This document shows positions 1-64,000 of a DNA stretch of 64,000 nucleotides, in pieces. How positions within the stretch are numbered: the first letter of the stretch is position 1; each line of letters starts with the position of its first letter. Made by a program: the position numbers and the translations under genes. Source of the stretch: an uncultured Acidobacteriota bacterium (GTDB taxonomy: Bacteria > Acidobacteriota > Vicinamibacteria > Vicinamibacterales > UBA8438); the NCBI GenBank assembly GCA_913043225.1, contig CAJWLU010000006.1, positions 96,001 to 160,000 on the forward strand, read 5' to 3'. Under the pieces are notes generated by a model. The model was not told the origin of the DNA, did no database searches, and saw only the letters and a program-made list of their open reading frames with translations.

Positions 1-1002
1 TTGCGGTGGATTCAGGACAACATCGCGGCGTTCGGGGGGGATCCGAACCGGGTAACCATCTTCGGTGAGTCGGCCGGTGCCTGGAGCGTGAACTACGTGA
101 CCGCATCGCCGCTGGCGGCGGGCCTGGTGCATGGAGCGATCGGACAGAGCGGAGGCAACTTCGGCCCGGCCGGTTCCATACCGAAGGCGACCGCCGAAGC
201 GGCTGGGGGGCGTTTCGTCGAGGCGCTCCTCGGAGAGGGCACCGAGGTCACCTTGGCGGCGATGCGGGCCGCGAGCGCGGAGGAGGTGCTGGGTGTGCCG
301 ATGCCTCTGAGCCGCGCCACGGTTGACGGCTGGGTGTTTCCGGCGTCGATCTACGAGATCTTCGCGGCGGGAAACCAGATGGACATCCCCGTCATTGTCG
401 GTTCGAACGCTGACGAAGGAACGATGTTCACGCCGCCCGAGGTTGAGCCGGAGGCGTATCGCGCCGGGCTCGGAGGGCAGTTCGGCGATCTTGGCGACGA
501 GTTTCTTGCAACCTATCCGGCCGGAGACACCGATGAGGCATGGGCGAGCCAGGTCGGGCTCTTCACCGACACGACTTTCGGCTGGGAGATGCGAACCTGG
601 GCGCGCATGATGGCGACGGTGCCGTCAGACGCCTACCTGTACTTCTTCAGCCGGAAGCCGCCGACCGCCGAAGGCGATCCCTTTGCCCACTACGGGGCGT
701 ATCACACGGCGGAGATACCGTACGTCTTCGACAATTTCGGGGTGAGCGAGTCGCCGCACGCGGACCGTGCGTGGGACGACACGGACCGCGAGCTATCGAA
801 TGTGCTGGCGTCCTACTGGGTGAACTTCGCGGCCACCGGGGATCCCAACGGTGAAGGACTCCCCGAGTGGCCTGCGTTCGATGCGAATGCCGACGAGGCG
901 CTCGAGATCGGCGACACCATCCAGGTCCGCGCCGGCGTCAGGAAGGCGCGTCTCGACCTCGTAGACAAGCACTACGCCGTTTTACGTGCTGCGGCACCCT
1001 GA
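1..1002 (+). CDS. Type-B carboxylesterase/lipase (5' end outside window)
   Basis: [24 protein letters not shown] nucleophile motif, GSNADEG, catalytic His in [10 protein letters not shown], and a [12 protein letters not shown] tail. Confidence 0.92.
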
Positions 1003-1070
1003 CCCCCGCCTGGCACCGGTCTCCGATGAACGAGCAGGCTAGGAACGCACCGGCCTGCCGGGCGCGCACG

Positions 1071-1128
1071 GCCAAACCTACAGAGCGAGGTTTGGCTTAA
1101 GCCAACGCATTGATTCGCTGGCGTTGGC
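1071..1128. terminator. Two tandem hairpins between convergent genes (possible bidirectional terminator)
   Basis: GCCAAACCT/AGGTTTGGC (1071-1096) and GCCAACGC/GCGTTGGC (1101-1128), separated by TTAA. Confidence 0.45.
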
Positions 1129-1159
1129 ACGCCGCGGGGGGGGTGGGCCGAAGCCCCAT

Positions 1160-2110
1160 CTAATCTAGGAGCCCGCTCACGTCGTAGGCGCCGAGCGAGC
1201 TCTGGAACAGGTGCGGCACGATCACGTGCCCGCGCTCGCTGTCGTAGGCGTGGTCGGCAGCCACGCTGTCGCCAAAGTTCATGATCACGCGAACGTCGCC
1301 GGCGCCGCTGACGTGCACGACCTCTCCCGCCATGACGTTGGTCAGGATGTAGCCGCCCTGGCCGTCGAGCTCAATCCCGTCGATGGTGCCGATCGGCTCG
1401 TTCGACAACACCGTCTTCTCGCCGCTGGCGAGATCGAGCGCGAACAGCTGACCTGGCGCGCTGTCGGGAGCGGCCGCCTGCCGCATCGAGCCCACCAGCA
1501 GCCGGTCGCCGTCAACCAGCACACCGTTCGGCGCTTCAACCACGTCGCCTTCGGCGAACACCGAGGCCTCGCCATCGGCGATGGCGTAGATCTTGAGGCC
1601 GTTGCTGTCTGACACGTAGACGGTGCCGTCAGGTCCGGTGGCGACGTCGTTCAGGAACTCGGCGCCTTCGACGGCGATCCGCGAGGTGACCTCAGCGGTT
1701 TCGATGTCGATGCCGATGACCTCATCCAGGTCGGCCACCCAGAGCGTCCCATCGTGCGCTCGAAGGCCCTTGGGGGCATTGAAGCCCGTAGCCCACATGG
1801 CGTCGACGACCTCGCCCTCGGGGGTTAGACGCGCAATATGCCCGTTGCCGTCACGGCCGCCGGGCTCGCCGTCGATTAGCGACACAAAGAGCGCACCGGA
1901 CTCCCCGTGGAGATAGGCGCTTTCTGGCTGGGCCATTCCCTCGTCAAGGAACCACATCGGGGTGGCTGGCGCGGCGGTTAGCGCCTCAGCCTCGGAGGCT
2001 TCAGGCGCGGGAGTCGGCTCGGCTTCCTCCACGGGAGTAGCGGAGCAGGCCAGAGAGAAGGTGGCTAGCAGGGTGAGAGCAGGAAAATGGAGCGTGCGAT
2101 TTCGATTCAT
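1160..2110 (-). CDS. SMP-30/gluconolactonase-like six-bladed beta-propeller lipoprotein
   Basis: ATG at 2110, lipobox SLAC, motifs PES, APKG, FLNDV...DGTVYVSD, PNG, DGIE. Confidence 0.75.
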   Translation of the reverse strand: MNRNRTLHFPALTLLATFSLACSATPVEEAEPTPAPEASEAEALTAAPATPMWFLDEGMAQPESAYLHGESGALFVSLIDGEPGGRDGNGHIARLTPEGEVVDAMWATGFNAPKGLRAHDGTLWVADLDEVIGIDIETAEVTSRIAVEGAEFLNDVATGPDGTVYVSDSNGLKIYAIADGEASVFAEGDVVEAPNGVLVDGDRLLVGSMRQAAAPDSAPGQLFALDLASGEKTVLSNEPIGTIDGIELDGQGGYILTNVMAGEVVHVSGAGDVRVIMNFGDSVAADHAYDSERGHVIVPHLFQSSLGAYDVSGLLD

Positions 2111-2123
2111 TATTGTATTGTAG

Positions 2124-2144
2124 TGAGACTGAGTCTCAGTCTCA
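2124..2144 (-). promoter_or_regulatory. 7-1-7 palindromic operator (Fur-family-like) next to a TACAAT -10 box
   Basis: Perfect TGAGACT-G-AGTCTCA at 2124-2138 plus an extra AGTCTCA to 2144; TACAAT (minus strand) at 2117-2122. Confidence 0.55.
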
Positions 2145-2147
2145 ATA

Positions 2148-3395
2148 TTATAACCCTTTAGGAATCCAGTAATGCGTCGTCCCGGCGTCGACCACCTTGC
2201 GACCGCCGGCGGCGAAGATGGCTTGCTCTGAAACGGCGATGATCCGGTCGATGATCTCGTTGATCGGGGTCTGCACCGGGATCTCGTCCCGGGAGAAGTT
2301 GACGTAGGAGTTGTTGAACGGCGTGTCCCAGGTGCCCGGGCCCAGGTCATGCGTGAACCGGTGCGGGATGGTGGAGCCGCCCTTGAGCACGCCGATGAGA
2401 CCGGCCACCGTCGCTGCCTGGTTGTCGCAGTCGTAGCCGGCGGAGACCGCGATGCCGACGGAGCGCTCGAAGTCGCCCTCGCCGTACAGGATGGCCATGA
2501 TGCCCGTCAGGCCGTTGTTGAGCGAGGACACGACCGAGACCGGCGCCTCGTAATCCCCCTTTGTGTAGCGGTAGTACTTGTCGTGAATCAGCTGGCGGGT
2601 GTCACGCCAGTCCGGATTCTCCTGCCACCAGCGGAGCACGTCGTGCATCCCTTCGGTGAAGGGGCTATCGACGGGGAGCACGTCGAGTGCCATGCGGACC
2701 AGCGCCTCGGTGTCCTGCTCGTAGAACGCCGCGCTGTACATCAGGCCGTAGGCGATGGTCGGGTGCGTGCCCCAGTCGTCGTTGGTGATCCGCGCGCCCC
2801 ACTCGGCCTGTTCAGCCGCCTTGGTCGGCATTGCGGGGTAGAACACGCTCCAGATCTCGTTGACGAGCTGCGGGTCGATCTGAAACCAGTTCTCATTGTT
2901 CTCCTTAGCCCCGGTCGCTGGTGGTACCAGACCTTCGTCCATCAGGGTGCGGGCGGTCCGGTTCGCCACCCAGATGCGGCGGTTGATATGGCGCATCCAG
3001 GCCTGCCCGATCTCCTCGTAGGTGATGTCGAGTCCATGTTCTTCGACCGCATGCAGCGTGACGAACTCGATATCGGTGTCGTCGTCCGACCAAGCGCCGC
3101 CAAACGTCCCGGCGAAAAGGTGCGTGTTCCCCCGCAGGTCGTTCCCGTTGATCTCGAGGTCGCCGCTGTTGGCGGTGGTGTAGTACCGGTCGACGAGGAC
3201 AGGAATCGGTTCCTCGACATACAGGTTCTCGAAAGGGAAACCCAGATAGTTGCCGACGAGCTGGCCGTGCCAGAAGCCTTCGATCTTCTCGCGGAACTCG
3301 TCGGTGGAGATGACGTGGTGGTCGTCCTGTGCGGCGGCGGGTACCGCGGCAAGGAGGCTGGGCAGTAGGACAAGGCCGAGGCAACGGGCGTGCAT
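2148..3395 (-). CDS. ADP-ribosylglycohydrolase family protein with signal peptide
   Basis: SDDDTD and GYDCDNQAATVAGLIG metal motifs; signal peptide ending AAA-QDD; RBS CAGGAG. Confidence 0.85.
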   Translation of the reverse strand: MHARCLGLVLLPSLLAAVPAAAQDDHHVISTDEFREKIEGFWHGQLVGNYLGFPFENLYVEEPIPVLVDRYYTTANSGDLEINGNDLRGNTHLFAGTFGGAWSDDDTDIEFVTLHAVEEHGLDITYEEIGQAWMRHINRRIWVANRTARTLMDEGLVPPATGAKENNENWFQIDPQLVNEIWSVFYPAMPTKAAEQAEWGARITNDDWGTHPTIAYGLMYSAAFYEQDTEALVRMALDVLPVDSPFTEGMHDVLRWWQENPDWRDTRQLIHDKYYRYTKGDYEAPVSVVSSLNNGLTGIMAILYGEGDFERSVGIAVSAGYDCDNQAATVAGLIGVLKGGSTIPHRFTHDLGPGTWDTPFNNSYVNFSRDEIPVQTPINEIIDRIIAVSEQAIFAAGGRKVVDAGTTHYWIPKGL

Positions 3396-3455
3396 CTGGG
3401 ACTCCTGCTGATGGTCGAGCAAAACGGTGATTGTATGTCGAACGGGGGGGCGCGG

Positions 3456-4301
3456 TCAGCCGCGGCGGCCCGCCAGGACGCGCAGCACCGTGGCGGCCAG
3501 GATAAGGAAGGAGCCGGCCAGTGACCACGGATCTGGCTGCTCGCCATGGAACAGCCAGGCCCAGAATGCGCTGGCGACCGGTTCCAGCAGCAGGAGCAGC
3601 GACGCCTCGAGCGCTGGCACGCTGCGCATGCCGCGGGTCATCAGGATGTAGGCCACGCCGATCTGGAAGACGCCGAGATACGCCATCAACCCCCAGTCGA
3701 ACCAGTCAGTCTCCGCCACGGGAAATGCAAGCGGGAGGCACAGGATCGCCGCGATCAAATTGCCAGCGACGACAGCCTTGGCTCCGGCCAGGGGTGACGC
3801 AGCGTTTGCGCCCAGCCAGCGGAGTCCGAGGATAGTCAGGGCCCAGCTTAGCCCGGCGACGGCCCCCAGAAGGTTGCCTAGGCGCGGGTCGGTGGCAGTG
3901 GCCGTAGGGGGAGCCGCGCCGACGAAGAACAGCGCCATTCCGGCTGCCATTGCGAGGATGAGCCAGGCGTCCGAGCGCCGGAGCGGCTCCTTCAGAAGCC
4001 AGGGCCCGAAGACCAGCAGATACATCGGCGCCGTCGACTGGAGAAAGATTGTGTTAGCCGCCGTGGTCAGCTTGTTGGCTAGGACGAAGAGGGTGAGCGT
4101 CGAGGCGTAGGCAGCCCCGACGAGGAGCGTGCGTGGCGCCCAGATGCGACGGGCGCCAGAAACGGTCACCCAGAGGAAGGCGGCCGCGATGAGCGACCGG
4201 AAAGCCGTCACCTGCCAGCTGGTCAACGCGGTGGCCTTGATGATTGTTCCTCCTGTGGAGAACAGGAGGGCGGCGACCAGGATGCTCAGGCGAGGCGACA
4301 C
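3456..4301 (-). CDS. DMT/EamA family transporter
   Basis: About 10 hydrophobic helices; LLKE and LEPV...GE repeats. Confidence 0.9.
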   Translation of the reverse strand: MSPRLSILVAALLFSTGGTIIKATALTSWQVTAFRSLIAAAFLWVTVSGARRIWAPRTLLVGAAYASTLTLFVLANKLTTAANTIFLQSTAPMYLLVFGPWLLKEPLRRSDAWLILAMAAGMALFFVGAAPPTATATDPRLGNLLGAVAGLSWALTILGLRWLGANAASPLAGAKAVVAGNLIAAILCLPLAFPVAETDWFDWGLMAYLGVFQIGVAYILMTRGMRSVPALEASLLLLLEPVASAFWAWLFHGEQPDPWSLAGSFLILAATVLRVLAGRRG

Positions 4302-4343
4302 GTGCGTATAATCGCCTGAAACGGTAATCGAGACGGAGGGGCT

Positions 4344-4844
4344 GTGACCGAGAAGCAGGCGATGATCGGAGCCGTGGTGGGAGTCGCCCTGGTGGGTGGC
4401 ATCGGGGGGTGGATGTTCACCGCCCCGTATCTCGGTAATACCGGACTCTCGCGGACGCCGGGTGTAATCATCGGGGGGACTGAGACGCCGGCTCCTGACG
4501 ACTTCACTCCGCTCAACGATCTAGAGGGGCCGGTCATGATGAAGCTGGCTGGCTTTCCCCCCTTCGTCGTCTACCTGTCTTACGTCGGCACCCCGGAGAT
4601 GGTGATCACGGCGACTCGTCCCGACGGTGGCTACTGGGCTGAGCGGGTGCGTACGGGCAGCGGCGACGGCTGGCTGCGTTTCGCCGGCGAAACCTATCCG
4701 ATGCGGGCCACGGAGGTTATCGGCGACGCCCGGATCCCCTATCTTGAACAGTGGTCCGGTCGTTCCGGGATGCCTATGGACACACCGGTGGGCGGCCCGG
4801 ATCCGCTCCGCGACTGGGAAGTCTTCCTGTGGCGAGCGCGCTAA
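4344..4844 (+). CDS. Hypothetical membrane-anchored protein
   Basis: RBS GGAGG, N-terminal hydrophobic helix, coding-like composition. Confidence 0.7.
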   Translation: MTEKQAMIGAVVGVALVGGIGGWMFTAPYLGNTGLSRTPGVIIGGTETPAPDDFTPLNDLEGPVMMKLAGFPPFVVYLSYVGTPEMVITATRPDGGYWAERVRTGSGDGWLRFAGETYPMRATEVIGDARIPYLEQWSGRSGMPMDTPVGGPDPLRDWEVFLWRAR

Positions 4845-4867
4845 CGCTTTCGGAGGCCTGCTCAAAC

Positions 4868-4950
4868 TAGTGCTGGCGTGCCTCTGCCCGAACTCTAGCC
4901 AGGCTGCTGTAGAGGCCGTAATTCCCCTCGTCGTACGCATACTCGAAGGT
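4868..4950 (-). pseudogene. Degenerate C-terminal remnant of a YACHEGN-family gene
   Basis: Minus strand reads TFEYAYDEGNYGLYSSLARVRAEARQH*, versus LFEYACHEGNYGLYNILAGAQAEARQQ* in 7475..8449. Confidence 0.8.
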
Positions 4951-5207
4951 CGCGCGCCAACGATGTGCGCCCGTCTACACCTGTAGACACGTCCATCAAC
5001 GACTGTGGGTGTAGGCCCATATTGGCTGAGGCGTCCTGGTAGCTTTTCGTCCAGGTGTGATCTTGCGTGGTCTGTTGTGATCCTCGGATGGGCACTCCGA
5101 CTGGTACCTCCCGCAAGAATGGCACGGGTGCGCTCGTTGCAGTGTGCCTAAAGAATCCCCGTGGTTTGGGTCTGGCCCGCATGGCGTGGTCGCGGTCACG
5201 CCGGCTG

Positions 5208-7235
5208 CTATTCGACGACCAGTTGACCGATGGTCCACGGGTGCTCGGTGCAGACGTACTCGTGCTCGCCTGCCGTCTCGATGACGACGGAACCGGAAGC
5301 GCCTGCCGCGATAGGCCCGGTCGTCCACGAGCCATCGCGCGCCGAGATGGTGTGGGTCAGATCGGTCGGGTTGGTCCAGGTGACGGTCGCTCCCCTAGCC
5401 ACCGACGCTCGCATCGGCGTCAATCCGTATGGATCGTGCCATTCATCGTTGCGGCCTGTGTTCTGGTTGCTCTGTGTGGTCAGCCGCTTTAGCTCGATGC
5501 TGTTCGTAGCGTCGACAGGGCCCTGGTGTGGGAAGACGGTGAACGGAGGCTCCTGGGCCGGGCGTGGCCCAATCGTCCCGTCGAGTCTGAATGCCCACAC
5601 CGAGCGGTTCATCGTGAGCGCGACATACTGTACGCCGTCGATCTGGTAGGTGGTGACCGGTCCGCCTCCGTGGCCGTTCGAGCCGAAGATCCCGGTCTGC
5701 CCGGTCTGGAACTGCCACAGCAGATCGCCGGTCCGCTGATCATAGGCGCCCAGGTTTCCGTCAGGCTCGGTGTGGAACATAAGGCCGCTGGCCGTCGTCA
5801 TGGCGCCGCTGCTATTGCAGTCCGAGTAAGGGACGCGGTGCTCCCAGGCCAGCGTGTTCGTACGACTGTCGAGCGCCACGTGCAGACCATGCTGGGTCAG
5901 TCCAGGCGCGCGGACGGTGGTATTGGTGAAGAACCATCCGTTCTCGGGCCGCTTGATCCAGCGGGGATACACGCAGGCCATCCCGTAGAAGTAGCCGGTC
6001 ACGGGACTGTAGGACATCGGGGCGAACCGCATGGTCATGTAGGGAATGAACATATTCGGCAGCTCGGGCGGGATCGGGTCGTAGTAGCAGCCGGCGCGGA
6101 ATCCGTCTGGGATCATGTCCGGATCTACGCACTCCTGACCGACCTTGTCCGCCCCGACTGGGAACGGCTGGGTGGGTGAGGTGTTCAGGAAAGAGTTTTG
6201 AGGGACCGGCCTCTCTTCGATGGGGAAGATCGGCTCGCCGGTCTTCGCGTCGAACATGAAGAGGTAGCCATCGGTGCGCATCGCCGCGAGGGCTCGTGTT
6301 GTTTCTCCCTCCACCATCGCGTCGTAGACGATTAGCGGGGTTGCCATGTCGTGCTCCCACATGTCGTGGTGCACGAGCTGCTGATGCCACCGGTACTCGC
6401 CCGTCTGCAGGTCGAGCGCGATGACCGAAGAGGTGAACAGGTTATCGCCCGGGCGCAGCTCGCCGCCCCACATCGGCACTGCGTTTCCGGACCCGACGTA
6501 GAACATGCCCAGATCCGCGTCGACCGTCGGGGTCATCCACACCCCGCCGCCTCCAAATCTCCAGACATCGCTGTCTACCGGCCAGCTGTCAGCCCCAAGC
6601 TCTCCCGGCTCGGGAACGACCTCGAACGTCCAGCGTCTCTCTCCGGTGCGGGCATCGACCGCAGCAATACGTCCACGCAGATAGCTGTCGCCGTTCGCCA
6701 TGCCGGTGATAACCAGGCCGTCGGCATACGTGGACGGTGACGAGATCCACTGACCCCACTGTCCGTCCACTCCGACGAGGTGTTCCCACGCGAGCTCGCC
6801 GGTCTCTTGGTCGAGCGCGATCAGTCGGGAGTCGTTAAGGCCCGCAAACACCAGCCCGGCCCCGAGCGCGACACCTTTGTTCATCCGCCCGATCGGCGCT
6901 TCGTGACGCCACCGTTCTTCCCCTGTGGTCGCGTCCAGTGCCCGGATGCTGCTTCCGGTTTGGAGAAATACCAGACCGTTCCGCATGACCAGCGCCGACC
7001 GCGACGCCTCGCCCCGGTCCAGGTCAGCCACCCAAGCACCTCGGAGCCGATCGACATTCTCGGTTGTGATTTGGGTCAGGGTCGAATGCCGAGTCTGGCC
7101 GAAGTGTCCACCAGGCAAAGGCCACTCTTCCGCCGGATAGGCCTGCCAGTTCTCGTTCTGGGCGGTTGCCCCCCCAGCTGCGGCGAGACAGAGCACGAGA
7201 AGCACCAGGGACAGTCGTTGAAATGTCATGGTCAC
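5208..7235 (-). CDS. PQQ-dependent dehydrogenase (alcohol DH-like) with C-terminal cupredoxin domain
   Basis: Signal peptide, Trp-docking repeats, GGGGVW, GSGNAVP, RPGDNLFTSS, HHDMWEHD; C-terminal VTWTN..THT...YVCTEHPWTIGQLVVE. Confidence 0.9.
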   Translation of the reverse strand: MTMTFQRLSLVLLVLCLAAAGGATAQNENWQAYPAEEWPLPGGHFGQTRHSTLTQITTENVDRLRGAWVADLDRGEASRSALVMRNGLVFLQTGSSIRALDATTGEERWRHEAPIGRMNKGVALGAGLVFAGLNDSRLIALDQETGELAWEHLVGVDGQWGQWISSPSTYADGLVITGMANGDSYLRGRIAAVDARTGERRWTFEVVPEPGELGADSWPVDSDVWRFGGGGVWMTPTVDADLGMFYVGSGNAVPMWGGELRPGDNLFTSSVIALDLQTGEYRWHQQLVHHDMWEHDMATPLIVYDAMVEGETTRALAAMRTDGYLFMFDAKTGEPIFPIEERPVPQNSFLNTSPTQPFPVGADKVGQECVDPDMIPDGFRAGCYYDPIPPELPNMFIPYMTMRFAPMSYSPVTGYFYGMACVYPRWIKRPENGWFFTNTTVRAPGLTQHGLHVALDSRTNTLAWEHRVPYSDCNSSGAMTTASGLMFHTEPDGNLGAYDQRTGDLLWQFQTGQTGIFGSNGHGGGPVTTYQIDGVQYVALTMNRSVWAFRLDGTIGPRPAQEPPFTVFPHQGPVDATNSIELKRLTTQSNQNTGRNDEWHDPYGLTPMRASVARGATVTWTNPTDLTHTISARDGSWTTGPIAAGASGSVVIETAGEHEYVCTEHPWTIGQLVVE

Positions 7236-7474
7236 CTCGCGAGACTATCGACCGTTCGCGACCGATGTCAACGTGAGCACTCGCTAACTCGCCGACCAAC
7301 TTATCCGGTCGGTTCGGATGGAGGGCTCCAGTAACGGCGTGACGACCTGCTCATGCGGGTGGACGGCCGGCATCAGCGGTCGAGCGGGAACCGCCCGCTA
7401 CCTCCCGCTGGGCTTCTACCTAAACGTCGCTGATTGGGATGCAGCGGCCTGGCGGGCGCGGCGCGGCGCGGCGA

Positions 7475-8449
7475 CTATTGCTGCCGCGCTTCGGCTTGGG
7501 CCCCAGCGAGGATGTTGTAGAGCCCGTAGTTTCCCTCATGGCAGGCGTATTCGAACAGCGTGTCTTCGGTCCGCGCCATCGTCATCTCCGCGCTCCACGG
7601 CTGGGTGAAGGCGGTGGGGTCGTTCACGGTGAACTCGTAGCGCAGTATTCCATCGTCAGGCCGGGTGAACCGCTCGATTAGGTGCATGTTGGGCCCGAGC
7701 GCTTCTAGACGCTCCATGTTCGGGGCCGGGTGCGCGGTGCCGATGTCGCGGAAATTGCGGGTCTCGACCACGAGGGTCTCGCCTTCCCACCGGCCGCGTG
7801 AGTCGCCGCGCCATTGCTGGATGTGCGGGGGGATGGGGTCGCGACCGTCGAGGGGAATCACCCGGACGTCGTTCACCATCTCGTTCATTACGACCACATA
7901 ACCCGGGGCTTGGAAGATGTGGACGAGGTTGTTGTAGGCGCCAGGAATCATCGGCGGGCCAGAGTTAAAGCCCAGGATGCAGCGCTCGTCGATGTCACGG
8001 TCTTCGGGGCCCGCGTTGCGCTCGCGCGCCGCGGCGCGGGCCGCCCTGCGAGCTCGGCCCTCCGCGGTGTAGTCGGGGAGCTGCCCATTGGGCGGGTCGA
8101 CGATGAGTGACGTGCGTCGCGTCCCGACTACCGCGCTACCTCGATCGAACCAGAACTGGTTGTAGGCGCCGGGATCGCCGGGTCGCGGGGCCACCTCGAC
8201 CTGGGCGGCTGCGGCGCGCTGGGCCTCGAACTCGGCGGCTTGTTCGGCGGAGAGAAAGGCCTGATCCCCTAGCGCAGCCGGTCGCAGGAGCGGGGTGACG
8301 GTGCCGAAGTCCCAGATGCCCTGGAGGTTGGGAGTGCCGTCCGACAGTCGGGGAGACGTGCCTTGGCCAGCGACGGGTGACGGTGTCAACTGGGCGGCGA
8401 CGACAACGATGGCGAAAAGCGTAGCGGCGCGGGCACGATGCAGATTCAT
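7475..8449 (-). CDS. Uncharacterised exported protein, YACHEGN family (copy 1)
   Basis: PNLQGIW, YNQFW, RTSLIVDPPNG, ERC, GDSRGRWEGETLVVET, FEYACHEGNY; likely ATG at 8449. Confidence 0.85.
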   Translation of the reverse strand: MNLHRARAATLFAIVVVAAQLTPSPVAGQGTSPRLSDGTPNLQGIWDFGTVTPLLRPAALGDQAFLSAEQAAEFEAQRAAAAQVEVAPRPGDPGAYNQFWFDRGSAVVGTRRTSLIVDPPNGQLPDYTAEGRARRAARAAARERNAGPEDRDIDERCILGFNSGPPMIPGAYNNLVHIFQAPGYVVVMNEMVNDVRVIPLDGRDPIPPHIQQWRGDSRGRWEGETLVVETRNFRDIGTAHPAPNMERLEALGPNMHLIERFTRPDDGILRYEFTVNDPTAFTQPWSAEMTMARTEDTLFEYACHEGNYGLYNILAGAQAEARQQ

Positions 8450-8759
8450 CTGGCGAGTCCCTCCCTTTGAGCCTGTCCATACTAGCTGATCGTCCGGCAG
8501 AGCTCCCGAGATGTCCGGTGTGCGCAGTAGCGACGTGGTCGGCTTCTTCATCTCCAGCCGTTGCGTGAAGCAGCCAGGGGAATCTGAGGGAATTTGTGGG
8601 CCTGTAATTGAATGTCGGAAACGTCCTGAACCGTGGCAGCTTCATTGATTGCAGCGGGGCATGACTTGCTCTTCGTTCAGTTGAGAGACGTCTTATCGTC
8701 TCGTCGGAGCACGCTACGCCTGCAGGTCAAGCTGTGAGAAAGTATGCAGCAAAGCAGCT

Positions 8760-10634
8760 ATGGTCAGAACCAGTTCTCGCTCGAGACGTGATTTCATGGA
8801 GAATGCTGCCCTGCTTGTCGGGGCAGCGGCAGCCAGCGGTTGTTCGCCACAAGAACCGCGACCGGCCGCGGTCGGCGTGACTGTCGGCGGGTCTGGGCAG
8901 CGCGCGACGCCCACCATCCATCCGCATCACAACGACCGCACAAAAGGGTGGTTGCGGTTTCTGTGGGAGAAGGCCACCACGCCTGACGACTGGAGTTATC
9001 GGGGGGACGAAGAACTGCCTTGGGGCATCACTATGGATGCGGCCTCGCAGCGCAGCACGCCGGACTTCACCGTTGGTGGTAATGGGCCCCATCCCTGGTG
9101 GGACCAGTACAGCGCACTGCCGTACTTGAGCTACCCGCGCTTCGACCTGAGCGATTCGAGCTATCCGTTGCTGTTGATGGCCGACCAAACGCCCGCGTGG
9201 CGTGAGGTCTATACGCGGATCCTTGATGAATTGGCGACCCGACATACGGCCTATTGGGCCGCCATCGATTGGAACAGCTTTATCGGAACGAGTCCGGATC
9301 GAGGGAACTATCCGGACGGGATGATGGCCGGATGGCCGGAGCGTCTTCGTGGCAACTACGACCACCCCGGTTGGACGGCGAACGGCGTGGAGCCGTGGGG
9401 GCTCCAGCCGGACCCGATTGGTGCCGACGGCAACCTATTCTTTCGAGGCTGGTTGAATCTGGTGCTGGGCATCTATAAGTACGTCTCAGGTGACGACAAG
9501 TGGGAGCGCCCTTGGCATATCGCGGGATTCGAGGGGCAACAGTTCGAGTGGACGCAGCCGAGGGTGGTCGAGCATCTGCAACGTCAGTACACCGAGCGAC
9601 CAGAGGGCCCGCAGTGCGAGAACACCAAAATCTGGCCGGTGTGTAACAGCGCCGCCGGGCTGGGAATCTACCTATCGGACCAGCTCGGGGTGACCCGCGC
9701 ACACGGAGCGTTCGAGAACTGGATCGAGTTCGCGAAAGACAACTACATGGGGTTCAACGAGCGAAACGAGCTCGAGTGGATAACGGCGTTCTACGATCCG
9801 TTGGAGAACTTCAAGCTGAACGGTCCACCTGGGGGGAGTGGCATGCTGGCGTTCTACCTCCTTCCGCAGTCGCGCGAGATCGGCACCCAGGTCTACGACG
9901 CGGCGGCCAACGCCCTGGGCTGGCGCGATCCGCGGCGGGAGATTGGTCCTGACCCGCTGGGATTGGTCGTTGCAAAGGCGCTGGGTGACCACACGGCGGC
10001 GGCCCGGTTGAGCGCCGCGGCGGAGCGCGACAACGAGCCACTGTGGTTTGGTGACGACGGGGACCGCTTTGGCTGGGGATTTGGCCTGAACGAACCCTGG
10101 CCCCGTGGCCAGGGCACGGCCCGGATGATGGTGTCGGAGATCCAGGAAGGGAGTTGGCTCGACGCGTTCGAGTGCAAGCACCTGGACAAATACAACGCCC
10201 CGACGGTCGAAGGCGTGGAGTATCCGATCGTGGGGGTCGATCAGGCCTGGAACGATCCTGAGAGCGGGGTACTTCATGTCGGCACCTATGCAGCCGACCG
10301 CTCGCGTCGTGGCCAGGACACGAGCTGGACGGTAACGAACCTGCCGAACGCCAGCGATGCGGTCGTGCTTCAGAACGGCTCGGAGCTGCCGGCAGAAGTC
10401 GTTGACTCCGACCGGATTCGCATCCGGACCACGGTCGGCGATTACCGGTACCAGATTTTCACAGGGTATCGCGGGCAGGCATCGGGGGTGGCGCAGCGAG
10501 AGGCGCGCGAAGAGGCGGCCGGTGGCGCCATGTTTGCGACGCCTAGCCGGACCGCCGCCGAGAACGCTCAGGCCGCCGAAGCGGTGATGCTGAGTGGATC
10601 GGCGAGCTGCCCCTGTTGCGGCGGTTCAGCCTAG
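8760..10634 (+). CDS. Linalool dehydratase/isomerase-like Tat lipoprotein
   Basis: SRRDFM Tat motif and ASGC lipobox; DPIGADGNLFFRGWLNL and CENTKIWPVCNS match LDI DPIEKENIMYKGHLNL and CEPDNYFVQCNS (recalled). Confidence 0.75.
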   Translation: MVRTSSRSRRDFMENAALLVGAAAASGCSPQEPRPAAVGVTVGGSGQRATPTIHPHHNDRTKGWLRFLWEKATTPDDWSYRGDEELPWGITMDAASQRSTPDFTVGGNGPHPWWDQYSALPYLSYPRFDLSDSSYPLLLMADQTPAWREVYTRILDELATRHTAYWAAIDWNSFIGTSPDRGNYPDGMMAGWPERLRGNYDHPGWTANGVEPWGLQPDPIGADGNLFFRGWLNLVLGIYKYVSGDDKWERPWHIAGFEGQQFEWTQPRVVEHLQRQYTERPEGPQCENTKIWPVCNSAAGLGIYLSDQLGVTRAHGAFENWIEFAKDNYMGFNERNELEWITAFYDPLENFKLNGPPGGSGMLAFYLLPQSREIGTQVYDAAANALGWRDPRREIGPDPLGLVVAKALGDHTAAARLSAAAERDNEPLWFGDDGDRFGWGFGLNEPWPRGQGTARMMVSEIQEGSWLDAFECKHLDKYNAPTVEGVEYPIVGVDQAWNDPESGVLHVGTYAADRSRRGQDTSWTVTNLPNASDAVVLQNGSELPAEVVDSDRIRIRTTVGDYRYQIFTGYRGQASGVAQREAREEAAGGAMFATPSRTAAENAQAAEAVMLSGSASCPCCGGSA

Positions 10635-10742
10635 GGCCGGAGTCTGAGCGAGGCTCTGACGAAAACCGAGCGAGGCCGTCCGTAGAGGGTGCTGGGTTGC
10701 CTTGCGCCCGGGCACCGAGGTGCTCCGCGGCAGGCTCACGAT

Positions 10743-12476
10743 CTAATCGGGCAACGCGAAGACGAAGAGATTACTCCGGTCGCTCGTGCTGGCCACCACA
10801 TACTGTTTTCCGTCGACGGAGTAGGTGATCGGGAAGCCGAGTACGGGTGAACCGAGGTTGATTTCCCAGAGCACGTCGCCGTTGGTCTGATCGAGTGCCT
10901 TGAAACGCCCGTTGGCGTCGCCCGCAAACACCAACCCACCGGCGGTGGCCACCACCGCCTGTGTCCCAGCCTCCTGTTCATACAGCCATGCGGCCTCGCC
11001 CGTTTCGGCTGAAATGGCCCAGATGCTTCCTCGGTCGGTCTTGCCCGGCGCTAGCTGGAATCGCGCTGCGAGCTGATAGAGGGAGAGACGATTCGGATCG
11101 GAGTCGGTGGCGAGGACGCGCGCGCACATATTCTGCATCGGCACGTACATCGTATTGGTCTCTGGGCTGTAGGAGCCGGCTGGCCAGTTCTTGCCTCCGC
11201 CCCATCCCGGGCACGAGAGGATCTCCTGGCCCATGCGGGTGAAGGTGACCTCGGCGTTGGGTGTGACCGCGCCGGTGGCGCCATCGATGTCGGTGATGAC
11301 GTTCTGCGTGATCGTAGGCGTCGCCCAGAGGAACTCACCGGTTTCGCGGTCAAGGGTGTAGACCACGCCGGTCTTCCCGGGAATGCCGGTGACGACCCTT
11401 CTGACCTCTCCGGCTTGCAGTCTTGGGTTGATCCAGGCGACGGCTTCAGGGTCGGGTGCCACGGCTGTGTCCACCAGCATGCGCTCGTAAGGATGATCCA
11501 GATCCCAGTGGTCGTTCAGATGCTGGTAGTACCAGCGGATCTCGCCGGTATCGCCCTCGAGTGCCAGCGTCGAATTGTGGTAGAGGTGCGTGTTTTCCAC
11601 TCCGCCGAGCATGAATTTCGGGGCCGGAGAGGTTACCGAGGTCCCCACATACACGAGGTCCAACTCATGGTCATAGCTTGGCACCATCCAGGAGCCGACG
11701 TGGAGCCGCCGCTCGTAGGGCACGCCGCCCCAGGTCTCGTCGCCCGGCTCGCCAGGTGCCGGGATCAGACGTCGCCGCCACAGTTCTTCACCAGTGGCAG
11801 CGTCATGGGCCACGATGGCGCAGGTTTCCGGACCGCCATTAGGCCGGCAGCTGCGTCCTGAGATCACCCGCCCACCGGCGATAATCGGGCCAGCGGTGTG
11901 TCGGGTCGGATTGACGTCGTAATCGAAAATCTCGGTTTCCCACGCCAGCTCGCCGGTAACCGCGTCGACCGCGTAGACATAGCCGTCGTTGCCAGTGTCG
12001 ATGATGGTGCGGCCATAGATGGCGATGTTTCGATTCACCGACACAAGCCGGGCGCCGCCTAGGACATCGGGCGCGTCGTCTGGGATGGGACGGTGATACT
12101 CCCACTTGAGGTCGCCGGTGCGGGCGTCAATCGCCTGAAGAATATCGTTCGGGTTCGGGAAGTAGAGCGTGCCGTCGTAGGCGATCGGTGTCCCTTCCTG
12201 TCCACCGTCCCGCAGCGGACGCGTCCACACCAGGCGGAGGTCGTCGACGTTGTTGCGGTTGATCTCGTCGAGCGGACTAAAGCCCCAGGAATTGGTGGTG
12301 CGTCGCCAGGTGAGCCAGTCGCTGGGCGCCGGGTCGTTCAGCACGGCGTCAGTTACCGGGACGAAGTCGTCGCTGGGCTGTGCCCACGCCGGGTGGACCA
12401 GGGTTGAACCAAGAAGGACAGCGGCGACGCCGAGAGAACTTCGACGCGTGCGAGTGCGGGTGAGCAGCCCCGTCAT
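10743..12476 (-). CDS. PQQ-dependent dehydrogenase family protein
   Basis: DWLTWRR..FSPL..IN, QEGTP, WYYQHLNDHWDLD, TAGGLVFAGD, PITYSVDGKQYV. Confidence 0.9.
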   Translation of the reverse strand: MTGLLTRTRTRRSSLGVAAVLLGSTLVHPAWAQPSDDFVPVTDAVLNDPAPSDWLTWRRTTNSWGFSPLDEINRNNVDDLRLVWTRPLRDGGQEGTPIAYDGTLYFPNPNDILQAIDARTGDLKWEYHRPIPDDAPDVLGGARLVSVNRNIAIYGRTIIDTGNDGYVYAVDAVTGELAWETEIFDYDVNPTRHTAGPIIAGGRVISGRSCRPNGGPETCAIVAHDAATGEELWRRRLIPAPGEPGDETWGGVPYERRLHVGSWMVPSYDHELDLVYVGTSVTSPAPKFMLGGVENTHLYHNSTLALEGDTGEIRWYYQHLNDHWDLDHPYERMLVDTAVAPDPEAVAWINPRLQAGEVRRVVTGIPGKTGVVYTLDRETGEFLWATPTITQNVITDIDGATGAVTPNAEVTFTRMGQEILSCPGWGGGKNWPAGSYSPETNTMYVPMQNMCARVLATDSDPNRLSLYQLAARFQLAPGKTDRGSIWAISAETGEAAWLYEQEAGTQAVVATAGGLVFAGDANGRFKALDQTNGDVLWEINLGSPVLGFPITYSVDGKQYVVASTSDRSNLFVFALPD

Positions 12477-12491
12477 TGAAAGAACCTCCAG

Positions 12492-13838
12492 TTAGGACCC
12501 GGCGACGATGCGATAGAGCTTCGACGCGGTCCTGATGAATAGACTGCCGTGAGCGATAGCTGGCGTGGCCATCGTGAACTCCTCGAGCGAGTTCACGCCT
12601 AGTACCTCGAACTCGGTCCCCGGCTTGATGACGTAGGTGTCACCGCCCTCGCTGAGCGCGAAGATCTTGTCCCCGTAGACCCAGGGCGAGGCGGTAAAGG
12701 CCGCCCCCACCGCAATCCGCACACGGTCGTAGACCTCGGCGCCGGTCGTGGCATCGTGCGCGGTAAAGAAGCCCCGGTCGTGCACTGTGTAGTAGATACC
12801 GTCGTGAATGACTGGTGAGGGGTGGTAGGGCGCCGCCTGCGGGTGCGACCAGGCGATGAACTCGTTCGACGTTTCGCCGTCGGCCAGACTGATGTCGCCA
12901 CTGGCACCAGGGCGGATGGCATAGATCGGCCGATGCTGGTCGCCGACGTAGCCGGAACCGAGATAGAGCAGTCCGCCGTGGCTGAACGGCATAGGGATGG
13001 TGATGGAGGACAGGCCCTCCAAATCCCATAGCATGCTGCCGTCAAGGCTGTAGGAGCGGACCCTTCCCGCGCCGGTGGTGACGAGCTCGGTGCGGCCATC
13101 GTGTTCCCAGATATACGGCGTCGACCAGTTCGAGCCTTCATCGCGCTCGACCCGCCAGACCTCGGCGCCTGTTTCTGCACTGAGCGCCATGAGATAGGAC
13201 TGATCTTCACTGTCGTGTACGAGATAGACACGGCCATCGTGGAGAACGGGCGAGGCGCCAGTACCCCAGCCGTTGACCATCTGGGCCGACTCGACCTCGC
13301 GCGACCACAGCACGTCTCCGTTGAGGTCGAGACAGTAGAGGCCGACATTGCCAAAGTAGACGTAGAACCGCTCGCCGTCGGTGACCGGCGTTTCCGAGGC
13401 GAACGTGTTCTTCAGATGGTGTGAGGTGACAGGGATGCCAGAGCGCACGTTGCGCTCCCATTGAATCGCCCCGGAGTTGGCATCGAGAGCATAGACCGTC
13501 CAGTGATGCATATCGGTCGGCACCCCGCGCTCGCCTCCGCCGTAGAGCCCACCCTGTGGGGTTTCTACGGTGCCCTCGCTCGTGACCGAGGTCAGCACCA
13601 CTAGGTCGCCAGAGACGATCGGTGAGCTCCACCCGGCGCCCGGAATCTCAGTGACCCAGGCCACGTTCTCGGTGCGGCTCCAGTGCTCTGGCAGTCCCTC
13701 GGCTTCGACGATGCCATCGGAGGTCGGGCCACGGAACTGGGGCCAGTCGTTGGCCGAGAGGGGAAGAACGAATAGCGCCCAGGCCGCCACGAGCCAACCC
13801 GTGCGGCGAAGATGAACAGAGAGCATTCTGGATGTCAT
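12492..13838 (-). CDS. PQQ-binding-like (BamB-like) beta-propeller protein
   Basis: DWPQFRGP, WSSPIV, ASETPVTDG, WSTP, FTASP, ATPAIA repeats; signal peptide. Confidence 0.85.
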   Translation of the reverse strand: MTSRMLSVHLRRTGWLVAAWALFVLPLSANDWPQFRGPTSDGIVEAEGLPEHWSRTENVAWVTEIPGAGWSSPIVSGDLVVLTSVTSEGTVETPQGGLYGGGERGVPTDMHHWTVYALDANSGAIQWERNVRSGIPVTSHHLKNTFASETPVTDGERFYVYFGNVGLYCLDLNGDVLWSREVESAQMVNGWGTGASPVLHDGRVYLVHDSEDQSYLMALSAETGAEVWRVERDEGSNWSTPYIWEHDGRTELVTTGAGRVRSYSLDGSMLWDLEGLSSITIPMPFSHGGLLYLGSGYVGDQHRPIYAIRPGASGDISLADGETSNEFIAWSHPQAAPYHPSPVIHDGIYYTVHDRGFFTAHDATTGAEVYDRVRIAVGAAFTASPWVYGDKIFALSEGGDTYVIKPGTEFEVLGVNSLEEFTMATPAIAHGSLFIRTASKLYRIVAGS

Positions 13839-13948
13839 TACAGCAGGAGATGATGCCTGTCTCGGGCCCAACTGTCCAGCGCTGAAGGCGGTCCGCGCCT
13901 GGTGCGACCGGTATACTTTGCCCGAGTCATACCGAAGGAGTTGCAGAG

Positions 13949-14881
13949 ATGAGCCGACCGATTGCAGACGTTGCGCTGGCGCTCCTAGCGCTCGGGTGTG
14001 GAGTACTGCCCGCCTCTGCGCAGTCCGGTTTCGACGCGCGCACGTCTTGGGGCGATCCGGACCTGCAGGGTGTCTGGTCCTACGCCACACTGACCCCGTT
14101 CGAGCGGCCCGAGGAGTTCGAGGGGCGCGCCCGCTACACCCCAGAGGAAGCGGCGGCCTACACGGAGCTTCGGAAGACCGACCGGCCCGACCGGCCGGGC
14201 GTGGATCCGGGCGGCTACAACGCGCTGTGGTGGGACGGCGGGTGGATTCTGCCGGACAACCGCACGTCCCAAATCGTCGACCCACCCAGTGGTCGCCTGC
14301 CACTCAACGAGACCGGGCGAGCACGGCTGAAAGGGCTACGGCAGCATCGGCGGGAGCATCCAGCCGATTCGTTCACCGATCGCACCAACTGGGACCGGTG
14401 CCTGACCTATCACGGCGTGCCTCCGGTGGGGACGAACTACAACAACTCGTACCACATTCTCCAGACGCCAGACGTGGTGGCCATTCAGGTGGAGAACATC
14501 CACGACGTGCGCATGATCCCGCTGGGCGACAAGCCCCGGCTCGACGCCTCAATCGGGCAATGGAACGGCGACTCGCGGGCCTACTGGGATGGAGATACGC
14601 TGGTGGTCGAGACCCGAAACTACAGCGACAAGACCGAACTGCGGTTTCTCTCGACGCCGAACACACGAGCCGTGGAGCGGTTCACCCGCATCGGTCCCGA
14701 CACCATCGACTACACCTTCACGATCGAGGACAACGAGATCTACACGCAGCCCTGGACCGTCGACCGTCCGATGGCCAGGCTCGACGACTACATCATCTAC
14801 GAATACGCTTGCCACGAAGGGAACTACGCGTTGACCAACATCATGGCTGGTGAACGGGTGCGCGAGGCCGGCGGTCGCTAG
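13949..14881 (+). CDS. Uncharacterised exported protein, YACHEGN family (copy 2)
   Basis: TSWGDPDLQGVW, TPFERP, DRC, YNNSYHILQTP, GDSRAYWDGDTLVVET, YEYACHEGNY. Confidence 0.85.
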   Translation: MSRPIADVALALLALGCGVLPASAQSGFDARTSWGDPDLQGVWSYATLTPFERPEEFEGRARYTPEEAAAYTELRKTDRPDRPGVDPGGYNALWWDGGWILPDNRTSQIVDPPSGRLPLNETGRARLKGLRQHRREHPADSFTDRTNWDRCLTYHGVPPVGTNYNNSYHILQTPDVVAIQVENIHDVRMIPLGDKPRLDASIGQWNGDSRAYWDGDTLVVETRNYSDKTELRFLSTPNTRAVERFTRIGPDTIDYTFTIEDNEIYTQPWTVDRPMARLDDYIIYEYACHEGNYALTNIMAGERVREAGGR

Positions 14882-14901
14882 GTCGCGGGGAGACGAGAAG
14901 G

Positions 14902-15849
14902 ATGTATCGAGACGCTGTTGTGGCGCTGCTATTCGTGTTGGGCGTGGCGGCCAGTGCCGAAGCCCAATCGTGGAGCCCGCCGGCCGAATCAGAACGCTGC
15001 CCGTCGAAGTGGGGCGCGGGAGACGAACGCGGATCGGCGAATCACATGGGGACGGCCAGTGTGCTACGGGCGGCGCAGCTGATTCAGGAGGGTGAGGTGG
15101 TCGAACTCGGCCACGTGCTGCGCGAGTCGATGCCGCTGGGCAACCGGCATTACGACCTCTTCATGAAGCCGACCTTCATGAACCTGCAGGGCAATCAGCG
15201 CGGTTCGAACGAGGAGATCGTGTCGCTGGAACTCGGGCAGGTCGGCACTCAGTTAGACGGATTCACGCACCAGACCATCGGCGACTCGCTCTATAACTGT
15301 TTCAGCGTTAGCGAGACCATCACGAGGGACGGTTTCAGCCGGCTCGGTATCGAGAACGTCGGCATGCTGATGACGCGTGGCGTCCTGCTCGATATCGCCA
15401 AGCTGAAGGGCGTGGAGACCCTGCCGGCGGACTACGAAATCACCACCGAGGATCTGCAGCAGGCGCTAGCCGACGCGAGCCTGACGCTCGAACAAGGTGA
15501 CGCCGTCATCATCAACACGGGGTGGGGTCGATACTGGACCAGAGATGTCGAGCGCTTCCTCGGTCCCGCCCCGGGTATCGGCGTGGCTGCGGCGGAGTGG
15601 CTCGTCTCACAGGATCCGATGTTGGTGGGCGGTGACAACCAGCCGGTCGAAATTCAGCCGAATCCCGACCCCGAGGTCTCGCTGCCGATCCATCAGATCA
15701 TGCTGGTGGTCAATGGGATCCATCTGCTGGAACGGATGAACCTCGAAGACCTAGTCTCGCGTGAGGTTTACGAGTTTGCGTTCGTGCTGCAACCGCTGAA
15801 GCTCGAGGGAGCGACAGGTTCGACGGTGGCGCCGGCTGCGATCTATTGA
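14902..15849 (+). CDS. Cyclase/kynurenine formamidase-like metal hydrolase, exported
   Basis: WGAGDERGSAN, QVGTQLDGFTH, RGVLLDI, GDAVIINTGW, PGIG, GATGS. Confidence 0.85.
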   Translation: MYRDAVVALLFVLGVAASAEAQSWSPPAESERCPSKWGAGDERGSANHMGTASVLRAAQLIQEGEVVELGHVLRESMPLGNRHYDLFMKPTFMNLQGNQRGSNEEIVSLELGQVGTQLDGFTHQTIGDSLYNCFSVSETITRDGFSRLGIENVGMLMTRGVLLDIAKLKGVETLPADYEITTEDLQQALADASLTLEQGDAVIINTGWGRYWTRDVERFLGPAPGIGVAAAEWLVSQDPMLVGGDNQPVEIQPNPDPEVSLPIHQIMLVVNGIHLLERMNLEDLVSREVYEFAFVLQPLKLEGATGSTVAPAAIY

Positions 15850-15862
15850 GTTCCGTGGGTTA

Positions 15863-16620
15863 CTAGGGGGTCTGGCCAGTTCGCCGCCAGCGTCCCACGG
15901 CGCGCCGGACTCTGCCCGCGCCTATCCAGAGACCGAGACCGCTCGAGGCCAGACCGCCCGCCATGAGTAAGAGCATCCCAACGTCCCACAGTGGTCGGCG
16001 CTCATACCAGAACCGGAAATCGAGGCTGTGTAGGCCGTTGAAGAGCCATCGTTCCAGTCGCTCGTAGCGATGCACCGTGCGGGCGACCTTTTCGGTTGCC
16101 GGGTCGACATACGCCCACGTCTCCATCGGGTCGTCGAAACGTACGCGAACGATTGGGAGTGGAGGCCGTTCCTGTCCGCGACCGTAGTAGTACGAATCGT
16201 AGACCTCCTGGACGCGGACATCGACGACAGCAGCTCCGGTCAGAGCTCCATTTCGTAACCGTTCGACGAGTTTCTTCACGTTGACCGAGCGTGGCACCAT
16301 GGTGAGGGCGTCGAGGAGGAGGGGGGGCTGTGCGGCTGGGTCGCGAGCGCCCCCCGAGTCGGACGTCATAGAACGCCGCGTCACCAATGCTCAGGAACTC
16401 GATTTCCTTGATCATCTGGTCGTCGGTTGCTCGATTCAGCGCCGCCGCGTCAAGCGGTGGGTAATTCGCGAGAGTTAGAGGCTCGGCGGTGAGCGCGTTT
16501 GGCGACACGCTTAACCCGGTCGCAGTCATCCATGCGAACGGCTGTACTGAAAGAAGACCACTGAAAATCCATGTCAGAGTCGCGACGCCGAAGATGGCGC
16601 CAGTGAGGTAGTGCCAGAAA
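15863..16620 (-). pseudogene. PepSY-associated TM protein, 5'-truncated and frameshifted
   Basis: One frame reads WHYLTGAIFGVATLTWIFSGLLS..KEIEF; a different frame reads YDSYYY...RWLFNGLHSLDF..RPLWD; frameshift near 16330-16370; no N-terminal half. Confidence 0.75.
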
Positions 16621-16864
16621 AGGATTTCTCGGAAGAAAGGCAGGTTAGTCTTGCGTCGACAACATTGCTGAATGTCGACTTTGTTTCCACTTAAGTTTCT
16701 CTGAAGTTTGCAGAGACCGCGTGAAATGGTCTTTCTTCCGAACGGCGCGAGGGGGCCGCCGGTTGCCGTAGCGGGAGGCGGACGTTTTGGGCGAGAATCT
16801 GGAGGATTGGGCGGGGATTCGAAACTGCTCGAGCGCCGGAGGACCTTGCCGGAACTGAAGAGTT

Positions 16865-18442
16865 ATGACCATCAATGTGCCGCGTCGAGAGTTCTTTCGA
16901 CTGGCTGCGGTTGGCGGGCTTCTGCTGCCGGAATACCTGCTCGAGGCGCAGTCAACGGACGTAGAGGCGCGCACCAGGTTCGGTGTTGTGCGGGGCGGGC
17001 GGGCAGGGGGCGTGAACGTCTTCAAGGGCGTGCCCTACGGTGCCGACACTGGTGGCGCTAACCGGTTTATGCCGCCGAAGGACCCAGCGCCGTGGTCCGG
17101 TATAAAGGAGACAGTCGACTACGGTCCGGCCGCTCCACAGAGCGACCCAGTGTCGGGCCGGCAGCAGGATGGGCATGAGAGCGAGGACTGCCTCGTGCTC
17201 AACGTGTGGACGCGAGGTGTGTCTGACGGCGGTCGCCGACCGGTAATGTTTTGGTGTCACGGTGGCGGCTTTCGCACGCTGTCCGGTTCGTCGCCGCGCT
17301 ACGACGGGACGAATCTTGCGCTTCGGGGCGATGTGGTCGTCGTCACGATCAACCATCGGCTCAATGCCCTGGGGTTCACGCACTTCGGCGACCTCGAACC
17401 CACCTTCGCCACCTCCGGTACCGTCGGTATGCAGGACATCGTGCATGCCCTGCGCTGGGTCCGCGACAACATCGAGGAGTTTGGCGGCGACCCCGACCGG
17501 GTGATGATCTTCGGCGAGTCTGGCGGCGGGCGGAAGGTGGCCACGCTGTTAGGGATGCCATCGGCGAACGGGCTGTTTCACGCGGCGCTGATCGAGAGCG
17601 GCGCCACACTGCGATTACCAGAGCGCGAGCCAGCCACCGGGTTGGCGATCTCCGTGCTCGGGGAACTGGGCCTGAGCCGAACCGCGGTCAGAAACATCCA
17701 GCAGGTGCCGGTCAATCGGCTAATGGCGGCGTATCACGCGGTGTCGGCCAGGGCGCGGGATGCTGGCGGTGGGACCTTCGCGCCAACGATGGATGGGGAG
17801 GTGGTGCCGCATCACCCGTTCTGGCCTGAGGCGTCGCCGGTGAATCCAGACGTGCCGGTCATCGTCGGCGCGAACCGTACCGAGATGACCTACTTCGGTG
17901 ACGAGGCGGCGTTCTCGCTCGACGAGGCCGGGATGCGTGGGCGGGTGGCCAGCTTGGTTGGTGACGAACATGCGGGCGAGGTCATCGACGTCTACCAGGA
18001 CGAGAATCACGGGGCATCGCCCTCGGAGGTCTACTTCCTCATCTTCAGCGACTACCGGTATGTCATGGCGTCGATCACCATCGCCGAGCGACGCGCCGCG
18101 TTGAACCCGCAAACCTTCCTGTACTACCTCACCTGGGAAACGGCTGAGACAGGGCGCGGCATGCTGAGCCCACACACACTCGATATTCCGTTCATCTTCG
18201 ACAACGTCCGGACGCATCCCCTCACCCGGGGTAGCGAGACGGCCATCACCCTGGCCGATAAAATCAGTGACTCCGTTATCGGTTTCGCCCGCACGGGGAG
18301 TCCCGATGTGGGCAAGCTCCCAGAGTGGCGTCCCTACGACGTGGCAGACCGGGCGACCATGGTCTGGGATAACCAGAGCCGGGTCGTCAACGACCCCATC
18401 GCTGGGCAGCGACGGATCATGCAGCCGATACTTGGGCTCTGA
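16865..18442 (+). CDS. Tat-exported carboxylesterase (p-nitrobenzyl esterase-like)
   Basis: PRREFF Tat motif, FKGVPYG, SEDCLVLNVW, HGGGF, FGESGGG, SPHTLDIPF. Confidence 0.92.
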   Translation: MTINVPRREFFRLAAVGGLLLPEYLLEAQSTDVEARTRFGVVRGGRAGGVNVFKGVPYGADTGGANRFMPPKDPAPWSGIKETVDYGPAAPQSDPVSGRQQDGHESEDCLVLNVWTRGVSDGGRRPVMFWCHGGGFRTLSGSSPRYDGTNLALRGDVVVVTINHRLNALGFTHFGDLEPTFATSGTVGMQDIVHALRWVRDNIEEFGGDPDRVMIFGESGGGRKVATLLGMPSANGLFHAALIESGATLRLPEREPATGLAISVLGELGLSRTAVRNIQQVPVNRLMAAYHAVSARARDAGGGTFAPTMDGEVVPHHPFWPEASPVNPDVPVIVGANRTEMTYFGDEAAFSLDEAGMRGRVASLVGDEHAGEVIDVYQDENHGASPSEVYFLIFSDYRYVMASITIAERRAALNPQTFLYYLTWETAETGRGMLSPHTLDIPFIFDNVRTHPLTRGSETAITLADKISDSVIGFARTGSPDVGKLPEWRPYDVADRATMVWDNQSRVVNDPIAGQRRIMQPILGL

Positions 18443-18444
18443 CT

Positions 18445-19722
18445 ATGACTCAGCATTTGCTGTGTGTCCTTACATTCGCCGGCGCGATCCTGAGTGTTCC
18501 TGGACTGGGCGCGGCGCAGCCCGATGGCGACGCTCGTCCTCCGCGCACGCCGTGGGGCGTTCCGAACCTTGAGGGAACCTGGTCGCTACCGACGATGACG
18601 CCCCTGGAGCGGCCAGCGGAGTTCGAGGGCCGCGAGCGCCTGACTGCCGAAGAAGAGGCGGAGTTTCTGGCCAGGCGGCGGAGTGGCATCCGCGCGGGGC
18701 TGGCTCGAGCCCTGAGCGCCGACTTCGAACTGGGCGATGGCGGGGTCGACCAATCGATCTATGACCATCCGCTCCTCGACGGACGCACGTCGCTGGTGGT
18801 CTTGCCTGAGAACGGTCGGATCCCGCGGACTGAAGAGGGCCGCTATCGGGTGGGGATGCCCGGTCGGCGCATGAGCGGTATTCCGGAGGGACCTGAGAGT
18901 CGCGCGCTGGACGAGCGGTGCATGATGGGTGGTGCGCTGCCGCTCCGGGGGAGTGCGTTTCCGGCGCGAATTTTCCAGACGCCGGATCACGTCGTCATCC
19001 ACTACGAGTTCATCAATACGACGGTTACCGTTCCGATAGACGATCGTCCAGTCGTGTCGAGCAGGATCCCGCAATGGTCGGGCACGTCGCGTGGATTCTG
19101 GGACGGGGACACCCTGGTGATCGAATCGACGAACTTCGACCCGCGCTGGACCTTCGCCGGTTCTGGGGTGGGTATGCGGCTGGTGCAGCGGTTGACTCGG
19201 ATAGACCGGGACACGATGCACCAGGAATACACCGTCTACGATCCGGACTCGTTCATGGAGCCGTGGACCGCGGATTACCCGCTGACCAACACGGAGGAGG
19301 CGATCTATGAGTTCGCCTGCCACGAAGGCAACCGCAGTATGACGCTGCTGCTGAACGGGGCGCGGGCCACCGAACAGATCCAGCGATTCATCGGCGCGTT
19401 CGGGCTCTCTACCTTCGAGCTTATCGGGGGCGGAGCTGAAGACGGCCCGGTCTTCACGGACGGAATGCTCTCCTACGACGCCAGCGGGCGGATGTCGGTC
19501 CAGTTGTCAGGCAGTGGGTATCTCGCCTACTACGGTGAGTACTTCGTGAACGTCACCCGGAAGGTGGTCGAGCACACCGTTGAAGGGGGCTCTCCCGCTG
19601 ACCTGCGTGACAGGACGCTGAGCTACTCGTATGAGCTGGCTGGAGATGGCAATACGTTGGTCCTGTCCCTGACAGGTGACGACGGCGTTGAGAGCCGCTC
19701 CACCTGGCAGCGTCACCGCTAG
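18445..19722 (+). CDS. YACHEGN family protein (copy 3) fused to a C-terminal lipocalin-like domain
   Basis: TPWGVPNLEGTW...YEFACHEGNR, followed by GMLSYDASGRMSVQL..YLAYYGEY..VVEHTVEG..WQR. Confidence 0.8.
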   Translation: MTQHLLCVLTFAGAILSVPGLGAAQPDGDARPPRTPWGVPNLEGTWSLPTMTPLERPAEFEGRERLTAEEEAEFLARRRSGIRAGLARALSADFELGDGGVDQSIYDHPLLDGRTSLVVLPENGRIPRTEEGRYRVGMPGRRMSGIPEGPESRALDERCMMGGALPLRGSAFPARIFQTPDHVVIHYEFINTTVTVPIDDRPVVSSRIPQWSGTSRGFWDGDTLVIESTNFDPRWTFAGSGVGMRLVQRLTRIDRDTMHQEYTVYDPDSFMEPWTADYPLTNTEEAIYEFACHEGNRSMTLLLNGARATEQIQRFIGAFGLSTFELIGGGAEDGPVFTDGMLSYDASGRMSVQLSGSGYLAYYGEYFVNVTRKVVEHTVEGGSPADLRDRTLSYSYELAGDGNTLVLSLTGDDGVESRSTWQRHR

Positions 19723-19726
19723 CCGC

Positions 19727-21109
19727 ATGCTGAGGAACACGATGCCACGATACCGGTTGACAGCAGGTCTCTTGACGATGGTCTGGTTCCTGCTGCTCTC
19801 GTCCCAGGCGCGGGCGCAGGACGACTTCACGCTGAGCGCACTCGCGATGGGGCTCGAACACCCCTGGGAGGTCACGTGGGGACCTGACGACCATCTGTGG
19901 GTGACCGAGCGAACCGCCTTTCGGGTCACGCGGGTGAATCCCATCGATGGCAGCCGGCAGGTGGCGGCGACAGTTCCTGGTGTGTTCCAAAGCGTGGCGC
20001 AGGATGGTCTGCTAGGGTTGGCCCTGCACCCGAGGCTGATGGAGGGGTCGGGTGAGGCGTATGTCTACGTGGCGTTCACCTATCAGGATGTTACGGACGT
20101 GCGACTCAAGGTCCGCCGCTACTCGTACGACCCGAGCGCCGGGCAGCTCGATGATCCTCTCGACGTCATCACGGGCCTGCCGGCTCACGACGATCATCTC
20201 GGGGGGCGGTTGGCAATCGGTCCGGACGAGAAACTCTATCTGAGCATCGGAGACCAGGGGGGTAACTGGCTCCACAACTTCTGCAACCCCAACCTGGCGC
20301 AAGAACTGCCGACCGCGGCTCAGATACAGGCTGGCGATTGGACGACCTACGAGGGCACGATTCTTAGACTGAACCTCGACGGATCAATTCCGGGCGACAA
20401 CCCGGTGCTCGATGGGGTGCGCAGTCACGTGCTGTCGTACGGCCACCGGAACCCGCAGGGCCTGGCCTTCGGCGACGACGGCCGGCTGTACGCCTCGGAA
20501 CATGGCCCGAGCACTGACGACGAGTTGAATTTGATCCAGGCCGGCGGAAACTATGGTTGGCCGCAGATTGCCGGTTATCAGGACGACCAGATGTATGTCT
20601 ACGCCAACTGGTCTGCCGGCACTCAAGCGTCCTGTGCCTCGTTGAGCTTCAGTCAGAGTCAGGTTCCCGCGTCCGTGCCGCAGGAAACAGAGGCCTCCTG
20701 GAGCCATCCCAACTTTCGGCCGCCGCTCCAGACGCTGTTCACGGTGCCGAGCAACTACGACTTCGACGCTCAGGGTAGCGCGACGATCGCGCCGTCGAGT
20801 TTGGCCATTTACACGGCTAGGGATGGGGGTATTCCCGGGTGGGCCGATTCGCTTCTGGTGCCAGGTCTGATCAAGGGAAGGATGTATCGCCAGTCGCTTT
20901 CGTCAGATGGTACGACTGCGGCGGGTGAGCCGATCGAATTATTCCGCACCACAAACCGCTACCGCGACCTGGCTCTGCACCCGAACGGACGGACGATCTA
21001 CGTGGCCACCGACAGCTCCGGCCGCACGACGGGCGCCGACGGCACGATGACACAGGCGTTGGAACACCCAGGGGCGATCATTCAGTTCACCTACGAGGGA
21101 TCGCGATGA
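19727..21109 (+). CDS. gdhB: Soluble quinoprotein glucose/sorbosone dehydrogenase (sGDH type)
   Basis: DHLGGRL, IGDQG, LRLNLDGSIP.DNP, YGHRNPQG, SEHGPSTDDE, RYRD. Confidence 0.85.
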   Translation: MLRNTMPRYRLTAGLLTMVWFLLLSSQARAQDDFTLSALAMGLEHPWEVTWGPDDHLWVTERTAFRVTRVNPIDGSRQVAATVPGVFQSVAQDGLLGLALHPRLMEGSGEAYVYVAFTYQDVTDVRLKVRRYSYDPSAGQLDDPLDVITGLPAHDDHLGGRLAIGPDEKLYLSIGDQGGNWLHNFCNPNLAQELPTAAQIQAGDWTTYEGTILRLNLDGSIPGDNPVLDGVRSHVLSYGHRNPQGLAFGDDGRLYASEHGPSTDDELNLIQAGGNYGWPQIAGYQDDQMYVYANWSAGTQASCASLSFSQSQVPASVPQETEASWSHPNFRPPLQTLFTVPSNYDFDAQGSATIAPSSLAIYTARDGGIPGWADSLLVPGLIKGRMYRQSLSSDGTTAAGEPIELFRTTNRYRDLALHPNGRTIYVATDSSGRTTGADGTMTQALEHPGAIIQFTYEGSR

Positions 21110-21816
21110 GAGTGGCTCCGCTGCTCCTTGGGGGCCTGCTGCTTTACTCCGGGTCCGTCTCGGCACAGGAGCAGAATCCACACGCGCAGCACTATCCGAA
21201 CATTACGGGCGAGGTGGTCTTCGAGAATGAGCGCGTGCTCGTGCAGCGGTTCGTGCTGCAACCAGGCGAGTGGGAAGGGATTCACACGCACTCGGGCCAG
21301 CAGTTGGGTTTCGGGCTGTCCGAGGGCGAGTCGACGGTTCGGTATGGTAATGATTAGGCGGTCTCGCTCGGTCGGCTAGGCTCTGCGTTCTGGCAGCGTG
21401 CTGTCTCCTTGAGTGAACGGCACGAATCCGGGGCCACGGGAGACACGCCGGTCGAGTGGCTCTGGGTCAATATAAAACCGGGAGATCAGGCGAGCGCGCC
21501 AGCAGGCGTGGATCACCACCATCACTATCCGAACATCTCGGGCGAGGATGTCTTCGAGAATGACCGCGTGTTGGTGCAGAGATTCGTGATGCTGCCTGGC
21601 GAGTGGGAGGGGATTCACTCACACTCCGGAAACCAGCTCTACATCATGTTGAGTGAGGGCGAGTCGACTGTCCGCTATGGCGAGAACGAGCGGATCTCGC
21701 AGTCGTACGTCGGACAGGTGGCGTGGCAGCCAGCGGTCGATCTCAGTGAGCGGCATGAGTCCGGGAACACGGGTGACACTCCGCTTGAATGGCTCTGGGT
21801 GAACTTTAAGCAGTAG
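21106..21816 (+). pseudogene. Exported tandem-duplicated cupin protein interrupted by an in-frame TAG
   Basis: ORFs 21106..21357 and 21409..21816 are in the same frame; two repeats of FENERVLVQRFV.PGEWEGIH.H; TAG at 21355-21357. Confidence 0.8.
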
Positions 21817-21885
21817 CACGGTGCACGGGCCTGCTATCCTGAACCGAATACTTAGAAAGCCAGGTTAACCGAGGAGATCAAGAAG

Positions 21886-22851
21886 ATGACAAGACTGTTG
21901 ATAACCAGCACGTTAGGTCTTTCGCTGGCGGCTCTGCTTGGTGTGTCCGGAGTGGCCGTGGCGCAAGAGCCGCCCAGCACTTCGTGGGGCGCCCCTGATC
22001 TCCAGGGGGTCTGGGACTTCCGCACGCTCACCCCGCTACAGCGCCCAGAAGACCTCGGCGAGAAGGCCATTCTCACTGCCGAGGAAGTGGCAGAACGCGA
22101 GCAGGCGGCGATCGATCGCAACCTGGAAGTGTGGGAGCGCGAGGCGCGTCGCACTGAGGCCGGCGGCAACGTTGGCGGTTACAACAACTTCTGGATGGAT
22201 AACGGAACTCGAGTGATTGAGCGAACATCGCTCATTATCGACCCTCCGAACGGTCGCCTGCCGGAGGGGACGGCGTCTGCCCAGGAGCGTCGGCGGAACA
22301 GTCCGGGGTCGTTCGTCGTCGAGTTCCCGGAAAGCTATACTGACTTGAGTCCGGCCGATCGATGCCTCCTGGGCTTTAACGCGGGTCCTCCAATCACTCC
22401 GGCCGCTTATAACCAGAACGTGCAGATCTTCCAGACCGAGGAGCACGTGGTCCTCTTGACCGAGATGGTGCACACGGTGCGGGTCATTCCGATCCAGGCG
22501 CAGCCGCCACTCGCTGGCAGTGTGCAGCAGTGGTCCGGCGATTCGCGTGGTCACTGGGAAGGCGACACCCTGGTCGTCGAAACGAAGAATTTCGACTCGG
22601 CCCGGGGGTGGCGGGTAACGACGGACAAGATGACCCTCGTTGAGCGTTTCCGCCGAGTGGACGACGGGACGCTTGAATACGAATTCACCGTGACGGACCC
22701 GGACACGTGGGCGGCGCCGTGGACCGCCAATATCCCGATGGTGAAGAACGAGCAGCCGATGTTCGAGTACGCGTGCCACGAAGGGAACTATTCGATGCCT
22801 CAGATGCTCGGGGGTGCCCGTGCCCTCGAACTTGCAGGAGAGGGACAGTAG
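21886..22851 (+). CDS. Uncharacterised exported protein, YACHEGN family (copy 4)
   Basis: SWGAPDLQGVW, YNNFW, RTSLIIDPPNGR, DRC, GDSRGHWEGDTLVVET, FEYACHEGNY; RBS GAGGAG. Confidence 0.87.
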   Translation: MTRLLITSTLGLSLAALLGVSGVAVAQEPPSTSWGAPDLQGVWDFRTLTPLQRPEDLGEKAILTAEEVAEREQAAIDRNLEVWEREARRTEAGGNVGGYNNFWMDNGTRVIERTSLIIDPPNGRLPEGTASAQERRRNSPGSFVVEFPESYTDLSPADRCLLGFNAGPPITPAAYNQNVQIFQTEEHVVLLTEMVHTVRVIPIQAQPPLAGSVQQWSGDSRGHWEGDTLVVETKNFDSARGWRVTTDKMTLVERFRRVDDGTLEYEFTVTDPDTWAAPWTANIPMVKNEQPMFEYACHEGNYSMPQMLGGARALELAGEGQ

Positions 22852-22878
22852 GCGTCGCCAACTTGACGTTTCTGACCG

Positions 22879-22929
22879 AACGGCGGTCTGAGCAGGGAAT
22901 CTCGCCCTACTCGGTCCGCCGTTTTCTTT
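22879..22929 (+). terminator. Rho-independent terminator
   Basis: Long imperfect hairpin with outer stem AACGGCGG/CCGCCGTT running into a T-rich tract, just after the 16865-22851 gene run. Confidence 0.65.
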
Positions 22930-23230
22930 GTGCGGTGGCTAGTGAGGGAACCGGCAGCACGGGTTCCGCCGAAGCCTGCGGCGCCATCGCAGCCTGGCTC
23001 GACTAGGGTTTGGGCGGATGTTCTTTCGGCTCGCCGTCGAGAGCGCACTGCCAGGCCCGGGTGTAGGTTCTAGTCGAGCGAACAACAGGCCGGATAGTCG
23101 CGACTGGTACAACTTGGCGCTCCCAACGGGATGTGCTCCCTTTTCACTGTTGGCCTCGTTGAGAGCGAACGGTCCTTGGGCAGTGTCGCTGCCTGCGTCT
23201 CGCTTACGTCCGTGCGCGTGAGGCGGTCTC

Positions 23231-24067
23231 CTACATCCCGGAACCGTGGGTTAAGGCCCAGTTAAGAGCGGCGTCGAAGAGGCGATGGCCGTCGTCGGTC
23301 ATCCGGTGATAGGTGCCAAGATCGTTATTGTTCTCGGTGAAGAGCGAGATGCGCAGGTTTGGCGAGGGCGAGCCATCAAAGAGCGTGCCGCCTGGGAGAA
23401 TGAAGTAAATCGACTGCGCTTCAGGGTAGTCAGGAAGGGCGGCCACCGACTGGACCCCTGGTGCCAACACGTCATTTACAGCCCAGTTGATCTCCGCAGG
23501 CAGGGTGTAAACGGTAACGCGGCCAGACAACCCTGCAGCCAGTGCGTGTGATGGATCCACGATGACGATATCGGTCTCGCCAGGAATGGCGCCAAAGTGG
23601 CCGACGTCGACCGCGCCGGTCGGCTCTTCAACCGTGCCCCCCGCACCTCCTTCCGGTGAACCGGGATCGACACTCTGACCCTCTGGGTCCACGAACTGAA
23701 ACTCATCCTGCAGGAACGCTTCCATGTTGATGAGCGGCGAAGAGGCTGCAATGAGTTTCGTCCCGACCGAGCCTGAATTCACCGACTCGGGAATGATGAT
23801 CAAGTCTGCCGCGTCGGCCGCCGCTCGCATGTCGGCCTCCGCGGTGTCGTCAGGCATCATGGTCACCTGCTGCCCCAAGTTAAGGCGAAGATGGAGTTCG
23901 AGCGAGCGGTCGTCGAGGCTCGTACATTTAGCGTAGGTGCCGTTTTCGTCCCCGCAAATGATCAGAATGTTCATGTTTCCTGGGGCAGCCTGCTGGCCGG
24001 ACGCCGGCGCGGCAAGAGCGATTGTGAGCCCGGCAACACCGAGGCATACCGAATACTTTCTGTTCAT
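23231..24067 (-). CDS. Hypothetical acidic secreted protein
   Basis: RBS GGAGG, signal peptide ending ASG-QQ, long coding-like ORF. Confidence 0.75.
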   Translation of the reverse strand: MNRKYSVCLGVAGLTIALAAPASGQQAAPGNMNILIICGDENGTYAKCTSLDDRSLELHLRLNLGQQVTMMPDDTAEADMRAAADAADLIIIPESVNSGSVGTKLIAASSPLINMEAFLQDEFQFVDPEGQSVDPGSPEGGAGGTVEEPTGAVDVGHFGAIPGETDIVIVDPSHALAAGLSGRVTVYTLPAEINWAVNDVLAPGVQSVAALPDYPEAQSIYFILPGGTLFDGSPSPNLRISLFTENNNDLGTYHRMTDDGHRLFDAALNWALTHGSGM

Positions 24068-24461
24068 TTGCATCCTCCAGACGTCCACCCGCTGTCAGTA
24101 GCGGCTTGGGTTCCGAAGGTGACTGTACCCCGTCTTTCAACACCCAGGCCCAGTTATCAGGTACAACGTAGACTCGAAAGGTCAGCGACCTCGCGAAATC
24201 GCCCGGTAATTGCCTTGAGCGCCTGCCCGGTGTTCGTGCAGGGCAGCACAGGATCCGGGTCAGCGAGCTACCGGATGAACCACTGGTTGGCGTCCCTCAA
24301 AGGATACGGGCCCCTTTCCGTGGTGGGGTCATTGGTGGGCAGTCAGCATCCAGGCCACACCGTCCGGAGAGACGGTCTGATGCGGTGTGCTGACTTGCAG
24401 CAACTCATGGCACTCGAACGGTACGATCGGCGACCGCACTCGATTCAGGAGTCGAACCATC

Positions 24462-26765
24462 ATGACAACGAAGTCAGTGTTGGCGGTGCTCGGTGCGTTT
24501 CTGTTTCCTGCCTACGGCGTTCTGGCCCAGCAGACGACCTCCGCTGAGCCACCGGACGTTCCCGCCGACATCCAGGAGTGGATGCACACCGCGTGGGGCA
24601 TGGACCCGCAGGTGCTCGGTGTCACCGACACGCACTTTCTATCGGCGTTGAGCACGACCGAACGGCAAGGCGCCTTTCTGTTCAAGCAGCGCTGCAACAC
24701 TTGTCATTATTCGACGATGTCGAGCACCAGAGGCGTGGGGGCGGGTCTCGTTGATGTGACGTCGTATGGACCGTCGCTCTCCAGGGCGAACGTCGACGGG
24801 GAGGACCGAGAACGCGCGACCCGCCAACGTATCTCGGAAGGTTCCGCTACGATGCCCGCTTTTAAGTATGCCCTTCGCGCTGACCAGATCGACTCGATCA
24901 TCGACTACCTGAAGAAAGTCGACACGCTCCGCCCGCCGGTGGTCGACCGGCTGGTGGAGCTAGCGGCACCGGACGCGGCGGAGGTCACAGCTTTCGATCA
25001 GACTGCTGGACCTCTGTGGGGGATTGTCACGTCGACTTCAGGCGAGTCGCTCCAGGGGGTGACCGTGTCGGCCCGTTCCCCGGGCAGGAACGTCACGACG
25101 AGTGTCTTCACGGACGGCGATGGTGAGTACTATTTTCCGCCCCTTGAGGCGGGACGACCATACAAGGTGTGGGCACAGGCGCAGGCGTTCGAGGCGGGAC
25201 GTGCGGACGTCGCGATGAGCGAGGTAGCGGCTAGACAGGACTTCACGCTTACCCCTACCGCGGATTTCCATAATCAGCTCACGGGAGCCCAGTGGTATGC
25301 AGCGCTGCCGGATGGCACGCGTGAGGACCGCCGGATGAAGGAGGTATTTCGGGCAGCCTGCATGGGATGCCACCCTCAGAACTTTTCACTGATCAGCAGG
25401 TTCGATGAGGCGGGCTGGCGGAACATTATCGACGTGATGAGTCGGATGCACCCGTATCGGTATGGGAGTCCGGCTGACGGGGCCAGGCGCCAGCCGAATG
25501 CGATCATGGTGCACTTTAGGGACGAACTGGCAGCCTGGCTGACCAAGGTGCGCGGTCCGGGGCCGTCGCCGATGACGTTTACACCCCGACGACCCACTGG
25601 GAACTCCACGCTGATGATCGCCCGTGAATACGATGCACCGGAGCCAGGATTCGGCTTGCCATTCTTTAATGATGGCAATACCGACTGGGCGCTCGGTCCG
25701 GTGGATTTCATGGATGAGTCGAAGCACCACGCCATGAACGCGACGGTGGATGAGGATGGGGATGTGTGGATGGCCGACATGTTCAACATCACCCGTACCA
25801 TCGTCAGGTATGACTGGCGGACGGGGCAGGCGACCAATTTCGCGCTGTCCGAGACACCGGACGCTCCCCCCGCGAACTCGCACGACATCATCCGGGACGA
25901 TGACGGGATTGTGTGGTTCGACATGAGCTCCATCGGCGCGCTAGGACGTATCAATCCGCGGACGGGCGAATCGAGCATTATTCGTCCTCCCGAGGGAGCG
26001 AGAGTGGGGCCCTGGATTGGCGACGACGGACTGGGGGGCATCTGGACTGCCGGGGCCGCGAACGACGTGAAGGCGATGCGCTACGACCCGGGGACGCGCG
26101 AGTGGGTTTTGTTCGAGAACCCGATCCCGAACGCGTCGAACTACGGGATGACGGGAGACGGTGTTGGCAACGGCTGGTGGTCGACTGCTATTCCCCGGGA
26201 CGGGTTGATGAAGGCGGACCTTGAGACGGGTCAGGCAACGTTCGTGCCGCTACCCGAGGCGGTGAACGACAGGACCGAGTTGTTTACCTCCGAGGAAATG
26301 GCGGTGTTTGCTGATCGGCTGACGTTCTACGGCTATGGTAGGCCGGGCGCTATGGCGATCCGAAAGCCGGGCGCCGATCCACGAAGTACGACCTTTTGGG
26401 GGTGCGCGTGGTACGGAAGCGGCTTGTTGCAGCTCGACAGTCGGTCTGACCTCGAGAAGATGTATCCCTTTCCGCCTGAGCACGCGGACGGGAACTGCTA
26501 CGAGACATCTGTAGACGATGACGGGATGGTGTGGTTGCCCTTTACGCATGGTGATGCAATCGCGAAGTTCGATCCGAGCAGGGAAGAATGGACGAGCTAC
26601 TTTCTGCCGACGATCGGGACCAAGACACACGGGCTACAAGCGGTGACGGTGGAAGGCCGGACTCAGATCGGAATGGGCTATCTCGGTGCCGGCAAAGTGG
26701 CGAAACTCGAGTTTCGGACGAAAGAAGAATTGCAGCAACTGAAGGCAGAAACGCGTGGGCCGTAA
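24462..26765 (+). CDS. Dihaem cytochrome c / carboxypeptidase-regulatory-like / Vgb-like beta-propeller protein
   Basis: Signal peptide; CNTCH..MPAF; GVTVSAR..TTSVFTD..G.YYFPPL; CMGCH; propeller repeats (DGDVW, DGIVWF, DGMVW). Confidence 0.8.
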   Translation: MTTKSVLAVLGAFLFPAYGVLAQQTTSAEPPDVPADIQEWMHTAWGMDPQVLGVTDTHFLSALSTTERQGAFLFKQRCNTCHYSTMSSTRGVGAGLVDVTSYGPSLSRANVDGEDRERATRQRISEGSATMPAFKYALRADQIDSIIDYLKKVDTLRPPVVDRLVELAAPDAAEVTAFDQTAGPLWGIVTSTSGESLQGVTVSARSPGRNVTTSVFTDGDGEYYFPPLEAGRPYKVWAQAQAFEAGRADVAMSEVAARQDFTLTPTADFHNQLTGAQWYAALPDGTREDRRMKEVFRAACMGCHPQNFSLISRFDEAGWRNIIDVMSRMHPYRYGSPADGARRQPNAIMVHFRDELAAWLTKVRGPGPSPMTFTPRRPTGNSTLMIAREYDAPEPGFGLPFFNDGNTDWALGPVDFMDESKHHAMNATVDEDGDVWMADMFNITRTIVRYDWRTGQATNFALSETPDAPPANSHDIIRDDDGIVWFDMSSIGALGRINPRTGESSIIRPPEGARVGPWIGDDGLGGIWTAGAANDVKAMRYDPGTREWVLFENPIPNASNYGMTGDGVGNGWWSTAIPRDGLMKADLETGQATFVPLPEAVNDRTELFTSEEMAVFADRLTFYGYGRPGAMAIRKPGADPRSTTFWGCAWYGSGLLQLDSRSDLEKMYPFPPEHADGNCYETSVDDDGMVWLPFTHGDAIAKFDPSREEWTSYFLPTIGTKTHGLQAVTVEGRTQIGMGYLGAGKVAKLEFRTKEELQQLKAETRGP

Positions 26766-26801
26766 TCCCAATGACCCACGTGTAACGCCTGGAGTTTTCA
26801 C

Positions 26802-28145
26802 ATGAAGTTCAGATCGTTGCGGGTCATTCGTGCCGTCTGGCTGCTGGGTGTCGTCGTGGTGATGGTCGGTGCCGTTCCTACGCGGGCTCAGGTTGGACGA
26901 TTCGAGCCTCTGGGCGACGGGCCATGGACCTACCGGACGAACAGCGCTCAGTTCCGGGTGGTCGTGGTGACGAAGGATCTTGCTAAGCCCTGGAGTCTCG
27001 CCTTTCTCCCCGACGGCAGCCTGCTGGTGACCGAGCTGGGCGGGCAGTTGCGGATTGTTCGCGACGGCGTGCTCGATCCGGAGCCGATTGCCGGGGTGCC
27101 CCGGGTACATGCGGTCAGGACGGGTGGGCTCATGGACATTGCGCTCCATCCGCGCTTCGCCGAGAACCAGCTGGTCTACCTCTCGTACACGAAGCAGGGT
27201 CCGGACCTGGCGCCGGGCACGGAGCCGCTGTCGGCGCTGGTTCCGGACGGGCTGATACAGCCCAATCCCACGGGCTTGACCACGACGAGCGCCGTCTGGC
27301 GAGCGCGATGGAACGGCACGGCGCTCGTCGATGGCACTGACATCTTCGTGGCCGACAGTTTGATGGACGACAGCATTTCCATGACGCAGGCGTCGCGGAT
27401 AGTGTTCGGCCTGGACGGCCTGCTCTACCTGGGGGTGGGGGCTCCGAATGCCCCCGCCGCCTCAGGCAAGTACGCCCGAGCCAGGGGCGCTCGCGCCCAG
27501 GAGCCAGACAGCCACGGCGGCAAGTTTCTGCGTCTCAGAGACGACGGCACGGTTCCGGAAGATAACCCGTTCGTCGACCACGCCGGCTACAAGCCGGAGA
27601 TCTTCACGATGGGACACCGGAACATGCTCGGGCTGACCGTCCACCCGGAGACTGGCATGATCTGGGCGCACGAGAACGGCCCGGCAGGTGCCGACGAGGT
27701 CAACATTCTCAACGCCGGCGCGAACTATGGTTGGCCGCTCGTGGGTCTTGGACGGGACTACTCGGGAGACTTCATTGGCGGGGTTGGCGCGCTCGGCGAG
27801 GCCGCCGGCCGGCTCGACGCCCACACGATGCACATGCCAGGCATGGAGACGCCGGTCATCTTCTGGACCCCCACAATCGGTCCGTCGGGAATGACGTTCT
27901 ATTCGGGTGATCGGTTTCCCGGGTGGAAGGGTAGCCTGTTCGTCGGGGTCATGAAGAACCAGCGTCTGGAGCGTATCGCCATCGGCGAGAACGGCTGGCT
28001 CGGGCCTCGGGAATGGTTGCTCGATGATCTCAAGCAGCGGATCCGCGACGTGCGCCAGAGTCCGGACGGGTTGCTCTACGTCTTGACGGACTACGACCCG
28101 GGAGCCCTGCTCAGGATCGAACCGCTCTCGCCGCGCTCGCCGTGA
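26802..28145 (+). CDS. PQQ-dependent aldose sugar dehydrogenase-like protein (YliI/Asd family)
   Basis: PWSLAFLPDG, GGLMDIALHP, DGTVPEDNPF, GHRN, ENGP..DEVN, NYGWP, RIRDV. Confidence 0.85.
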   Translation: MKFRSLRVIRAVWLLGVVVVMVGAVPTRAQVGRFEPLGDGPWTYRTNSAQFRVVVVTKDLAKPWSLAFLPDGSLLVTELGGQLRIVRDGVLDPEPIAGVPRVHAVRTGGLMDIALHPRFAENQLVYLSYTKQGPDLAPGTEPLSALVPDGLIQPNPTGLTTTSAVWRARWNGTALVDGTDIFVADSLMDDSISMTQASRIVFGLDGLLYLGVGAPNAPAASGKYARARGARAQEPDSHGGKFLRLRDDGTVPEDNPFVDHAGYKPEIFTMGHRNMLGLTVHPETGMIWAHENGPAGADEVNILNAGANYGWPLVGLGRDYSGDFIGGVGALGEAAGRLDAHTMHMPGMETPVIFWTPTIGPSGMTFYSGDRFPGWKGSLFVGVMKNQRLERIAIGENGWLGPREWLLDDLKQRIRDVRQSPDGLLYVLTDYDPGALLRIEPLSPRSP

Positions 28146-28203
28146 ACGGCACGGGGAGCCTCACATCATCGCCTACTGGGCCTACTTGGTCGCCGTCGTT
28201 CGT

Positions 28204-28263
28204 CAGGTCTTCGGCGCGCGCGCCTCTGAGGATGTTGAGCAGCCCGTAGTTGCCTTCGTGGCA
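28204..28263 (-). pseudogene. Orphan C-terminal remnant of a YACHEGN-family gene
   Basis: Minus strand reads CHEGNYGLLNILRGARAEDL with no family sequence upstream. Confidence 0.75.
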
Positions 28264-28351
28264 CGAGCACGACGTTGGTCCTGGTCGAGAACTGGTTCGA
28301 AGAGCTGAAGCGCCTCGTACCGCTTCCGTGAATCTTGCTCGGGCAAGAACT

Positions 28352-28373
28352 TGGCGTCCCCAACGGGATTCGA
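28352..28373 (-). repeat. att-like direct repeat of the tRNA-Glu 3' end
   Basis: TGGCGTCCCCAACGGGATTCGA is identical to 34322-34343. Confidence 0.9.
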
Positions 28374-28435
28374 CCGTACTTGGACGACCCGAATCGCAAC
28401 CGAGATTCGGGCGGCGTGAGGGCCTCTGCTGCGTC

Positions 28436-28458
28436 TTCGATTCTGCCCTTCGGCACCA
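28436..28458 (+). repeat. Second tRNA 3'-end fragment (tRNA-Phe/Leu-like att scar)
   Basis: TTCGATTCTGCCCTTCGGCACCA gives T-loop, acceptor strand and CCA with no 5' half. Confidence 0.6.
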
Positions 28459-28914
28459 CTCTTTTCGCATCTCGCGATCGCGTCATTCCACCGGGGAATC
28501 CCGCAGGTAGACAAATGGCAGACACTTGCGCGAAGGTGACACGCCTCACTGAACAGAACCGTCGCCCCTCCGAGAATCTCGCCAGTCGGGTCGAACGGAA
28601 TCGGCCGCGTCCGATCGCTCGTGGTCGTCCTTGTCTCGAGAAGCTCGAAATCTGTGGTGTCGTGTGCCTGATGTTCTAGCTGCGGCTGTTCTCGCAAGGG
28701 GCAAGCAAGAGATCTTCGACCAGGTCGTCAAGCAGTCGGATCACTGAAGCAGTCCGGCTCCTTCTCTGCAAGGAACTCGACCTGCAGCCGGGACGACCGA
28801 GCCTGCCAGAGGAGCGGGCGTCTGTGATTCACTAGATTGCCTACCCCCTTTGCCCGTGCTGGTCTAGCTAGGAGTCTGACGGCGGAAAGGGACCCATGTG
28901 GTAGGGTGCCTCGC

Positions 28915-29493
28915 ATGCGTATTCGCTTGGGTTTGCGGTTAACCTGTCTGATGCTACTGACCACCGCGCCGGTGGTGGCGCAGGACTACGGCGCCAGCGG
29001 CGACGTTCCTTACGCCCCCACGCCTCCCGAAGTGATTGATGCAATGATGGAACTGGGTCGCGTCGACAGCACCGATCTTGTCTATGACCTTGGCTGTGGA
29101 GACGGGCGGATCGTCATCGCGGCCGCCCGGGATCGTGGCGCAAGGGGTGTGGGCTACGATATCAACCCCGAGAGAATCGAAGAAGCGACCGCCAATGCGA
29201 AGGAAGCAGGTGTCCAGGATCGGGTCCGTTTTGTCGAGGGGAATCTGTTCGACGCCGACATCGGCGAGGCCAGCGTGGTCGTGCTGTACCTGCTGACAAG
29301 CGTCAACCTCGAACTGCGCCCGAAGCTATGGCAGGACTTAAAGCCTGGCACGCGCGTGGTCTCGCACCTGTTCGGCATGGGTGACTGGGAGCCGGACAAA
29401 GAGGTGAACATCAGGGGCCGCAGGGTCTTTGTCTGGACGATTCCTGAGGACGCAGCCGAGCGGGCCGAGGCCGAGCTCAGCGCCGCGCAGTAG
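28915..29493 (+). CDS. Class I SAM-dependent methyltransferase with apparent signal peptide
   Basis: DVPYAPTP, VYDLGCGDGRIV, LKPGTRVVSH; N-terminus ending VVA-QD. Confidence 0.88.
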   Translation: MRIRLGLRLTCLMLLTTAPVVAQDYGASGDVPYAPTPPEVIDAMMELGRVDSTDLVYDLGCGDGRIVIAAARDRGARGVGYDINPERIEEATANAKEAGVQDRVRFVEGNLFDADIGEASVVVLYLLTSVNLELRPKLWQDLKPGTRVVSHLFGMGDWEPDKEVNIRGRRVFVWTIPEDAAERAEAELSAAQ

Positions 29494-29879
29494 GACGCCG
29501 GCCCGATTCGGAACTCAAGCGTACGCCTGCCACGTCCCTGCCCCCCCATCGACAGGCCGGATCAGGCCGGGCTCCGCCGCGCAGACACATTCTGGGGGGA
29601 TCGGCGCGCCTGGCGAGGCCTCCGCCTGGATATCTCGGCTGCTCGATCAGCAGGCTGTCTCGATGACAGCGGTTGGAAGCCTCGCTCATGGTATGAGTAG
29701 GCCGATCAAGGCGCCGAGTCCGCCGGTCATCGGGTTAAAGCGGACACACTAGCGCAGCACGCCTACGTGACAAGACCTCGTGAGATCCCAGCGAGTTGTC
29801 TGGTTCTCAGCTAGAATGAGCCCGTCGGCTGGGGGTTGGCTGCACGGGCACGTCTCGCACCCAGTCACGGAGGAGAGCC

Positions 29880-30977
29880 ATGATGCGCGCCCCCATCCTG
29901 ACCGCGTTGTTCCTGTCGTTACTCGTCCCGACTGCGCAGGCGCAGATTCCCGCCGAGACGGTAGGCAGCGAGACAATGGCCCCACCGGCAGACAACTGGT
30001 TCATTTCGAAATCTAGTACAGCTGGTTATATCTATGACGCTGAGACAGGAGAGATGCAGGGCCTGCTCTCCCTGAGCAATCGGACGGCGGCCGTCGAGGT
30101 CTCACGTGAGCGCGGTGAGTTTTATGCCGCAGAAGGGTACTACTCGCGTGGCGTGCACGGAGAGCGCAGCGACATTGTTGCCGTCTATGATTTTGAGAAT
30201 CTGTCTCCAATTGCAGAGATCGAGATTCCACAGAAGATAGAAGGGCAGCCGCTACGCCGGCATGCGGGTCTTACCGGGAACGGACGCTACTTTTTAGTCT
30301 TCAATATGACACCAGCGCAGTCTGTGACTGTGGTCGATGTTGAGAATCGCACCTTTGTCGGGGAGGTCTCGACACCGGGCTGCGCCGTCATCATGCCGGT
30401 CGACGACTTGGCGTTCATGACGATCTGCGGCGACGGCATGTTACAACTGATCCAGCTGGGTGAAGATGGACGCGAAACGAGCCGTGTTCGTGGGGACAGG
30501 TTCTTCGACGTGCAGATTGATCCTGTATTCGATCGACCTGAACCGACAGCGGGCGGTTGGTGGCTCGTGTCGTACGAGGGGAAAGCATTCGACGTGTCGG
30601 TTGACGGGACCGACATCGTGGTCAGTGAAGCATGGGACTTACTGGCCGGGGACGACCAGTGGCGTCCTGGAGGACGCCAGTTTTACGGCGTGCATGCGCC
30701 GAGTGGCTACGCTTACGTTCTGATGCACCAAGGCGGCGAATATACGCACTACCAGCCGGGGACGGAGATCTGGGTGTATGACATCAATGCGCAACGACGT
30801 GTCGAGCGAATCGAACTCGCGGCGCCGGCGAGTAGTCTGTTCGTGACGCAAAGCGACGAGCCGAAACTGATCGTTCCAGACCAGGAGGGTGGCCTGCACG
30901 TGTACGATGCCGTCAAACTCACGGTCGACCGGACGATCGACAATCCTGGTCCACTTGGGTTTATCCAAGGGTTCTAA
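29880..30977 (+). CDS. mauB: TTQ amine dehydrogenase large subunit
   Basis: Signal peptide, YYSRG..GERSD, AEIEIP, FNMTPAQSVTVVD, PGC, CGDG, WRPGGRQ, EIWVYD. Confidence 0.88.
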   Translation: MMRAPILTALFLSLLVPTAQAQIPAETVGSETMAPPADNWFISKSSTAGYIYDAETGEMQGLLSLSNRTAAVEVSRERGEFYAAEGYYSRGVHGERSDIVAVYDFENLSPIAEIEIPQKIEGQPLRRHAGLTGNGRYFLVFNMTPAQSVTVVDVENRTFVGEVSTPGCAVIMPVDDLAFMTICGDGMLQLIQLGEDGRETSRVRGDRFFDVQIDPVFDRPEPTAGGWWLVSYEGKAFDVSVDGTDIVVSEAWDLLAGDDQWRPGGRQFYGVHAPSGYAYVLMHQGGEYTHYQPGTEIWVYDINAQRRVERIELAAPASSLFVTQSDEPKLIVPDQEGGLHVYDAVKLTVDRTIDNPGPLGFIQGF

Positions 30978-31544
30978 GTGGTGGCGGGGCCGTTTCTCCT
31001 GCAGTTTGCATCGCTAGGGTTCGCGCTGCTGTTTCTTCTTGCAGCGGTCCATAAGCTGACGAGGCTTGAAGAGTTCCAGGCGGCGGTGCGCGACTACCGG
31101 ATCATTCCGTCTGGTCTCGTGCCGGTGCTCGCTCGGCTGTTTCCGATCGTGGAAGTGTGCCTCGTTGTTGGTTGGTTGTTTGCATTTCAGATTCAGGTCG
31201 TGGCCTATGCCAGCGCGGGTTTGCTCGCCACGTATGGGCTGGCAATGGGGATTAACCTTGGCCGAGGGCGTGTTCACATTGGATGTGGGTGTGGTTTTGG
31301 CGGGGCGTTGCAGCGGGAGCAACACCTGTCAGTTAGTTTGGTGTTACGGAACTTTGGACTAGCGTGTGCCGCGTTGCTCGCCACGCTGCCGGGGCCGCAA
31401 CGAGAGCTTGGTGTGGGGGAGCACGTGATGGTCGTGTGCGCCGTTGTGGTGGGCGCTCTTCTGTACGCGACCGCCGGTCAGCTATCTCAGAACAGTGTAG
31501 CTATTAAGGCTTGGCGCAAAGGGCTAGAGGCGGTCCGTGACTGA
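30978..31544 (+). CDS. mauE: Methylamine utilisation protein MauE
   Basis: Membrane protein with AAVHKL, INLGRGR.HIGCGCG, LRN. Confidence 0.88.
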   Translation: MVAGPFLLQFASLGFALLFLLAAVHKLTRLEEFQAAVRDYRIIPSGLVPVLARLFPIVEVCLVVGWLFAFQIQVVAYASAGLLATYGLAMGINLGRGRVHIGCGCGFGGALQREQHLSVSLVLRNFGLACAALLATLPGPQRELGVGEHVMVVCAVVVGALLYATAGQLSQNSVAIKAWRKGLEAVRD

Positions 31545-32184
31545 TCCGCTGCTGATCTCCAACCTCGTGCTCTGGATACTGGTAATGGCACTTGCTGTGG
31601 TGGTGCTTGCGTTGGCCAGACAGGTTGGTATCTTGCATGAGCGGGTAGCGCCTGCTGGGGCGCTGCAGCCGACCGAGGGTCCGAAAGTAGGGGAAGCCAC
31701 AGAAGTGATGGCGTTGCAGGACCTTAGTGGCAATCCAGTAACGGTCGGTGGTCCTGATGTGAACGGACTCGCGACGTTGGTCCTGTTTATATCGCCGACG
31801 TGCCCCGTATGTCGTTCCATTGTGCCAACGGCGATGTCGTTAGCAAACAGTGAACGACGCCGGATGCGGCTGGTCTTTGCAAGTGATGGCGACAAGCCGG
31901 AGCAGCACGTGGCCTATGCGGCAGATTTAGACCTTGGCGGTTATCCCTACACCCTGTCACAGACGTTGGGGATGAGTTACCACGTCAGCAAACTTCCATT
32001 TGCCGTGCTCATCGGTGCCGACGGCACGTTGAAGAGCAAGGGATTGGTCAATAGCCGAGAACATCTTGAAAGCTTGATCGAAGCGATGGACATGCAGATT
32101 GCCACGGTGCAAGAGTACGTACGCATGGCCACGGTCGATAGCGACGAGGAACGTAGCGCCTCGGCGAAGGAGCAGGCCTCATGA
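31537..32184 (+). CDS. mauD: Methylamine dehydrogenase accessory protein MauD
   Basis: LARQVGILHERVAPAGAL, SPTCPVC, KLPFAVL, KGLVNSREHLESL. Confidence 0.93.
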   Translation: MTDPLLISNLVLWILVMALAVVVLALARQVGILHERVAPAGALQPTEGPKVGEATEVMALQDLSGNPVTVGGPDVNGLATLVLFISPTCPVCRSIVPTAMSLANSERRRMRLVFASDGDKPEQHVAYAADLDLGGYPYTLSQTLGMSYHVSKLPFAVLIGADGTLKSKGLVNSREHLESLIEAMDMQIATVQEYVRMATVDSDEERSASAKEQAS

Positions 32185-32723
32185 GCAGACCCCAGGTCAT
32201 CCCCAACGGGTACTACTGGCTCGACCAAACCGCTCGCGCGAGTTTTCGCTTGCTGGCACGCCGTATCTCACGGCGCAGCTTCCTGGGACGACTCGGGGCG
32301 ATGTTGGTCGGCGCGGCAGCGCTCCCATTGCTTCCGGTCGCTCGAGCGTTTGCCCAGGAAACTCCCACTGAAGTGGGGGATTCGAAGACGTGTGAGTACT
32401 GGCGCTACTGCGCGCTTGGGGGCACCCTGTGTGCTTGCTGCGGCGGCACGCATAAGACGTGTCCGCCGGGTGCGGAAGCCTCGCCGATTACGTGGGTTGG
32501 AACCTGTCGCAACGGGGCTGACGAACGGGACTACCTGATCTCTTATAACGATTGTTGTGGCAAGGCAGTATGCGCGCGCTGCGGTTGCAACCGCACGGAA
32601 CGAGACAAACCTGTGTACTTCCCGAGCAACAGCAACAACGTTCTCTGGTGTTTCGGCACAGAGGCCCGCACGTATCACTGCACCGTTGCTGTGGTGCTTG
32701 GAGAGGCACCTGAGGCTAACTGA
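32181..32723 (+). CDS. mauA: TTQ amine dehydrogenase small subunit (AADH-like Cys pattern)
   Basis: Tat SRRSFL; CEYWRYC, CPPG, TWVGTC, YNDCCG, LWCFG, YHCT; both TTQ Trp residues present. Confidence 0.93.
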   Translation: MSRPQVIPNGYYWLDQTARASFRLLARRISRRSFLGRLGAMLVGAAALPLLPVARAFAQETPTEVGDSKTCEYWRYCALGGTLCACCGGTHKTCPPGAEASPITWVGTCRNGADERDYLISYNDCCGKAVCARCGCNRTERDKPVYFPSNSNNVLWCFGTEARTYHCTVAVVLGEAPEAN

Positions 32724-33133
32724 TGGCGCTGGCACTCGCGCTGGCAGTGTTATTGCTCTCTGGTGTTGTTGATGCAGCAGATGACGCGCAAGCGAGATAT
32801 CTGTTGCACTGCCGTGGCTGCCATCTCGCGAATGGGACGGGCGTACCACCAGATGTGCCAACGTTGGTTGATGAGATCGGTCGCCTTGTGGCCACGCCGG
32901 TTGGACGAGAGTATGTCGTGCGCGTGCCGGGAGTGTCCCAGGCCGCACTGGACGACGAAGGTCTTGCCAGTCTCTTGAATTGGATACTCGAGACGTTTAA
33001 TGCCGACACGTTGCCGGCGAACTTTCGACCCTATTCTGCCGGTGAGATTACTGAGGCAAGAAAGAAAGTATTGGCAGACCCACTGACGTATCGCCGTGCG
33101 TTGCGGCTGGATGGAACGAGAGCACCGAATTAA
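32723..33133 (+). CDS. Monohaem cytochrome c
   Basis: Signal peptide, YLLHCRGCH, GREYVVRVPGV. Confidence 0.85.
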   Translation: MALALALAVLLLSGVVDAADDAQARYLLHCRGCHLANGTGVPPDVPTLVDEIGRLVATPVGREYVVRVPGVSQAALDDEGLASLLNWILETFNADTLPANFRPYSAGEITEARKKVLADPLTYRRALRLDGTRAPN

Positions 33134-34317
33134 CGTTCCGAGAAGGCCTCATACCGTTGGTCGGTGAGAGTCTCAAGGAACGCGACTAACGCCCGTGCTT
33201 GCCTGGCACTGATGGGTTGACCGGTGCGTAAGAGGTCGTAGTCGATGGTGTCGGGGACTTCCGGGGGTCTCCAGGGCATGGCAGTTTCGGGATTGATCTG
33301 ACTGTTCGGATTGCCCATGGTGTACCTGTTGTAATAAAGGACGACTGTGAGCAGGTCGTCGAAGACACCGTTGTGCATATAGGGGCCGGTCACAGCGACA
33401 TTACGTAAACTGGGCACGCGGAATTGACCTGCGACGGCCGGGTCGTCAACGGACGGATTCTGCAACAATCCGGTGTCGGTATGCCTTGACGGCAGACCGT
33501 TGCGTGCTCGCACCACGGTGTTCGTTGGGATGCCGATGTTGTGGTAGCGGTAGTTAGTGAAGGTTTCTCCGGCCGTGAATTCCTTGGTCTCTAGCAAGTG
33601 GCAGCGGTGGCAATTGGTGAGCTGCGAGAAGAAGAACACCCGCCCAAGCTCCTCTTCTTTCGTTAGGGCATACTCGCCTTTGAGATACCGGTCGTATTTC
33701 GAATCGAACGGGCGAAAACGCGCTGTCTGCTCAAATGCTGCGATGCTTTCACTCATGGCCTGAAAGGCACCTTCCACAGTGTCAAACACCTGATCGCCGT
33801 AAATCTCTTCAAGTAACAAGACATGCGACGGAGTTTCCTGCACGCGTGCCACAGCGGTGCCAATGTCTGGCAACGCCATTTCGAGAGGATTGGTGAAGGG
33901 TTCGGCTATTTGGTCGATGAGGGTCGCCGCACGACCGTCTCGAAAGAAGCCCCCGACGTAATTACCGTCCTCGCTGCGCTGGAACCTCGGAATAAGCGAG
34001 GCATACGTGAGTGAGGGTGCATTACGGTCGCCGAGGGAGAGGCCGTCGTCGCCGAGGGAGACGGCGCCGCCTAGATCACCGTCGCGGCCGTCTGAGAATG
34101 CCACAGTCGGATCGTGGCAGGTGGAGCAGGATTGGTTGCGATTAAGAGAGAGATTGGTATCTACGAAAAGCGCTGCCCCCAGTGCTTCGCGTTCGTCGGC
34201 TGCGGATGCGACATGGCAGGAAAAGAACAGGCTAGCACCCACAAGGAGGCAAGGCGCTCCCTTCCGCAGGTGCTGTCTGGTTGAGTACGCAAGCGGAATA
34301 ACGCGAGTGCTCCACAT
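33130..34317 (-). CDS. mauG: MauG-type dihaem enzyme (TTQ maturase); start uncertain
   Basis: CSTCH, RNAPSL, NPLEM, PFDSKYDRYL, CHRCH, YHNIG, GPYMHNGVF, INPET..W..PEV, LTDQRYE. Confidence 0.88.
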   Translation of the reverse strand: MWSTRVIPLAYSTRQHLRKGAPCLLVGASLFFSCHVASAADEREALGAALFVDTNLSLNRNQSCSTCHDPTVAFSDGRDGDLGGAVSLGDDGLSLGDRNAPSLTYASLIPRFQRSEDGNYVGGFFRDGRAATLIDQIAEPFTNPLEMALPDIGTAVARVQETPSHVLLLEEIYGDQVFDTVEGAFQAMSESIAAFEQTARFRPFDSKYDRYLKGEYALTKEEELGRVFFFSQLTNCHRCHLLETKEFTAGETFTNYRYHNIGIPTNTVVRARNGLPSRHTDTGLLQNPSVDDPAVAGQFRVPSLRNVAVTGPYMHNGVFDDLLTVVLYYNRYTMGNPNSQINPETAMPWRPPEVPDTIDYDLLRTGQPISARQARALVAFLETLTDQRYEAFSER

Positions 34318-34321
34318 GATG

Positions 34322-34397
34322 TGGCGTCCCCAACGGGATTCGAACCCGTGTCTCAGCCTTGAAAGGGCTGGATCCTAGGCCTCTGGACGATGGGGAC
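34322..34397 (-). tRNA. tRNA-Glu(TTC)
   Basis: GTCCCCATCGTCCAGAGGCCTAGGATCCAGCCCTTTCAAGGCTGAGACACGGGTTCGAATCCCGTTGGGGACGCCA folds as a cloverleaf. Confidence 0.97.
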
Positions 34398-34481
34398 GCT
34401 TCGGCGAGCGCAGCACATGATTCGGATAGAACAGGTGCGAATCAGTGTGTTCAGCCGCTCAGTATAGGCGAAGGCATCCTG

Positions 34482-34925
34482 ATGCGTCGACCCTTCCTTA
34501 CTGGTCTGGTTTGTGGGTTGCTTGTGACGGCCGCGGAACCCTCGGCCCGGCAGGATGGTACGGTGACCCTGCAGATTCACGTTACCGACATCACCCACAC
34601 GAATGGCTCGGCAGGTATCGCGCTGTGGGCTGGGGAGAAGGGCTTCCCCGAGGGGATAGAGCGCGCCCTTCGCACGATCTATGTGCCAGTCGTGGATGGG
34701 CAGGCGCGTGCGACGTTTGAGGACCTGGAGCCGGGAGATTACGCGGTCACGGTGTTCAACGATAAGGATCAGGACGAAGAGTTCGATAGGAACTGGCTCG
34801 GGGTGCCGCGAGAGTCGTGGGGAGTCTCGAACAACGTCCGCCCTCGATTGAGGGCGCCTCGATACGACGAAGCGGTGTTCAGCGCTTCCGGCGGTTGCCA
34901 GGTTGTCGCGATCGCGATTGAGTGA
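34482..34925 (+). CDS. DUF2141 family protein
   Basis: LEPGDYAVTVFNDKD.D.EFDRNWLGVPRESWGVSNN..P.YDEA. Confidence 0.85.
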   Translation: MRRPFLTGLVCGLLVTAAEPSARQDGTVTLQIHVTDITHTNGSAGIALWAGEKGFPEGIERALRTIYVPVVDGQARATFEDLEPGDYAVTVFNDKDQDEEFDRNWLGVPRESWGVSNNVRPRLRAPRYDEAVFSASGGCQVVAIAIE

Positions 34926-36388
34926 CGGAGGAACGATTGCGGGTTCGGGTACGAGGGCTCTCGGTACTGTTTCCAGTGGGCCGCCTGATGTCCACAGTCA
35001 CCCTGTCCCGTACGCAGTTCGCGGTTTCTGTGGCGTGCTTTGTCTGGCTCGTATGGCTCAGAACAGACAACATTACACAGAGCTTCTGGCTATTTGGCGA
35101 CCAGATCCTTTTCTGGAGCACCGCCCTGCTGCCGTTGCATGAACAGCCATTAGCTGGGCCAGAGCAGCATGTCGGAGGCTACGCGCTTGGGCCTGGATAC
35201 AACTGGTTCGTGTGGCTTAGTCGGGTGACGTTCGGGCCGTTCTACGAGAACCTCCCGCATGCGGGAGCGATCTTTCAGGTTCTTGTGCATTCGGCGGTCG
35301 ACGCCTTCCTCCTCTGGGCACTCTGGCGTAAGACGGGGTCGCCGTGGCTGGCGAGCGTCACATTATTGCTGGTGACGACGGCACCGTACGATCTCGCGCT
35401 GTCAGCGACGCTATGGAATCCGAGCCTGGCCTCTGCGGCGATCAAGGGAGCCACGGCGCTTGTGCTTCTGGGCTGGTCTGAGGGTGGACTAATCCGGGTT
35501 GGAATCGTGGCGGGGATTGCGTGGGTGTCATTGCATTTTCATGTGCCAGCGGTGTTCTGTGTAGCTGGAGTGTTTATCGCCCTGGTGGCCACCCCGTTGG
35601 TGTGCCGCGACTACCGAGCACTGGCGCGGCGTATTGGCGCGATTGGGGCCACTGTGGCCCTGCTCCAGGTTCCGTACTTCGTACACCGCCTGACAGCACA
35701 TCCTGACACGGAGGCCGGGGGCGCCGCAGTTGCTGGGAGCTTGGCGCAAGTGCTGGGTGGTGCGGCTTCGATTCGCTTCGTCGAGAGTGCGCGAGGATTC
35801 GGTCGCGCGGTCGATCGGATCCAACTCGACCCGTGGAACGTTGGCTGGATCGGTTGGATTGTGCTCGTGGCGGCGGTAGCCATGGTGATTCGCCATCGTG
35901 ATGACCCTCCGCTGCTTGGAGTGACGGTGGGGCCGATCATTGCTTCGATTGTGGGTTACGCGTTTTGGGTTGGTACGTTTGATGAGTACTACTACCTGCC
36001 GCAAATGACCGCCGTGGTCCTCACCGTCTTGATCGGGCTGAGCGGACTGGCCGGACCGAGTGTGGGTCGATGTCTTGGGGTTGGGATGCTGGTGTTGGCC
36101 TTGGGAATCTTGCCAGCTCGAGTGCAGCAATCACGAACCATTCACCGGATGCCAGAGTATGCGGCGTTGGTGGAAGGGTCTCGGCAGATCGTGCGGCGTG
36201 GGGCGCCGGTGAGGGCGATCCGTGCTGACTTTCTCCCGCTGGGCGCAAACCCCGAGTACCTCTTTCAGGTTTTGGGTGGTCGACTAGAGCGGAATGGTGA
36301 GTGGGTGGCCAGCATCGCTGACGACGGGGTGGTCTCTTACGAGCGTGTATTGGATGGTCGCGCTGGGGGCGAGCCGACGACACGCTGA
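34922..36388 (+). CDS. Polytopic membrane protein, GT-C/ArnT-like glycosyltransferase candidate (start may be 34988)
   Basis: DQ..PLAGP..LGP.Y, WNPS, HFH, many TM helices, YYYL. Confidence 0.6.
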   Translation: MTEERLRVRVRGLSVLFPVGRLMSTVTLSRTQFAVSVACFVWLVWLRTDNITQSFWLFGDQILFWSTALLPLHEQPLAGPEQHVGGYALGPGYNWFVWLSRVTFGPFYENLPHAGAIFQVLVHSAVDAFLLWALWRKTGSPWLASVTLLLVTTAPYDLALSATLWNPSLASAAIKGATALVLLGWSEGGLIRVGIVAGIAWVSLHFHVPAVFCVAGVFIALVATPLVCRDYRALARRIGAIGATVALLQVPYFVHRLTAHPDTEAGGAAVAGSLAQVLGGAASIRFVESARGFGRAVDRIQLDPWNVGWIGWIVLVAAVAMVIRHRDDPPLLGVTVGPIIASIVGYAFWVGTFDEYYYLPQMTAVVLTVLIGLSGLAGPSVGRCLGVGMLVLALGILPARVQQSRTIHRMPEYAALVEGSRQIVRRGAPVRAIRADFLPLGANPEYLFQVLGGRLERNGEWVASIADDGVVSYERVLDGRAGGEPTTR

Positions 36389-36608
36389 GAAGCAGTGGTG
36401 GGCAGTCTGGGTGAATGTTCTGGCGCTGTTAGACCGCTAAGCTGATCGAATGCTTCAGTCGTATCCGTTCGGGCAGAACAGCCACGAGAGCAGTAAGACA
36501 CGTCTCGCCCCAACGCTCTCTGTCTTTGGATACCTAGATCTTGGTAGAGCTCGCGCTCTGGCGGCGTGACCTAGCACAGCCTGCCCTATTTCACTGAGTT
36601 AAATTGGC

Positions 36609-37568
36609 ATGCCGGAGAACTTTTGTCGTCCCTTTAACTGTGCGTTATTGAGCAGCGCCGCGTTCTTGCTCGCATACCTGCTTTTTTCCTCGACGGGAGC
36701 CATTGCCTCACTTGAGCCGGGGCTTATGGTGGGCGGCGCCTCACGTTGGTGTGAAACTGTCTCGGACGGCATGTTTCGGGAGCCCTCAAATGCCTTAAGC
36801 AACATCGGTTTCATGATCTCCGGCCTCGTCATGTTCAGGGTGCTGTCATCGGAGACCACCAGGAAACGGCAGGCATTCTACGGAATTAGGAAGACCACCG
36901 CACTGTATGCGGCGGCGGTCGTGTGTCTGGGGCCAGGTTCCATGTTGATGCATGGTACGCACACTGACTGGGGGAGGTGGGCTGACAACCTAAGCATGGT
37001 CGCCTTTATCGTCTTTCCCTGGTTGTACAACCTGCGCTGCATGGCCGGGTGGAGCGAGAATAGATTTCTGGGCATCTATGCGATTGTCGTCCTGAGCTAT
37101 GCCGGAACGCGCTGGTTTTTTGGCGATGATTTAGGTATCGGCTTAGACCTCTTCGGGCTCTCCATCGGACTCTGGGTCATTTCAGAGTGCTTGCACCGCT
37201 TCTGGTCCCAGGCATTCAGACTGACGTCTGGCCTCGTCGGGTTTGTCGTAGCGGCCGCTTTCGGATTCTCCCCCCTGAAGATCGCCCAGGATCCGATATC
37301 GTTCTGGTGGGTGGTGTTGTTCTGGGTCCCGGCGGTGTTCGCCAAGGACGCGCCGGTTACGACGAGAATCTACACGCCTTGGTTCTTTCTGGGAGTCTCT
37401 ACCTATGTTGTAGCCTTCTTGATATGGCTTAATCAGTGGTCAGTCTTTCTTTGTCGCCCTGATTCGTGGTTTCAGCCTCATGCTGTGTGGCACGTACTCG
37501 CAGCCGTATCCACATGGTTCTTTTTTCTCTTTTTTAGGACGGAGACAGGCGCTCGTGAAATGCCGTGA
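36609..37568 (+). CDS. Ceramidase-like (CREST superfamily) membrane hydrolase
   Basis: WCE..REPSNALSN, GSMLMHG, WAD, HAVWH. Confidence 0.8.
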   Translation: MPENFCRPFNCALLSSAAFLLAYLLFSSTGAIASLEPGLMVGGASRWCETVSDGMFREPSNALSNIGFMISGLVMFRVLSSETTRKRQAFYGIRKTTALYAAAVVCLGPGSMLMHGTHTDWGRWADNLSMVAFIVFPWLYNLRCMAGWSENRFLGIYAIVVLSYAGTRWFFGDDLGIGLDLFGLSIGLWVISECLHRFWSQAFRLTSGLVGFVVAAAFGFSPLKIAQDPISFWWVVLFWVPAVFAKDAPVTTRIYTPWFFLGVSTYVVAFLIWLNQWSVFLCRPDSWFQPHAVWHVLAAVSTWFFFLFFRTETGAREMP

Positions 37569-37584
37569 GAGCGACGAACCGCGG

Positions 37585-37611
37585 GCCCGCGAGTGGGACG
37601 CGGTACATCCG
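37585..37611 (+). repeat. Sel1-protein tail remnant 1 (AREWDAVHP)
   Basis: GCCCGCGAGTGGGACGC is identical to 39325-39341. Confidence 0.65.
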
Positions 37612-37746
37612 ATGCCTCAGCATTCCTGGGCGTGAACGACCGCAGTGAATCCTTGCCTTTCAGGTGCGTTAACAGCGCATTGAAGCAGCTCTTGAACAGC
37701 AGTAGGATCGACACCTTAATTGCATTCTCTGAACCGAGGTGGCTCG

Positions 37747-39138
37747 ATGACGCGTACCGTTCGGTTCGTTGCTAGCATCGCCGTCCTGGTCGCGCTCGGC
37801 TGGCGCCGTCTTACGACGCCGCCAGGTCCGTGGCTGCTGGTAATGCTGTTGCTGATGCTTGGACCTCACCAAGGACGGCCACTACGAGCCCAGACGGAGA
37901 GCCGGCTTTTTGTCCAGGTCTTCGCGGCCGACGGATCGGCAGTTACCGACCTCACCGCTGAAGACTTCGTGATCGAGTCCGGCAACGTGGAGGGCCGGGT
38001 GATTCGAGCCGAGTTGGTGGAGGAGCCGCTGCGTCTAGCCTTGCTCGTCGATGACGCTGATGGGGCTGACCCGTACTTCCGGTTTTTGAGGAATGGGTTA
38101 CCGGTCTTTGTCGATGCGCTACCAAGCACGAGCGAGGTATCTCTCGTGCTCTTGTCGGGAAGGCCTCGGGTTGTCGTTGACCACACAGAAGGACTGGCGG
38201 AGGTCAGGGACCACCTCAATGGACTCTTTACGTGGCAGGGCACGTCGGCCGGTTTCTTCGACGGCCTTACTGAGACGCTGGCAGGGTTCGACCCGCAGCT
38301 CAACTGGCCCGTCATGGCGGTCGTCACGACGGACGGCGCATCGCGACGTGACATCTTCAGCGAGGGGAAATACAGCGACTTCCGAGAGCGGCTCGCAAGC
38401 AGTGGAGCGACGGTTCATGCCCTGGGACTTAGTACGCCGACAGGTGATGGGTTCCAGACACGTCTTGTGGAGGATGTCGCCCGGTTGTCGGGCGGCAGCT
38501 ACCTCACATTGAATTCGCCCAGTCAGGCGGTGACTGACCAGCTCACCGTCATAGCCGCGGAGATCTCTCGACGCTATGCAGCGTCGTTGAATCAGTACCT
38601 AGTCGTGTACGAGCTGCCGCCAGGCTCCGACCCCGACGTGCTCGCATCGGCCGGTGTGCGTCGCCCTGATGTGACGCTGCATCTCTCGGCCGATGGTCGC
38701 CCCCGACCAGGCGGACTGACAGGGGCAGCCAGGAGGGCGCTCGCCATTCAAGAGCTCAACGACGCGATCAGCGCCAGGCAGGCCCAGGTGACTGCTCTCC
38801 AAGCAGAGATCGAGGAACTGCAGCGGGAGGCCAGCGCACTTGTTGGGACGACCCAACCGCCGGCGAACGCAAGCGGAAGCGCAGGAAGAGCGGAACCATG
38901 GAATGCCGCGGAAGCGGCGTTCGCGAACGGACAGATGGAAGAGGCGATTACGTTGTATCGGCAGGCGCACGAGGCGGACCCGACCTGGGGGAAACCGCTG
39001 TTCAAGCTGGCGCTCGTGGCGCTGAATCAAGGCGATGTCGAAACCGCGGTGACCTACTTCGAGGAAGTGGTGGCGGTCGACCCGAATTCGGGAGAGGCCG
39101 CTCAGGCGACTGAATTCGTCGAGCAGTTGAAGCCATAA
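37747..39138 (+). CDS. Acidobacterial VWA-like domain protein with coiled coil and C-terminal TPRs (start uncertain)
   Basis: VTDLTAEDFVI.., LALLVD, VVTTDG; TPR-like EAITLYRQA.EADP and TAVTYFEEVVAVDPNS. Confidence 0.75.
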   Translation: MTRTVRFVASIAVLVALGWRRLTTPPGPWLLVMLLLMLGPHQGRPLRAQTESRLFVQVFAADGSAVTDLTAEDFVIESGNVEGRVIRAELVEEPLRLALLVDDADGADPYFRFLRNGLPVFVDALPSTSEVSLVLLSGRPRVVVDHTEGLAEVRDHLNGLFTWQGTSAGFFDGLTETLAGFDPQLNWPVMAVVTTDGASRRDIFSEGKYSDFRERLASSGATVHALGLSTPTGDGFQTRLVEDVARLSGGSYLTLNSPSQAVTDQLTVIAAEISRRYAASLNQYLVVYELPPGSDPDVLASAGVRRPDVTLHLSADGRPRPGGLTGAARRALAIQELNDAISARQAQVTALQAEIEELQREASALVGTTQPPANASGSAGRAEPWNAAEAAFANGQMEEAITLYRQAHEADPTWGKPLFKLALVALNQGDVETAVTYFEEVVAVDPNSGEAAQATEFVEQLKP

Positions 39139-39287
39139 CTATTTCCAAGGTAGAACCCTTTGAACTCGGGGTCCACATGGAGGATCGAGTAAGGGAGCTC
39201 GAAAAACGTCAATCTGTCGTCGGCGTGGGCGCTGCGATGGGCGTCGGCCCTGGAAGAGCTTCTCAGGAACGAACTCTTCAACCTCGG

Positions 39288-39357
39288 CTTCATACCCGAG
39301 CAGATCGCCGAAGCCCAACGCCTCGCCCGCGAGTGGGACGCCGCGCACTCGCGGTAG
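39288..39357 (+). pseudogene. Sel1-protein tail remnant 2
   Basis: Reads FIPEQIAEAQRLAREWDAAHSR*; 46/50 identical to 39628-39677. Confidence 0.75.
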
Positions 39358-39445
39358 ACATCACGTAGATTTCTTCCCTGCTGATACCGTCATGGCAAAA
39401 CCCGAGGAGATGTTACGCGCTCAGGCGGTTCGTTGACACGCCCGT

Positions 39446-39677
39446 GCGCAATTCAACCTCTGGATCATGTACGCCCACGGCGACCAACAAGACGGCGTTC
39501 CGCAGGACGACGTCCTGGCACCGGTGTTGTGCAATCGTGAGGCCTCACAACGGACTGGTGAGATTCAGGAGAGTGCAGCCGAGTTACGCGACCCCCGTTA
39601 GAGCCCTGATGACGCCAGAGGAGGTCACCGAAGCCCAACGCCTCGCCCGAGAGTGGGACGAGGCGCACCCGCGGTAG
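39446..39677 (+). pseudogene. Degenerate Sel1-repeat protein (remnant 3)
   Basis: AQFNLWIMYAHG..GVPQDDVLA, then a frameshift to MTPEEVTEAQRLAREWDEAHPR*. Confidence 0.75.
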
Positions 39678-39701
39678 CTGGGAGACTGCAAGCTGTCTGA
39701 G

Positions 39702-39920
39702 GTGCTGCTGTTCACGCTCGTAAGTCTGGCGCTGTTCGCGCTGGCAATCGCTATGCCGAAGGTGATGCGCCTTAGAATCAGATTCTTTAAGTGGATTCAT
39801 TGGACTTGGGCTGTCCGCGTGCACGAAGAGCACTTCGACACACTAGTCCTCCTCGCTCGTTCTGTTCTGATTGGGATGGCGGGAGTGCTGTTTTTGTTCT
39901 CTGTTGCGAGCGTGTTGTAG
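39702..39920 (+). CDS. Small two-TM hypothetical protein
   Basis: Two hydrophobic segments in a 72-aa ORF. Confidence 0.5.
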   Translation: MLLFTLVSLALFALAIAMPKVMRLRIRFFKWIHWTWAVRVHEEHFDTLVLLARSVLIGMAGVLFLFSVASVL

Positions 39921-40180
39921 TGGCGACGGAGACACCACAGTTCGCTGTCCTAGTTGTGAACGTGAGAGGACGGGCCGGGTTCGCAATGCCCGCACCATCC
40001 GTATAACCCCACGCCGACGGCCAGTCAGCACGGGTTGTGCTGGGTGCAGGTCTGTGGCCGCAGAGGCCCGCTGGGCGTGGAACGCCCAGCAAATTGGCAC
40101 ATCGTTGGCATAAAGTGCGAAACGAGAAGGACGGTGAGCGGGGCGTCCGCTCACCCATGGCCGGTTTTATTGAGGAAATG

Positions 40181-40255
40181 TGGTGGGTCGCGCTGGGATC
40201 GAACCAGCGACACCCTGATTAAAAGTCAGGTGCTCTACCACTGAGCTAGCGACCC
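40181..40255 (-). tRNA. tRNA-Lys(TTT)
   Basis: GGGTCGCTAGCTCAGTGGTAGAGCACCTGACTTTTAATCAGGGTGTCGCTGGTTCGATCCCAGCGCGACCCACCA. Confidence 0.97.
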
Positions 40256-40751
40256 TCGGTTCTCGATAGGACAACACGCCGCAGGCATTTCTGTGAGCTG
40301 CGATCTTCGCCCGGGTCCGGAGGTTTATATCGTTCTGTCGGAGGTGTCCATGTGCTCGGTCCACACCTGCATTTCTGCGCTGAGCGGAGACGGCGGCTTA
40401 GGCCATGTGCTGCCGCTGGCGTCCAGGCAAGATCCGGCCTCACCGGTCACAGAATGCGAAGGGATCTACGACGGGCTTTCGCTGGAACTTGGCGACCATC
40501 TGTGGGATCTCGTCAACGCGGATCTGAGTCTCGTGAATGCACTCAACCATCCATGGTCGGTAGTTGAATGCGTGCGGCGTGGGTCGACACGGTGTCGTCC
40601 CTACGCCACACGAATTCCAACCGTTCCCTCTCGCCGGCCGCTGGAGAACGCGCCGGCCGGGCACGCAGAGTGGTTGCCCCGGGACTGCGTGCGGGGGCAA
40701 ACGGGGCCCCACGGGTCCCGCCGGGGCTTCGGCGAAAGCCCCAGGAAAAAC

Positions 40752-41378
40752 CTAGTGCACCACTATGGGCACCGACGCCGCCATAGCACCCCACTCAAAT
40801 CGGAGCTCGCTGTTCTCAATGAAGATGGTCAGCTGGTCCGCCGGGGTGTCCAACGTGCTCACGCTCATCTCGGCGCGGCCAAGGTCGCTGTCCTCGTTGT
40901 AGGCGGTACCCCATTGACCGGTCTCGCTGTTAACGATCAATTCGGTGGTGTCACCAGAGGTCAGGGTGAAAAGGGTGTACTCGCCGGCCGGCACATGTAC
41001 CGACCCCACCATAAGGTCACCGCTGGTGCTGAAGGTGGTCGCCTCGTCTGCCCCGAGTCGCCAGACCTTGTCCGCAAGCGGCTCGACACTGTCCCCGACC
41101 ACACGGTCCCGCAGGTACGGCCGGCCGTAGGTGACCGACAGGTTCGCGCCGCTAACCTCCCAGTCGACCTGGACATGAGGGCTGCCCGCAGCACCTTCGT
41201 GCACCGGCGTGAGGGTGCCGCCGCCGAGCATGCTCTGCGCGGCCGGTGCTTCCTCAGGCGCCGCTGCCTCGGGGGTAGCGCCCGCGGGCTCAGAGGATGC
41301 CATCTCCGTACCGCCGCCGCAGCCGACGGCCATGGCGAGGCCAAACACTACCGCCGTTCCACTCTTGGACCAAAACAT
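40752..41378 (-). CDS. DUF2911-like lipoprotein
   Basis: Lipobox AVGC; SP, TYGRPYLRDR, VWRLGADEAT, VPAGEYTLF, GQWG. Confidence 0.85.
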   Translation of the reverse strand: MFWSKSGTAVVFGLAMAVGCGGGTEMASSEPAGATPEAAAPEEAPAAQSMLGGGTLTPVHEGAAGSPHVQVDWEVSGANLSVTYGRPYLRDRVVGDSVEPLADKVWRLGADEATTFSTSGDLMVGSVHVPAGEYTLFTLTSGDTTELIVNSETGQWGTAYNEDSDLGRAEMSVSTLDTPADQLTIFIENSELRFEWGAMAASVPIVVH

Positions 41379-41393
41379 CACAGATACCTCCAT

Positions 41394-41660
41394 TCAGAAA
41401 AAGAGCGACTCACTATAACGCATCGCGCCCGGAGTGACGGAGCACGGACGCCACCGCGGCAGAATCCCGTGCAGCGTCACCGACAGTGCGATCTTGATCA
41501 CCAGCCCGGCGGTTTGGTCCTGGTCGTCAACGAAGGGGTTCAGCGGCGAACGGATGCGGCGTAAGCGCCGTGCCTCTTTCTTGACCATGCTCATAACAGT
41601 CTGATAATATTCGATTTGCGGCTTCGTCACCCGGTCTTTATGCCGCATCAGCAGTCGCAT
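41394..41660 (-). CDS. Small basic hypothetical protein
   Basis: ATG ORF with a protein-like N-half; only 23 bp from the divergent gene, so uncertain. Confidence 0.4.
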   Translation of the reverse strand: MRLLMRHKDRVTKPQIEYYQTVMSMVKKEARRLRRIRSPLNPFVDDQDQTAGLVIKIALSVTLHGILPRWRPCSVTPGAMRYSESLFF

Positions 41661-41683
41661 TTTCCGGAAGGGAACGGTCGGCC

Positions 41684-41941
41684 ATGAAGCGCTTCGAGAT
41701 TGGGGCTAGGGTGCATGAACCCACCTACGGGCTCGGTTCGGTTATCGCTGTCGAAGACGCCTTCACTCGGATTCAGTTCGACGACAACACCGTTCGCAAG
41801 TTCTTGACGAGCATCGCGAAGATCAAGCCGTCGAGCGAGCCGGCGCCCACCACTCGGCCCCGCACCCGGAAGCGGAAGACCGCGACTAAGACTAAGGCTA
41901 AGACTAAGGCTAAGACTAGCCCCGACGGCGATTCCGACTAG
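41684..41941 (+). CDS. Small Tudor/SH3-like protein (PcrA/UvrD C-terminal domain-like) with Lys-rich tail
   Basis: FEIGARVHEPTYGLGSVIAVE...IQFDD..RKF; (A/G)CTAAG tandem repeat at 41885-41918. Confidence 0.65.
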   Translation: MKRFEIGARVHEPTYGLGSVIAVEDAFTRIQFDDNTVRKFLTSIAKIKPSSEPAPTTRPRTRKRKTATKTKAKTKAKTSPDGDSD

Positions 41942-41945
41942 TCCG

Positions 41946-43346
41946 TCAATTATCGGTGAATTGCTCGCCATGCCACGACAGGACGGCTTTGGCGGTGGTT
42001 CGTCCGTCGGTAATGCAGTCGGGTATGCCGGATACGCGGAAGCCGGCGCCCGCGAGAAAGAGCCCCGGCCAGCCTGCTAGCCGTCGTTCCACAGTGTTCA
42101 CCCGGGCCAGGTGTCCGACCTCGTGCTGCGCCATGGCCCGTGGCCAGCGATAGACCCGACTCAGTCCCGGCTGGCGGTCAATGCCGAGCAGTCGGGCGAA
42201 CGTATCGTGAGTCTCAGCGCGGAGCGTGTCGTCGTCGCGTTCGAGAACGTTGGGGTCGCGCGCCCCGCCCAGGAAGCCGCGAACCAGTATCTGCCCTGGC
42301 GGCGCGCGCCCCGGCCACTTCGACGTCACCCAGGAGCCGGCCATTAGGCGGGTGTCTCGCTGGACACGAGGCACGACGAAGCCGGAACCCGTCTTCGGTC
42401 GCCGGACCGCCGAGCTGGAATAGGCGAGAAGCACTGTTGCGGTCGACATGTAGGGTACACCCGCGCAGAGGGTGGCGAGTTCTGGGTCGAGCGCCCGGAC
42501 CATGTCGGCCACCGCATAGGCAGGCGTGGCCAGGACGAGCGCCTCCGCCTCGAGAACCTCTCCGTCGGCCAGAATCACTCGAAACGGAGCGCGTCCCTCG
42601 ATCCGGGATACCTGCGCGTTGTAGCGAATCGACGGGGCCGGGAGTGCCTCGCGGAGCGCCGTGACGAGTTCCTCGATACCACCCGGCAGGGAGCGGAAGA
42701 GTCCATCAGGGGCCGGGGGTGTCCGGGCGCGCGCGTGCCGCATCGCGCGGATAAGACTGCCCATCGTCTGCTCCGCCGTGGCGAGGCGGGGGAACAAGGC
42801 CCGTAGGGAGAGCCTCTCGACGTCTCCAGCGTGGATCCCGGCCAATAGCGGTTCAGCGACGCGTTCTACCACCTCCTCACCGAGCCGGCGGCGGAAGAAG
42901 GCCCCCACCGACTCATCGTCGGCTCCGCCAGGCGAAACTAGCGGCTCGAGCGCCATTCTGAGCTTACCGAGCGGCGAGATTAGGCCGGTGGTCAGCCAGG
43001 GGGCTATCGATGTGGGAATTCCGAGCACAGAGTTCGCCGGAAGCCGATGCAGTCGATCGGCGAGGACGTACGCGGTGCGCGGGGTAAGGGTTGAGATAAG
43101 ACGGTCCGTAAGGCCGAGATCCCGACATAGGTCAAGTGCGCCCGGTTTCTGGACGAGCAGGGAGTCCGGACCCGCATCAAGCACGAATCCGCCAGCCTGT
43201 TCGGTGCGAATCAGGCCGCCCAGCCGGGATCGAGCCTCAAGAAGGGTGAACGGCGCGCTCTGCTGGCACAACTCATAAGCGGCGGCGAGCCCAGACACAC
43301 CGCCGCCAACGATGATGGTCCGTTTTTGTCCCTCATTTTCGGTCAC
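41946..43346 (-). CDS. hemY: HemY-type protoporphyrinogen/coproporphyrinogen oxidase
   Basis: GGGVSGLAAA, RLGGLIRT, DAGPDS, EPLLAGIHAG, SKWPGRAP, GIPDCI. Confidence 0.92.
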   Translation of the reverse strand: MTENEGQKRTIIVGGGVSGLAAAYELCQQSAPFTLLEARSRLGGLIRTEQAGGFVLDAGPDSLLVQKPGALDLCRDLGLTDRLISTLTPRTAYVLADRLHRLPANSVLGIPTSIAPWLTTGLISPLGKLRMALEPLVSPGGADDESVGAFFRRRLGEEVVERVAEPLLAGIHAGDVERLSLRALFPRLATAEQTMGSLIRAMRHARARTPPAPDGLFRSLPGGIEELVTALREALPAPSIRYNAQVSRIEGRAPFRVILADGEVLEAEALVLATPAYAVADMVRALDPELATLCAGVPYMSTATVLLAYSSSAVRRPKTGSGFVVPRVQRDTRLMAGSWVTSKWPGRAPPGQILVRGFLGGARDPNVLERDDDTLRAETHDTFARLLGIDRQPGLSRVYRWPRAMAQHEVGHLARVNTVERRLAGWPGLFLAGAGFRVSGIPDCITDGRTTAKAVLSWHGEQFTDN

Positions 43347-43351
43347 GGTGG

Positions 43352-44395
43352 CTATTGCACCGTCTGGGCTTGGGCGGTCTGCTCGTGGACGAAACAAGCG
43401 AGAGTCTGCACCCGTTCCAGATTCGTCGGAGGGAGGATGCCGTGCCCCAGATTAAAGATGTGGCCCGGGCGACCCTGGGCCCGCTGAAGCACATCGAAGG
43501 CGCCACGCAGCATCCGGGTTTCTGGGCCTAGGAGTAAGGTTGGGTCAAGGTTGCCCTGCACGGCGCGGTCGGCGCCAACGAGGTCCCACCCGTGGTCTAG
43601 CGGAATTCGCCAGTCAAGGCCGATCACGTCTCCGCCGGCGTCACGCATCGCCTTTAGGATGGTCGTCGTGCCAGTGCCGAAGTGGAGCGTAGGGGCGTCA
43701 AGGCCCTGAAGCCGTTCGAAGATGGCGCGGGTGTGTGGGAGTGCAAACTCTCGATAGTCCTCGGGCGATAGCGCGCCCACCCAGGAGTCGAACACCTGTA
43801 CCGCCTGGGCGCCGGCTTCGATCTGCGCCACTAGGTAGTCCCCCACAATACTGGCGAAGGTGTTCGCGAGACGATGCCAGGCGTCTGGCTCGCCGTACAT
43901 CAGCGCCTTGGTGCGAGCGTAATTGCTCGACGGTCCGCCTTCGATCGCGTACGACGCCATTGTGAATGGCGCGCCGGCGAATCCGATGAGCGGCACCTTG
44001 TCGGCGAGTTGACTCCGAAGCAGTCGGATCGTCTCAAGGACGTGAGCGAGGTCCTCGCGGGGCTCAAAGCGTCGCAGCTGGTCAATCCGTTCGATGGTCC
44101 GCACTGGAGGGTCGATGACCGGGCCCTCGCCCTTGACGAAGTCGAAGGGAATGCCCATGGGGGCGAGGGGCAGCAGTAGGTCGGAGAAGAGAATCGCGGC
44201 ATCGACCTCAATCTCGTTGACCGGTTGCAGAGTGACCTCGGCAGCCAACTCCGGCTCGGCGCAGATCTCGAGCAGCGTGTGGCGCTCACGGATGGCCCGG
44301 TAGGAGGTCATGTAGCGTCCGGCCTGACGCATGAACCAGACCGGCGTTGCGTCAACGGGTTCGCGCCGACAGGCACGGAGAAAGCGATCGTTCAC
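43352..44395 (-). CDS. hemE: Uroporphyrinogen decarboxylase
   Basis: PVWFMRQAGRY, DAAILFSD, GFAGAPFT, QGNLDP, HIFNLGHGI. Confidence 0.97.
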   Translation of the reverse strand: MNDRFLRACRREPVDATPVWFMRQAGRYMTSYRAIRERHTLLEICAEPELAAEVTLQPVNEIEVDAAILFSDLLLPLAPMGIPFDFVKGEGPVIDPPVRTIERIDQLRRFEPREDLAHVLETIRLLRSQLADKVPLIGFAGAPFTMASYAIEGGPSSNYARTKALMYGEPDAWHRLANTFASIVGDYLVAQIEAGAQAVQVFDSWVGALSPEDYREFALPHTRAIFERLQGLDAPTLHFGTGTTTILKAMRDAGGDVIGLDWRIPLDHGWDLVGADRAVQGNLDPTLLLGPETRMLRGAFDVLQRAQGRPGHIFNLGHGILPPTNLERVQTLACFVHEQTAQAQTVQ

Positions 44396-44566
44396 ACACT
44401 ACCCCTTTGTAAAGGCCGAACGACGGAGGAGAGAAGTCGAGTCAAGCGGGGTTAAGCGCTCGGGTGAGGGCCACGAGATCGTCCAGCCACAGAAGCTAGC
44501 GACGCACCGAGGCGTACAGCGTGTCGATCTGTGCGGTCGTGCCGGCATCGTGAAAGTCATCGCCCA

Positions 44567-44890
44567 TCATGGGGATGACAGGATCTTGCTGGTGGTCGGC
44601 GCTTTCCGCAGATGTTGCGGGAACTGCAGGCCGCTGAGAATGGGGATCTTGGGACCGCGTTTGATCGCGTGGGGGTGCTCGTTAACTGCGAACCTGAGGC
44701 CATCCGGGGGCGGCGCCTTGTAGACAGCGTAGGTCTCGAACTGGAGCATCCTGGCGAACGCGACTCTGACGGGCCGGTGGTCGTTCTTGATCCGCCAGCC
44801 TTTCTCTCCTTCAGCGTCATGATGTCCAACGGACTCCTGTTGGGATTGTCCGACCGATGACAGGAATTCGTCAAGCTCGGTCGGGTGCAT
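44567..44890 (-). CDS. Hypothetical protein
   Basis: ATG ORF with protein-like composition; no motif recognised. Confidence 0.45.
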   Translation of the reverse strand: MHPTELDEFLSSVGQSQQESVGHHDAEGEKGWRIKNDHRPVRVAFARMLQFETYAVYKAPPPDGLRFAVNEHPHAIKRGPKIPILSGLQFPQHLRKAPTTSKILSSP

Positions 44891-44963
44891 GTGACGGGGA
44901 GATTTCGTACTGGTGTAGAATCTCCGCCGGATCTCGTGTGATCCAATGTGCTAATTAGGTCGG

Positions 44964-45644
44964 TTGGCCTATTCAGAGAACAGCGTGAGCCCGATCCTTC
45001 TGCGTCCGATCCGAGAGCAACTTGAGCACGACCGGGTTATCCGGCTCCTGGTAGTGAGGCTACGGCGGCGCTACGCCGTCGGCACCAATCTGGGTGACGA
45101 GCCCGAAGCTACGCCGGTAAAGTCTTTGGGGGAAGATGTTTACCCTGACCTCGTCTTGGTCACCTCGGATTCGCCGCGGCGCCTGCACGGCGTCATTGAG
45201 GTGGAGACTGCCGAGTCGGTGAATCACTTGGAAGCGCTGGCGGAGTGGGTACCGTTTGCGAAGGCTCGGGGGGCGTTCTACCTCTACGTGCCTGCGGGCA
45301 CGACGGACGTTGCGCTTCGACTGTGTCGGCAGCACAAGATTGCAGTTAGTGAGATCTGGAGCTACCACCCCGTTGGCGAGCAGATGCGTTTCACCATGAC
45401 GTATCGCTCCGGGCGGGCGTCTGCGGCTGGACGGGCGAGAGGGGCACGGCCGGGGAAGGTTGCCGCGAAGCGGGATGCTGGCACTAGGACCGGTAAATCT
45501 GCGAAGAGGGCCGCAACCAAGAAAACGCGGGCAGAAAGAGTAGCGCCCAAGAAGAAGACGGTCACGAAGAAGAGGGCGGCCACCAGCAAGAAGAAGGCGC
45601 CCGCGAAGAAGGCCGCCGCGAAGAAGGCCGCCGCGAAGAAGTAG
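44964..45644 (+). CDS. Hypothetical PD-(D/E)xK-like protein with histone H1-like AKK tail
   Basis: YPDLVLV...VIEVET; tail PAKKAAAKKAAAKK encoded by 15-bp tandem repeats. Confidence 0.7.
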   Translation: MAYSENSVSPILLRPIREQLEHDRVIRLLVVRLRRRYAVGTNLGDEPEATPVKSLGEDVYPDLVLVTSDSPRRLHGVIEVETAESVNHLEALAEWVPFAKARGAFYLYVPAGTTDVALRLCRQHKIAVSEIWSYHPVGEQMRFTMTYRSGRASAAGRARGARPGKVAAKRDAGTRTGKSAKRAATKKTRAERVAPKKKTVTKKRAATSKKKAPAKKAAAKKAAAKK

Positions 45645-45659
45645 GACCTTTCGATCCGG

Positions 45660-46487
45660 ATGCCTTTCCTTCGATTCTCTCGTGATAAGCGTGGTTACGA
45701 GAGCACCTACCTTTGTCATTCGTACCGGCAGAGCGGCACGCAGGACCTGCGGGTGCTTTACTGGTTTCGTACGCCGCCCGGTGTCCGGGTCGGCCGGTTA
45801 GCGCTTGACCCGAAGGCTATCCGGGCAATCGAAGAGGCGAATCCCCGTTTGAAGTTCGACTGGGACAAGATTCTCAAGGTCAAAGCACCCCCGCCGCCGC
45901 AGGAGTACGACCGGGAGGCGCGTGAAGAACGGCGGGCGAAACGACGACGGCGGGCCGCTAGTGAGGCGGAGAGTGAGATCGCCGTTGCGGCCGAGGGGGC
46001 CCGCGGTGAAACGCCGGGGTCTGGAGGCGCGCCGCCCGGGCCAGCCGAGCCCTGTCCGGAGGAGCCCTCTGGCGAGCCTAAGGACTCGGTCGCGCATGTG
46101 GCGCTAGCGCTCACCGATGGAGAGGGTCTGGCGCGGCTGCGAGCCCGGCACGCGACGATCGTTGCACGAATCGGAGATCGTAAGCGTGAACCGGAGAAGT
46201 TGGCGGCGCTTCAAGCCCAAGCGGCTCTGATCGACCCGGACTCTTGGAAGACCGTCGAAGAGGCGCGGGAACGGGTGGCCGCTCTGGACGAGACTACCGA
46301 GGCGTTGCGGCGTGCGCTCGGTCGCAGGCCGCGCCGCCGGCGTGGTGGTTCGGGGCGACGACGTGGCGCCGCGTCGGGCCGCCCCGACACGGCAGGCTCG
46401 GCCCCTGGCGCAAAGGCCTCCGAGCCTACGCCCGCGCCGGCGGACGGGTCCGCGCCATCGACTTCTTCCGACGAGAGCTCCGAGTAG
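45660..46487 (+). CDS. Hypothetical Arg-rich protein
   Basis: Starts 15 bp after the previous gene; ordered N-terminal domain MPFLRFSRDKRGYE..LYWFRTPP. Confidence 0.7.
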   Translation: MPFLRFSRDKRGYESTYLCHSYRQSGTQDLRVLYWFRTPPGVRVGRLALDPKAIRAIEEANPRLKFDWDKILKVKAPPPPQEYDREAREERRAKRRRRAASEAESEIAVAAEGARGETPGSGGAPPGPAEPCPEEPSGEPKDSVAHVALALTDGEGLARLRARHATIVARIGDRKREPEKLAALQAQAALIDPDSWKTVEEARERVAALDETTEALRRALGRRPRRRRGGSGRRRGAASGRPDTAGSAPGAKASEPTPAPADGSAPSTSSDESSE

Positions 46488-46583
46488 GGCCCCTCTCCCG
46501 TCGACCTTGCAGTCTTGGTAGGTCTCCTCTGGGGGGCGGAACGCGCCACGTCTGGCTCGGAGGGGGCTGCTATAATGAGGGTG

Positions 46584-47948
46584 ATGATGAGCAGCGAGTC
46601 GCAGCGTCGCCGGCGCGTCGGTGCTGGGGGTCTTGTGCTGGCAATCGGATGTTCTGCGATGCTGCTGGCGCAGCCGCCGCAGCCGCCGGCGCGCGTCGAT
46701 GAGAATCCTCCGACGACAGTGGGTCAGGTCGAGGTGGGAGCGCCTCAGCCGACCTTCCGGGCTGGTGTTACGCTCGTTACCACCGACGTGATCGTGCGGG
46801 ATGGGGATGGAGTCTTCGTCCCGGACCTGACGAAGGAAGACTTCCTGGTCACGGAAGATGGCGTGCAACAGGAGATTGCGTCGCTGGTTCTCGTGCATGG
46901 CGGGCGGGTGTTCAACCAGCTGGCGCCGCCCCCGCCCGTTCGCGAGGGGATCGTCCTGCCTGCGTCGTCGCCAGCCAATGATACTGCCGGACGCATCTTC
47001 ATTATCTTTGTGGACGATCTGCATCTGACACCCTCGATGACTCCAAAGGTTAGGCAGGTCTTCGAGACGCTTGCGGAGTCGCTGGTGCACGAAGGGGACC
47101 TGTTCGGCATCATCTCAACCGGTCCGTCGTCCCTGTCGATCGACATGACCTATGACCGGGGTGTCCTGTATGGCGCGATGGAGCGGATCACGGGTGATGC
47201 CCTATCGATTGCCGATCAGATCAGGCAGCAGGAGTACTCCCGAGGCCCGACCGAGGTCTTATGGCGGGCCCACGTTGCGTTTAAGACGGCCCGGGACGTC
47301 CTGAGGAACTTGGAGCAGGTCACGGATCGGCGCAAGGCGTTCATCTACCTGAGCAATGGCTACGACTTTAATCCGTTTCCGGAGTCGCGGCTGTACTCGA
47401 GCCTATCTGCGGGCTCGCGGAGGGATGGCTTGGACAGGGTCGGACGGGGCAGTATGACGCAGGGTGAATTTGACCAATTCTACGGCGATTATCCCGATCC
47501 GTTGACGGATCCGTTCGAGCGGATGTCTCGGATGGGGCAACAGTTTGCCGATGCCGATCTAGCCGTGGAAATCGCTGAGCTTGCGCGGGTCGCCAACCGG
47601 GCGAATACGTCGTTCTACACCATTGACCCGCGAGGCCTGATCGCAGCTCCAGACATTAACGAGAACATCAATCCGGACGAGTGGCGCATGCATATGTTCA
47701 AGACGCAGAACACGCTGCGGATGCTGTCCGAGTTGACCGGCGGGATCGCAGTGGTCAATCGCAACGACTATGACGACGCGTTCCGTGAGATTGACGCTGA
47801 GACCAGTGACTACTACATTCTCGGCTTCTACACTTCGAACCCAGACCCGACAGTACGGACGCGCGCCCTCGAGGTCGAAGTAGCGGATCGGCGCGACCTC
47901 GACGTCAGGGCGCGCACGCACTACACCCTACCGCGCGAGCCAGCCTGA
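46584..47948 (+). CDS. Acidobacterial VWFA-related domain protein
   Basis: PTFRAGVTLVTTDVIVRD, DLTKEDF, FVDDLHL, RRKAFIYLS.G, YTIDPRGL, LSELTGG, YYILGF. Confidence 0.88.
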   Translation: MMSSESQRRRRVGAGGLVLAIGCSAMLLAQPPQPPARVDENPPTTVGQVEVGAPQPTFRAGVTLVTTDVIVRDGDGVFVPDLTKEDFLVTEDGVQQEIASLVLVHGGRVFNQLAPPPPVREGIVLPASSPANDTAGRIFIIFVDDLHLTPSMTPKVRQVFETLAESLVHEGDLFGIISTGPSSLSIDMTYDRGVLYGAMERITGDALSIADQIRQQEYSRGPTEVLWRAHVAFKTARDVLRNLEQVTDRRKAFIYLSNGYDFNPFPESRLYSSLSAGSRRDGLDRVGRGSMTQGEFDQFYGDYPDPLTDPFERMSRMGQQFADADLAVEIAELARVANRANTSFYTIDPRGLIAAPDINENINPDEWRMHMFKTQNTLRMLSELTGGIAVVNRNDYDDAFREIDAETSDYYILGFYTSNPDPTVRTRALEVEVADRRDLDVRARTHYTLPREPA

Positions 47949-47965
47949 CGCCCCCCGGGTTCTGC

Positions 47966-48844
47966 CTAGCGCCGGCGGGCGGCAAGAGCTTCTCGGACCC
48001 GCTCTATCGCTTCGTCCAGATAGGTCTGGTCGATCTCACATCCTAGAAAGCCGATACCCAGTCTCGCGCAGGCCACAGCGGTGCTGCCGAGGCCAAGGAA
48101 GGGATCCATCGCGAGTCCCACTCGGTCGATCCCATGGAGTTTGAGGCACTGCTGGGGCAGCTTCGGGGGGAATGTCGCCGGATGGGGCCGGTCACGCCGA
48201 CGGTTCTGGATCGTACGGTACGGAATGAACCAGGTATTGCCACGGCAGCGGAGGTCGTCTCCGGCCGCCGCCCAGCGAGAGACGTTAGATTTATCCTGAT
48301 ACGGCACGCCAATGGCTCGCCGCTCGAGCGGTGTCCGCCCGGTGGAGCTGAAGTGGAAGATGAATTCGTGGCACTCATTCAGGAAGCGCTCGCTATTGAT
48401 CGGCTTGTAGTGGCCGACCGCTAGGTCACGGTCGAGTCCGGCTCGGCTACCGGCGTCGTCCTGCTCGACCACGATCGACTTAATCCAATGGATGGTGTTC
48501 TGTAAGACCAGGTGGCGTCGGCCTGTTTGGGCCACGTCTAGTGCGGTCCAGGGCCGAGTGGGCGTGGAGCCCACGTTCAGGAACAATGAGCCGCTGGGGG
48601 TGAGGGCGGCTGCGGCGGCCTCGATCCAACGATCGGTCCAGGTATGGTAGCTCTCTGCCGGAAGGGTGTCGTCGTAGCTGCGGTACCGGACGCCTAAGTT
48701 GTAAGGGGGAGAGGTGACGATGGCGTCCACGCGAGAGGAGCCGAGACGCGCGAACAGCTCAAGCGCGTCGTCGTGATAGAAACGGAGCGTCGCGCGGCCA
48801 GCGCGTAACGAGGCGTACGGGGTAGGGAGCCGACGTGAGGCCAC
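47966..48844 (-). CDS. Orphan N4/N6 DNA methyltransferase (beta class)
   Basis: TSPPYN precedes HPATFP and DPFLGLGST. Confidence 0.9.
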   Translation of the reverse strand: MASRRLPTPYASLRAGRATLRFYHDDALELFARLGSSRVDAIVTSPPYNLGVRYRSYDDTLPAESYHTWTDRWIEAAAAALTPSGSLFLNVGSTPTRPWTALDVAQTGRRHLVLQNTIHWIKSIVVEQDDAGSRAGLDRDLAVGHYKPINSERFLNECHEFIFHFSSTGRTPLERRAIGVPYQDKSNVSRWAAAGDDLRCRGNTWFIPYRTIQNRRRDRPHPATFPPKLPQQCLKLHGIDRVGLAMDPFLGLGSTAVACARLGIGFLGCEIDQTYLDEAIERVREALAARRR

Positions 48845-48863
48845 GGGTGGCCGCTATTCTGGG

Positions 48864-49916
48864 GTGCCGGCCCGAAGTCGTCAAGACATAGACGTCCAGG
48901 CAGGGCTGGGGTGCCGGTTGGATCTGATACACTGGCCCGCAATTTTGCCGACCACTGTGAGCTTGTCTCGACGGGAGAACGGCGGGCATGCCCTGCGCAG
49001 GAAGGGGCTCTGCGCAGCGGCGGCGGCGCTTCTCACAGCAACGCTCGGCGCCGTAGACCGCGCGGACGTCGCGCCGGAGTCGCCGGCAGGCCTCACGTCG
49101 TGGCAGGAAGGTCTTCGGTCGTCCCAACCGGAAGCGCGACCGGTTCCCAGGCTACCAGGCCCACGGGTAAACGCTCAAGCCGCCATCATCCTCGACCCGG
49201 TCACCGGAGTGACGCTCTGGGAGCGGAATTCCCGCGACTTGCGGTCGATCGCCAGCATAACGAAGGTTATGACCGTGATGCTGTTCCTCGAGAGTGAACC
49301 GGATCTGTCGAGAGACGTGGTTATCTCCCGCCAGGATGTGCGGCGCGCCTCGACGACCTACCTCCGGCAAGGCGAGCGGGTCACCCTGCGCGACCTGGTG
49401 CATCTAGCGCTGGTTGCGTCCGACAACGCGGCCGCGCGAGCGCTGGCGAGGGTGTCTATCTGGGGGACAAAGCGGTTCATCGCGAGAATGAATGCGAAAG
49501 CGGCGGCGCTGGGTCTCGAGGAGACCCGGTTCGCCGATCCATCCGGGCTGCACGAGGGTAACGTTTCGTCGGCCTACGACGTGTCGCGACTAATTGCCGC
49601 CGCTAGTGAAGAGACTGTGGTTGCCCGGATAATGCGCAAACGGTCGTACGACATCCGCACGAGCCGTCGCACCAGGACCGTGCGTAGCACTAACCGCCTG
49701 CTGGGCACGCGGGTGGATGTAATGGCTGGTAAGACTGGCTATATCGACGAGGCCGGCTACTGTCTGGCGACGCTCGTTGAACTGTCTGATGGACGCTCGG
49801 TGTCGATCGTGGTGTTGGGCGCGCGTTCCAACTCGGGGCGGTTCGCTGATGCGCGCCGGCTGGTGGACTGGCTCTCGACCAAAGCCGCCGCGCTCCTGAC
49901 GTCCGCCGCCGAGTAA
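48864..49916 (+). CDS. D-alanyl-D-alanine endo/carboxypeptidase (S11, PbpG-like); start uncertain
   Basis: SITK, SDN, KTG motifs. Confidence 0.9.
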   Translation: MPARSRQDIDVQAGLGCRLDLIHWPAILPTTVSLSRRENGGHALRRKGLCAAAAALLTATLGAVDRADVAPESPAGLTSWQEGLRSSQPEARPVPRLPGPRVNAQAAIILDPVTGVTLWERNSRDLRSIASITKVMTVMLFLESEPDLSRDVVISRQDVRRASTTYLRQGERVTLRDLVHLALVASDNAAARALARVSIWGTKRFIARMNAKAAALGLEETRFADPSGLHEGNVSSAYDVSRLIAAASEETVVARIMRKRSYDIRTSRRTRTVRSTNRLLGTRVDVMAGKTGYIDEAGYCLATLVELSDGRSVSIVVLGARSNSGRFADARRLVDWLSTKAAALLTSAAE

Positions 49917-49965
49917 CTCCGGTTGCGCATGGCTTCGCCATGCCCTTTTCCTTATCGCTGTCTGT

Positions 49966-50280
49966 ATGAGCGGGTTGGACGAGGGGCTGGCCCATCTGGT
50001 CGAAGGGAGTATGGATGGCTTCCTGAGGCTCTCGGGCTACAAACCCTGCGGCCTGAAAGGGATGTACGGTGTGCGTTCCGGGGCGGCACCGGTCGTCCGG
50101 GCCGCCGGCGGCCTAGCGGACGCGGTGGCTGAGTTCGTGTTCGTTCCGGATGGTGTGGACGGAATGGTGGACGCGAAAGATGCGGCGCCAGAGGTCTATC
50201 GCCAGCCAGACCGGTGGCGCATGCTCCAGCGGGCCGGTATGCGCCAGGATTTCTTTAGGGATGTTTCGGCCGCTACCTAG
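49966..50280 (+). pseudogene. glgA: Degenerate glycogen synthase C-terminal fragment
   Basis: DEGLAHLVEG..GFLRLSGYKPCGLKGMYGVRSGAAPVVRAAGGLADAV versus consensus PSRFEPCGL.QM..RYGT.PVVR.TGGLADTV. Confidence 0.75.
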
Positions 50281-50360
50281 GTTCAAGGATACAGCGGCGT
50301 TGTTGAGGGCTGGCAGGCAGCCGACTGGGTGGGGTAGCGCCCCGCAAGGAGTGTAGACAG

Positions 50361-51281
50361 ATGCGTAACGTGGTCATTATCGGGTCCGGACCGGCTGGGC
50401 TCACGGCAGCTCTCTACAGCGCACGTGCCAACCTGGCGCCGCTGGTGATTGAAGGGTTAGAGTCCGGTGGTCAGCTTATGTTGACGACGGCTGTCGAGAA
50501 CTTCCCTGGCTTTCGGGACGGCATCATGGGCCCGGAGTTGATGGCGGAGATGCGCGCTCAGGCCGAGCGGTTCGGTACGGAGATCATGGCCGGCGATGTG
50601 ACTGGTGTCGAACTCGGAGAGCCGCCGTTCAGGGTCCGGCTCGGAGACGAGGTCATCGAGACGAAGGCGCTGATCATCTCGACCGGAGCGTCGGCGCGAC
50701 TTCTAGGGCTTCCCTCCGAGCGTACGCTAATGGGGCACGGAGTGTCTACGTGCGCAACCTGCGATGGGTACTTCTTCCGTGAGAAACCGATCATTGTTGT
50801 CGGAGGTGGAGATTCCGCCCTCGAAGAAGCGACATTTCTTACGAAGTTTGCGTCGCACGTGACGGTGGTGCACCGGCGTGAGGAACTGCGAGCATCGAAA
50901 ATCATGCAGGATAAGGCGTTCGCGAATCCGAAGCTCTCTTTTGAATGGAATAGCGAACTGGCCGAGGTTAGAGACGTCGAGAAGGGTGTCGTGACGAGCG
51001 CCGTGCTACGGAATAGCATGACGGGCGCGATTAAGGAGCTGGCGGTCGAGGGAGTGTTTATCGCGATTGGCCATACCCCGAACACGTCGCTCTTTGCCGG
51101 ACTGCTGGACCTTGACGAGAACGGCTATATCGTGGCCGGCACGGGCACGAGAACGAGCGTGCCAGGAGTTTTCGCTTGCGGCGACGTGCAGGACCATGTC
51201 TACCGACAGGCCATAACCGCCGCGGGTACCGGTTGCATGGCGGCGATTGACGCCGAGCGCTACCTGGAGTCACAGGAGTAG
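50361..51281 (+). CDS. trxB: Thioredoxin reductase
   Basis: GSGPAG, CATCDG, GGGDSA, GDVQD.YRQA. Confidence 0.97.
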   Translation: MRNVVIIGSGPAGLTAALYSARANLAPLVIEGLESGGQLMLTTAVENFPGFRDGIMGPELMAEMRAQAERFGTEIMAGDVTGVELGEPPFRVRLGDEVIETKALIISTGASARLLGLPSERTLMGHGVSTCATCDGYFFREKPIIVVGGGDSALEEATFLTKFASHVTVVHRREELRASKIMQDKAFANPKLSFEWNSELAEVRDVEKGVVTSAVLRNSMTGAIKELAVEGVFIAIGHTPNTSLFAGLLDLDENGYIVAGTGTRTSVPGVFACGDVQDHVYRQAITAAGTGCMAAIDAERYLESQE

Positions 51282-51305
51282 CTGGTCGATCTCTAATGGA
51301 ACGAC

Positions 51306-52367
51306 TCAGTCTATCCAGCCGCCGCCCAAAACGGTCTGCCCTTCGTAGAAGACCACGGCCTGGCCTGGCGCCACCGCGGTTTGCGGGTCGTCGAAGCGCA
51401 CCGTCGCCCGCGCGTCGTCGAGGCGCTCGACGACGGCGGGGGCGTCCGGATGGCGGTGGCGGATGCGCGCGGTCACGCGACGGGTCGGAGGGGCGGGGCC
51501 GGCAATCCAGTTTACCTGCGAGGCGGTGAGGTCCCGGCGTTCGAGTGCCGAGCGCGGACCGACCGTGATCCCGTTGTCCTGCGCGTCGATCCGGACTACA
51601 TAAAGCGGGACGGGGCCTGACACGCCGAGTCCCTTTCGCTGGCCGACCGTAAAGTGATGGATGCCGGCATGGCGTCCAATCTCGCGGCCGTGGAGATCGC
51701 GAATAGGTCCAGCCTCTGGGGCCTGGTTCGCCAGCGTCTCCACGAGCCCGGACGGGTTGCCGTTCGGCACAAAGCAGAGTTCCTGGCTGTCGGGCTTGTC
51801 CGCTACCGCGAGCCCGAGATCGCGTGCGGTCTGTCGCACCTCGGACTTGCGCATCTCGCCAACCGGAAAGAGTGCTCTCGTGAGCTGCGACTGAGTCAGG
51901 GTGAAGAGGAAGTAGCTCTGGTCCTTCGATTCGTCCAGGCCCCGCTGTAGGCGCACCCCGGCCTCATCGGTGGCTGGGGCGAGACGGGCATAGTGTCCGG
52001 TGGCCACGCGGTCGGCGCCCAACGCTTCGGCACGCTCGAGCAGGTGGGAGAACTTTAGCTCTCCGTTGCATTGCACGCACGGAATCGGCGTACGGCCAAT
52101 GGTGTACTCGCGAACGAAGGTCGAGACCACAGTATCAGCGAAGGCTTGCTCGAAATTCATGACGTAGTGAGGGATGCCAAGCGCCGCAGCGACTCTGCGG
52201 GCATCCTGGAGATCGTCGAGTGAGCAGCAGCCGCCAAAGTGCTGTTTTGACGCGCTCTGGTCGTAGAGCTGCATCGACAAACCGATGACCTCGTATCCAT
52301 CCGCGACCAGCCTGGCTGCGGCGACCGACGAGTCGACACCGCCAGACATCGCGACCACCACCCGCAT
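51306..52367 (-). CDS. mnmA: tRNA 2-thiouridylase
   Basis: SGGVDSS, PCVQCN, ATGHYA, KDQSYFL, DSQELCF, APGQ. Confidence 0.97.
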
Positions 52368-52370
52368 GGC

Positions 52371-53543
52371 CTATCCTCCCGCCCTGGTCGGGGTCCGGAC
52401 GCCGGCCACCGCCCGGAGTCGAGAGACGATGCCGGGGAGCAACTCCAGCACCCGGTCGATCTCCTCTGCGGAGTTTCCGAGGCCCAGGCTGAAACGGATG
52501 GAGTTTTGCGTGCGATGCGGCGAGAACCCCATTGCCCGGAGCACGTGGGAAGGCGACAAGGTGCCGGACGAACAGGCTGACCCGGTCGATACGGCGACGC
52601 CCTCCAGGTCAAGCGCGATAAGTAGCGACTCGGCTTCGACGCCGTCGAAGCTGATGTTAGAGGTGTTCGCTACCCGGCGGGCGGGGTCGCCATTGACTCG
52701 GGTCCCGCTGACGGAGGTCAGGATGCCGCCTTCGAGCCGGTTACGCAACGCTGTTAGGCGGGCGGCGTCGCTCGTCTGCTTCCGGAGTGCAAGTCGGGCC
52801 GCGACACCCAATCCGACGAGCCCTGGTACGTTCTCCGTTCCTGCCCTCCGACCTCGCTCTTGTTTGCCGCCAGTGAGCTGGCTGCGGAGCGTGATTCCCC
52901 GGCGCACCCAGAGCGCTCCAACGCCCTTAGGACCGTTGAACTTGTGGCCGGAAAGCGAGAGAAGGTCGACTCCTAGCGCGTGAACATCAATAGGAAGTTT
53001 GCCCGCTGACTGTACGGCGTCGGTGTGCAGCAGTGCCCCTCTCGCATGCACTAGGGGAGCGAGCTCTGCGACTGGCTGAATCGTCCCAATTTCGTTATTG
53101 GCGTGCATTACCGAGACTAGTGCGGTTTTGTCCGTGAGCGCTTCTTCGATGGCAGCAGGGTCCACCACGCCGGTATGGTCGACGTGGACTAGGGTAATCT
53201 GCCACCCGGTACGTTCGAGTGCCTTCAGGGTGTTGAGGACCGCCTCGTGCTCTATGGCAGTCGCCACCAGGTGCCGACGGGAGGACTGGGAGCCGACGAC
53301 CCCACGCAGCGCGAGGTTGTCGGCTTCCGATCCGCCGGTCGTGAAGACGATCTGCGTCGGTTCGGCACCGATTAGATTGGCGACGGCAGCCCGGGCGTCA
53401 TCCAACTCCGTCTTGGCTGCCTGACCTACGCCGTGAATGCTCGACGGATTTCCGAACAGCTGCCGTTGCGCCGTATCGACCGCGTCCGACACATCGGACG
53501 CGACGGGTGTGGTGGCGTTGTGATCGAGGTAGATTGTCCCCAC
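52371..53543 (-). CDS. iscS: Cysteine desulfurase (IscS/NifS family)
   Basis: YLDHNATT, NPSS.H, HTDAVQ, SGHKFNGPKG, STGSACSS. Confidence 0.93.
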   Translation of the reverse strand: MGTIYLDHNATTPVASDVSDAVDTAQRQLFGNPSSIHGVGQAAKTELDDARAAVANLIGAEPTQIVFTTGGSEADNLALRGVVGSQSSRRHLVATAIEHEAVLNTLKALERTGWQITLVHVDHTGVVDPAAIEEALTDKTALVSVMHANNEIGTIQPVAELAPLVHARGALLHTDAVQSAGKLPIDVHALGVDLLSLSGHKFNGPKGVGALWVRRGITLRSQLTGGKQERGRRAGTENVPGLVGLGVAARLALRKQTSDAARLTALRNRLEGGILTSVSGTRVNGDPARRVANTSNISFDGVEAESLLIALDLEGVAVSTGSACSSGTLSPSHVLRAMGFSPHRTQNSIRFSLGLGNSAEEIDRVLELLPGIVSRLRAVAGVRTPTRAGG

Positions 53544-53666
53544 CCGGCGATTGTACCAGCGCAACGCCTGTCTCAGTGGACACCGATCGGGACGCTTTCG
53601 TATACTGGCCGCGATCGTGGCGGCTCGCCACGTGGCCTACCCGCCCGCTGGGCGCGGAGAACAATC

Positions 53667-54227
53667 ATGTGGAAGCGGGACGAGGCGTCCAAGCCGGTGG
53701 CGGCGCCTGCGCAGGCCGTAGCCCCAGGCGGGGAAACTGCTGGGCGGGTTACAGGCCGCAACATCGTCAACATCGGTAAGTCCGTGGTGATCAAGGGGGA
53801 GCTGAGCGGGAATGAAGACCTGACTATCGAAGGCGAGGTCGAAGGCAGAATCGAGCTCAACCAGCATGTCCTGACCATAGGTTCCCACGGCCGGATTCGG
53901 GCAGAGATCTCCGGCAAGTCGGTGGTCGTGCTCGGCGAGGTCATTGGCAACATCGCCGCGACCGACAAGGTGGCCATTCGCGACAACGGCTCGGTCGAGG
54001 GAGACATCGCAGCCCCGAAGGTGGCGATCGCGGAGGGAGCGAACTTCCGGGGTGGGATTGACATGAGCCAGCAGGCCGCCACAAGTGAGAATACAGTGGC
54101 GCCGCCTCAAGCCGGCGCGAGTTCCGAAGTCGCAGCAGGAAAGAGCGGAAAGCCTATGCATCCGAAAGGCACCCCGACCGACGGCGGGGTAAAGAAAGCG
54201 GGCTCGGGCGCTGCCGTCGCCCAGTAA
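53667..54227 (+). CDS. Bactofilin (polymer-forming cytoskeletal protein)
   Basis: IGKSVVIKGEL.G.EDLTIEG.VEG.I beta-helix repeats. Confidence 0.9.
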   Translation: MWKRDEASKPVAAPAQAVAPGGETAGRVTGRNIVNIGKSVVIKGELSGNEDLTIEGEVEGRIELNQHVLTIGSHGRIRAEISGKSVVVLGEVIGNIAATDKVAIRDNGSVEGDIAAPKVAIAEGANFRGGIDMSQQAATSENTVAPPQAGASSEVAAGKSGKPMHPKGTPTDGGVKKAGSGAAVAQ

Positions 54228-54247
54228 CGGTCGACGCAACTCAGAAC

Positions 54248-55039
54248 ATGGCTCGTCCCACCGTTGCCCTTCTCAGTGACTTCGGCACCCGGGACCACTA
54301 TGCCGGAACGATGAAAGGTGTCGTGCTTGGCATCTGTCCTGACGTCACTCTGGTCGACATCAGCCACGACATACCGCCGCACGACCTGCAGTTCGCCGCG
54401 CTTGAACTCGCCGCGGCATGCCCGTACTTTCCGCCTGGATCGGTATTTTTGGTGGTCGTCGACCCAGGCGTCGGGTCGGCTAGGCGGGGCGTGGCGGCCG
54501 AGGCTGGCGACTACCGATTCGTGGCCCCGGACAACGGCGTGCTGACGGTCGTGTTTCAGCGCATGCCACCGAAGCGGGTCGTTGAGTTGACCGAGCGCCG
54601 CTATGCCCGGCCCACGGTGAGCCAGACGTTCGAAGGACGTGACCGGTTCGCCCCTGCCGCCGCATGGCTGGCGAAAGGTATTCAGCTGTCGGCGCTCGGG
54701 CGGCCGGTATCTGAATACACGTTGCTCGACATTCCGGCACCGACGGTCGGTGACGCTAGCATTCAAGGTGCGGTGTTACGGGTGGACCGTTTCGGCAATC
54801 TCGTGACCAACATCGACCGGCGAGCCTTCGACCGGATCGCGGCGGGTGGCGCTATCGAAATTGACGTGGGCGGGCACTCCGTAGGACGCCTCGTCGAGAC
54901 GTATACCGACATTGCCGACGGTGAGGTGAGCGCTCTGTTCGGGAGCACGGACCACCTCGAGTTCGCCGCCAATTCCGCCAGCGCGGGAGAGCGACTCGGC
55001 ATCACTCTCGGAGCCGAGGTCCGCGTGCTCCGCGCTTAG
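54248..55039 (+). CDS. SAM hydroxide adenosyltransferase / chlorinase-fluorinase family (DUF62)
   Basis: LSDFG..D.YAG.MKGV, DISH, VVDPGVGSARR, PDNG, TFEGRD, DRFGN. Confidence 0.9.
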   Translation: MARPTVALLSDFGTRDHYAGTMKGVVLGICPDVTLVDISHDIPPHDLQFAALELAAACPYFPPGSVFLVVVDPGVGSARRGVAAEAGDYRFVAPDNGVLTVVFQRMPPKRVVELTERRYARPTVSQTFEGRDRFAPAAAWLAKGIQLSALGRPVSEYTLLDIPAPTVGDASIQGAVLRVDRFGNLVTNIDRRAFDRIAAGGAIEIDVGGHSVGRLVETYTDIADGEVSALFGSTDHLEFAANSASAGERLGITLGAEVRVLRA

Positions 55040-55115
55040 CCGGCAGACCACACCGATCTCCGCCAAGACGTCAGGCGTCTTTGAGCCCCCACTCTAAATC
55101 CACGAACCGAACAGT

Positions 55116-56132
55116 ATGAGCGACAGAGCAGAAGCCACAATCGGATTCGATCTAGCCTCGGCATTCCTCGAGGTCGTCGAGCAAGCCGCCATCGCGTGTG
55201 CCCACACAATGGGGCAAGGGGATCGGCATCATTCAGATCAGGTCGCGGTTGAGTCGATGCGGGCCACGCTCGACCGTGTGCCGATCGATGGCCGCGTGGT
55301 CATCGGCGAGGGAGAGCGGGACGAGGCGCCGATGCTCTACATCGGCGAACCGGTCGGAATCGCACACGCGAAGTCGTCCACCCGAGGCGGTCCGTTCGTC
55401 GAGGTGGATATCGCGGTCGATCCGCTCGAGGGAACCAACTTATGTGCCACGGGCGACGCGAACGCGATCGCGGTGTTGGCGGCAGCCGAGCGCGGCGGTC
55501 TCCTGCACGCACCCGATATCTACATGGAGAAACTCGTTGTTGGCCCGAGTTCGAAGCACGCGGTATCGCTTGATGCGCCGGTGTCGAAGAACCTCGCTGG
55601 CATTGCGAGGTGTCTGGGGCGGAAGGTGGAGGACCTGGCGGTAATTGTCCTCGACCGTCCGCGGCACGAGAAGCTCATTGCTGATATTCGCGAGGCGGGC
55701 GCTCGCATCCGGCTGATCGGTGATGGGGACCTGTCAGCCGGGATCTCCGCGGCGGTGCGGGGTAGCGGGGTGCACGCGGTCATGGGTACTGGTGGAGCAC
55801 CGGAGGGCGTGCTCGTGGCGGCTGCGATGCGGTGTCTCAATGGAGAGATCCAGGCGCGGCTGGTGGTGGATACGCCTGAGAAAGAGGAGCGTTGCCGGGA
55901 GATGGGCATCGAAGATATGTCGCGGATCTACCGCTCCGCAGACCTCGCCTGCGGGCGCAGGATCCTCTTTGCTGCAACGGGGGTCACCGATGGCACTCTG
56001 ATGAAGGGAGCGCGGTTCTTTGGCGATGGCGTGCGCACCAGTTCACTGGTTATGCAGTCGGAGCCACAGAGGGTTCAGTTTATTGACACTATCCATCTCG
56101 AGGGGCGCGACAACGTCAAGGTTCAGTTCTAG
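55116..56132 (+). CDS. glpX: Fructose-1,6-bisphosphatase class II
   Basis: [42 protein letters not shown]. Confidence 0.96.
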
Positions 56133-56134
56133 CG

Positions 56135-56275
56135 CTCCTGGCGTGCCTCGGATGAAACAAGGGTGTCCTGTATGAGGGCGTACAACCCACAGCAAGCTCT
56201 CTCCGCTGTCCGTCGGGGCCGAATGACCGATAAAATTGACGGTGGGGCCTTGTAGGCTGCCGAGCCAGTAGGGAG
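56135..56275. ncRNA. Candidate structured RNA (long interrupted hairpin with central bubble)
   Basis: Nested pairs CTCC/GGAG, CTGG/CCAG, CTCGG/CCGAG, ACAAGG/CCTTGT, ACAGC/GCTGT. Confidence 0.35.
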
Positions 56276-56279
56276 GACT

Positions 56280-58049
56280 GTGGGTAACGCTGCGTACGGT
56301 CGTATCGCCGTCGGCCTGTGCACGTTGTGTGTCTGGCTCTGCTCGGCCTCGGCGCGCGCGCAGTCTGCTGTACCTGCGGCTGGTACACCGCTCTCTTACC
56401 GGCAGGAACCGGCGATCCTGTTCGCGAGCCAGACAGACCATATCGAAGTCTCGGTCGAGGTCCTGGGAGACATCGCCGCGGTGACGTTCCGTCGGAACGT
56501 TCCGACTCTCTCCGGTGGGTTTACGACCGAGCGGTGGGCGCGTCAGACGACCCGCTCCATCGACGGACGTCTTGTCAGCGTGTTCGGCGCCAGTTACGAG
56601 TCCGAGATTCTAGCGGACCTAATGGTTTATCCGCACGGGAATGACTTTCCCCAAGTGCCCTTGGGACGGCTGGTCGTACCGGGACGGGAGGACGAACCTT
56701 CGATCGTCTGGCTTCGCGTCGCGCCCTCGAATTTGCCCGAATCGCCGGTGCGCAGGCTGGGTCCTGAGGTGCAGTATGCGAGCCACGTCGTCAACCTTGT
56801 AGTGCCAGGATTCGGCGACACTCGGGTGCTTGAGGGCCTGGAAACCTTTGCCGTTGAGCACGCCGCGGCCGTCTTCTACCAGCACTTCTCGGACGCCTAC
56901 GAAACGCTAGCGTTCGTGCCAGTGGTGTCGCCATTCTTGGAGGAAGATGGACTCCATGTGAATGTCTGGAACGACATCACTGGCATCGGCATGGGCCAGT
57001 TCGATCGCAGGGCCGACTTCGGCAGCGGGCTACTAAGGTCCATTCAAGTCTATCCCTCCGGATTCTTCGGGCACCAGGCAACCCTCCTGCATCAGCTTGG
57101 TCATCAATGGGGTGACGAATCGGTGCTGGGTCGCATAGCCGGTGTGACCCTGGCGGGGCGTGACCCTGAACGACACACCCCGTTGATAGACGGCGGAGCA
57201 ACGTTGCTGGGCGCCGTGTTGCCCGGGACCCGCGCCGTCGAGTTTCTTGGTGGTATACCGCAGATCGTCCGAGCCGATGGGCCGTTGAGCTATCACCCGC
57301 TGCAGCAGTACCGAATGGGACTGCTAGAGGTCGATGCCGTGCCGGACGTTCGCGTGTTCGCTGAACAATCGCAGTTTGGCGAGAATGTCTCAGCGCCGGC
57401 GGTGGGTACTGCGGTGAAAGGGAGTTGGCAGACCGTCGGGGCGAACGACCTGTTGGCCTCGCTGGGGACACGCGACGGCCCGGTCTTCGAAAGCTGGCGG
57501 CAGGCTTTTGTCGTGGTCTCTGGCCAACTAGTCTCGCAGCGAGAGATGGACTACTTTAATTTCTACGCCCGCCGGGCCGGCACAGCCAGTGGGACACGCT
57601 CGCTAGACGGGTTCGGGTCGTTCGCAGAGGCAACAGGCGGCGCAATGAGAATTGCCACTGCAGTGCTTCCGCTAACCGACGTGCCGCAGATGCCGGTTGG
57701 AGATGCGGCTGATGTTCCTTTTGGGACAAGGGACTGGCGCGGCCTCGTCTTCGACCGGCCGTTTCCGAGCGTGCTCGACGCCGGCTCGACGGTAGCTCTA
57801 ACCGGCAGCCTCGACCAAGATACGTTGCCAGGCAGCTATCGATTCCTGATCCTACGGCTCGGCAGATACGGTGAGCCGACGTCGGACGCGCTCACCGTAC
57901 AGACCACGATAAGCGGCGGACGGTTCACCCTCCCGGTTAGCCTTGTCGGTGCACCCGCCGGAGCCTACAGGGTCGAGCTCTTCGTCTACGACGGTGCGAG
58001 AGGTCCGGCGCTCCACGCCGGGTCGTTAACCCCGCTGCGGGTACGGTAG
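56280..58049 (+). CDS. Secreted hypothetical protein with metallopeptidase-like HQLGH motif
   Basis: Signal peptide ending ARA-QS; LLHQLGHQWG; YHPLQQYRMGL. Confidence 0.7.
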   Translation: MGNAAYGRIAVGLCTLCVWLCSASARAQSAVPAAGTPLSYRQEPAILFASQTDHIEVSVEVLGDIAAVTFRRNVPTLSGGFTTERWARQTTRSIDGRLVSVFGASYESEILADLMVYPHGNDFPQVPLGRLVVPGREDEPSIVWLRVAPSNLPESPVRRLGPEVQYASHVVNLVVPGFGDTRVLEGLETFAVEHAAAVFYQHFSDAYETLAFVPVVSPFLEEDGLHVNVWNDITGIGMGQFDRRADFGSGLLRSIQVYPSGFFGHQATLLHQLGHQWGDESVLGRIAGVTLAGRDPERHTPLIDGGATLLGAVLPGTRAVEFLGGIPQIVRADGPLSYHPLQQYRMGLLEVDAVPDVRVFAEQSQFGENVSAPAVGTAVKGSWQTVGANDLLASLGTRDGPVFESWRQAFVVVSGQLVSQREMDYFNFYARRAGTASGTRSLDGFGSFAEATGGAMRIATAVLPLTDVPQMPVGDAADVPFGTRDWRGLVFDRPFPSVLDAGSTVALTGSLDQDTLPGSYRFLILRLGRYGEPTSDALTVQTTISGGRFTLPVSLVGAPAGAYRVELFVYDGARGPALHAGSLTPLRVR

Positions 58050-58054
58050 CCCTC

Positions 58055-58687
58055 GTGACCAGCCAGGTCCTGCTGAGCCTTCCTCCGGAGGCGGAGCAGA
58101 TCAGACGGGCGGCGGCGGTGGTCTCCGCCGGCGGGCTGGTTGCCTATCCGACCGACACACTTTATGCCTTGGGCGTTGACCCACGACTGGACGAGGCCGT
58201 CGCAAGCCTCTGCGCGATTAAGGAACGTGGCGTCGGAGCCGGACTTCCTTTAATCGCCGCGAGTGTGGGCCAAGTCGAACGGTGTCTGGGGCCTCTCTCG
58301 GCACTGGGACGCAAACTCGCCGCGGTCTGGTGGCCTGGACCTCTGACGCTGGTTTTCGCGCCTACGGTGCAGCTTGCCGATGCAGTTCATGCCTCCGACG
58401 GCAGCTTGGCGGTTCGCGTACCGGCGAGGATGGTGGCGCGTATGCTCGCGGCTGAAGCCGGTCACCCGTTGACCTCGACCAGCGCGAATCGCAGCGGCGC
58501 AACACCTGCGCCTGATGCCGAAACGCTGCGATCTGAACTCGGTCCAGCGGTTCAGTTCGTGCTCGAGGGTCAGAGGGCGCTTGAGGGCGTACCGTCGACG
58601 ATCGTTGATGTACGCCAAGAGGCCCCGAGGCTCCTGCGAGCGGGCTCAGTGCCATGGAAGCACGTGCTACAATCCACCCGTGTTTGA
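58055..58687 (+). CDS. tsaC: L-threonylcarbamoyladenylate synthase (TsaC/Sua5)
   Basis: AYPTDTLYALG, IKER, WPGPLTL, STSANRSG, PSTIVD. Confidence 0.93.
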   Translation: MTSQVLLSLPPEAEQIRRAAAVVSAGGLVAYPTDTLYALGVDPRLDEAVASLCAIKERGVGAGLPLIAASVGQVERCLGPLSALGRKLAAVWWPGPLTLVFAPTVQLADAVHASDGSLAVRVPARMVARMLAAEAGHPLTSTSANRSGATPAPDAETLRSELGPAVQFVLEGQRALEGVPSTIVDVRQEAPRLLRAGSVPWKHVLQSTRV

Positions 58688-60116
58688 GGGCGGCGGAGAA
58701 CCTGGCAACGGGGCGTCAGCGGACGCCGCAGGCCTCGCCCTCCCTTCATTTCAGCCAGATAGTGTCGTGCTCAGAGGCCGCCCCCTCGTCTGGCGGCACG
58801 TGCTCGCTGCGGTGTGTGCGGCGGCGGTGTTCGTTGTCGGATGTGCCGCCCGGGCGCCCGTGATCACGGCTCCCAGCTTCCCAGACTTCCCCTTTCCCAC
58901 GGTGCCGGAGCAACTGGCTGGGTCCCCGGAGGCGGGGGCGCATGAGCGTGCCTGGGCACTATTGCAAGCAGGGGATCTTGATGCCGCAATGACCGCCTTC
59001 CGGGCGGTGCTGGCGTCGACTCCGCAGTTTCATCCGGCTGACGCTGGCGTTGGTTATGTGAGTCTGGCTGCGGGCGCGGCGGATGAAGCCGTGGGCAGTT
59101 TCGACCGGGCACTCGCTCGAAACGGAGCCTACATTCCAGCCTTGCTCGGCCGGGGAGAAGCCCTCCTCGCGGTGGGCCGGACCGAGGAAGCGATACAGAG
59201 TTTCGAGGAGGTGCTGGCGGCCGATCCCACGTGGACGGACTTGCGCCCCAGGGTGGCGGAACTCCGCTTCGTTTCGCTTATGGCCCAGGTGGGCGAAGCT
59301 CGGACGGCGGCGGAGGCCGGGCGTGACGCCGAAGCGCGCGCTGCGTATGAGCGGGTAATTGCGGCGTCTCCCGACAGTGGGTTTCTGTACACCGAACTGG
59401 CGGAAATTGAGCGACGGACGGGCGATCGAGCGTCGGCGTTGTCGCGGCTCGAACAAGCGGTGAGTCTCGACCCGACGGCCGTTGGCGCCTGGCTGCTAAT
59501 GGCCGATGTCCTGCTCGAAGAGGGGGCGCTGGATCAGGCCGAGAGCGCGCTGCTCCGTGCCGACGCGGTCGAACCAGGGCCCGAGGTAGATCGTCGGCTC
59601 GCAACGGTCGAAGAGCGCCGACGGCTGGAATCATTGCCGGTTGAGTTCCGGGCGATTGTCGACGCGGAGCAGTTGTCCCGGGGGGAACTGGCGGCCTTGA
59701 TCGGTGAGCGCTTCCGAGTCGAGCTTGAGGCGGCTGGCACCGGTCCCACGGCAATCATTACCGATGCCCGCGATCACTGGGCTTACGGATGGGTAATTTC
59801 GGTGGTCCAGGCACGGGTCATGGAGGCGGACACGAACTACCGTTTCCTGCCGGCGCAGCCGGTGAGCCGTGCGGTCCTGGCGGACGTCATCATGCGGCTC
59901 CTATCGCTCACCGAGACTGCCAGCGGCAACGTTCCGCCCCGCGCTAGCTTTTCGGATTTGGCCCCAGACCATTTGAGCTACCCCGCGGCGGCAGGCGCTG
60001 TGGCGGCAGGCGTGCTCGAGCCATTGGCGCGGAACAGCTTCCAACCCGCAAGGACCGTGAGCGGCGCAGAAGCGATCCAGGCGTTGAGTCGCCTGACCGC
60101 CATACTCGACAACTGA
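58680..60116 (+). CDS. TPR lipoprotein with C-terminal SLH-like domains (start uncertain)
   Basis: VVGC lipobox, multiple TPRs, TDARDHWA..F.P..VSRA and FSDLAPDH..FQP..VSGAEA. Confidence 0.75.
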   Translation: MFEGGGEPGNGASADAAGLALPSFQPDSVVLRGRPLVWRHVLAAVCAAAVFVVGCAARAPVITAPSFPDFPFPTVPEQLAGSPEAGAHERAWALLQAGDLDAAMTAFRAVLASTPQFHPADAGVGYVSLAAGAADEAVGSFDRALARNGAYIPALLGRGEALLAVGRTEEAIQSFEEVLAADPTWTDLRPRVAELRFVSLMAQVGEARTAAEAGRDAEARAAYERVIAASPDSGFLYTELAEIERRTGDRASALSRLEQAVSLDPTAVGAWLLMADVLLEEGALDQAESALLRADAVEPGPEVDRRLATVEERRRLESLPVEFRAIVDAEQLSRGELAALIGERFRVELEAAGTGPTAIITDARDHWAYGWVISVVQARVMEADTNYRFLPAQPVSRAVLADVIMRLLSLTETASGNVPPRASFSDLAPDHLSYPAAAGAVAAGVLEPLARNSFQPARTVSGAEAIQALSRLTAILDN

Positions 60117-60125
60117 ACCTCTAAG

Positions 60126-60683
60126 ATGTCGGCCCTCACCGTCGCCAATCAGCTCACGCTCCTACGGATGCTGCTGATTCCGGCCCTGGTCATTTTGGTG
60201 CTGTACGGAATCAATGGCTGGGCACTAGTGGTATTCGTGATCGCGGGGATCACCGACGGGCTCGATGGGATGCTTGCTCGCTGGTGGGGGCAACGGACTA
60301 GCCTTGGGGCACTGCTGGATCCCATGGCGGACAAGCTGCTGGTATTGTCCACCTTTATAGTGCTCAGCCTGCCGGAACTTGACCTGCCAAACCAGTTTCC
60401 GGTCTGGCTGACCGTGTTGGTGATCAGCCGAGACGTCATCATCGTGGCCACGGCGGCCATCGTGCACTTCTCGGTCGGGCGCCGGACGTTCACTCCGACG
60501 CTTCTCGGAAAGGCGGCAACGCTCGTGCATATCCTTAGCGCGACAATCGCTCTTTTCCTGAACTGGCGGGGACACACGTCGGTAGTCTTCGACATCGCGA
60601 TCTACGCGACGTTGACGGTCACCCTTGTGTCTGGGCTGCACTACATCGCTCACGCGACACGTACGCTGGGGGAAGCGGGCTGA
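60126..60683 (+). CDS. CDP-alcohol phosphatidyltransferase
   Basis: NQLTLLR, TDGLDGMLAR..Q.T.LG.LLDPMADK. Confidence 0.92.
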   Translation: MSALTVANQLTLLRMLLIPALVILVLYGINGWALVVFVIAGITDGLDGMLARWWGQRTSLGALLDPMADKLLVLSTFIVLSLPELDLPNQFPVWLTVLVISRDVIIVATAAIVHFSVGRRTFTPTLLGKAATLVHILSATIALFLNWRGHTSVVFDIAIYATLTVTLVSGLHYIAHATRTLGEAG

Positions 60684-60724
60684 CGGGGAATCATTCAGTC
60701 GGATCGTCAGCGTGACGGGGAACA

Positions 60725-61666
60725 TCAAGCCGAGAACAGCTTCGTGCGGAAGTAGTTGATCGTGTGGAGCAGCCCGTCGCTTAACGGGACCACTGGGCTC
60801 CAGCCGAGCACCGCTTGGGCGCGGGCAATGTCCGGCTGCCGCACCTTGGGATCGTCTTCCGGGAGATCGCGATGGACGATTCGGCTGGAAGAGCCGGTGA
60901 GGTGGAGAATCTCCTGGGCGATCTCCGAGATGGTCATCTCTTCCGGATTTCCGATATTAATCGGGTCGTTGGTATCTGACTCCATCAGGCCAATGATGCC
61001 TGCGACCAGGTCGCTGATGTAGCAGAAGCTTCGCGTCTGGCTGCCATCACCGTAGACCGTCAGCTCTTCACCGCGGAGCGCCTGGGCAATGAAGTTCGGC
61101 ACAGCTCGGCCATCCCGGACACGCATGCGTGGTCCGTAGGTGTTGAAGATTCGAACGATCTTAGTGTTCAGTCCGTGGTATCGGTGGTACGCGGTAGTCA
61201 TGGCCTCCGCGAACCGCTTCGCCTCGTCATACACGCCGCGGGGACCGATCGGGTTCACGTTGCCCCAGTAGCTCTCCTTCTGCGGATGCTCCAGGGGGTC
61301 GCCGTAGACCTCAGAGGTCGACGCGAGGACGAACGTGGCACCCTTGGCCTTAGCGAGACCCAGCGCCTTGTGGGTGCCTAGTGCACCCACCTTAAGGGTA
61401 GGGATCGGCAGTTCAAGATAGTCGATCGGGCTCGCCGGGCTGGCCCAGTGAAGCACGTAGTCGACAGGACCATTCAGATAGATATAGTTGGTGACGTCGT
61501 GCTCGATGAAATGAAAGTCACGGTTCGCGAGATGGGCGAGATTGGCAACGTCGCCGGTAAGCAGGTTGTCGATCCCGACCACGGAGTAACCTCGCTTTAG
61601 GAGCGTTTCGGCCAAGTGTGAGCCGATGAAACCGGCGGCTCCGGTGATGACGATGCGTGCGCTCAT
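60725..61666 (-). CDS. UDP-glucuronate decarboxylase (UXS-like SDR)
   Basis: [36 protein letters not shown]. Confidence 0.92.
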
Positions 61667-61702
61667 GGCGAAAGAGAGAGGGTGCCGGCGGAGAGGCAGG
61701 CG

Positions 61703-63139
61703 TCAGTAAGCGTGCCGGTGGAAGAAGAGGCGAAGCACGGTTAGCCAGAGGATCTTGAAGTCCAGGCCCACGGACCAGTGCTCAATGTAATAGAGATCGT
61801 ATTCGATCCGCTTTTCGATGGATGTATCGCCACGCCAGCCATTAACCTGCGCCCAGCCGGTTATGCCGGATTTCACCTTATGGCGAAGCATGTACTGCGG
61901 GACTCGTTCCTTGAACTTTTCGACGAAGAACGGACGCTCCGGACGGGGTCCCACTAGTGACATGTCTCCACGGAGAACGTTCCATAGCTGTGGTAACTCG
62001 TCAAGGCTGAATCGCCGGAGCACGCGGCCAACCGAGGTGCGGCGAGGATCGTCTTTTCTGGTCCAGACCGGCCCGGTGTCGCGCTCCGCGTCTTCGAGCA
62101 TTGACCGAAACTTATAGACACTGAACGAGCGTCCGTCGAGACCCATGCGCTCCTGACGATAGAACACCGGGCCGGTCGAGGTGGCCTTGATGAGGGTGGC
62201 GATCAGTGCGAATGGGCCGGCCAGTCCGACCAGGGCGACGGCGGCAATACCCATGTCCATGACGCGTTTGACGACGCTGTTGAGGCCCTGGAGGGGGACG
62301 TCGTTGATGTTAATGATGGGAACCCCGTCGAGGTCCTCGAGCCGGGCGCGCAGGGCGATAACCTGAAGCAGATCCGGCACCACCTTCACTTCGGTAACCT
62401 CTCGGTTTGCGGTCTCGATCAGCTCGAGCATCTTGGCGTGCTCATCGAGCGGGAGCGCGATGTAGAGCTGGTCGACGTGTTCCCGCTGGAGAATATCGCC
62501 GACTTCCGACAAGGTGCCCAGCAGCGGGAGACCTCGGTAGCCGAGGTGGTCACCGCCTGCGCGGTCGTCGACGAACCCGATCACACGATAGCCGAGTTCG
62601 CCGTGCTGGAGCATCTTATCGACGACGTGGCGGGCCACGTCGCTCGTGCCGGCGATGAGAATCCGTTTAAGGCCGACGCCGCTGCGCCAGCGACTCTCGA
62701 GCACCACCCGCACGGCAGCCCGAGATGCGTAACAGCCGATGACGTTTAGTCCGAGAAATAGCCCCCAGACGAGACGAGAGACCTCATAGGCACCCTGCGC
62801 CTTAAGCTCGGGCGGGACGAGATAGGCCTGATAGGACAGGGTGCCGGTCAGACCGAGCACGACCGCGATCAAGCTGCCGACGAGAACCGCGAAGAAGTCG
62901 TCGACCCGGGAACGAACCCGCCCCAGCCGATAGGCCCCGAGCATCCAGAGGCTCAGCGGCAACAAAGCGCCAAGAAACGGCGCCAATTGGACGTACTGTG
63001 ACAGTGGGGGTTGACCCTTCGGGATGTCGATTAGGTTGGTTTCGAAGCGCAGTAAGTATGCGACCAGGAACATGCCGACGCCAGTAAGGCTGTCTAGCAC
63101 CGCCTGGTTTGCCGTCAGTTTCCGGTCTCTCCGGATCAC
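61703..63139 (-). CDS. Undecaprenyl-phosphate glucose phosphotransferase (WcaJ-like)
   Basis: KFRSM, DELPQL.NVL.GDMSLVGPRP, GITGWAQVNG.RG, DLYYIE.WS. Confidence 0.93.
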   Translation of the reverse strand: MIRRDRKLTANQAVLDSLTGVGMFLVAYLLRFETNLIDIPKGQPPLSQYVQLAPFLGALLPLSLWMLGAYRLGRVRSRVDDFFAVLVGSLIAVVLGLTGTLSYQAYLVPPELKAQGAYEVSRLVWGLFLGLNVIGCYASRAAVRVVLESRWRSGVGLKRILIAGTSDVARHVVDKMLQHGELGYRVIGFVDDRAGGDHLGYRGLPLLGTLSEVGDILQREHVDQLYIALPLDEHAKMLELIETANREVTEVKVVPDLLQVIALRARLEDLDGVPIININDVPLQGLNSVVKRVMDMGIAAVALVGLAGPFALIATLIKATSTGPVFYRQERMGLDGRSFSVYKFRSMLEDAERDTGPVWTRKDDPRRTSVGRVLRRFSLDELPQLWNVLRGDMSLVGPRPERPFFVEKFKERVPQYMLRHKVKSGITGWAQVNGWRGDTSIEKRIEYDLYYIEHWSVGLDFKILWLTVLRLFFHRHAY

Positions 63140-64000
63140 GCCCCGACCTCGATCGGCTGCGCCATGAGCGACGCGACTTCCCGCTGAAGGCCTTCCTGGA
63201 ACCGCGCGCGAGAGAAACGCTCGGCGTGACGTCGAATCGCAGCCGTGTCGAACCGCCGTCCGCGCACCCGGTTGATCCCATCGGCTAAGGCCTCCGCCGT
63301 CATCTCATCGGCCAGGGCGCCCGTCTCGCCGTCCACGACGGTTTCGCAGGCTCCGCCCTGGCCGAGCGCAACGACGGGCCGGCCGCAGGCCTGGGCCTCG
63401 ACCGGCACGATGCCGAAGTCCTCGATGCCCGGGAGCAGTACTGCGGTGGCGCCTTGATAGGCGGAGCGCACCTCCGCGTCCGGCAACGAGCCGAGAAACC
63501 TTACGTCTGCGCCGGCATCGCTTCGTAGCCGAGTCAGCTCCGGGCCGGTGCCGACGATACGGAGGGGCATCCCGACCGCCGCGGCTGCGGCGATCGCTAA
63601 ATCAACTCGTTTGTAGGGAACCAGCGCGGACACTACCAGGAGATACCCCTCGGGTTCGGCACCACTAGGCTGAAAATATGCGGTGTCGACAGGTGGATAC
63701 ACGACACTCGAAGTCCGATTATAGTATCGGCGGATCCTCCCAGAAACATACTGAGAAATAGCTACATAGCGGTCGACCCTGCTTGCCGTCGCGGCGTCCC
63801 AGCGAGCCAAGCGGTTGAGTTGCCAGCGAAGAAGATGGCTGGTGCCCGTCCCGACACGTTCGGGACCGAAGTAGGCGTCGAACTGATCCCAGGCATAGCG
63901 CATCGGGGTAAAGCAGTAGCAGAGATGGCGAGTTCGCCCGGGCGTGACCACCGATTTGGCCGCGCAGTGGCTGGTGCTGATGACGAGGTCCACGTCGTCG
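63136..64000 (-). CDS. GT4 glycosyltransferase (5' end outside window)
   Basis: TPMRYAWD, LVPYKRVD, EDFGIVPVEAQACGRPV. Confidence 0.9.
   Translation of the reverse strand, partial: DDVDLVISTSHCAAKSVVTPGRTRHLCYCFTPMRYAWDQFDAYFGPERVGTGTSHLLRWQLNRLARWDAATASRVDRYVAISQYVSGRIRRYYNRTSSVVYPPVDTAYFQPSGAEPEGYLLVVSALVPYKRVDLAIAAAAAVGMPLRIVGTGPELTRLRSDAGADVRFLGSLPDAEVRSAYQGATAVLLPGIEDFGIVPVEAQACGRPVVALGQGGACETVVDGETGALADEMTAEALADGINRVRGRRFDTAAIRRHAERFSRARFQEGLQREVASLMAQPIEVGA

Follow-up and report, generated by a model that had tools for sequence, protein, structure and literature searches.

We lean towards reading an open reading frame on the minus strand of the window, a 64,000-nucleotide stretch of DNA from an uncultured Acidobacteriota bacterium, as the gene for a quinoprotein dehydrogenase that is secreted, probably to the periplasm, and to which a copper relay is fused, copper replacing the haem c of the type II quinohaemoproteins. 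The region flagged initially, 5208-5500, is the C-terminal end of this 675-codon ORF (5208..7235; this and the other coordinates within the gene refer to the minus strand), which codes for a probable signal peptide followed by a PQQ propeller and a cupredoxin, and gives a protein of 675 aa from a GTG or 673 aa from an ATG at 7229; the database copy (P0003) has 673 aa. A probable Sec signal peptide, read by eye (aa 1-25, 7161..7235, with Ala-x-Ala preceding Gln26), is followed by a PQQ-type dehydrogenase propeller without the vicinal Cys-Cys loop (aa 33-555, 5571..7139; PF01011, E 5e-81), whose top PDB match is the type II quinohaemoprotein 1kb0 (E 7e-52). A Pro-rich linker (aa 556-579, 5499..5570), conserved in length (W547 to I580 cover 34 aa in 102 of the 130 members of the clade described below), leads to an amicyanin-like cupredoxin domain of ~96 residues recognized by sequence matches (aa 580-675, 5211..5498). 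We also noted two plus-strand neighbors in the window: a 166-aa, membrane-anchored, single-copy ORF that is convergent with the PQQ-cupredoxin gene and has no Pfam match (4344-4844), and one encoding 624 aa, whose product has a linalool dehydratase/isomerase domain in addition to a Tat-like N-terminus (8760-10634; PF18566, E 3e-10).

The sequence-only reading had seen in the C-terminal region a fused amicyanin-like cupredoxin with His, Cys and His kept, Thr in place of Met and no CxxCH motif, and alignment with phmmer bore this description out. The candidate copper ligands His628 (5352..5354), Cys662 (5250-5252) and His665 (5241-5243), together with Thr668 (5232-5234, codon ACC), align with amicyanin His53, Cys92, His95 and Met98 (E 4e-4), and Glu664 lies at the position of Pro94 in the same copper loop (5232..5252). 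The amicyanin-type equatorial His-Cys-His set on a short loop is present, the axial Met98 is absent, and CxxCH does not occur in the ORF protein. In phmmer searches the domain matched PDB 9cck (E 1e-12) and 5fc9 (E 3e-7), and an ESM Atlas model matched cupredoxin clusters with TM 0.65-0.74. The amicyanin model TIGR02657 was matched at E 2.8e-7, yet at 30.8 bits, far under its cut-off of 110.2, and Pfam Copper-bind scored 18.3, under its cut-off of 21.2. In the marine RNA libraries of two studies, two short contigs span the copper loop and match it with 0 differences, so an assembly error as the source of Thr668 is ruled out; contigs from such libraries extend over much of the gene but cannot demonstrate transcription. 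Eight short matches to the cupredoxin domain look like fragments rather than stand-alone forms (five of the eight were read), and tandem multi-cupredoxins overwhelmed a profile search of 1.84 billion representatives, which gave no family size. These tandem proteins (P0323-P0472, for example P0323 with 1154 aa) carry 3-12 amicyanin-like domains, in most of which the Cys/His/Met loop is intact, and have no PQQ domain; they are secreted-looking in the few N-termini read and are possible poly-copper wires.

A homologue search with the ORF protein gave 149 matches, 120 of them listed. The listed homologues longer than 640 aa were pooled with propellers scoring above 430 bits from 78 GTDB loci, the four paralogues in the genome and five outgroups. 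Removal of fragments and one duplicate left 200 rows, whose propeller columns alone were used for the tree. The protein sits in a clade of 130 rows (FastTree 100; SH-aLRT 100 in a 52-row IQ-TREE subset), all of which have the cupredoxin. The His/Cys/His triad is kept in 103 members, in which the axial position is Ser (59), Thr (26), Ala (17) or Val (1) and never Met, and the loss of Met is therefore not a private change of this protein, one of the two outcomes that the sequence-only reading had named as telling against it. Met is found at the axial position in two ligand-less members. At Cys+2, the position of amicyanin Pro94, 96 of the 103 triad-bearing members have Asp or Glu; as background, among 464 loops of unrelated tandem cupredoxins Met is kept in 399 and an acidic Cys+2 occurs in none. 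Named clade members belong to Acidobacteriota (largely Vicinamibacterales), Rhodospirillales, Steroidobacteraceae and Acidimicrobiia, and those that keep the triad span Acidobacteriota, Alphaproteobacteria, one gammaproteobacterium and one actinobacterium at 42-83% identity. The source genome has four clade copies, all with the triad intact and with axial T, A, A and A; the positions of its paralogues on the tree suggest that the host, a marine bacterium, probably belongs to Vicinamibacterales. Matches were found in 19 of 24 genomes of the same family, with 1 to 10 each, and in only 3 of 16 genomes of other families in the order, all of them short ORFs. The Met-less branch is widespread and apparently unstudied.

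Fusions of a PQQ propeller to a cupredoxin with an amicyanin-type Met loop were found among the GTDB loci in Alphaproteobacteria (L049) and Chloroflexota (L029, L051, L076); at the alphaproteobacterial locus, three such canonical PQQ and type 1 copper fusions lie in tandem (L049:3116-10196). The L049 protein aligns with the ORF protein end to end at 35% identity. A search with it gave 898 matches, and in the best 120 of these (P0131-P0250) His/Cys/His is present in all, with axial Met in 112 and Gln, as in stellacyanin, in 8. These 120 also keep the PQQ pocket (Glu70, Arg122, Glu185, Trp245, Asn263, Asp308 and the extra Asp, in 1kb0 numbering), and 117 of them the vicinal Cys-Cys. Like the clade, the canonical fusions have the propeller-cupredoxin architecture and Cys369, and they are uncharacterized, with automatic names only; they differ from it in keeping Met or Gln, Pro94, Cys-Cys and E-N-D-D metal ligands and in being without the insert. 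This insert of ~13 residues in the clade's cupredoxin (about aa 583-601, 5433..5489) is apparent from the I580-P607 span, which has a median of 27 aa in the clade and is 14 aa in 113 of 113 canonical fusions. PQQ-cupredoxin architectures also exist in automatic annotations (for example JGI 'glucose dehydrogenase/plastocyanin'), and ESM Atlas lists PQQ plus Copper-bind clusters. A further fusion type in ESM Atlas, mostly from Chloroflexota, joins PQQ to a sulfocyanin (PF06525 SoxE, 83% of 204 members).

In the 52-row IQ-TREE, the canonical fusions and the Met-less clade group together with an SH-aLRT of 98, separated from the carriers of cytochrome c (95), and on this tree the Met-less clade is a descendant or a sister of the canonical fusions; the Chloroflexota fusions branch separately, so there may have been one or several fusion events. 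A Cys369/Cys383 pair, a probable disulfide (6087..6131), marks the cupredoxin-fused lineage, being present in 130/130 clade members and 120/120 canonical fusions and in 0/44 haem-carrying relatives. The latter are the 44 of the 200 rows in which related propellers have a C-terminal cytochrome c and no cupredoxin. The case for this slot being an electron relay rests most strongly on its being shared by cytochrome c and cupredoxin on related propellers. In nine clade members the cupredoxin is itself followed by a cytochrome c, in keeping with a PQQ-Cu-haem chain. These PQQ-cupredoxin-cytochrome c proteins are L013:5800-8448, P0094, P0103, P0106, P0108, P0114, P0119, P0121 and P0122, and L013 comes from a cultured strain, Peristeroidobacter agariperforans KA5-B.

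The full copper triad is missing in 27 of the 130 clade members, and copper is thus dispensable in part of the clade. Parsimony gives about 8 changes of Cys state on the clade tree. The 27 keep the cupredoxin domain, with a scaffold that is equally conserved (0.69 versus 0.65), and the propeller site (27/27), which argues that the cupredoxin must serve something besides copper binding, plausibly as a lid via the insert. The domain might be mainly a structural lid in this clade, its insert replacing the deleted Cys-Cys loop and shaping substrate specificity, its copper site a decaying relic, and electrons leaving via external carriers. We regard this as unlikely, along with the order of decay that it proposes, in which Met goes first and Cys and His afterwards. 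The coincidence of insert gain and Cys-Cys loop loss on the clade agrees with a lid, as do the roughly eight independent changes of Cys state over a retained scaffold; the top raw covariation pairs join the insert (587-600) to variable propeller loops, a pattern confounded by phylogeny. Variable loops and phylogeny account for most of the covariation signal as a whole (MI/APC, 130 rows, Neff 65), and we do not use it as contact evidence. However, all three ligands persist in 79% of members (103/130), across several phyla and at 42-83% identity, and in 102 of these 103 the axial residue is Ser, Thr or Ala, a restriction at odds with free drift. Without a function, an unpaired Cys in an exported protein also seems unlikely to persist.

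What kind of copper site the fused relay would have is suggested by characterized cupredoxins. A higher potential had been expected from the missing Met, but this does not follow from a change to a small polar residue, because water can enter. According to the accessible text of one report, Met loss raises the potential when a hydrophobic residue keeps water out; in the small laccase variant M298L water entered and the potential dropped by 12 mV, and its site is compared there with that of the purple Nitrosopumilus maritimus cupredoxin, which has an axial water (PMC12109610). This archaeal protein, Nmar1307 (5fc9), has no Met, and the accessible part of its description gives a potential of about +361 mV and bands at 413 and 558 nm (PMC13746201). 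Since the nearest solved relative without Met is purple with an axial water, a perturbed site is likelier here than a classic blue one. For amicyanin, available portions of the literature give a potential of 255 mV (PMC6115626), raised by N54S (+111 mV) and by P94A/F (PMC12723479). The ORF protein has Thr629 at Asn54 and Glu664 at Pro94; Thr or Ser at 629 is common to the canonical fusions too, and a carboxylate at Glu664 would lower the potential. Our best guess is a perturbed, possibly water-ligated site with a potential moderately above that of amicyanin and probably not laccase-like; candidates for the fourth ligand are the Thr668 OH, Glu664 and water.

An open site of this kind might instead be catalytic, the His2Cys copper binding O2, NO or another small ligand and making the protein a self-contained oxidase or coupling alcohol or sugar oxidation to NO chemistry. 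We consider this improbable. Nmar1307 does combine an open, water-bound site with NO oxidase activity (PMC13746201, PMC12109610, accessible text), and type 1 sites without an axial ligand can take exogenous ligands, as stated in the available part of PMC6115626; however, the NO chemistry of Nmar1307 is described as outer-sphere (PMC13746201), no nitrogen-oxide genes were found near the PQQ-cupredoxin gene, and the cytochrome c added in some members suits a relay. The acidic Cys+2, absent from the unrelated tandem-cupredoxin loops, also speaks for a catalytic copper, and in raw counts it accompanies the ligands, occurring in 96/103 triad-bearing and 7/27 triad-less members (Fisher p 3e-12). This link was gone in independent phylogenetic pairs (8 pairs, median p 0.5), and we make no claim that the acidic residue coevolved with ligand retention.

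On the alignments, the PQQ pocket is heavily remodeled alongside the copper site in this clade, a feature on which the sequence-only reading had not remarked, and PQQ binding is therefore a prediction only. The vicinal Cys-Cys is absent from the ORF protein and from all 130 members; in 1kb0 this disulfide is presumably part of the path from PQQ to haem. The W109-G121 loop has 13 aa in the ORF protein, with a clade median of 15 versus 22 in the canonical fusions. The position of 1kb0 Glu70, which we take to have a PQQ-binding role (the roles of the other 1kb0 pocket residues are likewise assumed), is Arg79 (6999..7001) in the ORF protein and Arg or Lys in 123/130 clade members, versus Glu in 114/120 canonical fusions. 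The Asn394 position is Arg in 128/130 members, and the basic residue corresponding to Lys335 is displaced by one position (Arg320) in 124/130. The predicted metal site consists of Asp183 (6687-6689), Asn251 (6483-6485), Glu294 (6354-6356) and Asp296 (6348-6350); it contains the residues of the canonical Glu-Asn-Asp(-Asp) arrangement, but Glu and Asp have changed places, and it (6348..6689) retains the extra lanthanide-type Asp. This D-N-E-D pattern occurs in 91/130 clade rows, with E-N-D-D in 54/70 other rows. Trp233, Asn251 and Asp296 are almost invariant in the clade. In a P0050-type subclade of 19/130 rows, Arg stands at the first metal ligand (the Glu185 equivalent) and the copper triad is intact; the PQQ site of these proteins is possibly metal-free. 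To us, replacement by cationic residues and an exchange of Glu and Asp look like the signs of a rebuilt PQQ/metal site and not of a dead one.

The propeller might, on the other hand, no longer use PQQ at all, having become a protein with another cofactor or a non-catalytic ligand-binding protein and not a quinoprotein. The changes at Glu70, Lys335 and Asn394, the loss of Cys-Cys and the Arg at the first metal ligand in 19 members would all fit this. The models for PQQ/Ca or PQQ/Ln alcohol dehydrogenases (TIGR03075) and for 'acido_non_PQQ' proteins, the acido-empty-quinoprotein group A (TIGR04528), are matched about equally, at 275.9 and 267.4 bits, both under their cut-offs of 480.05 and 650. 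In addition, neither pqqC nor pqqE was found in the source genome (3.85 Mb, 96% complete), and pqqC is absent in 5/6 relatives with the closest orthologues. We nevertheless hold a propeller that has abandoned PQQ to be improbable too, given the near invariance of Trp233, Asn251 and Asp296, replacements whose cationic character would allow them to bind the PQQ carboxylates, and the 77 strong PQQ-propeller ORFs of the source genome (86 at E<=1e-15), canonical ones among them. A pqqC above cut-off is found in 8/24 genomes of the same family, which indicates that the search works and that the source genome likely scavenges PQQ.

Across 36 loci of the PQQ-cupredoxin gene we found no conserved specific neighbor, with flanks of only ~1.5 kb at 20 of the 36. 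The sole recurrent neighbor is an unannotated family with about 87 copies in the genome; its proteins of ~310-360 aa are secreted-looking, have no Pfam match and are often encoded beside PQQ genes, and two lie in the window (7475-8551, minus; 13949-14881, plus). The source genome also has a haem-copper oxidase subunit I match and 50 cytochrome-c domain matches.

Taken as a fused copper relay, the protein may work as follows. Scavenged PQQ would bind with Ca2+ or a lanthanide at Asp183-Asn251-Glu294-Asp296 and oxidize a substrate that is probably not a small primary alcohol. PQQH2 reoxidation proceeds in one-electron steps, and here the His2Cys copper would take up single electrons and hand them on, by way of a cytochrome c, to a haem-copper oxidase. 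Thr, Ser or Ala in the axial position probably leaves the copper pocket open or filled with water, and the site perturbed and of the purple type, similar to that of Nmar1307. In type II alcohol dehydrogenases, azurin is the natural acceptor according to the accessible text of PMC8348568. Several features of the sequences speak against a relay: the loss of the triad in about a fifth of the clade, the missing vicinal disulfide, the replaced PQQ residues, the lack of pqqC and pqqE, and a cupredoxin domain that reaches neither the Pfam nor the TIGR cut-off. The initial idea of a 'quino-cuproprotein' with a built-in relay survives in part: comparison with colinear relatives that have a textbook type 1 site or a cytochrome c in the slot supports it well, copper is dispensable in part of the clade, and PQQ binding, copper binding and electron transfer are predictions.

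Like the type II quinohaemoprotein alcohol dehydrogenases (1kb0, 1kv9, 1yiq; EC 1.1.9.1), which are its best PDB matches, it has a secreted PQQ propeller, a Pro-rich linker and a C-terminal one-electron carrier; in contrast to them, this carrier is a cupredoxin and not a cytochrome c, CxxCH and the vicinal Cys-Cys are lacking, the metal ligands are D-N-E-D, and Arg occupies the Glu70 and Asn394 positions. With amicyanin (1aac; TIGR02657) it shares the fold family, the short C-x-x-H-x-x-axial loop and the His/Cys/His positions, whereas amicyanin is a free protein with methylamine dehydrogenase as partner and the domain here is fused, has Thr, Glu and Thr for Met98, Pro94 and Asn54, and contains the insert. 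As these defining features fail, the protein is neither a type II quinohaemoprotein nor an amicyanin, though it is proposed to work like the former. The closest solved domains, Nmar1307 and the C-terminal cupredoxin of 9cck, have the same C-x-x-H-P-W-x loop; 5fc9 also lacks Met, but has Arg at the axial position and no acidic Cys+2 and is a free archaeal protein, whereas the 9cck cupredoxin has Met and forms part of a fusion with a multicopper protein. Comparable too are the lanthanide-dependent PQQ dehydrogenases of marine Acidobacteria, with an extra Asp at +2 and dozens of such enzymes per genome (up to 70 genes), which the 77 propeller ORFs of the source genome resemble; the D-N-E-D site, in contrast, is non-standard, and neither 'copper' nor 'cupredoxin' occurs in the main text of that study (bioRxiv 10.1101/2023.07.25.550467).

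We found no description of a PQQ-cupredoxin fusion in the literature searched, a body of work that excludes most subscription papers and supplements. The built-in carriers of PQQ enzymes that a review lists in its accessible text are all haems (PMC6472588), and separate blue copper proteins as acceptors for archaeal PQQ dehydrogenases appear only as speculation in the available part of PMC7300363. We tentatively suggest that the clade may be a distinct and widespread PQQ/lanthanide class, in which PQQ would pass electrons to a natural His2Cys copper with axial Ser, Thr or Ala and an acidic Cys+2, the insert would cap the rebuilt active site, and some members would unite PQQ, copper and haem in one polypeptide. 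Equally tentative is its corollary that a carboxylate- or water-ligated axial site with an acidic Cys+2 is new among natural cupredoxins, none being described in the portions of the literature searched.

If true, the exchange of copper for haem would establish 'quino-cuproproteins' as a class of their own, with members in the hundreds in databases (149 and 898 matches, with the fusion checked in part of them). The canonical Met/Gln fusions are the cleanest quino-cuproproteins for testing. On a single scaffold, they and the clade offer a natural series of copper sites with Met, with Gln, with Ser/Thr/Ala and without ligands. How the axial ligand tunes type 1 copper, until now mainly a subject of protein engineering, thereby becomes testable in natural enzymes. 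The fusions also bear on direct-electron-transfer biosensors, and a copper relay in place of haem may bear on iron-sparing in marine heterotrophs.
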